A stretch of 46,731 nt of DNA from a virus (taxonomy: Duplodnaviria > Heunggongvirae > Uroviricota > Caudoviricetes): the IMG/VR virus record IMGVR_UViG_2529292726_000019. One strand, written 5' to 3'. Positions within the stretch are counted from its first letter, which is position 1. Every line of letters starts with the position of its first letter. Positions 1 through 46,731 of the stretch are shown in pieces. Position numbers and translations under genes: made by a program. Below the pieces are notes generated by a model. That model was not told the origin of the DNA, did not search any database, and worked only from the letters and a program-made list of their open reading frames with translations.

Positions 1-204
1 TGTTGGTGTCAGAGCCGGCCTCTCTTTCAACAGAGGAACAAGCATGCTGTCCCACACAGCTTCCAGAGGATCTTTGCGTGTGCGCCAGTGCCGAACACTG
101 TTTTTTGCCCACTCTCCTTTTTCGATCCGACGACCAGAACGGACTGAGATACCAGCCTTCATGGCCGAGATATGCTGAGTTATACCTTTCTTACGCTGAG
201 TCAT
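1..204 (-). CDS. istA: IstA-like transposase, N-terminal fragment (ORF runs off the window start)
   Basis: Minus-strand ORF with ATG at 204-202 translating MTQRKKGITQHISAMKAGISVRSGRRIEKGEW..., an HTH-like N-terminus. Assignment rests mainly on the adjacent IS21-like terminal repeat. Confidence 0.35.
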   Translation of the reverse strand, partial: MTQRKKGITQHISAMKAGISVRSGRRIEKGEWAKNSVRHWRTRKDPLEAVWDSMLVPLLKERPALTPT

Positions 205-338
205 ATAGTAACTGACCTGAGAAGTATTGAGCGTCACGCCATTTCCTGTTGGATCATGTAAATGACACTCAGGTTACAAAACCGGCCAGAATAATCGGCG
301 CCAGGCGGACTGAGTTATTGTCGTCTCATAGAGAGGAT
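1..338 (-). mobile_element. IS21-family insertion sequence, partial left-hand copy: terminal inverted-repeat region (about 205-338) plus 5' end of istA
   Basis: Plus 281-338 is about 70% identical to the reverse complement of plus 46362-46425 (cggccag..ata..ggcgc..cgtct..atag..gga), as expected for the IRL and IRR of one IS type. The right-hand copy carries an IstB-like ORF. Confidence 0.45.
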
Positions 339-679
339 TTAAGCCCGGCAATTTCACGATCTTTGCTGGCAATAATCGTCTCACTTTTGTTACCGTCATC
401 AGTTTCTTGAGTCTCGCTCACCATATCCAAAGTCGCTTGCAACTTATCAGCTCTCTCTTTTTCAGCAAGGTAATGAACACCGAAATGGTGTGCCAAAGCT
501 ACAATCTGAGTTGGCTCTTCAAAGGTGGAATTAAAATTAAGTATTGTAAACAGTCTCTCAAATATGGAAACGTCTTCTATTCCTCGAAGAATGGCTAACA
601 TTTTGACCAGTTCATTAGCATCCATTTCTTCGAATAAGGCGTTTTGTTCATCAGCTATTGCTTTGCATTTCTCGCACAT
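326..679 (-). CDS. hypothetical protein (117 aa)
   Basis: ORF preceded by the conserved start region (AAGGAAAACAC-ATG) and the upstream AAACAAGTTGTTTT motif. Its 3' end abuts the IS terminus. Confidence 0.5.
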   Translation of the reverse strand: MCEKCKAIADEQNALFEEMDANELVKMLAILRGIEDVSIFERLFTILNFNSTFEEPTQIVALAHHFGVHYLAEKERADKLQATLDMVSETQETDDGNKSETIIASKDREIAGLKSSL

Positions 680-976
680 GTGTTTTCCTTAATGCTTAAA
701 CAAGTTGTTTTCTTATTGGTTTTATTGTGATGTGGCATAAAAGGGGAGCAAGCTAAACGTAAAGGTGCAAACTCTCTATTTCGGTCAACGAAATACAAGG
801 GCCATTTGGCCCTTGTCATTAACACTTTGCTTTACGAACTAACGGATAAGCGAAGTAGATCGCCAAACCAATGAGGACGCCATCAGAAATGACAGACATC
901 ATCTTTCCCGTAAAATCCACCAACACCGCCATCACCAGAAGAGCAATGACGATCACAAGCCGGAATCTCTCAAGCA

Positions 977-1402
977 TTAGAGATAAGCATCCAGTGACAA
1001 CTGAAGCGCCTGGGCGATCTTTTTCAGTGCCTGCTCTTCTTGTTCACCAATGCCGTCCTGATCGGCAATATCAAGGCACAGACACAGAACATCGACCGCC
1101 TCTGGAGTACCCGCAATATCAGACAGCTCACGAATAGCTTGTGCATTAGCAGAACGAGGGGACGCTTCGTAACGAGCACGGATATTGGCGCTCATTTGGG
1201 CAATCTCACCAGCAAACGGAGAAAACGCAGGCAGAGCTGCAATTGTTTTCTCAAGAATGGAAATTTCCTTTGCGTCGCATGTGCCATCGGCATAGGAGAT
1301 CATGTACGCGCCCCACACGGTGGCTTCAACCGCATCTCGGTTCTCCATTTTTTTGACCTCGATAACAGCTTTACGAGTTTTCTTTTTGAATAAACCTAAC
1401 AT
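977..1402 (-). CDS. hypothetical protein (141 aa), possibly TerB-like
   Basis: ORF with conserved start region and upstream AAACAAGTTGTTTT motif. The TerB-like call is a weak impression from an acidic helical sequence. Confidence 0.5.
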   Translation of the reverse strand: MLGLFKKKTRKAVIEVKKMENRDAVEATVWGAYMISYADGTCDAKEISILEKTIAALPAFSPFAGEIAQMSANIRARYEASPRSANAQAIRELSDIAGTPEAVDVLCLCLDIADQDGIGEQEEQALKKIAQALQLSLDAYL

Positions 1403-1495
1403 GTGCTTTCCTTTTGTTATTTGTTAAAACAAGTTGTTTTCTAGTTACATGAATTGCTTACGAAAAGACGGTCAATGCATATGCACTAACAACCG

Positions 1496-1684
1496 TCAGA
1501 AATAACCAAGTACCGAACCGACTGGAAAAACAAAAATCCCAACAACACGAGCCAAGGTCATACCAGCCTGAAACTGGAGATCACCAGAGCAAACGAGTTT
1601 TACAATGTTCGATACCCAACCGGCGGCCATGAGGGCAAGAATTGCCAGCCAAATTTTTCCAAAGTGATTTGAAAACCAGTTCAT
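1496..1684 (-). CDS. small membrane protein (62 aa)
   Basis: Two hydrophobic segments (WLAILALMAAGWV, VVGIFVFPVGSVLGYF); start overlaps the upstream ORF stop. Confidence 0.4.
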   Translation of the reverse strand: MNWFSNHFGKIWLAILALMAAGWVSNIVKLVCSGDLQFQAGMTLARVVGIFVFPVGSVLGYF

Positions 1685-1693
1685 ACAACCGCC

Positions 1694-2188
1694 TTAGTCA
1701 CAGCATGATCCTGAGTAACTGGATGAACTTGAGGTATCGCATCCACCGCCATCCCATCCAGAGTGACAGGACGCTCCACTGGAGTGGTGGTAATTGTCGT
1801 CGACGAAGGTGTGGTGGTGGATGAATCCGGCATCAAAAGGCTCTGACCGGCTGGAACGGCTACCGTCGCCAGTGAAACTATAATGAGAACGTAGGCCATT
1901 GGTTTCAGCCTCTTTCTTTGAAAATTTTCCATTCGAACTGTCCTTGTTGTTTTTCTCCTTCACTAAAGGCCGTGCATTTTTCGCTTCGCGTGAAGAACCA
2001 GAGGCAACAATCGCCCCCACGTTCGCAACAACTGACGCTTGATTATCTAAACGTTCATTCAGCAACCGAACGGTAGTCTCTAGTTCATCAAGGCGTGACA
2101 TAACACGACCGCTAAATAATTCGGCCAAAATTTGACGTAAAGAACGAGGACGTTTAGTTACAGAAGTGAAATAGGTTTGACGTGCCAT
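1694..2188 (-). CDS. hypothetical protein (164 aa); 3' half overlaps an alternative-frame ORF (1681-1932) with a signal-peptide-like N-terminus
   Basis: Long ORF whose C-terminal half is low-complexity and Cys/Ser-rich. The other frame encodes MAYVLIIVSLATVAVPAGQ and is ATGA-coupled to the next gene. Confidence 0.35.
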   Translation of the reverse strand: MARQTYFTSVTKRPRSLRQILAELFSGRVMSRLDELETTVRLLNERLDNQASVVANVGAIVASGSSREAKNARPLVKEKNNKDSSNGKFSKKEAETNGLRSHYSFTGDGSRSSRSEPFDAGFIHHHTFVDDNYHHSSGASCHSGWDGGGCDTSSSSSYSGSCCD

Positions 2189-2217
2189 GTGGACTCCATC
2201 CAGTGTCAGAAAGAGTT

Positions 2218-2239
2218 GCGGCTGGCGATTGCCAGCCGC
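2218..2239 (-). terminator. GC-rich hairpin (gcggctggc-gatt-gccagccgc) downstream of rnh
   Basis: Perfect 9-bp stem in the intergenic region between rnh and the next gene. Confidence 0.35.
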
Positions 2240-2336
2240 CTTTCTCGTTCCATCCTGGAACTGTGTCTTACCGACACATTGTCATCCTGACGCCGATAAG
2301 ATACATGATTTAAAATGATAGGTAAACACTTACTTA

Positions 2337-2927
2337 CTATTTATTATAAACAAAACCAATATCTTTCTTGTGAGGCATATCTGCTGCTGAAAAAGCTGCG
2401 ATCTTCGCGAGTCGATCACATATTTCATTTTCACGATGCCCGGCGTGACCTTTAACCCACTTCCAGCGAACATTATGTCGACTTGCGGCCTCATCCAGAC
2501 GCTTCCACAGATCAACATTCTTTACCGGTTTTTTGTCAGAAGTCATCCATCCATTGCGTTTCCACCATTTCATCCACTGTGTCATGCCGTTTTTCAGATA
2601 CTGGCTATCAGAGTGCAAAATAACGTTGCATGGATATTTCAAACGCTCCAGCCCGATAAGTGCCCCCATCATCTCCATGCGGTTATTGGTGGTGCTATGA
2701 AAACCATCTGAGAACTCGCGTTCCTCACCACGATACTGGAGAACGATACCGTAACCGCCCGGGCCACCCGGATTTTTAAGGCAAGAGCCATCACTAAAGA
2801 TTTTCACGGTTTTAAGCTGGGGATTGAACTCTACGACAGGCGTTGTGGGATTGGTGCGGGGGGAATTTTTGTTTTTGGCTTTTTTGCGAGTTTTTGCTTG
2901 CGATCGGGCTGGTGTCTTCGTCGTCAT
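2337..2927 (-). CDS. rnhA: ribonuclease HI
   Basis: Motifs VKIFSDGSC...GGYG and ...HSDSQY...[20 protein letters not shown] match the RNase H catalytic core. Start chosen at MTTKTP (ATG 2927-2925) with an AGGAG Shine-Dalgarno; it carries a basic N-terminal extension of about 40 aa. Confidence 0.85.
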
Positions 2928-3509
2928 ATAAACTCCTGAATCAAGCGCCGCGCCGATTTTTCCTCGCGCGTGCGCACACGCGTGCGTGTTAATAATTATT
3001 AAAATAAACAAATTACTTCCCAGAACAGGTTTTTATAAACCTGAACTGAACGAACGAAGTGAGTGAAGTTCACCTCGAACGAAGTGAGAGGTTGTCTTTT
3101 CAGGTAATACTCTCCCAGGGAGGTGAGTATAAAAATCTCTCACCAACCTGGTCGTTTCATAACCTGAAAAGTTATGGTCTAAGTCTACTGCCAGCTTAGA
3201 CTTGGGAAGTTATGGATGACAGCACCCCAGAACCGAGATCTTCCCACACTTTATGAAGGGGAGTACTGGATTCAACCTCTCGAAACACCCCAGACTCGAC
3301 AATCATAAAGTGACCCTTGTCTCTGCTCACTTTGGTTCCCCCTTCCCCGACACCTAAACGGCACCAGTTCTACGCTGGTAGTGAGCTTTTTTAAACCTGA
3401 CGCCAGTGACGCTTACCCCCACCCATCAGGTCGAGTCTCCAGTCTACGACTGGAAACTATCAGATCTTAGCACTTACAATTCACTTTATGAATAGTTTGT
3501 ACTTATCTA

Positions 3510-3764
3510 TCATTGTGATTGATTATTTTCTCTACCATGTAGTTGAACATTCAAGGCAAACACCTCATTGATCAACTCACCTAAAAGCTGTTCAACAAGT
3601 TCGCGATGCTCGCCAAGATGCAAGCACTTAATTGCCCATTCGTACAAGTTGAAAGCCTGCTCACGATCTTTCATCATTTCACGAGCCTGGGCCAGAAAAT
3701 CGCTCTCTACGAGCGCAACGACATTAGTCGGGTATGACATGTTGGTTTCCTTAAAGTGGTTCAT
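3510..3764 (-). CDS. hypothetical protein (84 aa)
   Basis: ORF with a start-region-like sequence upstream. Confidence 0.45.
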   Translation of the reverse strand: MNHFKETNMSYPTNVVALVESDFLAQAREMMKDREQAFNLYEWAIKCLHLGEHRELVEQLLGELINEVFALNVQLHGRENNQSQ

Positions 3765-3925
3765 AAAATCGATTTTAAAGCGTCTGGGAAGGGGCTCTAG
3801 TGGATTCTGTAGTGATGTTCAGGTCTGGAGTCTCTGATACAAAACAGCCTTCTTCCGTATATTAATAATTAATATGTAGTTATTTATATATACAGAAGCA
3901 GGCTAATTACAGACACCAGAACAAA

Positions 3926-4519
3926 CTAAGCAGCCTTCTTTGATGGTCTTTTTTTCCTGATCACATTCGCAGGATCATACCCTCCCAGACTTTTCATGAC
4001 GTCCAAAGGGATCTTGCTTATAGAGTGCCCAGCGTCCTGACAGAATCCTCGAAAAACAACGAGCATACTGCCACCTGGGTTGATGTTTACTTCTACCTGA
4101 CCCAGATTTACGTCAGGCTCGACAAACGCTACGCGGCCACCAGACAGAATAATCGTCTCATTCGCACACTCTGTTGCACGCTCATACCACTTTGTATCTA
4201 GGGATTGAGGAATTAGCATCACTGTTGTAACTCCACGAGCCTGCTCACGTATAGCCGCATCAATCCAGGGGGAGATTTTGGAGTAGGGTGGATTGAGGAA
4301 GGCAATTGTACCTGGCTGTCCCCATTCAGATTTCAAAGCATCACGCTCAACGCCTATGAAATTAGGCAGCTTTGCATTGTCCTTGTTGCAGGCAACGTCA
4401 ACATCAAATGTCACTCCAAGATAACGTTGAATGGCAGAAAACAGCCAGTCAGGTGTTCTCCAGAGGTCACGAAGAGAGTTGTCGCGCTTTCGCTGTTTGA
4501 TTTTTTCGGCTGCAATCAT
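3926..4519 (-). CDS. DNA N6-adenine methyltransferase (phage Dam-like)
   Basis: N-terminal WRTPDWLF and catalytic NPPYS motif typical of phage Dam-like N6A methyltransferases. GATC specificity is not provable from sequence. Confidence 0.8.
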   Translation of the reverse strand: MIAAEKIKQRKRDNSLRDLWRTPDWLFSAIQRYLGVTFDVDVACNKDNAKLPNFIGVERDALKSEWGQPGTIAFLNPPYSKISPWIDAAIREQARGVTTVMLIPQSLDTKWYERATECANETIILSGGRVAFVEPDVNLGQVEVNINPGGSMLVVFRGFCQDAGHSISKIPLDVMKSLGGYDPANVIRKKRPSKKAA

Positions 4520-4585
4520 CTTCTTTCTCGATAGGTAAGTAAATACCTATTTTTGCATTTGATTTTATGTCTGGCAATCAAATAA

Positions 4586-4662
4586 AACGCGCCAGAAATG
4601 CAAACGAGAAGCTCTCTGGCGCGTTTTTGTGGTGCTGGGTATGTGATTGGCTTACCCAGCAC
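4586..4662 (-). terminator. two tandem perfect hairpins (11-bp and 10-bp stems) flanked by T-runs on both strands
   Basis: aacgcgccaga...tctggcgcgtt followed by gtgctgggta...tacccagcac, downstream of the 269-aa gene. Confidence 0.45.
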
Positions 4663-4702
4663 TATAAAGCTCTCTATGGGCTTTATTTTCAGTAGGGGAA
4701 CG

Positions 4703-5512
4703 TCATCCAATAGTGTACTCCGCGACAAACTTCTTAACGATCGGTGATTCTTCGTTCAATGTTAGATTTCCACCGTCTCTAACGGCAATTCCTGTCGCTG
4801 GAAATACAGCCATCATTTGCCCAGCCTGAGTTGACGCAGTGTTAAGCGGATACGGTTTTTCTGGATTGCTCATTAAAGCAATCTTAATACTATTACTTGT
4901 AGCCTTCTTTTCTGTGAGAAGGTGTCTCATGGAAATTACCGTGTAAACACTAATATCTGGACCTCCGCTAAACCAATTAAGAAGGTTTAATATCTTATCC
5001 TTTGCTTTGACAGGCGCGTTATCGTAAGCGTCTAAGAAAATATCTTTTTCTAAGCCCGCTTTATTGAAAAACGAATCATCTTTATCACTTAAAGTAAAAC
5101 GAGGACCTCTTGCAGTACGAGCTTTTTTATTTGTATTGCTATCATTTGACTGTTGAACTTTTAATTCATCATTAACCTCAACACACTCTTCAACCTCAAT
5201 AAATCCCAATTGTTCTGGCTCGTTTTCGGCAGCTTCAACACTTTCAGCGTTAATTACGTTTATAGGCTCATGCGCTAACTCCAACTCATTTAAAGCAGAG
5301 CTGAAATCACCTGTTTTTTCTTCATTGAACAGTTCTTCGGCAACATCATCAGAACTGATGGCTACGCCAGCATCTAGGCCGAGCAGCAGATCGTCAATAT
5401 CATCAGTATTTTCAACCTGTGCAGCTTTTTTTACTGGTTCATCAAGTGATTGCAACATGGCTGTCAGCTCGTCCAGATCATCATTTGTCATTACATTTTC
5501 AACCGAACTCAT
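4703..5512 (-). CDS. hypothetical protein with strongly acidic N-terminal half (269 aa)
   Basis: Asp/Glu-rich N-terminal ~110 aa (DDLDEL..., DDIDDLLLGLD, EVEECVEVNDE). Confidence 0.5.
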   Translation of the reverse strand: MSSVENVMTNDDLDELTAMLQSLDEPVKKAAQVENTDDIDDLLLGLDAGVAISSDDVAEELFNEEKTGDFSSALNELELAHEPINVINAESVEAAENEPEQLGFIEVEECVEVNDELKVQQSNDSNTNKKARTARGPRFTLSDKDDSFFNKAGLEKDIFLDAYDNAPVKAKDKILNLLNWFSGGPDISVYTVISMRHLLTEKKATSNSIKIALMSNPEKPYPLNTASTQAGQMMAVFPATGIAVRDGGNLTLNEESPIVKKFVAEYTIG

Positions 5513-5672
5513 GTAAGTCTCCTTCTGTTTAGTTGCATTTGCGTTTCGATGGCTACATTTTGACTAAATCTATCAGGCGGAAAAGTATTAAATACAGGCA
5601 GGAAATGATTGAAAGGCGACTGTTCTTTAAAAGAAAGCCTGCTTCAAACTCTCTTTAAAGCAGGCTTTTGTT

Positions 5673-6221
5673 TTACACAATTTCAGAGGGTAATTTAAAA
5701 AATCCGTATTTATTACGTGCCTTAAAGAAGCATTGCATCATTAAGTTTGTGTCATATAAGGCACTATGTGCTTTGGCATGATCGTATATAAAGCCAAGAG
5801 AGAAGGCCAACTCTTCAAGGCGGGGACGTTTACCGTCTTCTGTGGCCCACAGGGAAAATAGAGTGTCAATCAATGGGATGTCTGGAAGCGAAAAACCGTA
5901 ACTTTTCAGCTCATGCCTAATAAACGGAATATCGAACGCTTCGCCGTTGTGGGCTATCCAAATATCGGAAGAAGAGAGATACGAAGCGACAGATGAAGCG
6001 TGATCGGCTAGTAACGGCTCGGCGGCTAAATCTTCAAGACTGATGCCGTGTACCGCTTGCGCTTTCGGATCGATACTGCGACGCGGGTTGAACCGCATTA
6101 CAAAACTATCAACCATTGTCTGTGTCTCAATTTCGTACTTCACCATTGCGATTTCAATGATTTTATGGCCTGAGAGGAAATCAAGACCTGTTGATTCGAT
6201 GTCCACCCCTGTAGCAATCAC
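5673..6221 (-). CDS. DnaQ-like 3'-5' exonuclease (DEDDh family)
   Basis: Exo motifs DIESTG, HNGEAFDIPF and HSALYD. Confidence 0.7.
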   Translation of the reverse strand: MIATGVDIESTGLDFLSGHKIIEIAMVKYEIETQTMVDSFVMRFNPRRSIDPKAQAVHGISLEDLAAEPLLADHASSVASYLSSSDIWIAHNGEAFDIPFIRHELKSYGFSLPDIPLIDTLFSLWATEDGKRPRLEELAFSLGFIYDHAKAHSALYDTNLMMQCFFKARNKYGFFKLPSEIV

Positions 6222-7012
6222 TTTTTATCTCCTTTTACTGGTCGTTTGGACGGTGTGAAGATGGCAGCTTCAACATCCCACCCCCTCAAGATTCGCTGCG
6301 AGATAATGGTCGCAGTCAAGCCAACCTCTCTAGCCCATTCGGTAATTCGCTGAGTTCTGCCGCGACACTCGATCAGACGCTTACTATCTCGGTTGGCATA
6401 CGTGTCGACGCTGGCGTTAAGCGCGCGATCTAATGGCCACCCTTTCTTGATTCGATAGTGAAGAGTTGATGTCTGAATCCCGGCTCTTTTAGCCCATTGT
6501 GAGAGAGTCAGCTTTTCCCCCTTATGCTCCAAAATTAAGTTTGAACGCGTGTTATTGGCCTGTTCTTCAAAAGTCGCCCATCTGCAATTTTCAGGTTCGT
6601 AGTCACCATTCACATCTTTGCGATCAAGAGACATCCCCTCTGGTCGCTCTCCCATGTCAGCATAAAAGTTTTCAAATATTTGCCACCGCTCGCAGACTTT
6701 GATACCTCGGCCGCCATACCACTTATAGGCGTGATGGGTTGGTTTTTCACATCGTTCCCGCATACCCAGCCATATACGATAAATTGGCGTTTTACTCATA
6801 CCATGAGGCTTTACGCTACGGCGATGTGCGTTGTAGACACAGCCACACGATATTGTCGCCCCGTGATTTAGCTTCCCGTAACTAACCAGGCAGGTGTTGC
6901 CGCAATCGCAGATGCAATCCCAAAGTCGCCCTTGTTTGTTTGAAATACCGGAATATTTAAGTGCAACCAACTTTCCAAAACGTTTACCTGTTATGTCTAC
7001 CGGTTGTCCCAT
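6218..7012 (-). CDS. putative HNH/homing-endonuclease-like DNA-binding protein
   Basis: YRIWLGMRERC...YKWYGGRGIKVCERW motif common in phage homing-endonuclease-like proteins, plus Cys cluster CICDCGNTC. Family recalled by motif only. Confidence 0.4.
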   Translation of the reverse strand: MGQPVDITGKRFGKLVALKYSGISNKQGRLWDCICDCGNTCLVSYGKLNHGATISCGCVYNAHRRSVKPHGMSKTPIYRIWLGMRERCEKPTHHAYKWYGGRGIKVCERWQIFENFYADMGERPEGMSLDRKDVNGDYEPENCRWATFEEQANNTRSNLILEHKGEKLTLSQWAKRAGIQTSTLHYRIKKGWPLDRALNASVDTYANRDSKRLIECRGRTQRITEWAREVGLTATIISQRILRGWDVEAAIFTPSKRPVKGDKK

Positions 7013-7021
7013 TACTACTCC

Positions 7022-7441
7022 TTACAACTTCTTAGCGCCCTTAAGTAGTGCGCTACGTACAAATTGAGCCGCTTTTTTCAAAGTTTCTTCACTGGTTTCA
7101 CAGACAATCGGATCTTTCCACTTACCTGACGCAGTGTTGAGAATATTGATTTGGTTGCTATCCAGACAAACAGAGATATAAAGCACCGTGCCACCAGCCA
7201 GCATCAAATGCATAGGAAACAGAGGCTTTTTACTGCCTTCACTGAACTGAGACATGGCGATGTTAATGGCTTCACCTACTTGTGCGCCAACAAGCCCCTG
7301 CGCAGTTTCGAATATGGCACGAATAGCCAGACGAGCCTCTCGATCGCTCATAAGAGACCGGGAATGTTCGTCCGCTACACGAATCAAAGCCTCTGTTGTT
7401 TTCCGATCCAGTTCATCTTCAAGCAACATTTCACTAAACAT
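7022..7441 (-). CDS. hypothetical protein (139 aa)
   Basis: ORF in an operon-like run; no recognisable motif. Confidence 0.45.
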   Translation of the reverse strand: MFSEMLLEDELDRKTTEALIRVADEHSRSLMSDREARLAIRAIFETAQGLVGAQVGEAINIAMSQFSEGSKKPLFPMHLMLAGGTVLYISVCLDSNQINILNTASGKWKDPIVCETSEETLKKAAQFVRSALLKGAKKL

Positions 7442-7502
7442 TTTTTATCCTTAACCCATTTTGAGAGTTTTATTGTCGCAATGTCGAAGAGGCGAACAAT
7501 TT

Positions 7503-8147
7503 CTAATGAACGGTTACTCGGCCACAGAACCGGTTTTCTATCTTTTCTACAGCGTTATCTAGCATTCTCATCACTGATCTGGCTCTTGCTTCAACCGTGC
7601 GATATCGGTTGGAAACGACGAAGGTTTGCAGATCCCCCCTTTGCGGATGCAGGTGAATTTTTGTCAGTTCCCCGCACATCAACGCATCAATACGAGCGAC
7701 ATACAGACGGTCTAATGATGCTCGTTGTGATCGCAAGTAATCTCGCTCTGAGAGAGCGACTCCCGGGCGTAAGCCAGCAATGGCGTTAAAGTTTGAAATA
7801 GCAGTTTTGTGGCAAAACTTTTCGATATCGAGGGCTAACTCAATACACCGATCTTCATTTGTATGGCCGACCAAATCCAACGTGTAGGCCATAACATCAG
7901 CAGGTGTGCGATCGATAACAAAGCCTTCAACACCACGTGTAAGTAGCTCTATATGCTTTGCTATTTCCATTTGAATCTGAAGCCGCTCATATAGAGGCAT
8001 AGACTCACCTACTCGAACACCGAGGCGGCTCATCAAACTTCCGACACCAGCATCCACGTAAGGGATTCCGTAATGTTTGTCGATATATTTAGCCAGGGTT
8101 GTTTTCCCACTGCCCTGAGCACCAGTGATCCCAATCCGGTAATCCAT
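7503..8147 (-). CDS. P-loop kinase, probable deoxynucleoside monophosphate kinase
   Basis: Walker A GITGAQGSGKTT at the N-terminus; sits among thymidylate-synthesis genes. Confidence 0.5.
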   Translation of the reverse strand: MDYRIGITGAQGSGKTTLAKYIDKHYGIPYVDAGVGSLMSRLGVRVGESMPLYERLQIQMEIAKHIELLTRGVEGFVIDRTPADVMAYTLDLVGHTNEDRCIELALDIEKFCHKTAISNFNAIAGLRPGVALSERDYLRSQRASLDRLYVARIDALMCGELTKIHLHPQRGDLQTFVVSNRYRTVEARARSVMRMLDNAVEKIENRFCGRVTVH

Positions 8148-8623
8148 TACGACCTTCTGTATACGATCTGCGAAAAGCCAGGCTCTTCCTCGCTGGCTCG
8201 TTGGGTATAAGCTGTTTCAACAGGCACAAAGCCTAAGTTACGCATCATGCTTGCCGGGAAGAATGCATCGGCGTTTGGTACATCAACGCCGATGTGGGAG
8301 AGCCAAATCTCTTCAACATGCGGCATGAATAGCGAGTAAATTTGTTCCCCGCCAATCACCCACACTGGCTCTGGTAATCGCAACACATCATCCACACCAG
8401 CAGGGTAGAATCCATTTGGTACAAAGCCATGAGAGCGCGTCAAAACGAGGTTATGACGCTCTGGAAGAGGGCGTTTGAGACTTTCCATCGTTTTACGCCC
8501 CATAACGACAGTGGCGTTTTTGGTGAGTCTCTTAAATAGCTTCAGATCGGTAGAACAACGCCAGGGCAGTTCGTTCGCTATGCCGATCTCATAGTTACGG
8601 CCAACAGCAGCTATCATCTTCAT
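8147..8623 (-). CDS. folA: dihydrofolate reductase
   Basis: MIAAVGRNYEIGIANELPW...VMGRKTMESL matches the DHFR N-terminal signature; ATGA-coupled to the kinase gene. Confidence 0.8.
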   Translation of the reverse strand: MKMIAAVGRNYEIGIANELPWRCSTDLKLFKRLTKNATVVMGRKTMESLKRPLPERHNLVLTRSHGFVPNGFYPAGVDDVLRLPEPVWVIGGEQIYSLFMPHVEEIWLSHIGVDVPNADAFFPASMMRNLGFVPVETAYTQRASEEEPGFSQIVYRRS

Positions 8624-9033
8624 TTGCTCACCTCATAGATGACCGGTCTATGATGAGAGTCAGCTAAAGCGGCACGGAGTCGAGGATCGTGCACCAGCGC
8701 AGCGATAAGCAGATCGCCTTTATGCTCCGCTAATGTGCGCTTAATATGCTTCTCATAACTGGTGCTATTCGGTACGAGGTGAAGCCAGTCGTAATCAACA
8801 CCAAAATCTTTCAGCCATCGTTTAGTGGGCGCTTCAAGAGTTTCAGAGCGGCTACTGATAAGCACCACTTCAGCCCCTGAGCGAGCAAAACCACGCAACA
8901 TACGGCTGGGGGGGAAAATGAGTTCATCACCGGCAATGAATTGGCCTGCATCCGAGTCAGATACAGATTTACGATGGCTGGTATTTGCCAGCACACCTTC
9001 AATTTCGCATAAGACATACATACCTCTTGCCAT
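8620..9033 (-). CDS. hypothetical protein, possibly HAD-like phosphatase fold (non-canonical motif I)
   Basis: Start set at internal MARGM (ATG 9033-9031) to avoid a 95-nt overlap with thyA. Motif CEIEGVL sits where HAD enzymes have DxDG, so activity is doubtful. Confidence 0.35.
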   Translation of the reverse strand: MARGMYVLCEIEGVLANTSHRKSVSDSDAGQFIAGDELIFPPSRMLRGFARSGAEVVLISSRSETLEAPTKRWLKDFGVDYDWLHLVPNSTSYEKHIKRTLAEHKGDLLIAALVHDPRLRAALADSHHRPVIYEVSK

Positions 9034-9034
9034 A

Positions 9035-10165
9035 TCACACCGCCACTGGAACCTTGATCCACGGTAGAGGGGCATAGCCAAGAATAAGAATCTCGTCCCA
9101 TTTGAAATCATCCAGCTCAGACCATTCATTAGGGAATATAACGACCGGATCTGAATGCTCTGGAGCCTGTCGTTGCATTAGCTCACACACACCTTCCATG
9201 TGGTTGTTGTACAAATGCACGTCAAAGCCAAAATGCACAAATGCACCGGCCATGTGACCCGTAATCTTCGCGAGAAAATGAGTGAGAATGCCATAGCCAG
9301 CAATATTGAATGGCATACCAACAAAAGTGTCTACGCTACGCTGTACGAGGCAGGAGTTGAGGATGCGTTTGGGGATTCCAAGTTCATCCAGTTCAGTTTC
9401 AGTAACACTGCCGTCCATCTCCAGATCGTATAGCATCTTGGTGTAGATAGACTCATAACCGAGGCGACTGTGTTGAAGACCAATGTCAGTTGCCATCGTT
9501 AAACGGGTTTCAAAATCCAGTTCACGACTCCACAAAGAGAAGACAAAGTGGCAAGGGGGCAGTTTCATATCCTCAAGCTCGCCTACGTTCCATGCGTTAA
9601 GCATGATGCGACGATCGGTAGGGTTCGTGCGCAGTGTATCGACAATACGCTGTAGCTGATCGATTTCACGGGACAGCACTACGCGATCTTCACTGATACC
9701 CAGGTATCCCTCGACTTTGTACCCGCGTTCACGGAAAGTAGCGATCTTGCTCAGATATTCACTATGGCTCACGATGCGGGTATCTTCCCATCGACGCCAC
9801 TGCTTACCGTAAACCGGCCCCAAATCGCCATTCTCATCGGCCCATGCATCCCAAATCTTAACGCCGTTATCCTTGAGAAATTGGATGTTGCCCGTGCCTT
9901 TCAGATACCACTCAAGTTCGACAAGCAGTGGCTTAAGATTTACCGCCTTTCCAGAAATAAGCGGCACAGTCCCACCAGTAAGCATGTAGTAAGAGGGAAC
10001 GTAGCAGGTGCTTAAAGTACCAGTGCCTGTGCGATCATCAGCCTGCACGCCGCTTTTAAGCACCGTCTCAATAACTTTTGCATACGATGCGTTTGTTCCC
10101 TGACCGTTCGTATGCTCACGATTCAAAAGGAGTGACACAAAAACCTCACAAAGATAAGTAACCAC
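9035..10165 (-). CDS. thyA: thymidylate synthase
   Basis: DDRTGTGTLS, LKPLLVELEWYLKG, GDLGPVYGKQWRRW and catalytic-Cys region MKLPPCHFVFSLW. Confidence 0.85.
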   Translation of the reverse strand: MVTYLCEVFVSLLLNREHTNGQGTNASYAKVIETVLKSGVQADDRTGTGTLSTCYVPSYYMLTGGTVPLISGKAVNLKPLLVELEWYLKGTGNIQFLKDNGVKIWDAWADENGDLGPVYGKQWRRWEDTRIVSHSEYLSKIATFRERGYKVEGYLGISEDRVVLSREIDQLQRIVDTLRTNPTDRRIMLNAWNVGELEDMKLPPCHFVFSLWSRELDFETRLTMATDIGLQHSRLGYESIYTKMLYDLEMDGSVTETELDELGIPKRILNSCLVQRSVDTFVGMPFNIAGYGILTHFLAKITGHMAGAFVHFGFDVHLYNNHMEGVCELMQRQAPEHSDPVVIFPNEWSELDDFKWDEILILGYAPLPWIKVPVAV

Positions 10166-10222
10166 TTATTCATTGCGTGAGTTTACATTTATTGAGAGAA
10201 CAAGACCAGACAGATAAAAAAA

Positions 10223-10241
10223 TGGTGGCCATAGGCCACCA
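10223..10241 (-). terminator. hairpin tggtggcc-ata-ggccacca flanked by A/T runs (bidirectional)
   Basis: Perfect 8-bp stem with T-run on the minus strand after the 289-aa gene. Confidence 0.45.
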
Positions 10242-10309
10242 AAAACGAATAGTTGTTTCAGAAATTTAACGCGCCAGCGCAATATACACAGATAGATAAC
10301 TACCTACAA

Positions 10310-11179
10310 TTATTTTTTGATCATTCCGTACATTGCTGAGGCTTTAGCTTGCTCAACAAAGGAGGATAAATCGACATCACTATAGGTTGGAGACTTCAGA
10401 ATCTTTCCATCGGAAATTCGAAAACCGATCATCTTATCGGTGCCATCAGCATGGCGAAATCCCAGGTCAGAAGAGTCGTATTTGCAGTTGGCCACAGCAT
10501 GGCGACGCTCTTCGGCATCTGCAGGCCATAATTTTGTCATGTTGGACCGATGAATTTCGCCAACCAGCTCGACGACATTGATACCGAGAAAATCAGCCAG
10601 TCGATAAGTCATCATGCACGCCACATAGATTTTGTTCATTACACGGCGCAGTTCCTGAATCAGCTCAGAATCCTTAACAGTCTTCTTCTCAAGTTTATCT
10701 GCCAGCTCTTCGAGCATACATGACGCCTCACGAGCTTCCTGAAATGGCATTGCCATATCATCGAAAACAGTGTTACCAGGCACAAAAATTGTCTGCATAA
10801 AGCGATCAATGCTCTGTTCCTGCGTGTAATAAGTCATGCCGGTAGAAATACCACCTTTGATGGCGACCATCGTACCAACACCAACGTATAAAAAGTCGGC
10901 CATTGCATCCAGCAGTTGCTCAATATCCCCATTCATTGCGGCTGGAATACCTTCCACTACAGCTTCTTCATGAATCAGGCTTGCACGGAGACGAAGCAGC
11001 TCTGGTGTCGGCATAACGCGTCTCGGATGCTGGAAGAGTTCATGAAACTGATCGACCATCTTGTAAATACTTTCAGTGGCTACACCATGGCCTTCATGCA
11101 ACTCATATGGTTCTGGCTTAAATCCAATGAGTCGATCGGTGGCAAGTTTCAGGTGGTCAGTCAGTTTGGTAAAGTTCAT
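10310..11179 (-). CDS. hypothetical protein (289 aa), possibly all-alpha NTP pyrophosphohydrolase (MazG-like)
   Basis: Helical protein in the nucleotide-metabolism block; MazG-like assignment is a weak motif impression. Confidence 0.45.
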   Translation of the reverse strand: MNFTKLTDHLKLATDRLIGFKPEPYELHEGHGVATESIYKMVDQFHELFQHPRRVMPTPELLRLRASLIHEEAVVEGIPAAMNGDIEQLLDAMADFLYVGVGTMVAIKGGISTGMTYYTQEQSIDRFMQTIFVPGNTVFDDMAMPFQEAREASCMLEELADKLEKKTVKDSELIQELRRVMNKIYVACMMTYRLADFLGINVVELVGEIHRSNMTKLWPADAEERRHAVANCKYDSSDLGFRHADGTDKMIGFRISDGKILKSPTYSDVDLSSFVEQAKASAMYGMIKK

Positions 11180-11256
11180 GCTAGTTTTGCTCCTTCTTAA
11201 TTCTTGTGATCCATTGTGGCCCAGCGTTGCCAGGCCACATAATGCTTTGTATCGGT

Positions 11257-12399
11257 TTACAGGTCTGCAAACTGGCTTAGAGAAGCCTTATCCACGGTAG
11301 AATCGATCTGACCTACCAGATATGTGCTTTGCTCTGCCTCTTGTGGTGCAATTTGCAGTGTGTCGGTTAACAACCACTTGTTCATCCAGACCAGCGGATC
11401 AGTGGTAACTTCTGGAAATAAAGCCTTCAGGCCAAGACGATTCATAGCCAGATTGGTGCGGTATTTTACATAGGTCTTCAGAATATCCGCGTTTAAACCA
11501 ATCATCGAACCGTCTTTGAAGAGATAGTCTGCCCAGTTCATTTCTTGTTCGGCGACTGATTTCATGGTGTCGCAAATGACGTTTTCTTCATCAGCAGCAA
11601 TCTCTTTCCACAATAAACCTTCGCGACCGGTACGCATGAAGCGGATCATGCGTTCAGTTCCTTCGCAATGCAGAGCTTCATCACGGGCAATAAAGCGCAT
11701 AATTTTGGTGTTACCCTCAAGCAACTTCCGTTCACCAAAGGCAAACGTACATGCAAAACTTACGTAGAAACGGATCGCCTCAAGCGCATTAATGGACACC
11801 AACGTGCGGAAAAGCTGACGATGCAAAGGGTATGGCCCCCAGCCATATTCATTTACGTACAGACGCTCAAATTCCTTCTCACCTAACGACTGGCGCTCGC
11901 AGGTCATCCCATAAAGCCTGTCATATTCAGCAGAGATACTGATCGCTCGGTTGATGATTTCTTCATCCGTAACAATACCGTCAAAAACAATGCTCGGATC
12001 GTCCACCATGCCACGAATAATGTGGGTGTAGCTGCGGCTATGGATAGTCTCAGAGAAAGACCACGTTTCAACCCACGTTTCCAGTTCAGGAATAGAGATA
12101 AGCGGCAGCAGCGTTGCATTTGGACTACGTCCCTGAACTGAATCGAGTAACGTTTGATAACGGAGATTGCTCAGAAAAATGTGACGTTCGTGGTCCCGCA
12201 GCTTCGTGTTGAAGTCGATACGATCGCTCGAAATATCAACTTCTTCCGGCCGCCAGAAGAAAGACAATTGACGTTCAATCAACTTTTCAAAATCACGGTA
12301 TTTTTGCTGATCGTAACGTGCCACGTTGACAGATTGTCCGAGGAACATAGGCTCTTTGGTTGCATCATTAGCACCCAAACGGAACGTTGAATATGACAT
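11257..12399 (-). CDS. nrdB: ribonucleotide reductase class Ia beta subunit
   Basis: FFWRPEEVD, diiron/tyrosyl-radical region and overall length; conserved start region upstream. Confidence 0.9.
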
Positions 12400-12481
12400 G
12401 TGTTTTTCCTTTTTCTTTTTTGGTGCGTTTAAACAAGTTGTTATCTTATGTGTTTAAACAAGGCTTACAAATCAAAGAGAA

Positions 12482-12500
12482 GGTGGGGATATCCCCCACC
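12482..12500 (-). terminator. hairpin ggtggggatatcccccacc downstream of nrdA
   Basis: Perfect stem followed by a T-rich run on the minus strand. Confidence 0.45.
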
Positions 12501-12505
12501 ATATG

Positions 12506-14821
12506 TCAGATTTTGCAGGCTCCGTCGCACTCATCTTCTGGCTCGACGGCTACAGCTTGCGCCAATGGATTCTGCGGTTCGTCGTCATCACGCTTTCCTG
12601 CACCATCTCTGGTGTTGTGGTAGTAAAGCGTTTTAACTCCCATCTTGTAGGCGAGAAGCAAATCTGACAGTAGCGTCATCATTGGGACTTTATCGCCTTC
12701 AAAGCGAGAAGGGTCATAGTTGGTATTGGCTGAAATAGCCTGGTCAAAGAACTTCTGGATGATCGCCACCTTTGTCAGATAGCCGCGGTTGTCCGGCATA
12801 TCCCACAGGTATTCATACTGTTCCTTCAGTTTTTCAAACTCAGGCACGACCATCTTAACGATGCCGTCCTTAGAAGATTTCACCGACACCGGGCCACGAG
12901 GCGGTTCGATGCCGTTGGTGGAATTAGTGATCTGGCTGGAAGTCTCGCATGGCATTTGTGCCGTCAGTGTGGAGTTGCGAAGGCCGTATTTTGCAATACG
13001 TTCACGCAGTTCTTCCCACGGCATCTTTAACTCAAAGTTGGTTTCGCCACTTTCGTCTAATGAAGAACGGTAATGGTCGATCGGCAACTGACCAATTGCG
13101 TACTTGGTCTGCTCAAACCAGTCACACTCACCTTTTGCTTCAGCAAGTCGGCAGCTGGCATCAAGAAGGTAATACTGGATAGCTTCGAATGTTTCATGCA
13201 CCAGTTTATTGCCAGCGGTATCAGAATAACGAACGCCATTCTTTGCCAGGTAATAAGCAAAGTTGGTTACACCAATTCCCAAGCTACGACGAGCTTTGGC
13301 AGGCACTTCGGCTGCCTCCATCGGATAGTCTTGATAATCCAGTAACGAATCCAGTGCAGCAACGGCATAGAACGCCACCTCTTTAAGAGACTCCAGTGAA
13401 CGGATGGCTCCGAGGTTAAAAGCGGATAAAGTGCATAGCGCGATCTCACCGTTCGGGTCGTCGGTAAATGCCAGTGGACGGGTGGGTAGGGTGATCTCCA
13501 TACACAGGTTTGACTGGCGGACAGGTGCAAGAGCAGGAATGAAAGCGCCATGCTCATTAATATGATCGACGTTCGCAATATAAATTCGGCCCGTGGACGC
13601 TCGTTCCTGCATCAGAGATGAGAACAGCTCAATGGCAGGTACTGACTTCTTGCGAATTGAATCATCGGCTTCGTATTTATGGTACAGCTTTTCAAACAGC
13701 TCCTGGTCTGTGAAGAAGGCTTCGTACATATCAGGCACATCATGCGGGCTGAACAGAGTGATGTTCTCGCTTCTGACGAGTCGACGGTACATTAGACGGT
13801 TACTCATGACGCCGTAATCAAGATGGCGAACGCGGTTTTCATCAATACCACGGTTATTTTTCACCACCAGCAGACTTTCAACTTCAAGATGCCAGATCGG
13901 GTAAAACGCTGTTGCTGCGCCACCACGAACACCACCTTGCGAACAAGATTTAACAGCCGTCTGGAAATGCTTCAGGAATGGAATAACTCCGGTATGGGTG
14001 GCTTCACCATTGCGGATCTCGCTGCCCAGCGCACGGATACGGCCAAAACCAATACCAATTCCAGCACGACGTGAAACGTAGTCGATAATTGCGGCTGAAG
14101 CTGCACTAATCCCTTTCAGACTATCGCCAGACTCAATCAGCACACAACTGGAGAACTGACGGGTTGGAGTACGGACGCCGGCCATGATTGGTGTGGGCAG
14201 AGACAGTTTGAACGTACTTGTAACGTCATAGAAACCTTTGACCATCTCCATACGTGTTTTGCCAGCGCAGTCGTCTTCCCAATTCTGGAACAGACACATG
14301 CCTACCAGCATATAGATATGTTGCGGCCCCTCATGAATCTCACCAGTAACACGGTTTTGAACGAGGTATTTGCTTTGCAACTGCACCGTAGCTGCATAGC
14401 CAAAAAGATCGTCACGTTTCGGCTTAATGTAATTGCCGAGTTCTTCGATCTCTTCAAACGAATAATGAGTCAGCAAATCCTTGTCATAAACGCCCTTGTT
14501 AACGTTCTTGACAATGTGTTGGTAGAAGTTCGGATAGTCGTAACGACCGAAGGCATCTTTGCGGATTTTAAAAATGTTCAGGCGGGCAGCCACCTGTGAG
14601 TAATTTGGTGCTTCTGGTGAGATCAAATCAGCGGCAGATTTAACCAAAGCCTCATGCAACTGGCTGGTGGTCATCCCATCAAAAATGCTGGCCGCAGCTC
14701 CCATTGCTACAGCGGATGCGCTTACACCACGAATGCCTTCTACGCCATACATTACGACGCGGTTGTATTTTTCTTCGGATAACGGCTCTGTTTGGCCGTT
14801 ACGTTTTACGATGCTTATCAT
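12506..14821 (-). CDS. nrdA: ribonucleotide reductase class Ia alpha subunit
   Basis: 771 aa with ATP-cone N-terminus and catalytic-site region (NLCMEI, C-terminal redox Cys pair CDGACKI). Confidence 0.9.
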   Translation of the reverse strand: MISIVKRNGQTEPLSEEKYNRVVMYGVEGIRGVSASAVAMGAAASIFDGMTTSQLHEALVKSAADLISPEAPNYSQVAARLNIFKIRKDAFGRYDYPNFYQHIVKNVNKGVYDKDLLTHYSFEEIEELGNYIKPKRDDLFGYAATVQLQSKYLVQNRVTGEIHEGPQHIYMLVGMCLFQNWEDDCAGKTRMEMVKGFYDVTSTFKLSLPTPIMAGVRTPTRQFSSCVLIESGDSLKGISAASAAIIDYVSRRAGIGIGFGRIRALGSEIRNGEATHTGVIPFLKHFQTAVKSCSQGGVRGGAATAFYPIWHLEVESLLVVKNNRGIDENRVRHLDYGVMSNRLMYRRLVRSENITLFSPHDVPDMYEAFFTDQELFEKLYHKYEADDSIRKKSVPAIELFSSLMQERASTGRIYIANVDHINEHGAFIPALAPVRQSNLCMEITLPTRPLAFTDDPNGEIALCTLSAFNLGAIRSLESLKEVAFYAVAALDSLLDYQDYPMEAAEVPAKARRSLGIGVTNFAYYLAKNGVRYSDTAGNKLVHETFEAIQYYLLDASCRLAEAKGECDWFEQTKYAIGQLPIDHYRSSLDESGETNFELKMPWEELRERIAKYGLRNSTLTAQMPCETSSQITNSTNGIEPPRGPVSVKSSKDGIVKMVVPEFEKLKEQYEYLWDMPDNRGYLTKVAIIQKFFDQAISANTNYDPSRFEGDKVPMMTLLSDLLLAYKMGVKTLYYHNTRDGAGKRDDDEPQNPLAQAVAVEPEDECDGACKI

Positions 14822-14838
14822 GTATCACCAAATAAAGA

Positions 14839-14860
14839 GGGCCACTAAATATAGTGGCCC
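14839..14860 (-). terminator. perfect hairpin gggccact-aaatat-agtggccc, 18 nt upstream of the nrdA start codon
   Basis: 8-bp GC-rich stem followed by a T-rich run on the minus strand. Could equally be a 5'-UTR regulatory structure for nrdA. Confidence 0.4.
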
Positions 14861-14894
14861 ATGTTAATAGATAAGCACTTACCTATCAATGAAA

Positions 14895-15464
14895 TCAAAT
14901 GAGAGACTTAAGAACATCGCGCACCTGGCGGAACTGATCTGTTTGCATACCGGTATGGATGGCAGCCACCGCATCAGCCAAATGTTCGTTTTTGTTCACG
15001 AGAACATCCTGTCCAGATTGCTTACGACGCAGCCACGGTGCTTTAGGGTGTTTTTTCGTAGCCCACTGGATAATCTCTTCTTTCGATGTAGTAAGTTTAT
15101 TGCCGACAAAATGCTTGATTTCGTTTGGAGTAACCTGGATCAATGGCTTATCCACACACGCAAGTACACCGATACAAATACCGTAAGACGTCTGCGAACG
15201 AGAGTTTTGGCTCCCAACCGGTAGCTCACAAAAAACCATATTTGCCTTATCAATGATTGGCTTCGCAACACGCCATATTTCACTGGCTCGGCGCAGATCG
15301 TCACTGTTCACACGAACGGTCTTTTTGTTACTCCCCGCTTTAGTCTCAACAAGAGTAAGGCCGTGAATCTCAAGTTCGTCCGTCTCAAGGTCTAAAGTGC
15401 CCACAGCAAGCCCAAAGTTGCTCATTGAGGGATCAACACCAACTACGCTGATTTTTTTACTCAT
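14895..15464 (-). CDS. putative RuvC-like Holliday junction resolvase
   Basis: N-terminal VGVDPSMSNFGLAV, ELPVG and C-terminal NEHLADAVAAIH resemble RuvC catalytic motifs. Confidence 0.5.
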   Translation of the reverse strand: MSKKISVVGVDPSMSNFGLAVGTLDLETDELEIHGLTLVETKAGSNKKTVRVNSDDLRRASEIWRVAKPIIDKANMVFCELPVGSQNSRSQTSYGICIGVLACVDKPLIQVTPNEIKHFVGNKLTTSKEEIIQWATKKHPKAPWLRRKQSGQDVLVNKNEHLADAVAAIHTGMQTDQFRQVRDVLKSLI

Positions 15465-15473
15465 ATAGTCTCC

Positions 15474-16217
15474 TTACCATGTTCCCCATATAGGGTTTTC
15501 CAATAATCTCGCCTCCAACGAATTGGCTACTATTGCCGTTTGCAACGTTGGTTGGGGATAGTTTGCAAAGTCTGAATACTCATTTTCCTGCGTGACACGT
15601 TTATCTGCGGCATGTTTAACACCACTTGCTATGAAATGACGCATGATGCCCAACAGCCTCCGACTGTCTGCACTATCGTTTGCTAAAACATGAGGGAGCT
15701 GAAGTTCGATTTCTACCATTTCTCCATACTTACCAACAAACTGTAGTTTGTCCGCACTGTACTTTTTATCCCTCCTTTGGATAAGGAAACCAGTAAAAGC
15801 ATCACCTGGCGATGCCAAACTATCCACCCGCTTATTGGCAAGTCGAATAAGGTTCGTGAAAGCCATACAGTGATGCGCACCCATTCCCCCAAAGAACCCT
15901 TCGCTATTAATGTTAAGATCTTCAGTTTCATGGGATGCAATAAACCCAGGCCCGACGTTGGGAAGATATCCCCCCTCAACAAAAGGATTAATCAGGATCG
16001 GCGCAATACATCCAGGTGGTAGTGATTTCAAACTTTGCATCAATGGCGTCTCGGATATTAGACCAAGCAACGCGGCGAATTGTACTCCGTCAATATTGTT
16101 GCTGCCCCACAGAATACGTGGAGCCGCACCATTGGAAGTATGCCCATTGATCAGTTTTATCGACTGCATCACTGCAAATACCTGCAAAAACTGCGAGCGG
16201 CTTAATTTAAACGACAT
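15474..16217 (-). CDS. hypothetical protein (247 aa)
   Basis: ORF between the RuvC-like gene and sbcC; no motif recognised. Confidence 0.5.
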   Translation of the reverse strand: MSFKLSRSQFLQVFAVMQSIKLINGHTSNGAAPRILWGSNNIDGVQFAALLGLISETPLMQSLKSLPPGCIAPILINPFVEGGYLPNVGPGFIASHETEDLNINSEGFFGGMGAHHCMAFTNLIRLANKRVDSLASPGDAFTGFLIQRRDKKYSADKLQFVGKYGEMVEIELQLPHVLANDSADSRRLLGIMRHFIASGVKHAADKRVTQENEYSDFANYPQPTLQTAIVANSLEARLLENPIWGTW

Positions 16218-18123
16218 AGCTGCGCCCCTCTTTAACTTCCAGCGTAATAGTTTCCCGGAACCATGACTTCATCTCTTTATGGGAGATAATCAGCACAGTA
16301 CCTCGCTCGCGAGCTTTGGACTCCAGAATACCCATGAGGCGTTCAAGACCGGCTGTATCGAGTGCATCGTCAATTTCGTCGCCGATAAACAAATCGATGT
16401 TTTTACTCGCCCGGTTACTAACCAGATCCTGCAATGCCAAAGAACACGCAATGCGAACCTTCCGCTTCTCACCACCAGAGAGGGTCTGGAACGACTTACT
16501 TGAACCTTTCTTCTGCACACTAATGTTGAATTTGTCGCGATACTCACCTTTTTTAGTGACATCCATCGTCGACCACTCAGCAGTAATATTCCCGTCAGAC
16601 AACGTATTGAGATACTCGGCAGTGCGTGTATTCAGGAAAGGCGTAACAGACGTCAAAATATGAGAACGCACCCCGGCAGGAGAGTAGACCTGACGAGCTT
16701 TTTCCAATAGCAACGTTTGTTCCTGAATAGCCTTCAACTCATCTTTTAAGGACTTGAAGGTAGACTTACTGGATACCAGGTTATCTTCGTGTCTGGCGAT
16801 AAGAGCAATAAACGGATTAATCTCTTTTGATATACGATCGACCTCAGTACGAGCACGAGTCACAAGAGACTCAATAGCAACAACCTCCTTCTCACGATGA
16901 CGCAAAGATGAGAGTTGTTTCGTAAGCTCTTCAATCCGGGCAATGATAGCCGTTACATCAGGTGTCGTTTTAACAAGGGCAGACTCAATGCTTAACGCTT
17001 TCTCAAGATTCGTTTTGTGTTTAGCCATTGCCTCTGCAAGTGTCTTCGCCTGACCAATTTCCTGACGTGCTTGTTCAATGAAATTCTCCTTCACCGTTGA
17101 TAGATCTTCTTCGCAGTAGGCTTTGCCACAAGTAGGGCATGGTGATCCCACTTTAGTACCAACCTCTTCTGCTTTGGTCTTAAAATTACGCGCGCGGCTC
17201 ATTGCATCAGCCTGACTATTTTCTGTAGCTTTGATGCTTGCCCGAATATCAGTTATCGCACCACGAACTTTGAGCAACTTGGCGTCATGTTCTTCTTTTG
17301 AGGCTAACTTTTTGCGCTCACTTTCGATTGCCTTCTCGGTATCACGGATCTGTTCGGGAAGAGTGCGGATCTCAAGTTCAACTTCCGTTAACTCAACTTC
17401 GGCACTGGCCAGCCCAGCCAGGGCATCGTCATAACGTTTAGAACGCTCTTGCTCCCATGATTCAGAGGAGGCTTTCGCTGACTCAATTTCTGACTGTGTT
17501 GCCTCAATGGTCGAGATTGTCGACTCCAATTTGGTTTTAACCACATCCATACGTGCGGCAGCTGCATTAGCTCGCTCACGAGCAATAGCGTAGGCGCGTG
17601 TCAGTCTGTCAACGCCAGCGGCTTCTTCTACGATGGTTTTGAGGTTTTTGTCGGACATTCCAGGTAAATCTGGCATAGCTTCTTGGCTCGCATAGATGGA
17701 AGCCATGAAAACCTCTTTAGATGCACCGATCAGACGCTCGACGAACTCTTGCGTCAGCGCATCTTTGCCTTTCGTCATATCGCCGTCTTCACCACGAACG
17801 ATAAGCCGATTTTTGAACTCTTTGTGTTTACGGTGACGAATGATCGCATATCTCTTGCCTTCATCCTCGATGGTTACTGCAACACGACAGTTCTTTTCAT
17901 GGTCGGTAGACAACACATCGTCACCCTTCACACCATGAGCTGTTTCGCCATAAAGACACCACATCAGGCTATTCATTAGCGTTGACTTTCCAGAGCCATT
18001 ACTTGATGCGGAACTATCATCACTATTAACACCCTGAATGAGCACTAAACCACGCTGATCTAACTCGACCTCCGCGCTGGCGATAGCCATAAAATTCTCA
18101 ACCTGGAGCTTTAAAAACTTCAT
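16207..18123 (-). CDS. sbcC: SbcC/Rad50-like ATPase
   Basis: Walker A GSGKST, long coiled-coil centre with CPTCG zinc hook, signature LSGGEKRK and Walker B IGDEIDD. Confidence 0.8.
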   Translation of the reverse strand: MKFLKLQVENFMAIASAEVELDQRGLVLIQGVNSDDSSASSNGSGKSTLMNSLMWCLYGETAHGVKGDDVLSTDHEKNCRVAVTIEDEGKRYAIIRHRKHKEFKNRLIVRGEDGDMTKGKDALTQEFVERLIGASKEVFMASIYASQEAMPDLPGMSDKNLKTIVEEAAGVDRLTRAYAIARERANAAAARMDVVKTKLESTISTIEATQSEIESAKASSESWEQERSKRYDDALAGLASAEVELTEVELEIRTLPEQIRDTEKAIESERKKLASKEEHDAKLLKVRGAITDIRASIKATENSQADAMSRARNFKTKAEEVGTKVGSPCPTCGKAYCEEDLSTVKENFIEQARQEIGQAKTLAEAMAKHKTNLEKALSIESALVKTTPDVTAIIARIEELTKQLSSLRHREKEVVAIESLVTRARTEVDRISKEINPFIALIARHEDNLVSSKSTFKSLKDELKAIQEQTLLLEKARQVYSPAGVRSHILTSVTPFLNTRTAEYLNTLSDGNITAEWSTMDVTKKGEYRDKFNISVQKKGSSKSFQTLSGGEKRKVRIACSLALQDLVSNRASKNIDLFIGDEIDDALDTAGLERLMGILESKARERGTVLIISHKEMKSWFRETITLEVKEGRSYVV

Positions 18124-18352
18124 ATAACACCTTTGATACCGTGTGTTAGCTTTTGACCTTCTTTCAATCTGAACTCCGTATGCGCCGGGAAGGATCTGCG
18201 CCTCAATACGCCTTTTCTGGTTAACCTTCCAAGATAAAACGCTACGGGATTTCCTTGTGGCGGGTAGGGCTTGTGAAACATCACCGTCTGGCCTCGTTCA
18301 AGTCTTTTCATCGTGATGGCAAAGTCTCGAAAGCTCCCATAACGACTTTGCC

Positions 18353-19438
18353 TCACACAGCCTCCGAACTCTCCGCTTCGGTGAGGATTTCCTGACACAA
18401 AATATCCAACTTGCTCAGATCAAATCCGCCGTCAGTATCGTGGACAATCTTGCAATAAGCAGATACCGACTCTCCCAGGCTATCGATTTTGCTGGTTTCC
18501 GTTGTGCTTGCTGTCCCTTCCATCATTGATGACTTACGGATGAAGTTGCACACGACACCTTTTGCACCCATTGTTTTGAGGATGTTCTGGTACTTAATGC
18601 CTTCTTCATCGTTCTCAATTACGGCGCGGAAACGCACGTAGTTGCCGCGAATTTGGTCATCGGCAACATAATCTTCCAGGTTAATGAATTTAGGCGCACT
18701 GGTTTCGTAGTGACTGAAACTGCCGTCCGGGTTTACGATCATGTAACCAGCCAGAGATCCAACATCTCCCCAATTTTGATGGGTCAGCGCACCGACACTG
18801 ATAACTCCAGGAATGACCTCTTTGTGGTTGTGGTAATGCCCACTAAGCACGAGACGAAAGCCGATATCCTTTAACTCCTGCGCATCGATACCGACGTCAG
18901 GCATTGTTGGAATGGCTTTGTTAATGGATGTATGGATAACAACGTCATGATTATCACCTTCTACGCTCTTACGTAATGCTTTCAGATCGCTGATAAGCTC
19001 TGCATGATTGTTACGCCAGCTAATCAGGTGGACAGTCACATCACCAATTTTTATTGAGTGTGGGCGTTTGCCACATACGATTACCACGCCGATAGAACTC
19101 AGCGATGCTGCTGCGTTGGCGCTATATACTGAATCGTTGGTTTCAAGATCGTGATTACCGGCCAGCATTACTACTGTCAGATCAAGCTCGTTGATAATCC
19201 ACTTGTACGTTTCAGTTACGTAATGCAAAACAGAAGGGGACACAGTTCCTCGGACGTGAAATGTATCACCGGCAACCAACATGTACTTACAACCGGCCTT
19301 CTTCATGGCGATGGCTGCTTCTTTCGTTGCTTCCAACTGTATTTCAAGTCTGGAGTTAAGCCCCTCTGCGTTCGTCGTGGAGAACGCATCCCATTTGTGG
19401 TAGTGGCAGTCAGAAATGACGCCGTATGGCAAAGTCAT
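18353..19438 (-). CDS. sbcD: SbcD/Mre11-like nuclease
   Basis: Calcineurin-like phosphoesterase motifs GDTFH, GNHD, GHYH; conserved start region upstream. Confidence 0.8.
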   Translation of the reverse strand: MTLPYGVISDCHYHKWDAFSTTNAEGLNSRLEIQLEATKEAAIAMKKAGCKYMLVAGDTFHVRGTVSPSVLHYVTETYKWIINELDLTVVMLAGNHDLETNDSVYSANAAASLSSIGVVIVCGKRPHSIKIGDVTVHLISWRNNHAELISDLKALRKSVEGDNHDVVIHTSINKAIPTMPDVGIDAQELKDIGFRLVLSGHYHNHKEVIPGVISVGALTHQNWGDVGSLAGYMIVNPDGSFSHYETSAPKFINLEDYVADDQIRGNYVRFRAVIENDEEGIKYQNILKTMGAKGVVCNFIRKSSMMEGTASTTETSKIDSLGESVSAYCKIVHDTDGGFDLSKLDILCQEILTEAESSEAV

Positions 19439-19692
19439 GTGTTTTTCCTTTGTGGTTATTTTGATACAAATTTTAAGAGCAATGAGAAGGTAAACAACTA
19501 TGCATAACGGTATGTTAGGAATGAAACGAGCGTCTTAATATACAAAATTTATAAGTAAGTATATACCTATTTGTTGTGACGCAACTTTGCTTGTCTGTAT
19601 AACTAAAAATAAGACAGGATCACTGTAGAACGCTATGAGAGCTATTTTGAGGAGGCGTAGATTCTATCTACGCCAATATACGATCTGGAGGG

Positions 19693-20337
19693 TTACAGCG
19701 CGTCAGTGGGCTTTTTACGCGCTGCGTTTATGCTTATGACGCCAGCTTTTGGACGTGGGTCAACAAGGTTAAGCTCTTCTTCGCTGTGGTATTCGAGGTC
19801 GAACTCACGTTTTACATGTCTGATGTAGATTGCGGTGAGCAGGCTATTTTTGGTCAGAAAGTGTCCGTAGGATTTGCGGATCACTTCTTCTACCTTCTCG
19901 ATTTTCTCACCACCCATACAGAGATGATTAAACCGGCTGTGTTTCCGCAACATTTCGTCTACTGGGCCTGAGTAAACCTTGTCTACTTTCCCAAAACGGA
20001 TGATTTTCCCTGTGTCTGCGGATACGAGGCAAATCAGCTTGTCTGGTGATAAACGATCTCGCCACGTCACACCTGAACGGAGTGTGTTGAAGTAGGGAGC
20101 ATCCAATCCGATGATCGGTTTACGAAATGCGAGTAATGGAACGTACCTGATGCAACTGTTTAAATGAAAATTCACACCAGCCTTATCAAGTTTAATTCTG
20201 GTTTCGTAGATCGGGCACTTCGCCGCTATACCGCAGATGTCACAAAGCAACTTCTGCTTATTCAGGTTGGAATTTGATTCGATAGTGTAGGAGCCGTCTT
20301 CAAGACGACGAACCCAGCGCGTGCGTTTTAGATCCAT
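19693..20337 (-). CDS. hypothetical protein (214 aa)
   Basis: ORF with a CDICG...C cysteine cluster; no family recognised. Confidence 0.5.
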   Translation of the reverse strand: MDLKRTRWVRRLEDGSYTIESNSNLNKQKLLCDICGIAAKCPIYETRIKLDKAGVNFHLNSCIRYVPLLAFRKPIIGLDAPYFNTLRSGVTWRDRLSPDKLICLVSADTGKIIRFGKVDKVYSGPVDEMLRKHSRFNHLCMGGEKIEKVEEVIRKSYGHFLTKNSLLTAIYIRHVKREFDLEYHSEEELNLVDPRPKAGVISINAARKKPTDAL

Positions 20338-20419
20338 ATGTCATTTTTCTGTGATTGTTAGCCGAGGCAACGATAACCCACCAGGTGCGCCGAAGGTAGT
20401 AAATGCCTGTTTTAATTAT

Positions 20420-20500
20420 TCACATATCCACAGGATAGATCCTAATAAAGAGATCCATAGATAGATCCTTATATAGATCAAATAAGATCCCCGATCGCTG
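20420..20500. promoter_or_regulatory. origin-like region: DnaA-box-like TATCCACA plus six GATC sites in about 59 bp (AGATCC heptamer repeats)
   Basis: GATC at about 20438, 20452, 20464, 20476, 20486 and 20493; DnaA-box-like atatccaca at 20424-20432. Confidence 0.5.
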
Positions 20501-20536
20501 TAAGCCGCGCCACGACTGGTCTGAAGTCATGTTCAT

Positions 20537-20648
20537 GTATGCTGTCAGCGGTAATTGATAGTCTGTCAGCGGTTCACCGTATGCTGCCAACTGTTTTTGG
20601 TATTCTGTCAGCGGCAAATCAAGTATGCTGTCAGCGGTTGAATGACAA
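20537..20648. repeat. five iterons (consensus GTATGCTGTCAGCGGT) upstream of repA at roughly 21-22 bp spacing
   Basis: Direct repeats at about 20537, 20559, 20579 (degenerate), 20600 and 20633. Confidence 0.8.
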
Positions 20649-20658
20649 AGGTGTCCAC

Positions 20659-21753
20659 ATGTCCACAAAAAATAAAAAAGGTAAAAATAACAAAGAAGTA
20701 GAAGATAACATCGACAACTTTGAAGAAGGTTCCCTTGAATTGTACACAGGGGAACTTGTCCCTAATAGCAACAATACAGTCCAACCAATTGCGTTGATGC
20801 GACTGGGGTTGTTCGTCCCCACGCTTAAGGGAACAAAATACAGTAAACGTAACAAGCCAAATGAGATCGATGCTTCAAAGGAGCTTGTCCAGCTCGAAGT
20901 AGCCCGTTCTGAAGGCTATTCCGATATCAAGATAACCGGTCCTCGTCTCGACATGGATCATGATTTCAAAACGTGGGTGGGCGTTGTGCGTTCGCTGGCA
21001 GAATACGGCGAACCTAACGGTCGTGTCGAGTTAAGCATCACGAAATTTGCTAAGTTTTGTGGCTATCCATCGTCACAGATCCGCAAAACACTCCGCGACC
21101 GGCTTACAAACAGTCTTTTGAAGATCATGCGTACAACTCTGTCTTTCCAGAGAACGTATGAAGAAAAGAACGTCGACGGCTCTAACAAGATCTCGCTTCT
21201 GATGGTGCACCTCATCAATAGCGTGGACTACAACGAGCAGAAAGATACGGTGGTGTTCTATGCAGAACCGAAGCTGGCCGAACTATATCGCTTTGACCAT
21301 AAGGTTCTTTTGCAGTTAAAGGTTATCAATAAGCTACCACGCAAAGAAACAGCACAGGCTCTGTACACCTTCATCGAAAGTCTTCCAACCAAGCCTGCGC
21401 CGGTATCGCTTGCTCGATTGCGTGCGCGACTCAATTTGAGTAGCAGAAATGTCAGCTCGCAGAATCAGACTATACGTAACGGCTTAAAAGCTCTCCAAGA
21501 TTTGGGCTATCTCGAATACAGCGAGATTAAGCGTGGGCGGTCGATCTATATCCAGATTCACAGCCGCAATCCAAAACTCAAAGTCGCACCGCCAAAACCT
21601 GAAGACATCGAACCCAAAAAACCAGATGAGAAAGCTGGGGAAATTGATGCCAAACAGAACATTATCAACAAGATAACCGAACTTTCGCAGAATTTGACGC
21701 CTGAAAATATCAAGATGATTGAGATCCTTTCCAATAGTCTCAAACTGCTTTGA
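20659..21753 (+). CDS. repA: iteron-binding replication initiator (RepA-like)
   Basis: Only long plus-strand gene in this block, bracketed by 17 copies of its presumptive binding site. Start placed at ATG 20659 (MSTKNKKGK) downstream of the iterons. Confidence 0.75.
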   Translation: MSTKNKKGKNNKEVEDNIDNFEEGSLELYTGELVPNSNNTVQPIALMRLGLFVPTLKGTKYSKRNKPNEIDASKELVQLEVARSEGYSDIKITGPRLDMDHDFKTWVGVVRSLAEYGEPNGRVELSITKFAKFCGYPSSQIRKTLRDRLTNSLLKIMRTTLSFQRTYEEKNVDGSNKISLLMVHLINSVDYNEQKDTVVFYAEPKLAELYRFDHKVLLQLKVINKLPRKETAQALYTFIESLPTKPAPVSLARLRARLNLSSRNVSSQNQTIRNGLKALQDLGYLEYSEIKRGRSIYIQIHSRNPKLKVAPPKPEDIEPKKPDEKAGEIDAKQNIINKITELSQNLTPENIKMIEILSNSLKLL

Positions 21754-21870
21754 TATGCTGTCAGCGGTGAAATGTATGCTATCAGCGGCTATTTTTCTGA
21801 AAAGTATGCTGTGAACGGTTAAAGATATGCTACCAGCGGTATAGTGAGATGAACGTATGCTGTGAGCGGT
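21754..21870. repeat. five iterons immediately downstream of repA
   Basis: Copies at about 21754, 21774, 21804, 21825 and 21855 with single-base variants. Confidence 0.8.
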
Positions 21871-22030
21871 AAATCATCTATCACCACTCAATGCTCTGTC
21901 ATACCTCCCCAGTGGTTACTAACCTCGAAGAGTGCATTCCATATAGGTTTGCGCTCACTAACATTCTATTGCTATTGCGCTGATTGCTTGTAGTGAAAGG
22001 CATTTATTGCCTGCTACTCCCTGATAGAAC

Positions 22031-22285
22031 GTATGCTGTCAGCGGTGTTTTATTGAGGAATTTTTGTTTGGATATGCTATCAGCGGTAATTAATGGTATA
22101 TGTCAGACATTCGTATGCTGCCAGCGGTAATTTTGTTCTGGTTATACCCATACCGGGACACATTATTCATGCAATTTCTTAAGTATGCTGTCAGCGGTAA
22201 AAAATCGAGTAAAGTATGCTGTGAGCGGTGAGATAGACTCTCGATATGCTATCAGCGGTAGTTGATTGTGTATGCTGTCAGCGGT
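22031..22285. repeat. seven further iterons (incA-like copy-control array)
   Basis: Copies at about 22031, 22072, 22114, 22183, 22214, 22244 and 22270. Confidence 0.8.
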
Positions 22286-22300
22286 GACGACTATGAAATA

Positions 22301-22325
22301 TGACTGCGGAACGTGCCGCAGTCAG
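22301..22325 (-). terminator. hairpin gactgcgg-aacgt-gccgcagtc
   Basis: Perfect 8-bp stem followed by a T-rich run on the plus strand, i.e. after the repA/iteron unit; it precedes rather than follows the adjacent minus-strand gene. Confidence 0.45.
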
Positions 22326-22332
22326 TTTGCAT

Positions 22333-22545
22333 TTAGTGTATTTTCTTTAACAGACCCCAAAGTGTTCCGGCTTTTGTAGTCAGTTTTCCTGTTTCTGGAT
22401 CGTACATACGCCATTCACGCCGCTGGTGGACGATATACCCATCTTCACGTTCCAGACGCTCAAGAATGCCAGGCTGCTTGAAACCCTTAGCACGCCAGTA
22501 GCCGCTTGTTTTCTCGATTTCCAGACCTGCCAGTGTTAATGCCAT
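22333..22545 (-). CDS. hypothetical protein (70 aa)
   Basis: ORF; stop/start coupled with the upstream gene. Confidence 0.4.
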   Translation of the reverse strand: MALTLAGLEIEKTSGYWRAKGFKQPGILERLEREDGYIVHQRREWRMYDPETGKLTTKAGTLWGLLKKIH

Positions 22546-22880
22546 TACCCAACCTCCTTGCAGTCATCGAAAAGGTAGCTTTGCTGAGAAGCGTGAACGC
22601 CATAGAAGCCCTTGTATTTGTTGTATACGAAGTGGTCTTCTCCGACGCCGGTTAATTTGCCATTACGATTTGTGAGATATGGGGATGACAACACTCGATC
22701 GTCACGCACAACATAGAACTGGTCGCCGCTGTCTACGACCATCGCTCCATATGGTGCTTTTATGACGTCGGTAAGAGCGCCATTCTTAACGTCGGCTACA
22801 GACATTTCACACTGATAAACAGTGGTGTCGGCCACAACGATCGAAGAAAGAAACAACAGCGCGAATGGGATGGTCTTCAT
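22545..22880 (-). CDS. secreted protein (111 aa) with N-terminal signal peptide
   Basis: MKTIPFALLFLSSIVVA signal-like N-terminus. Confidence 0.5.
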   Translation of the reverse strand: MKTIPFALLFLSSIVVADTTVYQCEMSVADVKNGALTDVIKAPYGAMVVDSGDQFYVVRDDRVLSSPYLTNRNGKLTGVGEDHFVYNKYKGFYGVHASQQSYLFDDCKEVG

Positions 22881-23056
22881 GCTGCCACCTCTTTGATTAC
22901 ATCAAATGCTGAATTAAATACGAGCACGATAGCCAAAGCGTTTATGACTACGTCGTGCACCGGGGAAAAGACTTTACGAATGACACCAGTGAAAATGCAG
23001 TCGATGACAAAAGCTATTGAAACGATGAGTAACAAGTATTCAATAAAAATCTTCAT
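22877..23056 (-). CDS. small membrane protein (59 aa, below the ORF-track cutoff)
   Basis: Hand-translated MKIFIEYLLLIVSIAFVIDCIF...; ATGA-coupled to the next gene. Confidence 0.3.
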   Translation of the reverse strand: MKIFIEYLLLIVSIAFVIDCIFTGVIRKVFSPVHDVVINALAIVLVFNSAFDVIKEVAA

Positions 23057-23095
23057 GATAGGTAGATACTAACTTATATAAACTTTACTGTAAAC

Positions 23096-23371
23096 TCACT
23101 CAAAAGTGCTGATGCTTAAAATACGCTCAAGATGTTCAGCATCTTCATTACTGATTTGTTGAGTCTCTTCTACGTACCAACAGTTGCCGTTATGCCAACA
23201 AACACCATCATCATCAACCATCACTGAATCAGCGTCATGACCTGTATATTCAACAAGAGTACGCTGGATCAGCGCGTCAGTTTCTTCATCGTTAAGGCCA
23301 TCGACTTTGACCATAAAAAGCGGAAACACGTCATAGACAGTGCTGGTAACGATTCGAACTAAAACTCTCAT
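23096..23371 (-). CDS. hypothetical acidic protein (91 aa)
   Basis: ORF with conserved start region. Confidence 0.45.
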   Translation of the reverse strand: MRVLVRIVTSTVYDVFPLFMVKVDGLNDEETDALIQRTLVEYTGHDADSVMVDDDGVCWHNGNCWYVEETQQISNEDAEHLERILSISTFE

Positions 23372-23426
23372 GTGTTTTTCCTTTTGTGGTTAGTGTTTAC
23401 TTATTTTGTTAGTTATGAATAGGCGA

Positions 23427-23852
23427 TCAATCTTCTTGGTTAGGGAAAAACTGTTCAATAACTCTGTCAACGGCTGTGTCTATATGGAGTAGATGCCACA
23501 CAACCATATCTTTGCTTCCCATGCCTTGTGTGAATATCACGTCATACTTACGCCATGCGCAGTGGAACCAATATGCTGAGTCATCAATTGGTAAATCCTC
23601 TCCCGCCTCTTTGAAGTATTTCAGCAGCATTGCCTGCTCTGCCGTTGGCGTTGGACCTATTTCCTGAGCGTACATACGGATGAATCGCTGCCAGTCTGTC
23701 TCGTCGGGGGTTGGATCTGGTGGGGGCATTTCTGCGATAGCGTTTCGTAGCTGATGCGCCCAATCAGGTTCAGGAAAGCCTTTTGCTACTTCATCATCAA
23801 TAACATCCAGAGCCACGTTTGCGGCATCGTAGAGTTTCTTAATAACTGTCAT
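23427..23852 (-). CDS. hypothetical protein (141 aa)
   Basis: ORF with the AAACAAATTGTTTT motif upstream. Confidence 0.5.
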   Translation of the reverse strand: MTVIKKLYDAANVALDVIDDEVAKGFPEPDWAHQLRNAIAEMPPPDPTPDETDWQRFIRMYAQEIGPTPTAEQAMLLKYFKEAGEDLPIDDSAYWFHCAWRKYDVIFTQGMGSKDMVVWHLLHIDTAVDRVIEQFFPNQED

Positions 23853-23906
23853 GTTTTCTTATCCTTTTAAACAAATTGTTTTCTTAATAAGATAATTGCG
23901 ATAAAA

Positions 23907-23928
23907 AAGGCGTCCAACTGGACGCCTG
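23907..23928 (-). terminator. rho-independent terminator aaggcgtcc-aact-ggacgcctt
   Basis: Hairpin followed by a T-run on the minus strand after the SPFH gene. Confidence 0.5.
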
Positions 23929-23943
23929 AACTTTTTAGGGGAG

Positions 23944-24774
23944 TTATTTCACTGTAATGAAAGGAGTGTTAGCCCCTTGAGTCATGTACTGCGGTAACTG
24001 GCCATTCCATTTATTGATGGCTTCCAGTTCCATAACGTTCGGGTTTTGACGCAGAGCTTCACCGCGCAGACGAATGGCGTCTGCTTCTGCTTGCGCACGA
24101 GCACGGATAGCATCAGCTTCACCATTAGCCTGTTCACGTAGCATATTCGCCTCAGCTTTACGTTGTTCAACTTCCTGCTGACGTTGCAGAGTACGCTGGT
24201 TAGCCGTTACTTTGGCGTTGATAGATTCAATGACGGTTTTTGGGTAATCAGGCTTTCCAACCCATGACAGGCTCAGTACCTCAATACCAACCGGAGACAT
24301 CTCTTTCTGAATGTCTTTCAGTGCGTTGTCCAGCAATTGCGCCTTACCACCGTCGATAAATGAGTCAGTGGTCATACGGCTGGCCAAACGGTTTAGAGAG
24401 TCGGCAATTTTCTGACGCAGATCTGATTCGGTGATATCGTCTACGCCTTTGCGATAGGTCTGGAACACCGTCGTTACCTTGTCACGATTAACCAGATACG
24501 CAACGCCAATTTTGTGACCAATAGCAGTACCGTCACTCATCTGGAATGTGAACGGTTCGTCGTAGGTCTTCATTTGTTTGAAGGTCGGGAATACGTAAAG
24601 TTCGGTGTTAAGACCTGTCCATTGGCGACCAACGCCAACCACTTCACCGATCCCTTTGTCTTCACCTAATTTGTTTACTTTGATGCCAACGTATCCAGGC
24701 TCCACGCGATCACAGCCAGTAAGACCCATTGTGCAAATAGCCGCCAGAGCAACTGCAAGTAAACCTTTCTTCAT
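23944..24774 (-). CDS. SPFH/band-7 (stomatin/prohibitin-like) lipoprotein
   Basis: Lipobox LTGC after a signal peptide, band-7-like core, Ala/Glu/Arg-rich coiled-coil tail (EADAIRARAQAEADAIRLRGE). Confidence 0.6.
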   Translation of the reverse strand: MKKGLLAVALAAICTMGLTGCDRVEPGYVGIKVNKLGEDKGIGEVVGVGRQWTGLNTELYVFPTFKQMKTYDEPFTFQMSDGTAIGHKIGVAYLVNRDKVTTVFQTYRKGVDDITESDLRQKIADSLNRLASRMTTDSFIDGGKAQLLDNALKDIQKEMSPVGIEVLSLSWVGKPDYPKTVIESINAKVTANQRTLQRQQEVEQRKAEANMLREQANGEADAIRARAQAEADAIRLRGEALRQNPNVMELEAINKWNGQLPQYMTQGANTPFITVK

Positions 24775-24777
24775 TAC

Positions 24778-24978
24778 TTATTTCCCCTTTGCTTTGATTA
24801 ATGAGTTGATAAACTTACGACCAGCAATAAGACCGATTACAGGAGCACCAAAACCAACGATAACTCCAAACATGACGGCTAAATCACTCTTGGTAGAAAT
24901 CAGCGACGGAACCAGTAAACCGTAGATGAGAGTCACTGAAAGGCCTGTGGCTACTGCCAATAGATAGATTTTGATCAT
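24778..24978 (-). CDS. small two-helix membrane protein (66 aa), co-transcribed upstream of the SPFH gene
   Basis: Hydrophobic throughout; conserved start region and a palindrome upstream. Confidence 0.5.
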   Translation of the reverse strand: MIKIYLLAVATGLSVTLIYGLLVPSLISTKSDLAVMFGVIVGFGAPVIGLIAGRKFINSLIKAKGK

Positions 24979-25045
24979 GTGTTTTCCTATGTGGTTGTTA
25001 TGCGAAAATAATAAGTAAGCACTTATATATTTTCAAGAGATAAAA

Positions 25046-25066
25046 AAGGCGTCCTGTGGACGCCTT
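25046..25066 (-). terminator. rho-independent terminator aaggcgtcc-tgtg-gacgcctt
   Basis: Hairpin plus T-run on the minus strand after the recA-like gene. Confidence 0.5.
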
Positions 25067-25070
25067 GTGT

Positions 25071-26144
25071 TTACTCTTCTACTGACTCGGTTGGGTTGTC
25101 TTTTGCTCTTCGGTCGTCGATTGCCTGCAAAGCCGCAATGATTTCAGCCAGTGGCTTCTCCCGATACATCTCGACGATCTGCGATTTGGTGTATTTCTTG
25201 TCACCAATTTCAACTCGCCCGCTGGCGTTCTTTGGCAGGTATCCTTCTTCCAGCATGTACTCGACGAGCGATTCGATAACGTCGAGGCCACGAGTAGGAT
25301 CGAAGTAGAATTTCCAGGTGCATTTGCCATACGGTGGTGCAACTTTGTTTTTGATGCATTCTGCGCCTACGTCCTGGCCGATCTTCTCTTTACCATCCTT
25401 CATCACCGATGCACCAAGACGGATACGTACAGAAGCGTAGAACTTCGGTGAATCTCCACCTGGCGACGTAGTAGGGTCGCCAAACATTACACCGATTTTT
25501 GTGCGAACCTGATTCAAGAAGATGATGCAGGCGTTGTATTTGCGTGCCCACAAAGCCAGAGTAGGGAAGTTCGCACTTGTCGCACGAGCCAGTGCCGTAT
25601 TGTCGTTCATGTTCAGCTGATCTTTGTCTTTGGCAGTGCCTTCAGCCATCTTTTCGAACTTCTCGGCTTTGGAGTTCGGAACCATAGACGCAAGTGAGTC
25701 AGCCACGATACAGATAGGTGCTGATTCAGGAATAAGCTCTTCATCACGTACCAATTTAAGAATTGTGCCGATCAACTCTACAGAGTCTTCGAAGGTATCA
25801 GGCTGCTTGTATACCCACTGACCGTCATCCTCATCTGCGTTCAGGCCATTGGCTACAGCCAGGCCAACGTCAAAACTGTTTTCATGATCGAGGAATACCG
25901 CCAGACCATCTTGTTTTTGAGCGGAGATCATCGCTGCTGTTGCAAGGAACGTTTTCCCTGCACTTGGAGGACCGAATACTTCGACGATACGACCACATGG
26001 GAAGCCGCCATCGTAACGACCAGAAATAGCTTTGTTTAACGGTGGAAAGCCTGTATCAATCCAATGAGTTACTTTCTGAATTTCGTCGTTGCTACCGATT
26101 TTCTTTTTCAGAGCAAGTGCCAGTGCGGATTTTCCTTTTGCCAT
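25071..26144 (-). CDS. recA: RecA-like recombinase
   Basis: GGFPCGRIVEVFGPPSAGKTFLA Walker A region and RecA-like core. Confidence 0.85.
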   Translation of the reverse strand: MAKGKSALALALKKKIGSNDEIQKVTHWIDTGFPPLNKAISGRYDGGFPCGRIVEVFGPPSAGKTFLATAAMISAQKQDGLAVFLDHENSFDVGLAVANGLNADEDDGQWVYKQPDTFEDSVELIGTILKLVRDEELIPESAPICIVADSLASMVPNSKAEKFEKMAEGTAKDKDQLNMNDNTALARATSANFPTLALWARKYNACIIFLNQVRTKIGVMFGDPTTSPGGDSPKFYASVRIRLGASVMKDGKEKIGQDVGAECIKNKVAPPYGKCTWKFYFDPTRGLDVIESLVEYMLEEGYLPKNASGRVEIGDKKYTKSQIVEMYREKPLAEIIAALQAIDDRRAKDNPTESVEE

Positions 26145-26146
26145 GA

Positions 26147-26419
26147 TCAGGCTCCTTTTGTTTCGTTGATTCGTTTTAAAGCGGCGGATTCGTCGAATAC
26201 AATCGCATCGTGGTTAAGGAGTCTGGATACACGAGCGAGGATTTTTACGACCTGCTCGCTGACTAATCCAAACTCGCGATCTGTCGCTTTCATTCCGGCA
26301 GCGCCTAGAATTGACGGCAGTGCGATGACAGCGTACTCACCGTGATAAAAGACAATCTCTTTTGCCAGTTGGGCAGGGGTGGTTGTAGCGCCATTGATAA
26401 TCGATTTAAGCATTAGCAA
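26147..26419 (-). CDS. hypothetical protein (90 aa)
   Basis: ORF between the exonuclease and recA-like genes. Confidence 0.4.
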   Translation of the reverse strand: MLMLKSIINGATTTPAQLAKEIVFYHGEYAVIALPSILGAAGMKATDREFGLVSEQVVKILARVSRLLNHDAIVFDESAALKRINETKGA

Positions 26420-27357
26420 TACCTTTCGAATGGAAGAACAAACACTTCAAGGTCTTCAAGGAACGAACGGAAATTCAGCTCGTAGCACAGTTGCTCGAAT
26501 GCTTTCACGTCACGATTGCCTTTGATTGTTTCGATTTCGGTAGGCGGAAACTTCGTCTCAATCAGGTTCATTAGCGTGATGTTTCTCTTGAACGCTTCGA
26601 GCATTCGACAGCCTGTTTTCTCGTTGAAGGCATTCTTCGCTAGTTTGTTGAAGGCGGTCTTATGGCGTCCTTTGTCAACCACGATTGAGCCGTCGTTGAT
26701 GCCGCGTACCATCGTTGCGACACTTCCCCATTCATGCAGCAGCTCTTTCGCACCGCCAGCACCAATGCCACCAACACCGCTAATGTTGTCCGATTTATCG
26801 CCTTGTAATGCTTTTGCTTCCAAAAATGCGCGAGGAGTAGCGAATCCTGTCAGCTCCGCAAATTGCTCAAAATTAACCTGCTTGTTTTTGGCGTCTTCGC
26901 GCAGGCTTACCCAGCTTACGTTTTCGCGAACTAACTGAAGCCAGTCGCTATCGCCTGTTAACAGATAGATGTGTTCAACGATTGGCTGCGGTGCAATGCT
27001 GGCTACCAGCAGCCCGGCCAGATCATCCGCTTCTGCATCTTTTGCAATGAGTTGGGTAACTCCAAGCGCGGTCATCATTTTGAGGATGTATGGCTTCTGG
27101 ATAGCAAAGCCTTCCTTCATCTTTTTCATATCAGGATCGTCGTCGCGATTTGCTTTGTAGTCCGGGTAAAAGTCGCGACGCTTGTCACTAAATCCATCCC
27201 AAAGAATCATAGGTCGGGCATGGAGGATGGAGGCATAACGACGGACGTTCTTAACAAAGCCGAAAGCAGCCTGTACTTCCATTTCGCCGTTGTGCAATTT
27301 GTCAGATTGCTGGTGGTAATAACCCAGGCTATTGCCATCTACGAAGAGATAATTCAC
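26413..27357 (-). CDS. 5'-3' exonuclease / flap endonuclease
   Basis: NYLFVDGNSLG, KANRDD, TGDSDWLQLV, GDKSDNISGVGGIG motifs. Start moved to GTG at 27357 (RBS GGAAGGA) because the first 17 codons of the track ORF coincide with a terminator hairpin. Confidence 0.8.
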   Translation of the reverse strand: MNYLFVDGNSLGYYHQQSDKLHNGEMEVQAAFGFVKNVRRYASILHARPMILWDGFSDKRRDFYPDYKANRDDDPDMKKMKEGFAIQKPYILKMMTALGVTQLIAKDAEADDLAGLLVASIAPQPIVEHIYLLTGDSDWLQLVRENVSWVSLREDAKNKQVNFEQFAELTGFATPRAFLEAKALQGDKSDNISGVGGIGAGGAKELLHEWGSVATMVRGINDGSIVVDKGRHKTAFNKLAKNAFNEKTGCRMLEAFKRNITLMNLIETKFPPTEIETIKGNRDVKAFEQLCYELNFRSFLEDLEVFVLPFERYC

Positions 27358-27379
27358 CGGTACATTCCTTCCAAAAAGT

Positions 27380-27399
27380 AAGGCGTCCGTAGACGCCTT
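27380..27399 (-). terminator. rho-independent terminator aaggcgtcc-gta-gacgcctt
   Basis: Hairpin plus TTTTT on the minus strand after the SSB gene. Confidence 0.5.
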
Positions 27400-27417
27400 A
27401 CTGGTCACGTAATGGGA

Positions 27418-37196: not shown

Positions 37197-38294
37197 AAAA
37201 TTTACACGAATAAGCTCTGTTGATAGACGATCTCCCTTGAATTTGTGGTCAATTTCGTCTAAATCCGGTTGCTCTACGATTGATGCGATGTACGTCGAGA
37301 AACTTTCTAAGGCGTCTCGCATCTCGTCCATATAATCGTGCCGGTCGTAGACTCGATCTATCCCCTCAAGACTGTGGTTCATGATTTTGCGTGATACCTC
37401 CTGGCTTATGCCTAATGCTGGGAAGTAACTACGCGCAGTACGGCGCAAATCTCGGGGTGTAAATGGCTCAAGCTCCATCAGTTCTGGTCGTTCCAGAATA
37501 CGACGTAATGCCTGGGCTATTGCCACTTTAGACATAGGAAGGTCTTTCCCGATTTTTTTATTCGAAGGCACGAGCCACTGGCTGCCTTTACCGTATTCGA
37601 ACAACTCTTCAATACATGTGCGCATTAATGTGCTTAAAGGCAGCGAATGCTCACGGGCAGATTTGTTCCTCTTGCCTTGATTCCAAACCCCACGCTTAAG
37701 ATTGAACTCACTTTTTTTAGCCCGCAGTACTTCGTCAGGTCGTCTTGCGGATACAAGACACAGCCTGGCCGCCCATTTTGTACCAGCGCACACATTGAAG
37801 TAGTCCCATATATTCCAGAACACCCATACCTCTGCGTCGGTCAGCTTCCGCTCGCGAGGTGTGGGCTTTGCGCCACCGGCAACTTTGTTTAGTGACATAT
37901 CGTTTAACGGTGACACGTCTATCATCCCCTGGAAGGCGCACCAGCTAAGGAACTGCTTCATCAGAGAGAAAACGCGGCGGCCCATAACAATTTTGCCATC
38001 CAGTATTAGTGGGTTGACCAGTTGGTTCACCATGAACCTATTAATGTCACTTACTTTTACATCGGCAATGTGCGGCAAAACATGTATCAAAATACAATGA
38101 ACAGCGATCTCTGGCCGACGTCTGGTTATCAGCAGAGATAAGCGAGTGAATAACATGAATGCGTCCGAGAATCTCATGTCATTGCTGACCTGGGAGATCA
38201 TAACGGCCTGCATTTGAGATGCTCTTTCGAGATACTCAATCGCCTCTTTTGAGGTGTTCTCCGCAGCGCGTGCTCTGTCAAAGCTATTTTTCAT
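37191..38294 (-). CDS. tyrosine site-specific recombinase (integrase/Cre-like)
   Basis: C-terminal catalytic region ARRPDE...RDLRRTARSY...MNHS...YDRHDY consistent with the R-H-R-Y tetrad. Confidence 0.75.
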   Translation of the reverse strand: MKNSFDRARAAENTSKEAIEYLERASQMQAVMISQVSNDMRFSDAFMLFTRLSLLITRRRPEIAVHCILIHVLPHIADVKVSDINRFMVNQLVNPLILDGKIVMGRRVFSLMKQFLSWCAFQGMIDVSPLNDMSLNKVAGGAKPTPRERKLTDAEVWVFWNIWDYFNVCAGTKWAARLCLVSARRPDEVLRAKKSEFNLKRGVWNQGKRNKSAREHSLPLSTLMRTCIEELFEYGKGSQWLVPSNKKIGKDLPMSKVAIAQALRRILERPELMELEPFTPRDLRRTARSYFPALGISQEVSRKIMNHSLEGIDRVYDRHDYMDEMRDALESFSTYIASIVEQPDLDEIDHKFKGDRLSTELIRVNFS

Positions 38295-38392
38295 ATGACA
38301 ATCACCGAGTTACGCCGATTCACTGTATAAGTAAACAGTATATTAGGCATAGATTCTTATAGGATCAAGAGTAAAAGTAACTCATTTTCACT

Positions 38393-38425
38393 AATGATTC
38401 CATACATAGTAGGTATGGAATCATT
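38393..38425. repeat. 13-7-13 inverted repeat aatgattccatac-atagtag-gtatggaatcatt, candidate recombinase core site
   Basis: Perfect 13-bp arms with a 7-bp spacer, about 100 bp upstream of the recombinase start. Confidence 0.45.
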
Positions 38426-38561
38426 GAGGATGCGTTTTTTGAAATCTACCCTTCGTTCTAGGAGGTAATATTGAAAATCAAAATAATACATAACAATGCA
38501 TATAAACGTTTGGTAGGGTACAATAAGACAACTTATACTAATAAAGAGGGATTCGAGACAG

Positions 38562-39116
38562 ATGCACTTGCATAAGTTGGTTACACCTGGTTTGGCTTCA
38601 TTGCCGGGTGATCTGTCATATTTAGATATAGACTTTGTTTTCTCTGGCAATGAAGCTCGTAAGGCTAGATACCGTTTAGTCTTTTGCCCTCCTTCTTTAG
38701 ATCCTGTTGCCGCAGAAACTATGCATAATATGTTAGGGGCTGATGTTTATGGGTTGTGTGTATCTGTCGTTAGTTTTGTGGACATGATTCAACTTGACAG
38801 GCAGCAAGAACAGCTCCAGAATGTCGCTCTTGGAGCGGAAGAGCCAATTAACGTATTTGCCAAACCCGAAGGGTCTTTTAATCTTACTTTAGGTGAACTT
38901 CAATACCTTTACGGTACTTTAGTTGACTTAATGCTCAAAGTTGCCGACAATGAAGGCATACAGATTTTATTCTTTGCGGCAGAACGCGAAGAACTGATGG
39001 CCACATACAAGAGATATGTGAAGAGATTTACACAAGAGCGTGGCCTAACTTATTTAAATGACGGAGCTTCCTATGCGATACGAACACAACACTACCCAAA
39101 ACAAAGGGAAGATTGA
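38562..39116 (+). CDS. hypothetical protein (184 aa)
   Basis: Plus-strand ORF followed by a terminator. Confidence 0.45.
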   Translation: MHLHKLVTPGLASLPGDLSYLDIDFVFSGNEARKARYRLVFCPPSLDPVAAETMHNMLGADVYGLCVSVVSFVDMIQLDRQQEQLQNVALGAEEPINVFAKPEGSFNLTLGELQYLYGTLVDLMLKVADNEGIQILFFAAEREELMATYKRYVKRFTQERGLTYLNDGASYAIRTQHYPKQRED

Positions 39117-39240
39117 TTTTAAAACTATCCATGCTAGCAAAGTCGAAATGATCAAACGATTCATGACTGCTAAAGCTGAAGCTGAACGCAAGGGTGAAGT
39201 GGTCTTTAAGCCACTGTAGTGGTTAGCTAGAAGTTATGAA

Positions 39241-39260
39241 AAAGGCCCATATGGGCCTTT
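39241..39260. terminator. bidirectional rho-independent terminator aaaggcccat-atgggccttt
   Basis: Perfect palindrome with A-run before and T-run after, between convergent genes. Confidence 0.5.
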
Positions 39261-39300
39261 TTTGTTATATGTACTATATGTACAAAGATGTGGCTTTTAC

Positions 39301-39546
39301 TTATAAGAAACTTACGAAAGATGCCATCTCTGTGTATCCGCCAATCGGCTGGCCATCGATCAGCACCTGGGGGATAGTCTCTACCGGTTTACCAACAATT
39401 TCACTAAGTTTTTCCTTGTCGATACCGGCAGTGGTGATGTCGATGTACTCATAATCACCGTAGCCATGTCCCTTTAGTTGCTTCGCCAGCTCGACTGCAC
39501 GTTTGCAGTATGAGCAGTTATCTCGTCCGTAGATAGTGATCGTCAT
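39301..39546 (-). CDS. glutaredoxin-like protein
   Basis: CSYC active-site motif near the N-terminus in a thioredoxin-fold-sized ORF (81 aa). Confidence 0.7.
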   Translation of the reverse strand: MTITIYGRDNCSYCKRAVELAKQLKGHGYGDYEYIDITTAGIDKEKLSEIVGKPVETIPQVLIDGQPIGGYTEMASFVSFL

Positions 39547-39893
39547 TGCTTTGCCTCATGCCACTTTTGCTTCAGGAGATAGCCTTCCAGGGGCCAGATT
39601 TGATCGATAGCATCTTTTCGAGCGTACTCGCGACCAACATCAAAGTTGAAGATTTCTGGTCTTACGCACGCAGATTTTCCCGTTACGGTATATCCATTTT
39701 TGAGAACCATAACGCAGAACGTTAAGAGTTTTAACGACTCATGACCTTTGTCGATATCTGTTTTTGAATTGTAAACAGAGATGAAGTTATCCCCGTGGCT
39801 GGCATCATATGCAGTGAAATAATGTTCACTTTGAATGAGTTGTTCAATGTGTTCAGGGGTGACTTTTAGTGGTGTGTTCTCTTTGCTGGTCAT
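39543..39893 (-). CDS. hypothetical protein (116 aa)
   Basis: ORF stop/start coupled to the glutaredoxin gene. Confidence 0.45.
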   Translation of the reverse strand: MTSKENTPLKVTPEHIEQLIQSEHYFTAYDASHGDNFISVYNSKTDIDKGHESLKLLTFCVMVLKNGYTVTGKSACVRPEIFNFDVGREYARKDAIDQIWPLEGYLLKQKWHEAKQ

Positions 39894-39939
39894 TATTTCT
39901 TCCTACAAAGTTCGTAGACTTGACTCTTTCAGTTGCAAA

Positions 39940-39959
39940 AAAGGGGCCGAAGCCCCTTT
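39940..39959 (-). terminator. hairpin ggggccgaagcccc with T-run, downstream of the tRNA cluster
   Basis: aaaggggccgaagccccttt flanked by A/T runs. Confidence 0.45.
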
Positions 39960-40035
39960 GAATTTTGCGCTGAAAAAAAAGTGTTGCTAGGATGTTAGCA
40001 AGCTATGGTTAAGAACGTCTGCCGTAATTGTCTAT

Positions 40036-40113
40036 CACAGCGTTGAGCGGTCTGGTTTATGTTAGCGGAGTCTTAATCTGGGTGATTAAAAGGCCAAACC
40101 GCTCAACGCTGTG
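40036..40113 (-). ncRNA. long hairpin (16-bp perfect stem, about 46-nt loop) abutting the 3' end of tRNA-Ser
   Basis: cacagcgttgagcggt...accgctcaacgctgtg. Confidence 0.3.
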
Positions 40114-40115
40114 TC

Positions 40116-40202
40116 TGGCGGAGAGTAATGGAATCGAACCATCATCGCTTGCGCAATGGGACGGTTTTCAAGACCGCTTGAGCACCATGCTCCCTACTCT
40201 CC
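40116..40202 (-). tRNA. tRNA-Ser (anticodon TGA), class II with long variable arm
   Basis: Acceptor GGAGAGT/ACTCTCC, anticodon loop CTTGAAA, T-loop TTCGATT, encoded CCA. Confidence 0.7.
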
Positions 40203-40346
40203 GGCCGTTGTGGTGGCCGGGACTGAATCTCCGGCATACGGTGCAGCCAATTAGGACTACGGACGATCACCGCTCGCGAAAGGGAAGATTTGCGGCCGCA
40301 TTTCCCTAACATCCAAGAAAGCTATCGCATCAGTCTGCGAATCCAC

Positions 40347-40425
40347 CACAACGGTAAGATCACTACCTTTCGACCAGTCATTGTGCACATGAACGACGAT
40401 TAACCGTAATGATCTTATCGTTGTG
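40347..40425 (-). ncRNA. structured hairpin element 1 (stem cacaacggtaagatca / tgatcttatcgttgtg)
   Basis: About 79-nt imperfect hairpin; paralogous to element 2 and sharing the 3' flank gttgtgttg. Confidence 0.3.
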
Positions 40426-40476
40426 TTGTGAAGCCAGATGCTTATCTTCTGGTTGCCTCAAAGAGCTGCACTTCCT

Positions 40477-40565
40477 CACAACGGTAAGAGCACTGGTCTG
40501 ACTCTATCGATTTACGGGCTTGTGGGTCAGTATCGCCGATTCGCCCAATGCACTTACCTGTTGTG
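40477..40565 (-). ncRNA. structured hairpin element 2 (stem cacaacggtaag / cttacctgttgtg) abutting the 3' end of tRNA-Thr
   Basis: About 89-nt imperfect hairpin; does not fold as a tRNA by eye. Confidence 0.3.
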
Positions 40566-40566
40566 T

Positions 40567-40643
40567 TGGTGCCGGTTAACGGACTCGAACCGCTGACATC
40601 CTGCTTACAAGGCAGGCGCTCTACCAACTGAGCTAAACCGGCA
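40567..40643 (-). tRNA. tRNA-Thr (anticodon TGT)
   Basis: Reverse complement TGCCGGTTTAGCTCAGTTGGTAGAGCGCCTGCCTTGTAAGCAGGATGTCAGCGGTTCGAGTCCGTTAACCGGCACCA folds as a cloverleaf. Confidence 0.8.
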
Positions 40644-40646
40644 ATT

Positions 40647-40733
40647 TGGTGGGGAGTGATGGAGTCGAACCACCCGAGTCGCCATGACAGTAGATTTACA
40701 GTCTACCCCGCTGCCCCTACGGACTAACTCCCC
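40647..40733 (-). tRNA. tRNA-Tyr (anticodon GTA), long variable arm
   Basis: Acceptor GGGGAGT/ACTCCCC, anticodon stem-loop GTAGA-CTGTAAA-TCTAC, T-loop TTCGACT, CCA encoded. Confidence 0.8.
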
Positions 40734-40738
40734 TAAAT

Positions 40739-40813
40739 TGGCGATGGTGGGTGGATTCGAACCACCGACCAGTTGGTTAACAGCCAACTGCTCTACCGCT
40801 GAGCTACACCATC
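40739..40813 (-). tRNA. tRNA-Asn (anticodon GTT)
   Basis: Reverse complement GATGGTGTAGCTCAGCGGTAGAGCAGTTGGCTGTTAACCAACTGGTCGGTGGTTCGAATCCACCCACCATCGCCA. Confidence 0.8.
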
Positions 40814-41591
40814 AATTCAGCACTGCCAGTATTTATTACTCAACAGTGCCAATCGCGACGGTTTAGTTTCTGCCAGGAAACGCACCGCTACTTGCACTTT
40901 TCGTTAGTGCCAGACGCTTTCGACTTCGCTCAATAGTAGAAGGCAAAATCTTTAAGTAGATGATGTTTCTGAGGACAGCACCTACTTTGTAATTTATACA
41001 ATGTGATGTATGGAATCATTTGTTGTGAAAACAGGCACCAATGGCAACAGTGGTTAAACCTACACAACAATCCTGTCTTCACAACGTTGAGGCCACTACT
41101 CCGATTGAATGTTTGCCCAACATGTTACATATCAACGCTCGCCGGTATCTCTGTGAATAGAACCTTAGAATTGATAAAAATGTAATGGCCTCAACGTTAT
41201 GTGCTGGCTAACCATACCAGCCGGGCTACGTCGCCGCTTTTTAACCCAGTATAAACGACATAATTGAACAAAATGACGTAACAGGATGGGCGGTCAGTGG
41301 CTAAGAATCCGGGAGTCATATGGAGTTGAAAATATACCAACCGCCCATTCTGTTACTTCATCGGAGGGAACATGAATGTTCCCTCCTGCGTTCTGCAATC
41401 ACACTCGCTCAGTGTGTCCCATTTCGGTAACGAGGCTGGAAACTGACCTCGCTGGTGTTTGGCTTATTAGGCTACTGCCAGATAGACTTCTTCGTTTGCA
41501 CTTGTATTTAAGTTCAAACAGTCGCGTCTCAACGAAAACAAAGTCATCTTATACACAAAAGATAAGTAAGTAAATACTTATCAATATGTTT

Positions 41592-41882
41592 TTATTCGGT
41601 TGTGACTTTTTTGATCAAGGCCACTCTACGACTAGGTGTTCTTGTGATGGTGGCAGTGAATCGTTTCGCTTGGATAGTAATGGTTTCGTTCTCCTTAAGT
41701 TGCCCGTAGCGAGTTTCCACCAGGGTGCCAAGACGCCACAGACCATCATCGATACGTTTATGACTAGCAAATTTAATCAGCAACAGTTTTACGACTAACT
41801 GACCTACGTAAAAGGCGAATGCGACTCCGGCCGCTAAGAAATAGGTGGCCAACCACCAGTCCCAAGAAGTTAAATTGCTCAT
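41592..41882 (-). CDS. membrane protein (96 aa), member of a small tandem paralogous family
   Basis: N-terminal TM helix WWLATYFLAAGVAFAFYVGQLVV and a basic tail. Confidence 0.5.
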   Translation of the reverse strand: MSNLTSWDWWLATYFLAAGVAFAFYVGQLVVKLLLIKFASHKRIDDGLWRLGTLVETRYGQLKENETITIQAKRFTATITRTPSRRVALIKKVTTE

Positions 41883-42031
41883 TTTCTAACCTTTGTTTCA
41901 TGAACTACCCGATACACACGCTTTCCGATGCATAGTGTTTTGGTTTTAAGTTCCTGCTTAATTAAATCACGACAGATGCCGAAGCCAATAAGGAAGCCAC
42001 CCATAAAAGCTAATGAGATGTATGGAATCAT
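41879..42031 (-). CDS. small membrane protein (50 aa, below the ORF-track cutoff), paralog
   Basis: Hand-translated MIPYISLAFMGGFLIGFGICRDLIKQELKTKTLCIGKRVYRVVHETKVRK; ATGA-coupled to the 96-aa gene. Confidence 0.3.
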   Translation of the reverse strand: MIPYISLAFMGGFLIGFGICRDLIKQELKTKTLCIGKRVYRVVHETKVRK

Positions 42032-42243
42032 TTTAACGCTCCTGATTCTACTAATTGCTGTAGCAATACTTTCCCTTTATCAGTTAACTGGTAGTTGGCC
42101 GAACACTTCGTTTCAGAAACGTTTGCAACCAACCCTAAACGCTCTAACTTAGCTCGCGTTTTAGGCTTCCAGTACTCAGGGAACTCCGGCCACTTACTGA
42201 TTTCATGAAGCGTTTCCTTCTCCCGTTTACTTAATACGATCAT
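42028..42243 (-). CDS. hypothetical protein (71 aa)
   Basis: ORF; start overlaps the end of the upstream small ORF. Confidence 0.45.
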   Translation of the reverse strand: MIVLSKREKETLHEISKWPEFPEYWKPKTRAKLERLGLVANVSETKCSANYQLTDKGKVLLQQLVESGALK

Positions 42244-42406
42244 CCTTAATCTCCTTCACTGTGTGGGTTATTTCTACAATGCGATAAATACGACCGCGTC
42301 GTTCTATAACACCGCTTTTAATGTAGTCATTGATGCAACTGGACATCACCACAATACCTATGAAAAAACCAACTGCTAAAAATGCAATCATCCAGCCGAG
42401 CATCAT
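42227..42406 (-). CDS. small membrane protein (59 aa, below the ORF-track cutoff), paralog
   Basis: Hand-translated MMLGWMIAFLAVGFFIGIVVMSSCINDYIKSGVIERRGRIYRIVEITHTVKEIKDDRIK, sharing the GxRxYRxVE tail with the 50-aa paralog. Confidence 0.3.
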   Translation of the reverse strand: MMLGWMIAFLAVGFFIGIVVMSSCINDYIKSGVIERRGRIYRIVEITHTVKEIKDDRIK

Positions 42407-43725
42407 TCTTTATCTCCGATTCGATCTTCTGTATCGCGTAAGCAACGCGGCCATTTCAGTCGTGGGTGGCGTAAGCTGCCGTCCGGTGTTTTCTCGTGAC
42501 AATGAACCTCGACAATACGACCACGGTACTTCTCTTTGTTGTTCCAGATCTCATCCAGATATTTATGCTTAATGCCGCTCGCACGAACGATGACGCCGTT
42601 TTCAAGACGAATAACAATTTTTCCAAGTGTGTTGGCAAAACCAGAGTCCGGGTCGCCCGGCTCAAAGTCGATAATTTCACCATCTTCTGAATCTTCGTCT
42701 TTTAACTTCCACCAGCTGCGGGTACGTTTAAACTCGTAAACAGAGTTCGGATCTTTGCCCATCTCCCCTTCTTCGTTATCGTCCAGGCGTTTCATGAAGC
42801 GTTCGATGAAGTCTTCGTGGCTATGGATGATATAGAACGGATGCAGGTGAATGTCTTGTGTGTAGCCTTCACTGCGATCGTTTTTGAACAACGCCACCAG
42901 CATAGCCAGGCGCTCTTTCAGCTTCATACCTGTCTTTGCATACTCTTTGGATTTAGCCTGTGCTCGCCATTCCGGTAGGAAGAAGTCGAAAACATGATAA
43001 ATAGCGCCAATTGCCTGCACGTTCTTTTTGCGCAATGCAGATACGGACTGGTTAAATGAACCGGCAGTTCCTTCACCATCGAAGAAGATGTGTTTGTGGC
43101 CTGAAAGTTTGCCTAATTCGAGCATTGCTGGCTTTAGGTGATCGAGAGACGTGATTGGATTACCAGTACGAGAAAGGAAGTTAACCTCTTCCTCGTCAAC
43201 AATAACCTCGCAAATTACTCGCAAACCATCGAGCTTAAGACTGCCAATCATCGGCCATTTTGCTTTAGGATTTGGCTTGAAGGGGTATTTGTCGCCTTTT
43301 TCTTTATACGGTGACGCCAGCTGCACCTCGAATTTCGGAATGGGATTTTCAAAAACCTTGTTGCATAGGCTAATCCCAACACCTGCTTTCGGGTCTTTTA
43401 AGAGGAAACGACGGAACACGTCCTGCCCATCGGCGCACATTGACGCCACGATAGACTCAACAGCTGCTATTGCTGCGTTCCCCGTTAGCTCGCGAGAGGC
43501 CAGCTTATTCAGTACATCAATGGCTTTTTCGTCACTTGGGATGGACTCACTAAGCGGCTCTGCCACTTTGTATTTCTTTACCCCAAAACGGATGAAAGGG
43601 TTGAGCATCAATGAAACCATGCTTTGCTCGAAGTCATCCATGTTGGCCAATGCCTCTTTTTTTGCATTGGTTCCCATAGCTTTCATTTCGTCCAGCTTAT
43701 GCTTAAGTGCGATCAACTTTTTCAT
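42403..43725 (-). CDS. ATP-dependent DNA ligase
   Basis: Motif I KLDGLR (SLKLDGLRVICEV) and nucleotidyltransferase/OB-fold layout. Confidence 0.8.
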   Translation of the reverse strand: MKKLIALKHKLDEMKAMGTNAKKEALANMDDFEQSMVSLMLNPFIRFGVKKYKVAEPLSESIPSDEKAIDVLNKLASRELTGNAAIAAVESIVASMCADGQDVFRRFLLKDPKAGVGISLCNKVFENPIPKFEVQLASPYKEKGDKYPFKPNPKAKWPMIGSLKLDGLRVICEVIVDEEEVNFLSRTGNPITSLDHLKPAMLELGKLSGHKHIFFDGEGTAGSFNQSVSALRKKNVQAIGAIYHVFDFFLPEWRAQAKSKEYAKTGMKLKERLAMLVALFKNDRSEGYTQDIHLHPFYIIHSHEDFIERFMKRLDDNEEGEMGKDPNSVYEFKRTRSWWKLKDEDSEDGEIIDFEPGDPDSGFANTLGKIVIRLENGVIVRASGIKHKYLDEIWNNKEKYRGRIVEVHCHEKTPDGSLRHPRLKWPRCLRDTEDRIGDKE

Positions 43726-44204
43726 TGTTGTTTTACCTCCATATGTTGATCGATTTGCTCATGTGTTTCTTTTGTTGTTTCTTCAAGCAACGCCGCATAC
43801 ACGTCAGTGATCGCTGTTTGTGATGTGGTGCTCTTCTTAACCATGCTATTAATCGTTACACTGTCACGTTTTCGTTTTAAAGTTCTGGCTTGTTTATTCC
43901 GTTCTTCAACCTCCTTAATGAGCGCGGTCATATCTTCGAAATACAGAGATTCTCCTTTACGAATCTCTTCAACCATCATTTTTAACGCCTTGCATTTGCC
44001 TGCTTTGATAGCGGTTGCGCACGACTGGAATGAAGTTCGAGGAAGACGGTTTTCTTTGAAGGCAAGAATGGTGTGCTGGCAAACGGAGTAGCTGCAATAT
44101 GCCGACTCACCGTTTATCTTTACTTCCTCACAACGAAGTGAATAACCATTATTTCCTGAAATAGAGGGGATTTTTGACAAATCAGCTTTCACAACTACCG
44201 CCAT
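43722..44204 (-). CDS. hypothetical protein (160 aa)
   Basis: ORF with several Cys residues; stop/start coupled with the ligase gene. Confidence 0.5.
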   Translation of the reverse strand: MAVVVKADLSKIPSISGNNGYSLRCEEVKINGESAYCSYSVCQHTILAFKENRLPRTSFQSCATAIKAGKCKALKMMVEEIRKGESLYFEDMTALIKEVEERNKQARTLKRKRDSVTINSMVKKSTTSQTAITDVYAALLEETTKETHEQIDQHMEVKQQ

Positions 44205-44259
44205 AAATAATCTTGTACTTACCTATCGTTATTTGCGTAAAAAACGACGCGCGGAGAGA

Positions 44260-45042
44260 TTACCAACTTCCCCAGCTAATCATCTTGCGCTGATCGCTTT
44301 CTAAGCGATAGGGGACAAGAAGCTCTGTGACATGATTGGGGGCGTATGATTTAGCCTCTTGCTCTATCATCGGTAATTCGTTAGCAATCCTGACCATCTT
44401 CCCAGCAAACTCCGCCATTACGCCATCACATGCCTTCCCAGCATCAATAACGATATGCACCAGATCCAACTGGCTTTTGCACATGTCGCAAAGAGACGCA
44501 TACTCACTCTCTCTGATTACATTTACGGCATCATTAGCCCCTTTATTAAGCAAGACTTCCAACAGGTTTGTCGGGGTAACGAAATCGGCTTTAAGTGACA
44601 ATGTTCTCTCACCTTTTATCGACCGTAAGTACTCTTCGTAGTTTTGCTTGTCTTCCAGCAAAAATAAGCTATGCATAGTTAGAAGTGATTCTTGAATAGC
44701 CTCTTCAATAATACTGTCATTTGACGCACAAAAAACGGTATTTGTGTAGATCACTTTGCCATCCATCCATGCCCCAACCTGCACTTTAAGACTGATCGGG
44801 TTTTCTTTGCTAATAAAAACAACTAATGCAGAACGCCGTGCACAAGAAGGTTCACCCCATACGTGTAACTTAACCTTCAGATAAGGTAGCCCCGGTAGCG
44901 GGATCTCGACCAAACGAGTGGCGATATGATCCATTGCTGTTTTTACGGCTTTTTCAATGATGTCTAGCCGATTGCTCTCGCTGATTTCTAAACCAGTTTT
45001 ATCAATGATGTCGCAGGCTAATTTCTGAATTTCGTCTTTCAT
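44260..45042 (-). CDS. hypothetical protein (260 aa)
   Basis: ORF downstream of the primase; function unassigned. Confidence 0.5.
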   Translation of the reverse strand: MKDEIQKLACDIIDKTGLEISESNRLDIIEKAVKTAMDHIATRLVEIPLPGLPYLKVKLHVWGEPSCARRSALVVFISKENPISLKVQVGAWMDGKVIYTNTVFCASNDSIIEEAIQESLLTMHSLFLLEDKQNYEEYLRSIKGERTLSLKADFVTPTNLLEVLLNKGANDAVNVIRESEYASLCDMCKSQLDLVHIVIDAGKACDGVMAEFAGKMVRIANELPMIEQEAKSYAPNHVTELLVPYRLESDQRKMISWGSW

Positions 45043-45117
45043 ACCAACTCCTAGCTAACAGATGAAAGTATTCTCACAGAAAGATAAGTAATCATCTACT
45101 TATTTTGAAGGTGATTG

Positions 45118-46299
45118 TTATGATAGAGCCTTAATGCCCAAAACCTTGCTTTGCAACTCCAACTGCTTGGTATACGGTTTTGCCCGATAATAGGCTTTGA
45201 TGATTTGCTCTGGCGTTGCATCGCCCGGGTCGAGTCCTTCCTCACCCAAACACGCAACTTTGACATTAAGACCGATACTGGTCAGTCGCCTGGCTGCGGC
45301 CATAGTGTTGCGTATAGCTTGCTTTTCACTATCCCACATCATGATCACATTACGTAACCCACGCGCCTTGAGCGTCAGGAACGCGCCTAACTGATCTTCT
45401 GCATCCTGAGTGGTGTTACCAGATAGATGCATCCCGAACGTTCCTATTGGTTCCACGTAATCACGTAATGTTTCTTCGTCAAAAATAGCTCGTTTAACCC
45501 CCATAACATCGAACGCCCCCTCACAGACAACTACAGTCTGTTTGCCGACTGCATTATGGCCGTTGTAGAGAAACTTACCTGAAGCTGGAAGTTGCATAGG
45601 AAAGAGGTAGCGGCGTTCTGCTGTACCGGTAATGTCTCGTCCCTGAAATGTCTTCATTACCCCATCCAGATCGTAAACCGGTATCAGTATTCGCATATCG
45701 AATATCTGTCCTTTAACCTGATCTGTATACGGATCTACATAGGCGTGCTTGCCTTCGACGCAGTATCGTAGGTCAAAATACTTTGCCATTTCAGGCGATA
45801 TGTTTCGTTCAACCAGATAGTCTGGAAGACGGCCATCTATAGGAAGCTCGTAATGACGAGGGAGTGCAACTGGCCCCTCTAACTCGACTGTGCTTGCAAG
45901 CACTAGCTCTTCTTTCTTTGGTGCCCACCCCTGGGAAAGAAGGGCGTTCTGCACATATTCCTCGAACTGTCGTCGTGATTTGCCGCTGTAGTGCTTGAGG
46001 AAGACCAGCTTATTGAACTGAATCTCTTCGGGATGATCACCAGCGAAGCATTTACCGACACCACTGGTCAGATTGAAATATACCTTCCAGTTGGAGCTGC
46101 CACATACCGGACACTCCTTGATATTCACTTCATGACCGCGAGTACTCACGCCTCCACGTCGATAAACGATACCTTCAGTATCCAACCATTGTTCAAAATC
46201 TAATTCGGTAATTAGCTCTTTCAGCTCGCTCACGATAATTCCACTTTTAACAGGCAATATTGTGACCAACCTAAATGTTGATATAACATAAAGGCTCAT
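45118..46299 (-). CDS. DNA primase (DnaG-like, zinc finger plus Toprim)
   Basis: CPVCGSSNWKV zinc-binding motif and Toprim-like VVVCEGAFDVMGV...MMWDSEKQ. Start moved to ATG 46299 (MSLYV) because it carries the conserved start region. Confidence 0.7.
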   Translation of the reverse strand: MSLYVISTFRLVTILPVKSGIIVSELKELITELDFEQWLDTEGIVYRRGGVSTRGHEVNIKECPVCGSSNWKVYFNLTSGVGKCFAGDHPEEIQFNKLVFLKHYSGKSRRQFEEYVQNALLSQGWAPKKEELVLASTVELEGPVALPRHYELPIDGRLPDYLVERNISPEMAKYFDLRYCVEGKHAYVDPYTDQVKGQIFDMRILIPVYDLDGVMKTFQGRDITGTAERRYLFPMQLPASGKFLYNGHNAVGKQTVVVCEGAFDVMGVKRAIFDEETLRDYVEPIGTFGMHLSGNTTQDAEDQLGAFLTLKARGLRNVIMMWDSEKQAIRNTMAAARRLTSIGLNVKVACLGEEGLDPGDATPEQIIKAYYRAKPYTKQLELQSKVLGIKALS

Positions 46300-46361
46300 G
46301 TGTTTTTCTTTTGTGGTTTGGCAAAAGAAAAGTTGTTTCACCAATGAATCAAGCGTGGAGG

Positions 46362-46731
46362 TGTTCTCCACTATTAGACGTCAACTAGTTTTGCCGACTC
46401 GCGCCAACTATACTGGCCGCACCCTTCAGTGCGACATCAAGTCGCGCTTGTTACTGCCTTCGCTGTCTTTTTCCTGTAGCTTTCACCTTTCAGTTCGAAC
46501 ATATATCCGTGATGGATCAGCCGGTCTGCCGCCGCCACCGCCATAGTCTCATCCACGAAGATGCTGCCCCACATGCTGAACGGATGGTTACTGGTTATCA
46601 CCAGGCTCCCACGTTCATAGCGATGCGCTATTAACTCGAACAGTACTCCCGTTTCGGCGCTGTCGCGTTTGACATAGCCAAGATCATCCACCACTATCAC
46701 ACGGTATCGATCCAGTTTCAGTAGCAGCTCA
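46362..46731 (-). mobile_element. IS21-family insertion sequence, partial right-hand copy: terminal inverted repeat (46362 to about 46436) plus 3' end of istB
   Basis: Terminus TGTTCTCC... is an inverted-repeat match to the left window end and is followed by an IstB-like ORF. Confidence 0.55.
46437..46731 (-). CDS. istB: IstB-like ATP-binding transposition helper, C-terminal fragment (ORF runs off the window end)
   Basis: DDLGY...ITSNHPFSMWGSIF...DRLIHHGYMFELKGESYR resembles the IstB C-terminus (DExx box, TSN, RLxHH, GESYR). Confidence 0.6.
   Translation of the reverse strand, partial: ELLLKLDRYRVIVVDDLGYVKRDSAETGVLFELIAHRYERGSLVITSNHPFSMWGSIFVDETMAVAAADRLIHHGYMFELKGESYRKKTAKAVTSAT

What the first reader, a model, noticed from the sequence alone, without database searches (positions are those of the whole stretch)
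41005..42032. Recombinase arm sequence recurs at the starts of small membrane-protein genes
GATGTATGGAATCATT (containing the right arm of the 38393-38425 palindrome) recurs at 41005-41020 and 42015-42032. On the minus strand it reads ATGATTCCATAC (MIPY), the start of the 50-aa small membrane ORF and of a 29-codon remnant at about 41020. These may be recombinase secondary sites, or the palindrome itself may have arisen from head-to-head copies of this gene start.
Basis: seen in the sequence. Interest (0 to 1): 0.45.

Follow-up and report, generated by a model that had tools for sequence, protein, structure and literature searches.

The report
Conserved recombinase half-sites in a phage-plasmid
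A 16-base sequence identical to one arm of this phage-plasmid's recombination site is kept unchanged at three other places near the recombinase gene, one of them inside the DNA polymerase gene. These copies look like extra binding sites for the recombinase, not gene-duplication leftovers or sites where the genome rearranges.

Summary
GATGTATGGAATCATT occurs exactly at 41005-41020 and 42017-42032, and at a third, missed place, 32362-32377(-), inside the DNA polymerase gene. The window is an SSU5/pMT1/pHCM2-type phage-plasmid.

The 13-7-13 palindrome at 38393-38425 is the cognate site of the adjacent tyrosine recombinase. Homologs down to 45% identity carry an equivalent palindrome upstream, and its arms change with the protein.

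The isolated copies are true half-sites, with no second arm. They are the only other copies in a 108-kb relative and all lie within 6 kb of the palindrome. Each is the longest invariant nucleotide run in its surroundings, including synonymous positions. In a Klebsiella lineage with arms ending CACA, the intergenic copy also ends CACA.

No relative shows an inversion, deletion or mosaic breakpoint at them. Their flanks share no similarity, so they are not a tandem duplication. The palindrome predates the small gene.

Best reading: recombinase-linked accessory half-sites that do not serve as crossover points. Their function is unproven.

The parts
38393..38425 (.). Core recombination site: AATGATTCCATAC-ATAGTAG-GTATGGAATCATT (13-7-13 palindrome), 99 bp upstream of the recombinase start codon.
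   Evidence: The arms are invariant and the 7-nt spacer varies by lineage across about 170 loci. An equivalent palindrome lies upstream of 57 of 61 distant integrase homologs.
37191..38294 (-). Tyrosine recombinase ('integrase'), 367 aa.
   Evidence: Pfam PF00589, E = 6.8e-10, plus a Phage_int_M match below the curated cutoff. Found in 934 PLSDB plasmids, including Y. pestis pMT1-type and S. enterica pHCM2-type plasmids.
38323..38338 (.). LexA-box-like operator CTGTATAAGTAAACAG, directly downstream of the -10 (TAATAT, + strand 38340-38345) of the putative integrase promoter. The -35 is TTGATC (+ strand 38363-38368).
   Evidence: The only exact CTGTAT-N6-ACAG in the window. The promoter/box arrangement is conserved in all SSU5-like lineages. 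Promoter assignment is my reading of the sequence.
38426..38455 (+). Semi-conserved cargo-side extension of the site (N~9, T-run, GAAATCT-like). Unrelated cargo DNA begins beyond it.
   Evidence: BLAST homology to relatives ends at 38425-38448.
41005..41020 (+). Intergenic half-site GAT+GTATGGAATCATT, in right-arm orientation, 2.6 kb from the palindrome.
   Evidence: It is conserved inside DNA that is otherwise poorly alignable, and distant BLAST HSPs start exactly at 41005. In Klebsiella lineage B it reads GTATGGAATCACA, matching that lineage's arms.
42017..42032 (+). Half-site that supplies the start codon and codons MIPYI of the 50-aa ORF, and the TGA stop of the upstream 71-aa ORF.
   Evidence: ATGATTCCATA is the longest invariant run (11 nt, next longest 5) among 36 unique gene sequences.
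32362..32377 (-). Half-site inside the DNA polymerase III alpha gene (codons R-CMESL), in left-arm orientation, 6.0 kb from the palindrome.
   Evidence: A 14-nt invariant run against a next-longest of 5 among 62 unique sequences. This protein loop is not conserved in lineages B and C.
41879..42031 (-). 50-aa single-pass membrane protein gene, family MIPYI..GF.IC.DL..QELKTKTLRIGKRVYRVVHET.
42028..42243 (-). 71-aa ORF, annotated in phage Cyrano as a putative transcriptional regulator. Its stop codon overlaps the start codon of the 50-aa ORF.
   Evidence: weak NCBIfam hit only. Present only in lineages that have half-sites.
42227..42406 (-). 59-aa ORF, the true paralog of the 50-aa ORF. It lacks the motif.
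   Evidence: Absent from several close relatives.
36810..37196 (+). XRE-type HTH regulator, convergent with and overlapping the 3' end of the recombinase gene.
41060..41245 (-). Conserved structured element: a 19-bp stem (41080-41099 / 41182-41201) plus a short hairpin, about 60 nt from the intergenic half-site.
   Evidence: compensatory changes in 4 pairs, and G-U pairs only on the minus strand. No Rfam match.
29121..32627 (-). DNA polymerase III alpha-like gene that hosts the third half-site.

Best explanation
The repeats are three dispersed copies of one arm (a half-site) of the recombination site used by the phage-plasmid's own tyrosine recombinase. The recombinase acts at the 13-7-13 palindrome next to its gene. 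That site most likely serves plasmid multimer resolution, in the manner of Cre/lox, and it is also the sharp boundary of a variable cargo region.

I infer that the isolated 16-bp copies (GAT+GTATGGAATCAT) are bound by single recombinase subunits. I also infer that selection keeps them as accessory binding sites that do not serve as crossover points in present-day genomes. What that binding achieves is not known. It could hold or loop recombinase near the core site, modulate recombination, or affect the genes they sit in.

The two cargo-side copies may have begun as the distal halves left behind by old insertions at the palindrome. That would explain why the small ORF starts inside an arm. The polymerase copy must have been built by selection within a variable protein loop.

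Shown: the identity, clustering, orientation, nucleotide-level conservation and covariation of the copies, and the lack of rearrangements at them. Inferred: recombinase binding and any function.
For: 1. The palindrome belongs to the recombinase.
- 57 of 61 homologs at 45-52% or 85-86% identity (Pantoea, Rahnella, Erwinia, Xenorhabdus, Morganella, Yersinia and others) have a 13-7-13 palindrome 85-280 bp upstream. The arms differ by clade: GTATGGAATCATT, GTATGGAATCACA or GTCTGGAGTCACA.

2. Distribution.
- A complete 108-kb relative has only 5 copies at up to 2 mismatches, all within 9.2 kb around the palindrome. The chance that 3 random sites fall that close is about 0.0014.
- Weaker matches occur at background frequency, 30 against 32 expected.

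3. Constraint at the DNA level.
- In 62 unique polymerase sequences the longest invariant run is the 14-nt TGTATGGAATCATT, and the next longest is 5. Only 16 of 170 codons are invariant, and 4 consecutive ones lie in the motif.
- In 36 unique small-ORF sequences the motif is again the longest invariant run, 11 nt against 5.
- The intergenic copy is an island of identity in diverged DNA.
- The polymerase loop that holds the motif is not conserved as protein in lineages B and C.

4. Covariation.
- In Klebsiella lineage B (integrase 58% identical) the arms end CACA, and the positionally homologous intergenic copy also ends CACA in every locus that covers it.

5. True half-sites.
- The position of a second arm matches 0-5 of 13 bases, where chance gives about 3.25.

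6. Orientation.
- Each copy has the orientation of the palindrome arm that faces it.
Against: - No binding data exist.
- The covariation rests on one evolutionary change (2 bases), so it is only moderately strong.
- All isolated copies share a GAT extension that the palindrome arms lack. This could mean a different or additional reader.
- Half-sites are not needed for the recombinase. SSU5-like lineage C (Xenorhabdus, Morganella, Photorhabdus) and the megaplasmid clade have the palindrome but no isolated copies within 10 kb.
- In lineage B the small-ORF copy has drifted at synonymous positions while the peptide (M)IPYI stays. Part of the conservation at that site is therefore protein-level.
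- No concrete benefit of monomer binding can be named from sequence alone.
Confidence: 0.5

Rival explanations
1. The copies are fossil scars only. They are leftover halves of old recombinase-mediated insertions or rearrangements, and they persist because they became coding sequence (MIPYI, CMESL), with no present DNA-level role.
For: - The two cargo-side copies lie in a block (small ORFs, structured element, tRNAs) between the ligase gene and the palindrome. Lineage C lacks this block entirely.
- They have the orientation expected for the distal halves of insertions at the palindrome.
- The small ORF starts, and the 71-aa ORF stops, inside the arm.
- In lineage B the small-ORF copy drifts while the peptide is kept.
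Against: - Synonymous positions are invariant in the polymerase and small-ORF copies across lineages whose neighbouring codons vary freely.
- The intergenic copy is non-coding, yet conserved and covarying.
- The polymerase copy cannot be an insertion scar. Polymerase is colinear and homologous throughout in lineage C, which has no such site.
Confidence: 0.15
2. The 16-mer is read by something other than the recombinase. One candidate is the 71-aa ORF product encoded next to it. Another is RNA pairing, in which polymerase mRNA (GAUGUAUGGAAUCAUU) pairs with the start region of the small-ORF mRNA (AAUGAUUCCAUACAUC).
For: - The isolated copies share a GAT extension absent from the palindrome arms.
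- The 71-aa ORF and the half-sites co-occur: present in lineages A and B, absent from C.
- All genes here are on the minus strand, so the polymerase copy is complementary in RNA to the two cargo-side copies. The pairing is 20 nt and perfect in this window.
Against: - Complementarity beyond the 16-mer is not maintained. The polymerase flank varies (ATGAGAT, AAGGGAT, ATGGGAT, AAGAGGT) while the ORF flank stays ATGAGAT.
- The core shows no compensatory changes, only strict invariance, which fits a protein-read site better.
- Lineage B keeps the intergenic copy without any polymerase partner.
- Identity to the recombinase arms, and covariation with them, would be a coincidence.
Confidence: 0.15
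3. The copies are active secondary crossover sites. When the recombinase is derepressed, it would recombine half-sites with each other or with the palindrome in a subpopulation. Possible outcomes are excision of the cargo/tRNA block or inversion of the 9.6-kb segment, which would truncate the polymerase gene.
For: - The architecture is one conserved arm next to a 7-nt variable region, as in shufflon sfx sites (from memory).
- The positions just inside the arm are unusually polymorphic among near-identical genomes. They show four-gamete violations and a 9-nt tandem duplication in L006.
- The integrase promoter carries a LexA-like box.
Against: - No inverted, deleted or mosaic arrangement at these sites in about 170 loci.
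- Predicted junctions: palindrome x intergenic deletion and intergenic x ORF deletion each gave 0 hits in IMG/VR and in JGI metagenomes, and the polymerase x ORF inversion junction (searched in IMG/VR only) gave 0. The parental junction is in 34 IMG/VR contigs.
- The spacer-equivalent sequences differ from the palindrome spacer and among sites in most lineages, which normally blocks tyrosine-recombinase exchange.
- Consensus assemblies would miss rare events.
Confidence: 0.12
4. The copies are a diverging tandem duplication of the small membrane-protein gene start, or a chance recurrence.
For: Two copies are 1012 bp apart in direct orientation and both begin an ATG-led frame MIPYI.
Against: - The flanks share no similarity.
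- The 'remnant' frame is 5-6 codons in other lineages.
- The real paralog (59-aa ORF) lacks the motif.
- A third copy sits inside the polymerase gene on the other strand.
- Chance expectation is 0.55 matches, with 0 of 100 shuffles reaching 5.
Confidence: 0.03

Closest known systems
Cre/loxP of phage-plasmid P1
   Same: A tyrosine recombinase is encoded next to its own site, which is built from 13-bp inverted arms around a short asymmetric spacer. The element is a phage that lives as a plasmid, and the likely role is multimer resolution. The site is also a recombination hot spot.
   Different: - The spacer is 7 nt here, against 8 nt in loxP (from memory).
- No detectable sequence similarity to any solved recombinase.
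- The promoter carries a LexA-like box.
- Conserved dispersed half-sites are not a described feature of lox, to my knowledge.
Rci/sfx shufflon of IncI plasmid R64
   Same: Sites consist of one conserved recombinase-binding arm next to a 7-bp spacer, with a non-conserved other side (from memory). The isolated copies here have the same anatomy.
   Different: Shufflon sites lie in a compact cluster, and inversion isomers are seen. Here the sites are 1-10 kb apart, the spacer-equivalents differ, and no inversion was found.
TnpI/IRS of Tn4430
   Same: Extra copies of the same recombinase-binding motif, in direct orientation beside an inverted-repeat core, act as accessory non-crossover sites (from memory).
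   Different: There the accessory repeats lie within about 100 bp of the core and impose resolution selectivity. Here they are kilobases away, on both sides, and absent from sister lineages.
Integron IntI/attI/attC platform
   Same: The integrase gene is divergent from its site, variable cargo begins right at the site, and there is a LexA-type box at the integrase promoter.
   Different: There are no attC-like hairpins and no cassette array. Recently exchanged cargo is not bounded by additional half-sites. The number of half-sites is fixed at three, or one.
Polar elements around dimer-resolution sites (KOPS and Ter around dif)
   Same: The isolated copies point toward the resolution site from both sides.
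   Different: There are only three copies, no translocase or terminator protein is implicated, and chance orientation cannot be excluded (P about 0.25).

Membership tests
Tyrosine recombinase (Pfam Phage_integrase, PF00589) | Catalytic domain match above the curated threshold. | tested here: met
   PF00589 scores 39.4 bits against a cutoff of 27.1, E = 6.8e-10, residues 172-320. The motifs RRPDE, RDLRRT and NH..EG.DRVY are invariant in 5 homologs.
Tyrosine recombinase core site | Two inverted recombinase-binding arms around a 6-8 bp spacer, linked to the gene and co-evolving with it. | tested here: met
   A 13-7-13 palindrome lies upstream of 57 of 61 homologs, with clade-specific arms.
Cre/lox family | Sequence or structural relatedness to Cre. 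| tested here: inconclusive
   No PDB chain matched at E up to 0.01 by sequence. The single-sequence AlphaFold model was unusable at pLDDT 38, so no fold comparison was made.
Shufflon (Rci/sfx) | Invertible segments flanked by inverted single-arm sites, with inversion isomers among copies or relatives. | tested here: not met
   All loci have the same order and orientation. The predicted inversion junction is absent from IMG/VR.
Integron | An array of cassettes, each ending in a recombination site, with cargo differences bounded by such sites. | tested here: not met
   There are no extra half-sites in larger cargo regions. The 880-bp insertion carrying the 184-aa ORF has no half-site at its distal end.
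Recombinase accessory (non-crossover) binding sites | Physical binding by the recombinase, and an effect on recombination. | not testable with these tools
   Only indirect evidence is available: identity to the arm, covariation, clustering and conservation.
Tandem gene duplication | Residual similarity of the flanks beyond the repeat. | tested here: not met
   Flank alignment scores equal the shuffle means.

The most novel reading that the evidence does not exclude
The half-sites are working partner sites of a repressor- or LexA-controlled recombinase. On derepression it would carry out programmed excision or inversion in a minority of molecules. One outcome would be excision of the cargo/tRNA block as a circle that can enter another phage-plasmid's palindrome. 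Another would be inversion of the 9.6-kb segment between the polymerase and small-ORF copies, which would switch off the phage DNA polymerase. This would be a lox-like site combined with single-arm sites, acting as a cargo-mobilising or lifestyle switch. The unusually polymorphic bases next to the arms would be the footprint of that activity.
Probability: 0.12. Interest if true: 0.75.

Novelty: new variant of a known kind. Interest (0 to 1): 0.5.

Why it matters
SSU5/pMT1/pHCM2-type phage-plasmids are common in Escherichia, Klebsiella, Salmonella, Enterobacter and Yersinia. This recombinase was found in 934 PLSDB plasmids, and these elements carry accessory and resistance genes (PMC9600943).

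The work defines their recombinase site, which I did not find described in the searchable literature. It shows that this site is the fixed edge of the variable cargo region.

It also shows that extra single arms of the site are kept by selection, even inside an essential replication gene where the DNA motif dictates the protein sequence. If the recombinase binds them, this would be an unusual case of long-range accessory half-sites for a simple Cre-like system. It would also be a directly testable handle on how these elements control recombination and cargo exchange.

Tried and rejected
- **Tandem duplication.** The flanks of the 41008 and 42020 sites share no similarity.
- **Palindrome derived from the gene start.** Rejected, because the palindrome exists with the integrase where the small ORF is absent.
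- **Rearrangement breakpoints at the half-sites.** HSP maps for about 84 loci show none. The SNP-density change statistic at the sites falls at the 17th-47th percentile. Deletions seen in L048 and L054 have other breakpoints.
- **Predicted recombinant junctions.** 0 hits in IMG/VR for all three junctions, and 0 in JGI metagenomes for the two deletion junctions (the inversion junction was not searched there). The parental control gave 34.
- **Integron-like cassette array.** No additional half-sites accompany additional cargo.
- **Weaker dispersed sites genome-wide.** They occur at background frequency.
- **A fourth site inside the integrase gene (VWNQ codons).** It reads GTATGGAATCA in most SSU5-like lineages but GTTTGGAATCA in this window, and it varies freely in the megaplasmid clade. 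The protein motif probably explains much of it.
- **Dependence on integrase presence.** This could not be tested. The integrase-less SSU5 junction occurs in 0 of 549 plasmids, so SSU5 is a recent deletion derivative.
- **Rfam.** No family matched apart from tRNAs.
- **PADLOC.** No hits for the small ORFs or the cargo genes.
- **Structure.** The single-sequence AlphaFold model was unusable at pLDDT 38.
- **Literature.** No paper contains the motif in this context or describes the site.
Full report
**Observation**

The 16-mer GATGTATGGAATCATT is present exactly at 41005-41020 and 42017-42032 on the + strand. It matches the two arms of the palindrome at 38393-38425 with 1 and 2 mismatches. The search gave 5 matches at up to 3 mismatches against 0.55 expected, and 0 of 100 shuffles reached 5.

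It lies inside the DNA polymerase III alpha-like ORF (29121-32627, -), where it encodes R-C-M-E-S-L. Identity between the polymerase copy and the copy at 42013-42032 extends to 20 nt, and 41001-41020 differs from that 20-mer at one base.

On the minus strand the motif reads ATG ATT CCA TAC. At 42031 this is the start of a 50-aa single-pass membrane ORF. The ATG overlaps the TGA stop of the upstream 71-aa ORF.

**Context**

The window is an SSU5/pMT1/pHCM2-type phage-plasmid, about 98% identical to Escherichia phage Cyrano and to 'phage CMS-2020a' plasmids. All genes from the ligase gene to the polymerase gene run on the minus strand. In window coordinates, left to right, the order is:
- polymerase, cobS-like and cobT-like genes;
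- an XRE regulator (+);
- a 367-aa tyrosine recombinase (37191-38294, -; Pfam PF00589);
- the palindrome;
- variable cargo and four tRNA genes;
- a 780-bp non-coding stretch;
- ORFs of 96, 50, 71 and 59 aa;
- the ligase gene.

**The palindrome is the recombinase's own site**

In about 170 related loci from IMG/VR, GenBank phages and plasmids, the two 13-nt arms are invariant. The 7-nt spacer differs by lineage: ATAGTAG, CTAAAGA, TTAATAG, CTTACAA, CTACCAA.

Homologs of the recombinase at 45-52% or 85-86% identity occur in Pantoea, Rahnella, Erwinia, Ewingella, Hafnia, Xenorhabdus, Photorhabdus, Morganella and Yersinia. In 57 of 61 cases they carry a 13-7-13 palindrome 85-280 bp upstream of the gene. 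The arms are clade-specific (GTCTGGAGTCACA type), and the spacer is close to TTAATAG in either orientation. A Klebsiella lineage (B; integrase 58% identical) has arms GTATGGAATCACA.

Arms that change with the protein identify the palindrome as the cognate site.

Homology between this window and close relatives ends within 0-25 nt of the outer end of the right arm. Beyond that, dozens of unrelated cargo sequences follow, including a YafO-type toxin, a SASA-family esterase and unknown ORFs. They come after a semi-conserved flank of about 28 nt.

The site is therefore also the fixed edge of the accessory-gene region. This is what would result if related co-resident elements cross over at the site and then resolve elsewhere by homologous recombination; that mechanism is an inference.

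**The isolated copies**

*Distribution and anatomy*
- In the complete 108-kb Cyrano genome there are exactly five copies of the 13-mer at up to 2 mismatches. They are the two arms and the three isolated copies, all within 9.2 kb.
- Weaker matches occur at background frequency, 30 observed against 32 expected.
- The isolated copies have no second arm: 0-5 of 13 matches at the expected position.
- They share a 3-nt GAT extension that the palindrome arms lack.
- Each has the orientation of the palindrome arm that faces it.

*Conservation beyond coding needs*
- Among 62 unique polymerase 5' sequences (510 nt), only 58% of positions and 16 of 170 codons are invariant. The longest invariant run is the 14-nt TGTATGGAATCATT, and the next longest is 5 nt.
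- The two codons just 5' of this run are the most variable in the region: MR, KG, KR, MG, GG, GR, ER, SG, NG, NR.
- The whole loop is different in lineages B (GEEVPVCKMG) and C. The DNA motif therefore appears to dictate CMESL, not the reverse.
- In 36 unique small-ORF genes the motif is again the longest invariant run, 11 nt against 5.
- The intergenic copy is an island of identity in DNA that otherwise hardly aligns between lineages. Distant BLAST matches to about 190 plasmids start exactly at 41005.

*Covariation*

In lineage B, the positionally homologous intergenic copy reads GTATGGAATCACA, like that lineage's arms, in all seven loci that cover it. This is one evolutionary event affecting two bases, so the support is moderate.

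No relative shows an inversion or deletion with an end at an isolated copy. SNP density does not change at them, with the statistic at the 17th-47th percentile.

I wrote out the junctions that recombination would create and searched for them. The deletion junctions (palindrome x intergenic copy, intergenic x ORF copy) gave no hits in IMG/VR or in the JGI metagenome contigs. The inversion junction (polymerase x ORF copy), searched in IMG/VR only, also gave none. The parental junction is in 34 IMG/VR contigs.

The two cargo-side copies are not a tandem duplication.
- Their flanks align no better than shuffled sequence.
- The '29-codon remnant' is 5-6 codons long in other lineages.
- The real paralog of the 50-aa ORF is the 59-aa ORF at 42227-42406, which lacks the motif.

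The palindrome did not arise from gene starts. It accompanies the recombinase in megaplasmids and in SSU5-like lineage C, both of which lack the small ORFs.

**Phylogenetic distribution and likely origin**

- Lineage A (Escherichia, Salmonella, Enterobacter, Citrobacter, Yersinia, Kluyvera) has all three copies.
- Lineage B has the intergenic copy and a decayed small-ORF copy (GTATGGGATCAAT). That copy still encodes (M)IPYI, so part of the conservation at this site is protein-level.
- Lineage C (Xenorhabdus, Morganella, Photorhabdus) has the same ligase...int-HTH-cobT-cobS-pol synteny but only cargo between the ligase gene and the palindrome. It has no isolated copies.
- Phage SSU5 itself lacks the recombinase module but keeps the copies. 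Its junction is found in 0 of 549 related plasmids, so it is a recent deletion derivative.

The cargo-side copies thus sit in an A/B-specific block inserted next to the palindrome. They have the orientation expected of distal halves left by insertions at the site, which would explain a gene that starts inside an arm.

The polymerase copy cannot have arisen that way, because the polymerase gene is colinear in lineage C. It must have been assembled by selection in a variable loop.

**Mechanism**

The best-supported reading (confidence about 0.5) is that the 16-mers are binding sites for single recombinase subunits, maintained by selection as accessory sites that do not serve as crossover points. 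Binding and function are inferred, not shown.

The rivals are:
- scars without present function (0.15), contradicted by synonymous-site invariance and by the polymerase copy;
- a different reader, either the 71-aa ORF product, which co-occurs with the half-sites, or RNA-RNA pairing between polymerase mRNA and the small-ORF start (0.15), weakened by the lack of maintained extended complementarity and by the arm covariation;
- rare programmed recombination at the half-sites (0.12);
- duplication or chance (0.03).

One observation fits the programmed-recombination reading. The bases just inside the arm at the polymerase and intergenic copies are unusually polymorphic among 97-99% identical genomes. 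They show four-gamete violations and a 9-nt tandem duplication in one contig. That is where a tyrosine recombinase would cleave. Relaxed constraint in a loop explains it equally well.

**Comparison with known systems**

The core system works like Cre/loxP of P1: a recombinase next to 13-bp inverted arms, in a phage that lives as a plasmid. I could not establish membership. No solved recombinase matched by sequence, and the single-sequence structure model was unusable.

The single-arm anatomy recalls shufflon sfx sites. The idea of same-motif accessory repeats recalls the TnpI/IRS system of Tn4430. The gene/site/cargo layout with a LexA-type box recalls integrons. For the shufflon and the integron, a defining feature was tested and not met: inversion isomers, and cassette-bounding sites. 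For TnpI/IRS, the defining adjacency of the accessory repeats to the core is contradicted by the kilobase spacing seen here. I found no paper that describes this site or motif.

**Caveats**

- Only consensus assemblies were examined, so rare events would be missed.
- IMG/VR loci include near-duplicates. I counted unique sequences where it mattered.
- The orientation pattern rests on three sites.
- The promoter and LexA-box assignments are sequence readings.

Noticed in passing
window 38323-38338 (with -10 at 38340-38345 and -35 at 38363-38368, minus strand): A LexA-box-like palindrome, CTGTATAAGTAAACAG, lies directly downstream of the -10 of the putative integrase promoter. It is the only exact CTGTAT-N6-ACAG in the window, and the arrangement is conserved in all SSU5-like lineages.
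   Followed up: partly
window 41060-41245, minus strand: A conserved structured element: a 19-bp stem (41080-41099 / 41182-41201) around a variable ~80-nt loop, plus a short hairpin. Compensatory changes occur across lineages (GGCC, GATC, GACC/GGTC), and G-U pairs appear only on the minus strand. No Rfam family matches. Possibly a new non-coding RNA or a processing signal upstream of the tRNA cluster.
   Followed up: partly
window 38426-38455, and the cargo-side flank of the palindrome in about 100 loci: A semi-conserved flank of about 28 nt (N~9, T-run, GAAATCTGA-like) follows the cargo-side arm, even where the cargo beyond it is unrelated. The functional site is probably larger than the palindrome and asymmetric.
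   Followed up: partly
window 38426-40560 versus L002, L003 and IMG/VR loci: The region just right of the palindrome is a cargo hot spot with dozens of alternative contents, including a YafO-type toxin, a SASA-family esterase of 637 aa, an unknown 302-aa ORF and this window's 184-aa ORF at 38562-39116. The tRNA complement also varies (Ser, Thr, Tyr, Asn here; Phe and Gln in Klebsiella relatives).
   Followed up: partly
window 32378-32384 (polymerase codons 83-84); L006: The two polymerase codons next to the half-site are hypervariable, with at least ten different residue pairs, four of them among near-identical E. coli-type genomes and with four-gamete violations. Contig L006 has a 9-nt tandem duplication, ATGAGATGT, at this spot.
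   Followed up: partly
integrase gene, codons VWNQ (about 735 nt inside the gene; Cyrano 41696): Most SSU5-like lineages read GAT GTA TGG AAT CA here, an 11-14-nt match to the half-site in left-arm orientation. This window reads GGG GTT TGG AAT CA. It may be a by-product of the protein motif.
   Followed up: yes
spacer of the palindrome in L092 versus L093, and across loci: The asymmetric 7-nt spacer occurs in both orientations relative to the integrase gene (TCTATAG or CTATAGA; TTAATAG or CTATTAA), even between close relatives. The site has therefore been flipped repeatedly.
   Followed up: no
L004 (phage SSU5) 11625-11688: SSU5 lacks the regulator-integrase-palindrome-cargo module: its cobT-like gene is followed after 63 bp by tRNA-Asn. 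This junction is found in none of 549 related plasmids. The type phage of the group is therefore an atypical deletion derivative.
   Followed up: yes
window 42227-42406: The 59-aa membrane ORF, paralog of the 50-aa ORF, is absent from several close relatives, with breakpoints at 42254 and 42402.
   Followed up: no
window 20530-22290; also 4530, 14866, 19550, 28530, 34158, 41561; also 12395, 19434, 23367, 32623, 34039, 43758, 46295: Three other repeat families are present. The first has about 14 iteron-like copies of GTATGCTGTCAGCGGT; RepA flanking is inferred from the Cyrano annotation, not mapped in this window. The second is a palindromic GATAAGTAAGTAAATACTTATC motif at six intergenic places, possibly an operator or promoter element. 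The third is a near-identical translation start region, AAAGGAAAAACACATG, at seven gene starts.
   Followed up: no

Follow-up and report, generated by a model that had tools for sequence, protein, structure and literature searches.

A conserved block of small predicted membrane proteins downstream of DNA ligase in SSU5-like phage-plasmids

Gene organization of the block

The window analysed here, by which we mean the whole 46,731-nucleotide stretch of viral DNA (IMG/VR record IMGVR_UViG_2529292726_000019), carries on its minus strand a gene for an ATP-dependent DNA ligase (42403–43725; PF01068, E = 5.8e-13) and, downstream of it in the same coupled string, four small genes. Directly following the ligase is A59 (42227–42406, minus strand), which encodes a predicted bitopic membrane protein of 59 residues. 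Next is B71 (42028–42243, minus strand), whose 71-residue product is winged-helix-like and not a membrane protein, followed by C50 (41879–42031, minus strand; 50 residues) and D96 (41592–41882, minus strand; 96 residues), both again encoding predicted bitopic membrane proteins. The four products belong to PHROGs 4381, 4054, 6302 and 4507, respectively, all of unknown function.

Stop and start codons of successive genes overlap throughout the string: the ligase and A59 share 4 nt, A59 and B71 17 nt, B71 and C50 4 nt, and C50 and D96 4 nt, with the ATG of C50 overlapping the stop codon of B71. A Shine–Dalgarno sequence precedes each of A59, B71, C50 and D96. This layout directly supports translational coupling of the four genes to the DNA ligase gene. 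A first-pass annotation of this DNA had described three adjacent minus-strand ORFs of 96, 50 and 59 aa; all three are present, but they are not adjacent, B71 separating A59 from C50.

Over the region 40800–43800 the window shares 98.8% identity with Escherichia phage Cyrano (the pLF82 phage-plasmid) and 78.6% with Salmonella phage SSU5, and positions 41592–42406 are 100% identical in the E. coli plasmid CP025888. These identities, together with matches to plasmid records in PLSDB, identify the window as an E. coli SSU5-like phage-plasmid. In such phage-plasmids the block forms the distal end of the helicase–primase–ligase module. The block proteins are already catalogued as hypothetical proteins: four orthologues are annotated in SSU5 (SSU5_045–048), in pJN2-26, in pMT1 and in many plasmids, and Cyrano CYRAN_37, CYRAN_38 and CYRAN_39 correspond to B71, C50 and D96, A59 being unannotated there. 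The name ‘C-type natriuretic protein’, attached to D96 in many records, is spurious.

Distribution and coding conservation

The complete block A59–B71–C50–D96 is found in 80 of the 97 loci examined, a sample biased by the fact that most loci were fetched via A59. Among the complete loci is a distant lineage (L094–L112) that keeps the same four-slot order with an A59 homologue of just 39% identity. Some plasmids have lost part of the block: A59 is missing in L005, the ligase, A59 and B71 in L010 and L011, and most of C50 together with D96 in L008, L009 and L014. Losses of single genes in some plasmids indicate that the parts of the block are not strictly interdependent.

The first-pass annotation had allowed that the ORFs might be unconserved in relatives and lack a coding signature. 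Positions 41592–42406 are matched by 752 PLSDB plasmid records (from Klebsiella, Escherichia, Enterobacter, Salmonella, Yersinia pMT1, Citrobacter and Cronobacter), and pN is far below pS in all pairwise comparisons of block genes. Orthologues retain 60–80% amino-acid identity between Y. pestis pMT1 and Klebsiella plasmids. Quoted only where dS is unsaturated, dN/dS spans 0.08–0.31 over the membrane genes, with 0.08–0.15 for A59, 0.12–0.31 for C50 and about 0.09–0.10 for D96; for B71, pN is 0.20–0.28 against a pS of 0.74–0.93. Judged by these measures of selection and spread, A59, C50 and D96 are real, conserved genes. It is scarcely credible that the ORFs of the block arose by chance or are decaying remnants without function, a reading that would draw on the length of two of them (below 60 aa), on the missing annotation of A59 in Cyrano and on the plasmids that lack one or more block genes. 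Purifying selection in every pairwise comparison argues against it, as do the Shine–Dalgarno sequence of each gene, the coupled stop and start codons, the persistence of the four-slot order at 39% identity and the full-length match of each of the four proteins to its own PHROG (E-values from 1e-37 to 1e-59).

Membrane architecture

A59, C50 and D96 each contain one strongly hydrophobic 19-residue segment near the N terminus (Kyte–Doolittle means of 2.55, 1.84 and 2.00, respectively), placing the transmembrane helix at residues 7–25 of A59, 2–20 of C50 and around 18–36 of D96. No Lys or Arg precedes this segment in any of the three, and the C-terminal part carries a net charge of +3 in A59, +7 in C50 and +7 in D96. 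As positive charge is absent before the helix and the basic part follows it, hydropathy and the positive-inside rule predict an N-out/C-in orientation with basic cytoplasmic tails, and a periplasmic part of just 1–17 residues. The earlier description of a single N-terminal transmembrane helix followed by a basic tail is borne out for all three proteins by hydropathy and charge.

Scans of A59, C50 and D96 against Pfam, NCBIfam and PADLOC returned nothing significant. An AlphaFold2 model of A59 (pLDDT 71, weak) contains a single helix and a poorly supported tail; the tail is modelled as a helix, whereas the sequence suggests a strand. We also considered A59 as a lipoprotein, with VVMSSC followed by IND as the candidate lipobox, and rejected this: its N-region carries no positive charge, its hydrophobic stretch extends over about 20 residues, the Cronobacter orthologue lacks the Cys and no lipobox occurs in the C50 group.

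A59 and C50 as one family

Alignments of A59 and C50 orthologues match each other in hhalign over 47 columns without a gap (E = 4.7e-6, probability 86%), and the tails stripped of the membrane helix still match over RGRIYRIVEITH and GKRVYRVVHETK (E = 8.8e-4). In column-shuffled controls, which preserve architecture and composition, the full-length score of 29.8 compares with 11.8 ± 2.9 and the tail-only score of 16.7 with 8.5 ± 2.1; none of 150 shuffles reached the observed value in either case. In the joint alignment (A59 numbering) M2, R39, Y41 and R42 are invariant, and G13, G17 and T47 are at least 90% conserved. The A59 tail reads R39-I-Y41-R42-I-V-E-I-T47 and that of C50 G-K-R-V-Y-R-V-V-H-E-T, giving a common motif R-[IV]-Y-R-[IV]-V-x-x-T in addition to a membrane helix of the GxxxG type (G13xxxG17). 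Sequences P0111, P0113, P0116 and P0122 bridge the two groups, joining a C-type MIPYI N terminus to A-type linkers or tails (for example, KSGIVRFGNRVYRVVHET and RRRVYRVVEIT).

By profile comparison, then, A59 and C50 are paralogues of one family, uniting PHROG 4381 and PHROG 6302, which the PHROGs collection keeps as separate families. Searching 1.84 billion proteins with a profile yielded 23 representatives of this family, all from one phage-plasmid supergroup of Enterobacterales. When A59, C50 and D96 were used in word-indexed searches of 5.8 billion proteins, orthologues from the same plasmid group alone were retrieved, and a scan of GTDB species genomes yielded two Kluyvera loci only.

D96 stands apart. 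Compared with A59 and C50 in hhalign it gives probabilities of 0.4% and 1.2% at full length and about 0.2% for the tails alone, and it has no Y-R motif; it is not detectably homologous to either protein, and only the architecture is shared. The D96 hairpin AKRFTATITRT can be lined up suggestively by eye with the A59/C50 motif, but hhalign gave this pairing no statistical support and it was dropped. The hairpin belongs to a low-confidence AlphaFold2 model (pLDDT 63) with a helix at residues 6–61, strands at 67–71 and 76–80 and a basic end that is disordered. An 83-aa transmembrane protein without BLAST similarity to D96 occupies the fourth slot in the distant lineage. The tandem family of three paralogues originally suggested for this locus therefore shrinks to A59 and C50, and the motif proposed for it, G-x-R-x-Y-R-x-V-E, fits C50 loosely and A59 approximately and is absent from D96.

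B71, the protein between the two paralogues, has no hydrophobic segment. Over residues 33–66 it gives winged-helix matches that are weak but agree with one another (HTH_45 and EarA, E = 0.057; the C-terminal wHTH of Csa3, E = 0.0011); a PDB sequence search with B71 found no match. In Cyrano it is annotated as a ‘putative transcriptional regulator’.

Expression and the lysis cassette

In RNA-seq of the E. coli LF82 lysogen of Cyrano, normalised counts are 6.4 for CYRAN_37, 5.0 for CYRAN_38 and 7.6 for CYRAN_39, on a level with the ligase (5.9), the terminase (7–8) and the structural genes, compared with 96 for the repressor and as many as 7084 for CYRAN_43 (PMC9928086 S1 Table). The log2(FPKM+5) of CYRAN_38, the C50 gene, is 2.32 in both LB overnight replicates, which corresponds to zero FPKM (PMC9928086 S1 Table), and CYRAN_37–39 are absent from the list of lysogen morons (PMC9928086). 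These data directly support the conclusion that B71, C50 and D96 are silent in the lysogen, like their replication-gene neighbours. Background expression in the lysogen in turn marks them as genes of the lytic programme and not of lysogenic conversion; from the position of the block in the operon, we infer its timing within the lytic cycle.

Lysis genes lie elsewhere. A canonical holin–endolysin–Rz/Rz1 cassette is found at 26739–28157 of Cyrano and as SSU5_026–030 and pJN226_0077–0080, roughly 10 kb from the block in Cyrano and roughly 13 kb from it in SSU5; the four-gene block is not the lysis cassette. The suggestion that its products are holins or antiholins, or lysis-timing proteins that trigger or delay holes in the inner membrane, is accordingly highly unlikely. 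Like the holins and antiholins lambda S and T4 T/RI, they are small, with at least one transmembrane helix and a charged C terminus, but such traits are generic and do not discriminate. D96 has a marginal match to the holin family phrog_2359 (E = 0.019) that is not significant and covers residues 8–34, its hydrophobic helix alone. No Pfam holin family is matched, the cassette elsewhere in Cyrano, SSU5 and pJN2-26 is complete and the block genes are coupled to the ligase in the replication module. T4 T/RI further differ from A59, C50 and D96 in that the predicted N-out/C-in orientation leaves the latter almost no periplasmic part.

The other functions first suggested, exclusion and toxin-like activity, fare differently according to phase. 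An exclusion protein or addiction toxin expressed in the lysogen finds no support in the background counts of CYRAN_37–39, whereas exclusion or toxic host takeover in the lytic phase is possible.

A tmRNA-like RNA downstream of D96

Directly downstream of D96, in a stretch otherwise taken as intergenic (about 41200–41590, minus strand), the window encodes an unannotated tmRNA-like RNA. This stretch is more conserved than the flanking genes and includes an invariant run of 34 nt. Within it is a frame, GCA AAC GAA GAA GUC UAU CUG GCA GUA GCC UAA UAA, that specifies the tag ANEEVYLAVA and lines up with the tag portion of tmRNA models in Rfam. In the 14 further loci inspected the tag is kept as ANEDTYLAVA, ANDNQYLAVA, ANEDAYLAVA or ANDDVVLMAA, with synonymous changes, and the flanking helices show compensatory changes at 10 of the 102 pairs that RNAalifold gives for 9 sequences. 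The counterpart in the distant lineage scores 39.9 bits against tmRNA_permuted (E = 5e-5), below the gathering score of 47, and ARAGORN detects the RNA at a relaxed threshold only. It carries no annotation in Cyrano, SSU5 or pJN2-26, and in the literature searched no paper mentioning tmRNA ties it to this phage-plasmid lineage.

A dispersed 15-nt element

Near 41020, the first-pass annotation had placed a truncated fourth copy of the membrane-protein gene. The likeness to the start of C50 is confined to 22 nt (21 of 22 identical), and in relatives the ORF there ends after 5–6 codons, the 15 nt ATGATTCCATACATC being invariant. One copy of this 15-nt element (42017–42031, minus strand) forms codons 1–5 of C50, encoding MIPYI; the second (41005–41019, minus strand), between the tmRNA-like RNA and tRNA-Asn and with no conserved ORF behind it, directly follows a 14-bp hairpin (41022–41035/41072–41085). 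Of the 15 relatives examined first, every one has the element unchanged at the C50 start, and 10 also have it unchanged about 1 kb further downstream. Across 42 distinct genes, codons 2–5 of C50 show two synonymous variants in 168 codon instances, against roughly 25–50% at many other codons.

The whole Cyrano genome contains the element only five times, all within about 10 kb. Besides the two copies above, one occurrence lies antisense in dnaE (window positions 32363–32377) and is exact also in SSU5 and pJN2-26. An inverted pair makes up a palindrome (window positions 38394–38424) with perfect 12-nt arms and a 7-nt spacer (12+7+12), 100 nt upstream of a tyrosine recombinase gene (37191–38294; PF00589). 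Both pJN2-26 and the distant lineage show this pairing of palindrome and recombinase again, with identical arms and different spacers. In the distant lineage the second copy is GTGATTCCATACATC, positioned 15 nt (L096) or 26 nt (L105) past the end of a tRNA-Gln, and the C50 homologue starts TTGATCCCATATCTT, keeping the peptide MIPY but not the element. From these alignments the supposed fourth copy is a nucleotide element and not a truncated gene. In the simplest reading the 15-nt element would be a half-site of a core-type site of the recombinase, or of the operator of another protein, and the sequence near 41020 would be one such half-site instead of a gene fragment. The membrane-protein block itself is probably less interesting than two other features, the tmRNA-like gene and a lox-like site whose half-sites are dispersed.

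A start frozen at the nucleotide level also invites comparison with type I toxins (Hok/Gef, TisB, Zor and Ldr), in which case C50, and perhaps A59, would be a toxin-like peptide whose start is controlled through the 15-nt element by an antisense RNA or a bound protein. C50 is, like these toxins, a hydrophobic peptide of about 50 residues (50 aa) with a nucleotide-conserved translation start; the dnaE mRNA holds the exact complement of the C50 start element (20 of 20 nt in the window), and transcripts of either strand of the palindrome at 38394–38424 would contain it as well. Unlike them, C50 sits inside a long coupled operon, with an ATG that overlaps the B71 stop and apparently neither a promoter nor a leader of its own, and no dedicated antisense or sRNA gene was identified. 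A scan of both strands from 40800 to 42500 found no sigma-70-like promoter, and C50 matches no Hok/Gef, Ldr, TisB or similar family in Pfam or NCBIfam. The mRNA of an addiction toxin would be expected to be detectable in the carrier state, and C50 has no reads in LB cultures of the lysogen. The distant lineage, in which the peptide is kept and the element is not, likewise argues against control through it, and we give this explanation a very slim chance.

Two more specific candidates were set aside. The Hok motif LCEIRYR recalls the C50 segment …TLCIGKRVYR…, but in most C50 orthologues the Cys is Arg, and C50 has no Pfam match. A plus-strand sRNA promoter beside the second 15-mer was rejected because the promoter scan was empty and the aligned hexamers lack the conserved A2.

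A possible role as membrane tethers or adaptors

As the preferred reading, though one of low confidence, we tentatively propose that A59, C50 and D96 may act in the lytic phase as membrane tethers or adaptors rather than as holins or toxins; the mechanism is drawn from gene layout and context only and is a possibility, not an expectation. The best-conserved positions of A59 and C50 are those of the tail motif (R39, Y41 and R42 invariant, T47 nearly so) together with G13 and G17. The small-xxx-small face of the helix (G13xxxG17) could allow the proteins to self-associate or to bind a partner in the bilayer, and the tail motif, R-Φ-Y-R-Φ-V-x-x-T, held at the inner face of the membrane, would bind a cytoplasmic partner. 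The most plausible partners would be the co-translated winged-helix protein B71, the replicating phage DNA (or the replisome), or both. B71 is a candidate because it is wedged between the paralogues A59 and C50, overlapping both, and has the weak winged-helix matches described above. The outcome would be that the partner is localised or sequestered at the membrane during lytic development, with no pore being formed.

A system that would work in a comparable way is known from phage phi29, where p16.7, anchored in the membrane at its N terminus, binds DNA and the terminal protein through its cytoplasmic portion. The early phi29 membrane proteins p1 and p16.7 have been proposed to anchor phage replication at the membrane (PMC4974454). 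The phi29 and block genes are alike in being small and early or replication-associated, and A59, C50 and D96 share the plan of an N-terminal anchor and a basic cytoplasmic part. The likeness would be one of working principle and not of membership, as the block proteins have no Pfam match to such a family; the tails of the block proteins are also much shorter (25–60 residues), the host is Gram-negative and replication is not protein-primed.

The same features bear on a different proposal, superinfection exclusion or host takeover in the lytic phase, in which the proteins would bind and block a host membrane machine such as a DNA-entry route, a transporter, the divisome or a protease, in the manner of T4 Imm and Sp or of the small regulatory membrane proteins AcrZ and SidA. 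Small bitopic proteins with a GxxxG-type helix suit helix–helix binding, the block sits in an early or replication operon, and its genes are accessory and individually dispensable across plasmids; the restriction of the family to one Enterobacterales phage-plasmid supergroup is what a host-specific interaction predicts. We nevertheless consider this proposal rather unlikely: conservation peaks in the cytoplasmic tail and not in the helix, the periplasmic part is only 1–17 residues long, A59, C50 and D96 match no PADLOC defence model, and the absence of expression in the lysogen makes protection of the lysogen impossible. Part of the probability falls to explanations other than those weighed here.

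The tether reading can be extended to the nucleotide element. The block might constitute a membrane-sequestration switch particular to SSU5-like phage-plasmids, in which the A59 and C50 tails capture B71 or nascent phage DNA at the inner membrane, while the recombinase, or another factor bound to the 15-nt half-site, gates the synthesis of C50. This extension has only a small chance of being correct; if true, it would tie occupancy by the recombinase to the lytic replication programme.

Discussion

Small hypothetical membrane proteins in a phage would in themselves not surprise a specialist. What this analysis adds is that two PHROGs become a single family defined by a motif, that D96 is excluded from it, that the fourth copy is reread and that the block is placed in a lytic-phase context outside lysis. 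SSU5-like phage-plasmids, which include Y. pestis pMT1 and Salmonella plasmids described as pHCM2-like, occur very frequently in clinical E. coli, Klebsiella and Enterobacter, and the block is one of the few conserved yet uncharacterised parts of their replication module. As lytic-phase genes outside the lysis cassette, its members offer a narrower place in which to look for a phenotype, and the cytoplasmic motif of the A59/C50 family is a concrete target for mutagenesis.

A probable tmRNA gene downstream of D96

Between the stop codon of D96, the 96-aa member of the four-gene block that follows the DNA ligase gene, and the tRNA cluster is a structured, tmRNA-like RNA on the minus strand (~41200–41590), which is highly conserved and absent from the existing annotation. 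Within it is an SsrA-like tag frame (minus strand, 41499 to 41467, followed by a second UAA) that encodes the peptide ANEEVYLAVA and ends in two stop codons. The tag is retained in all 14 of the other loci examined, with changes that are synonymous and conservative, and compensatory changes are found at 10 base pairs of the RNA.

The tag region aligns with Rfam tmRNA models, with a weak match in the window; the best match, to tmRNA_permuted, comes from a distant relative (L096; 39.9 bits, E = 5e-5) and does not reach the gathering score of 47. ARAGORN detects the RNA solely at the relaxed -ps70 threshold. Located ~330 nt 3′ of the tag in L112, a member of the distant lineage, is a canonical T-arm (GCGGGTTCGATTCCCGC); in the main lineage there is only a T-arm-like hairpin with the loop UUGGUUA. 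The RNA is probably a divergent phage-plasmid tmRNA.

The tmRNA-like RNA is separated from the second copy of a 15-nt element, whose first copy forms the start of C50, the 50-aa gene of the block, by a stretch with two long minus-strand hairpins (within 41022–41201). One has 20-nt arms (41080–41099 and 41182–41201) separated by 82 nt, and the other, with 14-nt arms (41022–41035 and 41072–41085), directly abuts the second copy. Some parts of the arms are invariant among relatives, and the hairpins may act as signals for processing or termination, or belong to the tmRNA-like gene.

Variable tRNA cassettes and an antisense copy in dnaE

The tRNA cluster comprises four minus-strand genes (Ser-UGA, Thr-UGU, Tyr-GUA and Asn-GUU; 40116–40813), and its content differs among relatives: SSU5 carries Asn alone and Cyrano is without Tyr. 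Upstream of the 15-nt element in the distant lineage are Phe and Gln tRNAs, in place of the window's set, and the element is flanked by variable tRNA cassettes on either side.

Inside the Pol III alpha gene dnaE (29121–32627, minus strand) the 15-nt element recurs without a mismatch, in antisense orientation (32363–32377, plus strand), and in the window this copy matches the C50 start at 20 of 20 nt. It follows that dnaE mRNA is complementary in sequence to the translation start of C50. SSU5 and pJN2-26 likewise keep all 15 nt unchanged even though the codons alongside differ, so the C-M-E-S codons in dnaE are frozen.

Naming and deletion variants of the four-gene block

Orthologues of D96 are named ‘C-type natriuretic protein’ in SSU5 and in many RefSeq/GenBank plasmid records, and a single 90%-identity cluster of them holds 604 member sequences. 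Neither Pfam nor NCBIfam supports the name, which is apparently an annotation error that has spread between records.

Deletion variants of the block have given rise to fusion ORFs. Two Klebsiella plasmids (L010, 1883–2131; L011, 1882–2130) join the ligase N terminus (~65 aa) to the last residues of B71, the 71-aa gene product, and a Buttiauxella plasmid (L013, 1719–1892) encodes a 57-aa hybrid of the C50 N terminus (MIPYIM…) and the end of the D96 helix (…KFASHKRI). The block thus seems to be a deletion hotspot between its short similar segments.

A palindrome upstream of the tyrosine recombinase gene

Positioned 100 nt upstream of the tyrosine recombinase gene (37191–38294, minus strand) is a 31-bp palindromic site (38394–38424; ATGATTCCATAC-ATAGTAG-GTATGGAATCAT) with perfect 12-nt arms and a 7-nt spacer. 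It lies within the divergent region common to the recombinase gene and the most highly expressed lysogen gene; a 184-aa ORF (CYRAN_43 in Cyrano) occupies 38562–39116 on the plus strand. The arms are identical in pJN2-26 and in one distant lineage, with different spacers. The palindrome resembles either a core site of the lox/FRT type, perhaps one used to resolve dimers, or an operator.

What the first reader, a model, noticed from the sequence alone, without database searches (positions are those of the whole stretch)
46300..46436. IS insertion truncates the upstream region of the primase gene
The primase keeps its conserved start region (46297-46320) but the IS terminus lies only about 60 bp upstream at 46362, cutting through a partial AAACAAGTTGTTT-like motif (46328-46339). 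Primase expression must then depend on read-through or an outward promoter from the IS end.
Basis: partly seen in the sequence, partly recalled or inferred. Interest (0 to 1): 0.45.

Follow-up and report, generated by a model that had tools for sequence, protein, structure and literature searches.

The report
ISEc10 inserted between helicase and primase
A common E. coli jumping gene (ISEc10) has landed in the short spacer between the helicase and primase genes of an SSU5-type phage-plasmid; this is an ordinary event, but it cuts a conserved hairpin that in relatives looks like the terminator of an undescribed small antisense RNA.

Summary
About 900 IS-free phage-plasmids and phages match the window without interruption up to base 46371. 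ISEc10 (IS21 family, 2410 bp) begins at 46372, not 46362. Its 6-bp target duplication is CTCCAC (46366-46371). The AAACAAGTTGTTT-like site (46326-46338) is intact native sequence 33 bp from the IS, so it is not cut.

The IS sits 10 bp downstream of the stop codon of a DnaB-like helicase gene, inside a conserved hairpin. All 138 bp upstream of the primase GTG (46233) survive, including the ATG at 46299 and its ribosome-binding region. The primase is now 2.4 kb from the helicase. The IS points the same way and shows no strong terminator, so read-through is plausible. No outward hybrid promoter is formed.

Side lead: in IS-free relatives the hairpin has its T-run only on the strand opposite the genes. 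A conserved -35/-10 pair lies about 90 nt upstream of it on that strand. This predicts a roughly 90-nt antisense RNA over the primase leader's start region. The window has lost that RNA's terminator. Expression is untested.

Verdict: an ordinary IS insertion, of low interest. The RNA lead is moderate.

The parts
45118..46233 (-). Primase gene (371 aa, GTG start), with DnaG-type catalytic core and Toprim domains. It is intact.
   Evidence: ORF list. CP056801 and Cyrano annotate this start. The start codon is conserved as GTG or ATG in all clades. Pfam DNAG_N and Toprim_2 match at about cutoff. The sequence is 100% identical to the IS-free relative.
46234..46299 (-). Leader ORF or N-terminal extension (MSLYVISTFRLVTILPVKSGII) starting at ATG 46299. 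It is in frame with the primase in this E. coli type.
   Evidence: In Klebsiella, Kluyvera and Buttiauxella types the ORF is out of frame and stops 5 nt before to 5 nt after the first base of the primase start codon. It is absent or truncated in some clades. Substitutions by codon position are 17/21/21, so there is no protein-level constraint.
46300..46320 (-). Translation initiation region CAAACCACAAAAGAAAAACAC upstream of ATG 46299.
   Evidence: The region is conserved in relatives. A start-region block with the core AACACATG (fullest form CCACAAAAGGAAAAACACATG) recurs at nine sites on the gene strand of the window.
46260..46287 (+). Candidate promoter of the antisense RNA: TTGTGA, 16 nt, TATAAC with TG upstream. 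It lies inside the leader ORF.
   Evidence: The hexamers are conserved as TTGAta and TAcCAT, with a variable spacer of constant length, across 30 sequence variants. Some E. coli variants have a perfect TATAAT. The simple scan does not call it, because it requires a T at position 6 of the second hexamer.
46293..46371 (+). Candidate antisense RNA, truncated. It has a 5' single-stranded GGCUCAUGUG complementary to ATG 46299, stem-loop 1 (46303-46332), a linker, and the remnant of the terminator stem.
   Evidence: Covariance model R1 gives one hit in the window, 46290-46378 (+), at 58.3 bits, against 89.3 bits for intact copies. Folding is shown.
46326..46338 (.). Degenerate AAACAAnTTGTTT-like site (AGAAAAGTTGTTT, 2 mismatches). 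It is native and uncut.
   Evidence: The site is identical in IS-free relatives. It lies in the most variable part of the spacer.
46351..46371 (.). Remnant of the conserved hairpin AAGCGTGGAG-GTGTT-CTCCAC. The last 4 stem bases (GCTT) and the T-run now lie on the far side of the IS.
   Evidence: The native sequence is. A terminator is called on the + strand in the IS-free relative and none is called in the window. The stem drops from 10 to 6 bp.
46366..46371 (.). One copy of the 6-bp target-site duplication, CTCCAC.
   Evidence: In CP025888.1 both IS flanks carry CTCCAC. Four other ISEc10 copies also have 6-bp duplications.
46372..46731 (-). istB-proximal (right) end of ISEc10, cut by the window end. 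The istB 3' part occupies 46437-46731.
1..330 (-). istA-proximal (left) end of a second ISEc10 copy in the same orientation. Its duplication GAGAGG is at 331-336.

Best explanation
Shown:
- The window comes from an SSU5/pHCM2-type phage-plasmid of E. coli.
- A complete ISEc10 (IS21 family, 2410 bp, istA-istB) transposed into the 147-bp spacer between the DnaB-like helicase gene and the primase gene. It made a 6-bp duplication (CTCCAC).
- The IS end is at window 46372. It has the same orientation as the flanking genes.
- The insertion point is 10 bp downstream of the helicase stop codon, inside the 3' arm of a conserved hairpin.
- Both genes stay intact. So do the 138 bp upstream of the primase GTG, including the leader ATG (46299) and its ribosome-binding region.

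Inferred:
- No sigma-70-like promoter is visible on the gene strand in the retained spacer. A start-associated motif sits in front of the helicase. The primase is therefore normally co-transcribed with the helicase.
- It now lies 2.4 kb further from that promoter. It is probably still transcribed by read-through across the IS, which has the same orientation, no strong terminator and translated istAB. Transcription may also come from the IS's own istAB promoter.
- The IS end does not create an outward hybrid promoter.
- The hairpin that was cut is an intrinsic terminator for the opposite strand. It most likely ends a roughly 90-nt antisense RNA that covers the leader's start codon and ribosome-binding region. 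In the window this RNA has lost its terminator and would run into the IS, antisense to istB.
For: IS identity and ends:
- The IS is 100% identical over 2410 bp to RefSeq-annotated ISEc10.
- Five copies share the same ends and each has a 6-bp duplication.

Native state:
- Homology with IS-free relatives stops at 46371.
- 712 plasmids carry helicase, spacer and primase contiguously.
- CP025888.1 carries the same insertion with both flanks.

Genes intact.

Promoters and terminators:
- No promoter or terminator is called in 45900-46731.
- Inside the IS, only one weak gene-strand terminator-like site is called, which is within chance expectation.
- A motif plus ribosome-binding region lies directly upstream of the helicase.

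Antisense RNA:
- The + strand terminator is present in the relative and lost in the window.
- The hairpin with a T-run on the antisense strand is kept in all 31 variants despite sequence change.
- 88% of cells pair, against about 55% when partners are slid. Six pairs show compensatory change.
- 44 G.U cells against 5 A.C cells favour the antisense strand.
- The -35 and -10 hexamers are conserved with a variable spacer.
- The native fold has z = -4.5; the window version has z = -1.9.
- The covariance-model score falls from 89.3 to 58.3 bits.
Against: - No expression data exist for any transcript here. Promoter and terminator calls are consensus matches only.
- The antisense promoter is moderate (4/6 and 5/6 matches) and the simple scan does not call it.
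- Covariation cells are not independent events, and the helix cores never vary. RNAalifold on its own recovers only the terminator helix.
- Part of the conserved block is equally well explained as a ribosome-binding region that this phage reuses at about nine gene starts.
- A primase-specific promoter of a non-sigma-70 type cannot be excluded. One possibility is a promoter linked to the degenerate palindrome at 46326-46338.
- The arrangement is not seen in the Xenorhabdus or Aeromonas relatives.
Confidence: 0.8

Rival explanations
1. The IS end is at 46362 and cuts a promoter or operator palindrome, so primase expression now depends on an outward promoter in the IS end.
For: The IS end does contain TTGACG 7 nt from its tip. 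IS21-type elements are known to carry an outward -35 that works in tandem copies (established knowledge, not tested here). A palindrome, AAACAAnTTGTTT, really does recur upstream of gene starts in the window.
Against: The terminus is at 46372. The site at 46326-46338 is complete, native and 33 bp from the IS. It has 2 mismatches, lies in the least conserved part of the spacer and is missing in the Klebsiella type. No -10 lies 16-18 nt after TTGACG, and the scan finds no promoter. In an unrelated locus, ISEc10 did not activate neighbouring transcription (PMC8764528).
Confidence: 0.07
2. The primase has its own promoter within the retained 138 bp, so the insertion has little effect on primase expression.
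For: The whole conserved spacer downstream of the hairpin is retained. A degenerate start-associated palindrome lies 26 nt upstream of the leader ATG, a distance like that at other gene starts. The plasmid with the insertion is stably maintained and occurs in at least two near-identical records.
Against: No sigma-70-like promoter appears on the gene strand in the spacer, either in the window or in IS-free relatives. The palindrome-like site is not conserved between clades. Plasmid maintenance need not require the primase, because a separate plasmid replicon is typed (rep_cluster_488).
Confidence: 0.25
3. The conserved hairpin and its flanks are a DNA-level replication element, such as a lytic origin or a primase/helicase loading site, and not an RNA terminator. 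On this view the IS disrupts lytic replication in cis.
For: The element lies between the helicase and primase genes. The stem core GGCGTGG/CCACGCC is invariant rather than covarying, and an A/T-rich tract lies next to it.
Against: The T-run is conserved only on one side of the hairpin. The 44:5 excess of G.U over A.C points to selection on one RNA strand. A conserved -35/-10 pair sits at the right distance upstream. No iterons or repeats were seen by eye in this 147-bp spacer (no repeat search was run).
Confidence: 0.08
4. There is no insertion and the apparent terminus is native sequence.
For: None.
Confidence: 0.01

Closest known systems
ISEc10 (IS21 family) insertions in E. coli chromosomes and plasmids, for example CFT073, pUTI89 and the afa/dr regulatory region of ST131
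   Same: The element is identical: 2410 bp, with istA (499 aa) and istB (251 aa), the same imperfect terminal repeats and a 6-bp target duplication.
   Different: The target is new. No other record among 5426 complete E. coli genomes has this junction. In PLSDB only CP025888.1 has it.
SSU5/pHCM2-type phage-plasmids (Salmonella phage SSU5, E. coli phage Cyrano/pLF82, PhiR41_1)
   Same: The replication module is collinear, with helicase, primase, two hypothetical genes and ligase. Identity is 98% to Cyrano and 80% to SSU5.
   Different: This copy carries two ISEc10 insertions 46 kb apart. The published relatives have none at these sites.
CopA/tap/repA control of plasmid R1 and Inc RNA/repY/repZ control of IncI/IncB plasmids: an antisense RNA blocks a leader peptide whose translation is coupled to the replication gene
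   Same: As predicted here, there is a roughly 90-nt antisense RNA with a stem-loop plus a terminator. It is encoded in the leader of a replication gene and is complementary to the start region of a roughly 22-codon leader ORF. In several clades that ORF stops within 5 nt of the downstream start codon.
   Different: No sequence or structure homology was found (no Rfam match). The target is a primase in a phage lytic-replication module, not a Rep initiator. The leader is fused in frame in the E. coli type and missing in some clades. Expression and function are untested.
The IS21 tandem-junction promoter: an outward -35 in the right end combined with a -10 in the adjoining left end
   Same: The ISEc10 right end carries TTGACG 7 nt from its tip. 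In a tandem junction with a 2-bp gap, the left end would supply GACAAT at a 17-nt spacing (read from the sequences).
   Different: Here the neighbour is native spacer DNA without a -10 at the required distance, so no such promoter is formed.

Membership tests
ISEc10 / IS21 family insertion sequence | Near-identity to the reference element over its full length | tested here: met
   The full copy in CP025888.1 is 100% identical over 2410 bp to RefSeq-annotated ISEc10. The window part 46372-46731 is 99.4% identical over 360 bp.
ISEc10 / IS21 family insertion sequence | Two consecutive genes, istA (transposase) and istB (helper ATPase) | tested here: met
   ORFs of 499 and 251 aa are present in L001. 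RefSeq names them istA and istB. The window holds the IstB C-terminus (Pfam IstB_IS21, 100.6 bits). istA lies outside the window at this end.
ISEc10 / IS21 family insertion sequence | Terminal inverted repeats and a short direct target duplication | tested here: met
   The ends are TATGAGACGACAA and TATTAGACGTCAA (imperfect repeat). Six independent insertions have 6-bp duplications, including CTCCAC here and GAGAGG at the second copy.
SSU5/pHCM2-type phage-plasmid | Collinear DNA homology with SSU5-type phages and phage-plasmids | tested here: met
   Only the last 1.6-6 kb of the window were compared. Identity is 98-100% to E. coli phage-plasmids and to phage Cyrano, and 80% to SSU5.
Intrinsic (Rho-independent) terminator | G+C-rich hairpin immediately followed by a U-run on the transcribed strand | tested here: not met
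   The window has a 6-bp remnant stem and no U-run, and the scan finds none. In IS-free relatives the feature is met on the + strand only, in 31 of 31 variants.
IS-generated outward or hybrid promoter | A -35 in the IS end combined with a -10 in flanking DNA at 16-18 nt | tested here: not met
   TTGACG is present, but the hexamers at 16, 17 and 18 nt are ACCTCC, CCTCCA and CTCCAC (sequence). No promoter is called.
CopA/Inc-type antisense control through a leader peptide | Antisense RNA transcribed opposite the leader of the replication gene | not testable with these tools
   Only sequence signals are available: conserved hexamers, a strand-specific terminator and the G.U bias. There are no expression data.
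CopA/Inc-type antisense control through a leader peptide | Leader ORF whose stop overlaps or abuts the start of the regulated gene | tested here: inconclusive
   The stop lies 5 nt before to 5 nt after the first base of the primase start codon in Klebsiella, Kluyvera and Buttiauxella types. The ORF is fused in frame in E. coli, Salmonella and Enterobacter types. It is absent or truncated in five variant groups.
CopA/Inc-type antisense control through a leader peptide | Homology to the CopA or Inc RNA families | tested here: not met
   The Rfam E-value search of the native spacer gave only sub-threshold chance-level hits, none to CopA or Inc RNA.

The most novel reading that the evidence does not exclude
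SSU5/pHCM2-type phage-plasmids of Enterobacteriaceae, found in hundreds of plasmids of E. coli, Klebsiella, Salmonella and Enterobacter, may encode an undescribed roughly 90-nt cis-antisense RNA in the helicase-primase spacer. It would pair with the ribosome-binding region and start codon of a short leader ORF and so set primase translation, in the manner of CopA/tap/repA. That could keep the lytic replication module quiet in the plasmid state. The ISEc10 copy in this window would be a natural mutant lacking the RNA's terminator.
Probability: 0.35. Interest if true: 0.5.

Novelty: already known. Interest (0 to 1): 0.25.

Why it matters
The insertion itself is routine. A well-known E. coli IS has landed in an intergenic spacer of a common phage-plasmid, and both neighbouring genes remain intact. 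Its practical value is as a marker and a natural experiment. It separates the primase and the downstream replication genes from the helicase, so it may weaken lytic replication of this phage-plasmid while leaving plasmid maintenance untouched.

The more useful outcome is the comparative picture of the native spacer. It shows a strand-specific terminator, a conserved antisense promoter and a leader ORF with a phage-typical ribosome-binding region. Together these give a concrete and cheaply testable hypothesis for RNA-level control of the replication module. The module belongs to a phage-plasmid family that is widespread in clinical Enterobacteriaceae and sometimes carries ESBL genes (PMC8085198).

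Tried and rejected
- Rfam: the native spacer gave no family near threshold.
- Literature: searches for SSU5, pHCM2, antisense RNA, small RNA and transcriptome terms found no description of an RNA or promoter here. The LF82/Cyrano paper reports gene-level transcriptomes only. Its highly expressed CYRAN_43 lies outside the stretch shown (CYRAN_26 to CYRAN_41), so it is not at this spacer.
- Hybrid promoter from the IS end: rejected, because there is no -10.
- Leader ORF as a conserved peptide: rejected as a protein-level constraint, because substitutions are spread 17/21/21 over codon positions. Translation itself remains plausible, because its ribosome-binding region matches eight other start-like sites on the gene strand of the window.
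- The palindrome-like site as a functional operator at this position: judged unlikely, given 2 mismatches, chance-level frequency and no conservation between clades.
- Deeper conservation: the Xenorhabdus relative has only a weak antisense hairpin plus T-run. The Aeromonas relative has two extra genes and no such terminator. The covariance model finds nothing in either.
- RNAalifold on all 22 variants recovered only the terminator helix. Stem-loop 1 had to be specified by hand.
- The genome-contig scan gave only 5 loci.

Full report
**What is at the coordinates**

The last 1.6 kb of the window holds a minus-strand ORF, 45118-46371. Downstream of 46437 it holds the C-terminal part of an IstB-like protein, also on the minus strand (Pfam IstB_IS21, 100.6 bits). 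The ORF is a primase with DNAG_N and Toprim_2 matches at about the Pfam cutoffs. Many relatives annotate it as a DNA primase.

**Is there an insertion, and where is its edge?**

- A megablast of 45100-46731 against phages and plasmids finds about 900 records whose match stops exactly at query base 1272, which is window 46371. These include phage Cyrano (98%), PhiR41_1 (98%) and SSU5 (80%).
- One record, CP025888.1, matches end to end. In it the extra DNA is 2410 bp, with ORFs of 499 and 251 aa.
- This DNA is 100% identical to elements that RefSeq names ISEc10, IS21 family, istA and istB. These occur in 899 of 5426 complete E. coli genomes.
- I compared five independent copies. The element always begins TATGAGACG and ends GACGTCTAATA, and it is always flanked by a 6-bp direct repeat: GTCTTC, CTGATC, GGCTCC, GGGATT, and here GTGGAG (CTCCAC on the + strand).
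- In window coordinates the IS therefore starts at 46372, and the duplication occupies 46366-46371.
Window 45100-46371 has no mismatch to the IS-free plasmid CP056801.
- No complete RefSeq E. coli genome has this junction.
- The window differs from CP025888.1 at four bases only. The same insertion therefore exists in at least two near-identical records.

**What was hit**

- In IS-free relatives the gene upstream of the primase is a DnaB-like helicase (Pfam DnaB_C; annotations). Its stop codon lies 10 bp beyond the insertion point.
- 712 plasmids carry the helicase end, the spacer and the primase start contiguously.
- The native sequence at the site is AAGCGTGGAG-GTGTT-CTCCACGCTT-ATTTTTT. The IS entered after CTCCAC. 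The window keeps a 6-bp stem and loses GCTT and the T-run.
- The helicase ORF (446 aa) is intact on the far side of the IS in CP025888.1.

**The primase start and what remains upstream**

- An alignment of nine clades and of 54 distinct spacers from 94 loci shows that the conserved primase start is the GTG at 46233. It is an ATG in Klebsiella, Kluyvera and Buttiauxella.
This ORF is in frame with the primase in the E. coli, Salmonella and Enterobacter types.
- In the Klebsiella, Kluyvera and Buttiauxella types it is out of frame and stops 5 nt before to 5 nt after the first base of the primase start codon. It is missing or truncated in five variant groups.
- Its substitutions show no third-position excess (17/21/21), so the peptide sequence is not under selection.
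- Its upstream block, CCACAAAAGAAAAACACATG, is conserved. A start-region block with the core AACACATG, fullest as CCACAAAAGGAAAAACACATG, recurs at nine sites on the gene strand in the window. ATG 46299 therefore looks like a genuine translation start.
- All of this, 138 bp in total, is retained.

**The palindrome**

- AAACAAnTTGTTT is real and enriched, with 11 strand-hits at up to 2 mismatches against 2.5 expected.
- On the gene strand it sits 16-31 nt upstream of start codons at 680, 1402, 12399, 23852 and, more weakly, 36247. Twice it lies just after a terminator.
- A perfect copy lies directly in front of the helicase start.
- The copy at 46326-46338 has two mismatches and lies in the least conserved stretch of the spacer. 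It is weaker still in the Salmonella type and absent in the Klebsiella type.
- It is complete and lies 33 bp from the IS, so the IS does not cut it.

**Consequences for primase expression (inferred)**

- No sigma-70-like promoter is called on either strand, in the retained spacer or in the native one. By eye I found none upstream of ATG 46299 on the gene strand. Co-transcription with the helicase is therefore the simplest native state.
- The IS has the same orientation as the operon. On that strand it contains only one weak terminator-like site, within chance expectation. Read-through from upstream, or from the istAB promoter, is plausible.
- The IS end carries TTGACG 7 nt from its tip. In a tandem junction with a 2-bp gap this would face GACAAT of the next copy at a 17-nt spacing (sequences). 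This fits the known IS21 junction-promoter design, which I take from established knowledge and did not test.
- Here the hexamers 16-18 nt downstream are ACCTCC, CCTCCA and CTCCAC, so no hybrid promoter is predicted.
- In a published case, ISEc10 in the afa regulatory region did not raise downstream transcription (PMC8764528).

**The side lead: a candidate antisense RNA**

- The native hairpin is scored as an intrinsic terminator only on the + strand, opposite to the genes. On the gene strand it is preceded by the A-run and followed by no U-run.
- The stronger (8-9-bp) hairpin terminators called in the scanned part of the window (1-40000) have their T-run on the gene strand or on both strands.
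- Across 31 distinct variants the stem sequence changes. The hairpin, and a run of 5-8 T ending in the complement of the helicase stop codon, are kept.
- About 90 nt upstream on the same strand lie conserved hexamers: TTGAta, 16 nt, TAcCAT. In E. coli these are TTGTGA, 16 nt, TATAAC, and some variants have a perfect TATAAT. The spacer between them is variable in sequence but constant in length.
- The predicted RNA has three parts. There is a conserved single-stranded 5' end, GGCUCAUGUG, complementary to the leader ATG. There is a U-rich stem-loop complementary to the leader's ribosome-binding region. The terminator follows.
- On a 22-variant alignment, 88% of cells pair against about 55% when partners are slid. 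Six pairs show changes on both sides. No shuffle reaches the observed covariation score.
- The usual caveats apply: the sequences are related and the helix cores do not vary.
- Non-Watson-Crick cells are G.U in this orientation 44 times and A.C 5 times. This favours the antisense strand as the structured RNA.
- A covariance model finds one copy per locus, always opposite to the primase. It scores 89.3 bits in intact E. coli-type copies and 58.3 bits in the window, where the 3' arm and U-run are missing.
- Rfam has no matching family. I found no description in the searchable literature.
- The layout resembles CopA/tap/repA of plasmid R1 and Inc RNA/repY/repZ. There is no homology to these, and the leader coupling is not universal. 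I file this as 'works like', not 'member of'.
- Expression is untested, and this is the main weakness.

**Wider context noticed**

- The window starts inside a second ISEc10 copy (1-330) in the same orientation, with its own intact duplication GAGAGG in CP025888.1. The window is exactly the 46-kb segment between two IS copies.
- That second copy truncates a minus-strand ORF that starts at 679.

**Verdict**

This is an ordinary insertion of a known IS into a known phage-plasmid family, with the edge at 46372. The interesting residue is the conserved antisense terminator and promoter that the comparison exposed.

Noticed in passing
window 1-336: The window begins inside a second ISEc10 copy: bases 1-330 are the reverse complement of IS nt 330-1, at 100% identity. 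It has the same orientation as the copy at 46372. In CP025888.1 this copy has its own intact 6-bp duplication, GAGAGG. The plasmid therefore carries two independent insertions 46,041 bp apart in direct orientation. These could serve as substrates for deletion or for composite-transposon behaviour. The window is exactly the segment between them.
   Followed up: partly
window 326-679 (minus strand): An ORF starting at ATG 679 (117 aa as read, no Pfam match) is interrupted by the first ISEc10 copy. It now ends at a stop codon inside the IS terminus. In the native sequence the reading frame continues.
   Followed up: partly
window 698-710, 1427-1439, 12431-12443, 23869-23881, 36267-36279; L001 11058-11070: The palindrome AAACAAnTTGTTT is usually preceded by (a/c)tAAGA. 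On the gene strand it lies 16-31 nt upstream of start codons of several minus-strand genes, including the helicase. Twice it lies directly after a terminator. It looks like a dispersed operator or promoter element of this phage-plasmid. Its binding factor is unknown.
   Followed up: partly
window 677, 12397, 19436, 23369, 24976, 28444, 32625, 43760, 46297 (CATGTGTT on + strand): Nine sites on the minus (gene) strand share a start-region block with the core AACACATG. Its fullest form, CCACAAAAGGAAAAACACATG, is much longer than a Shine-Dalgarno sequence. This suggests a phage-specific translation or regulatory signal.
   Followed up: no
window about 40000-41000: ORF-poor stretch. It corresponds in position (upstream of the DNA ligase gene) to the cluster of tRNA genes (Ser, Thr, Asn) annotated in phage Cyrano. 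tRNAs were not scanned here.
   Followed up: no
L104 (Aeromonas caviae plasmid NZ_CP068233.1) 3117-3440: A distant relative of this phage-plasmid family encodes an Hfq RNA chaperone immediately upstream of its DnaB-like helicase. It also has two extra small genes between helicase and primase.
   Followed up: no
L020 (Xenorhabdus szentirmaii) 1080-1200: In a relative whose primase is 56% identical, the helicase-primase spacer has an imperfect 9-bp hairpin followed by GTGTTTTTT on the antisense strand. This may be a faint echo of the antisense terminator. Neither the scan nor the covariance model calls it.
   Followed up: partly
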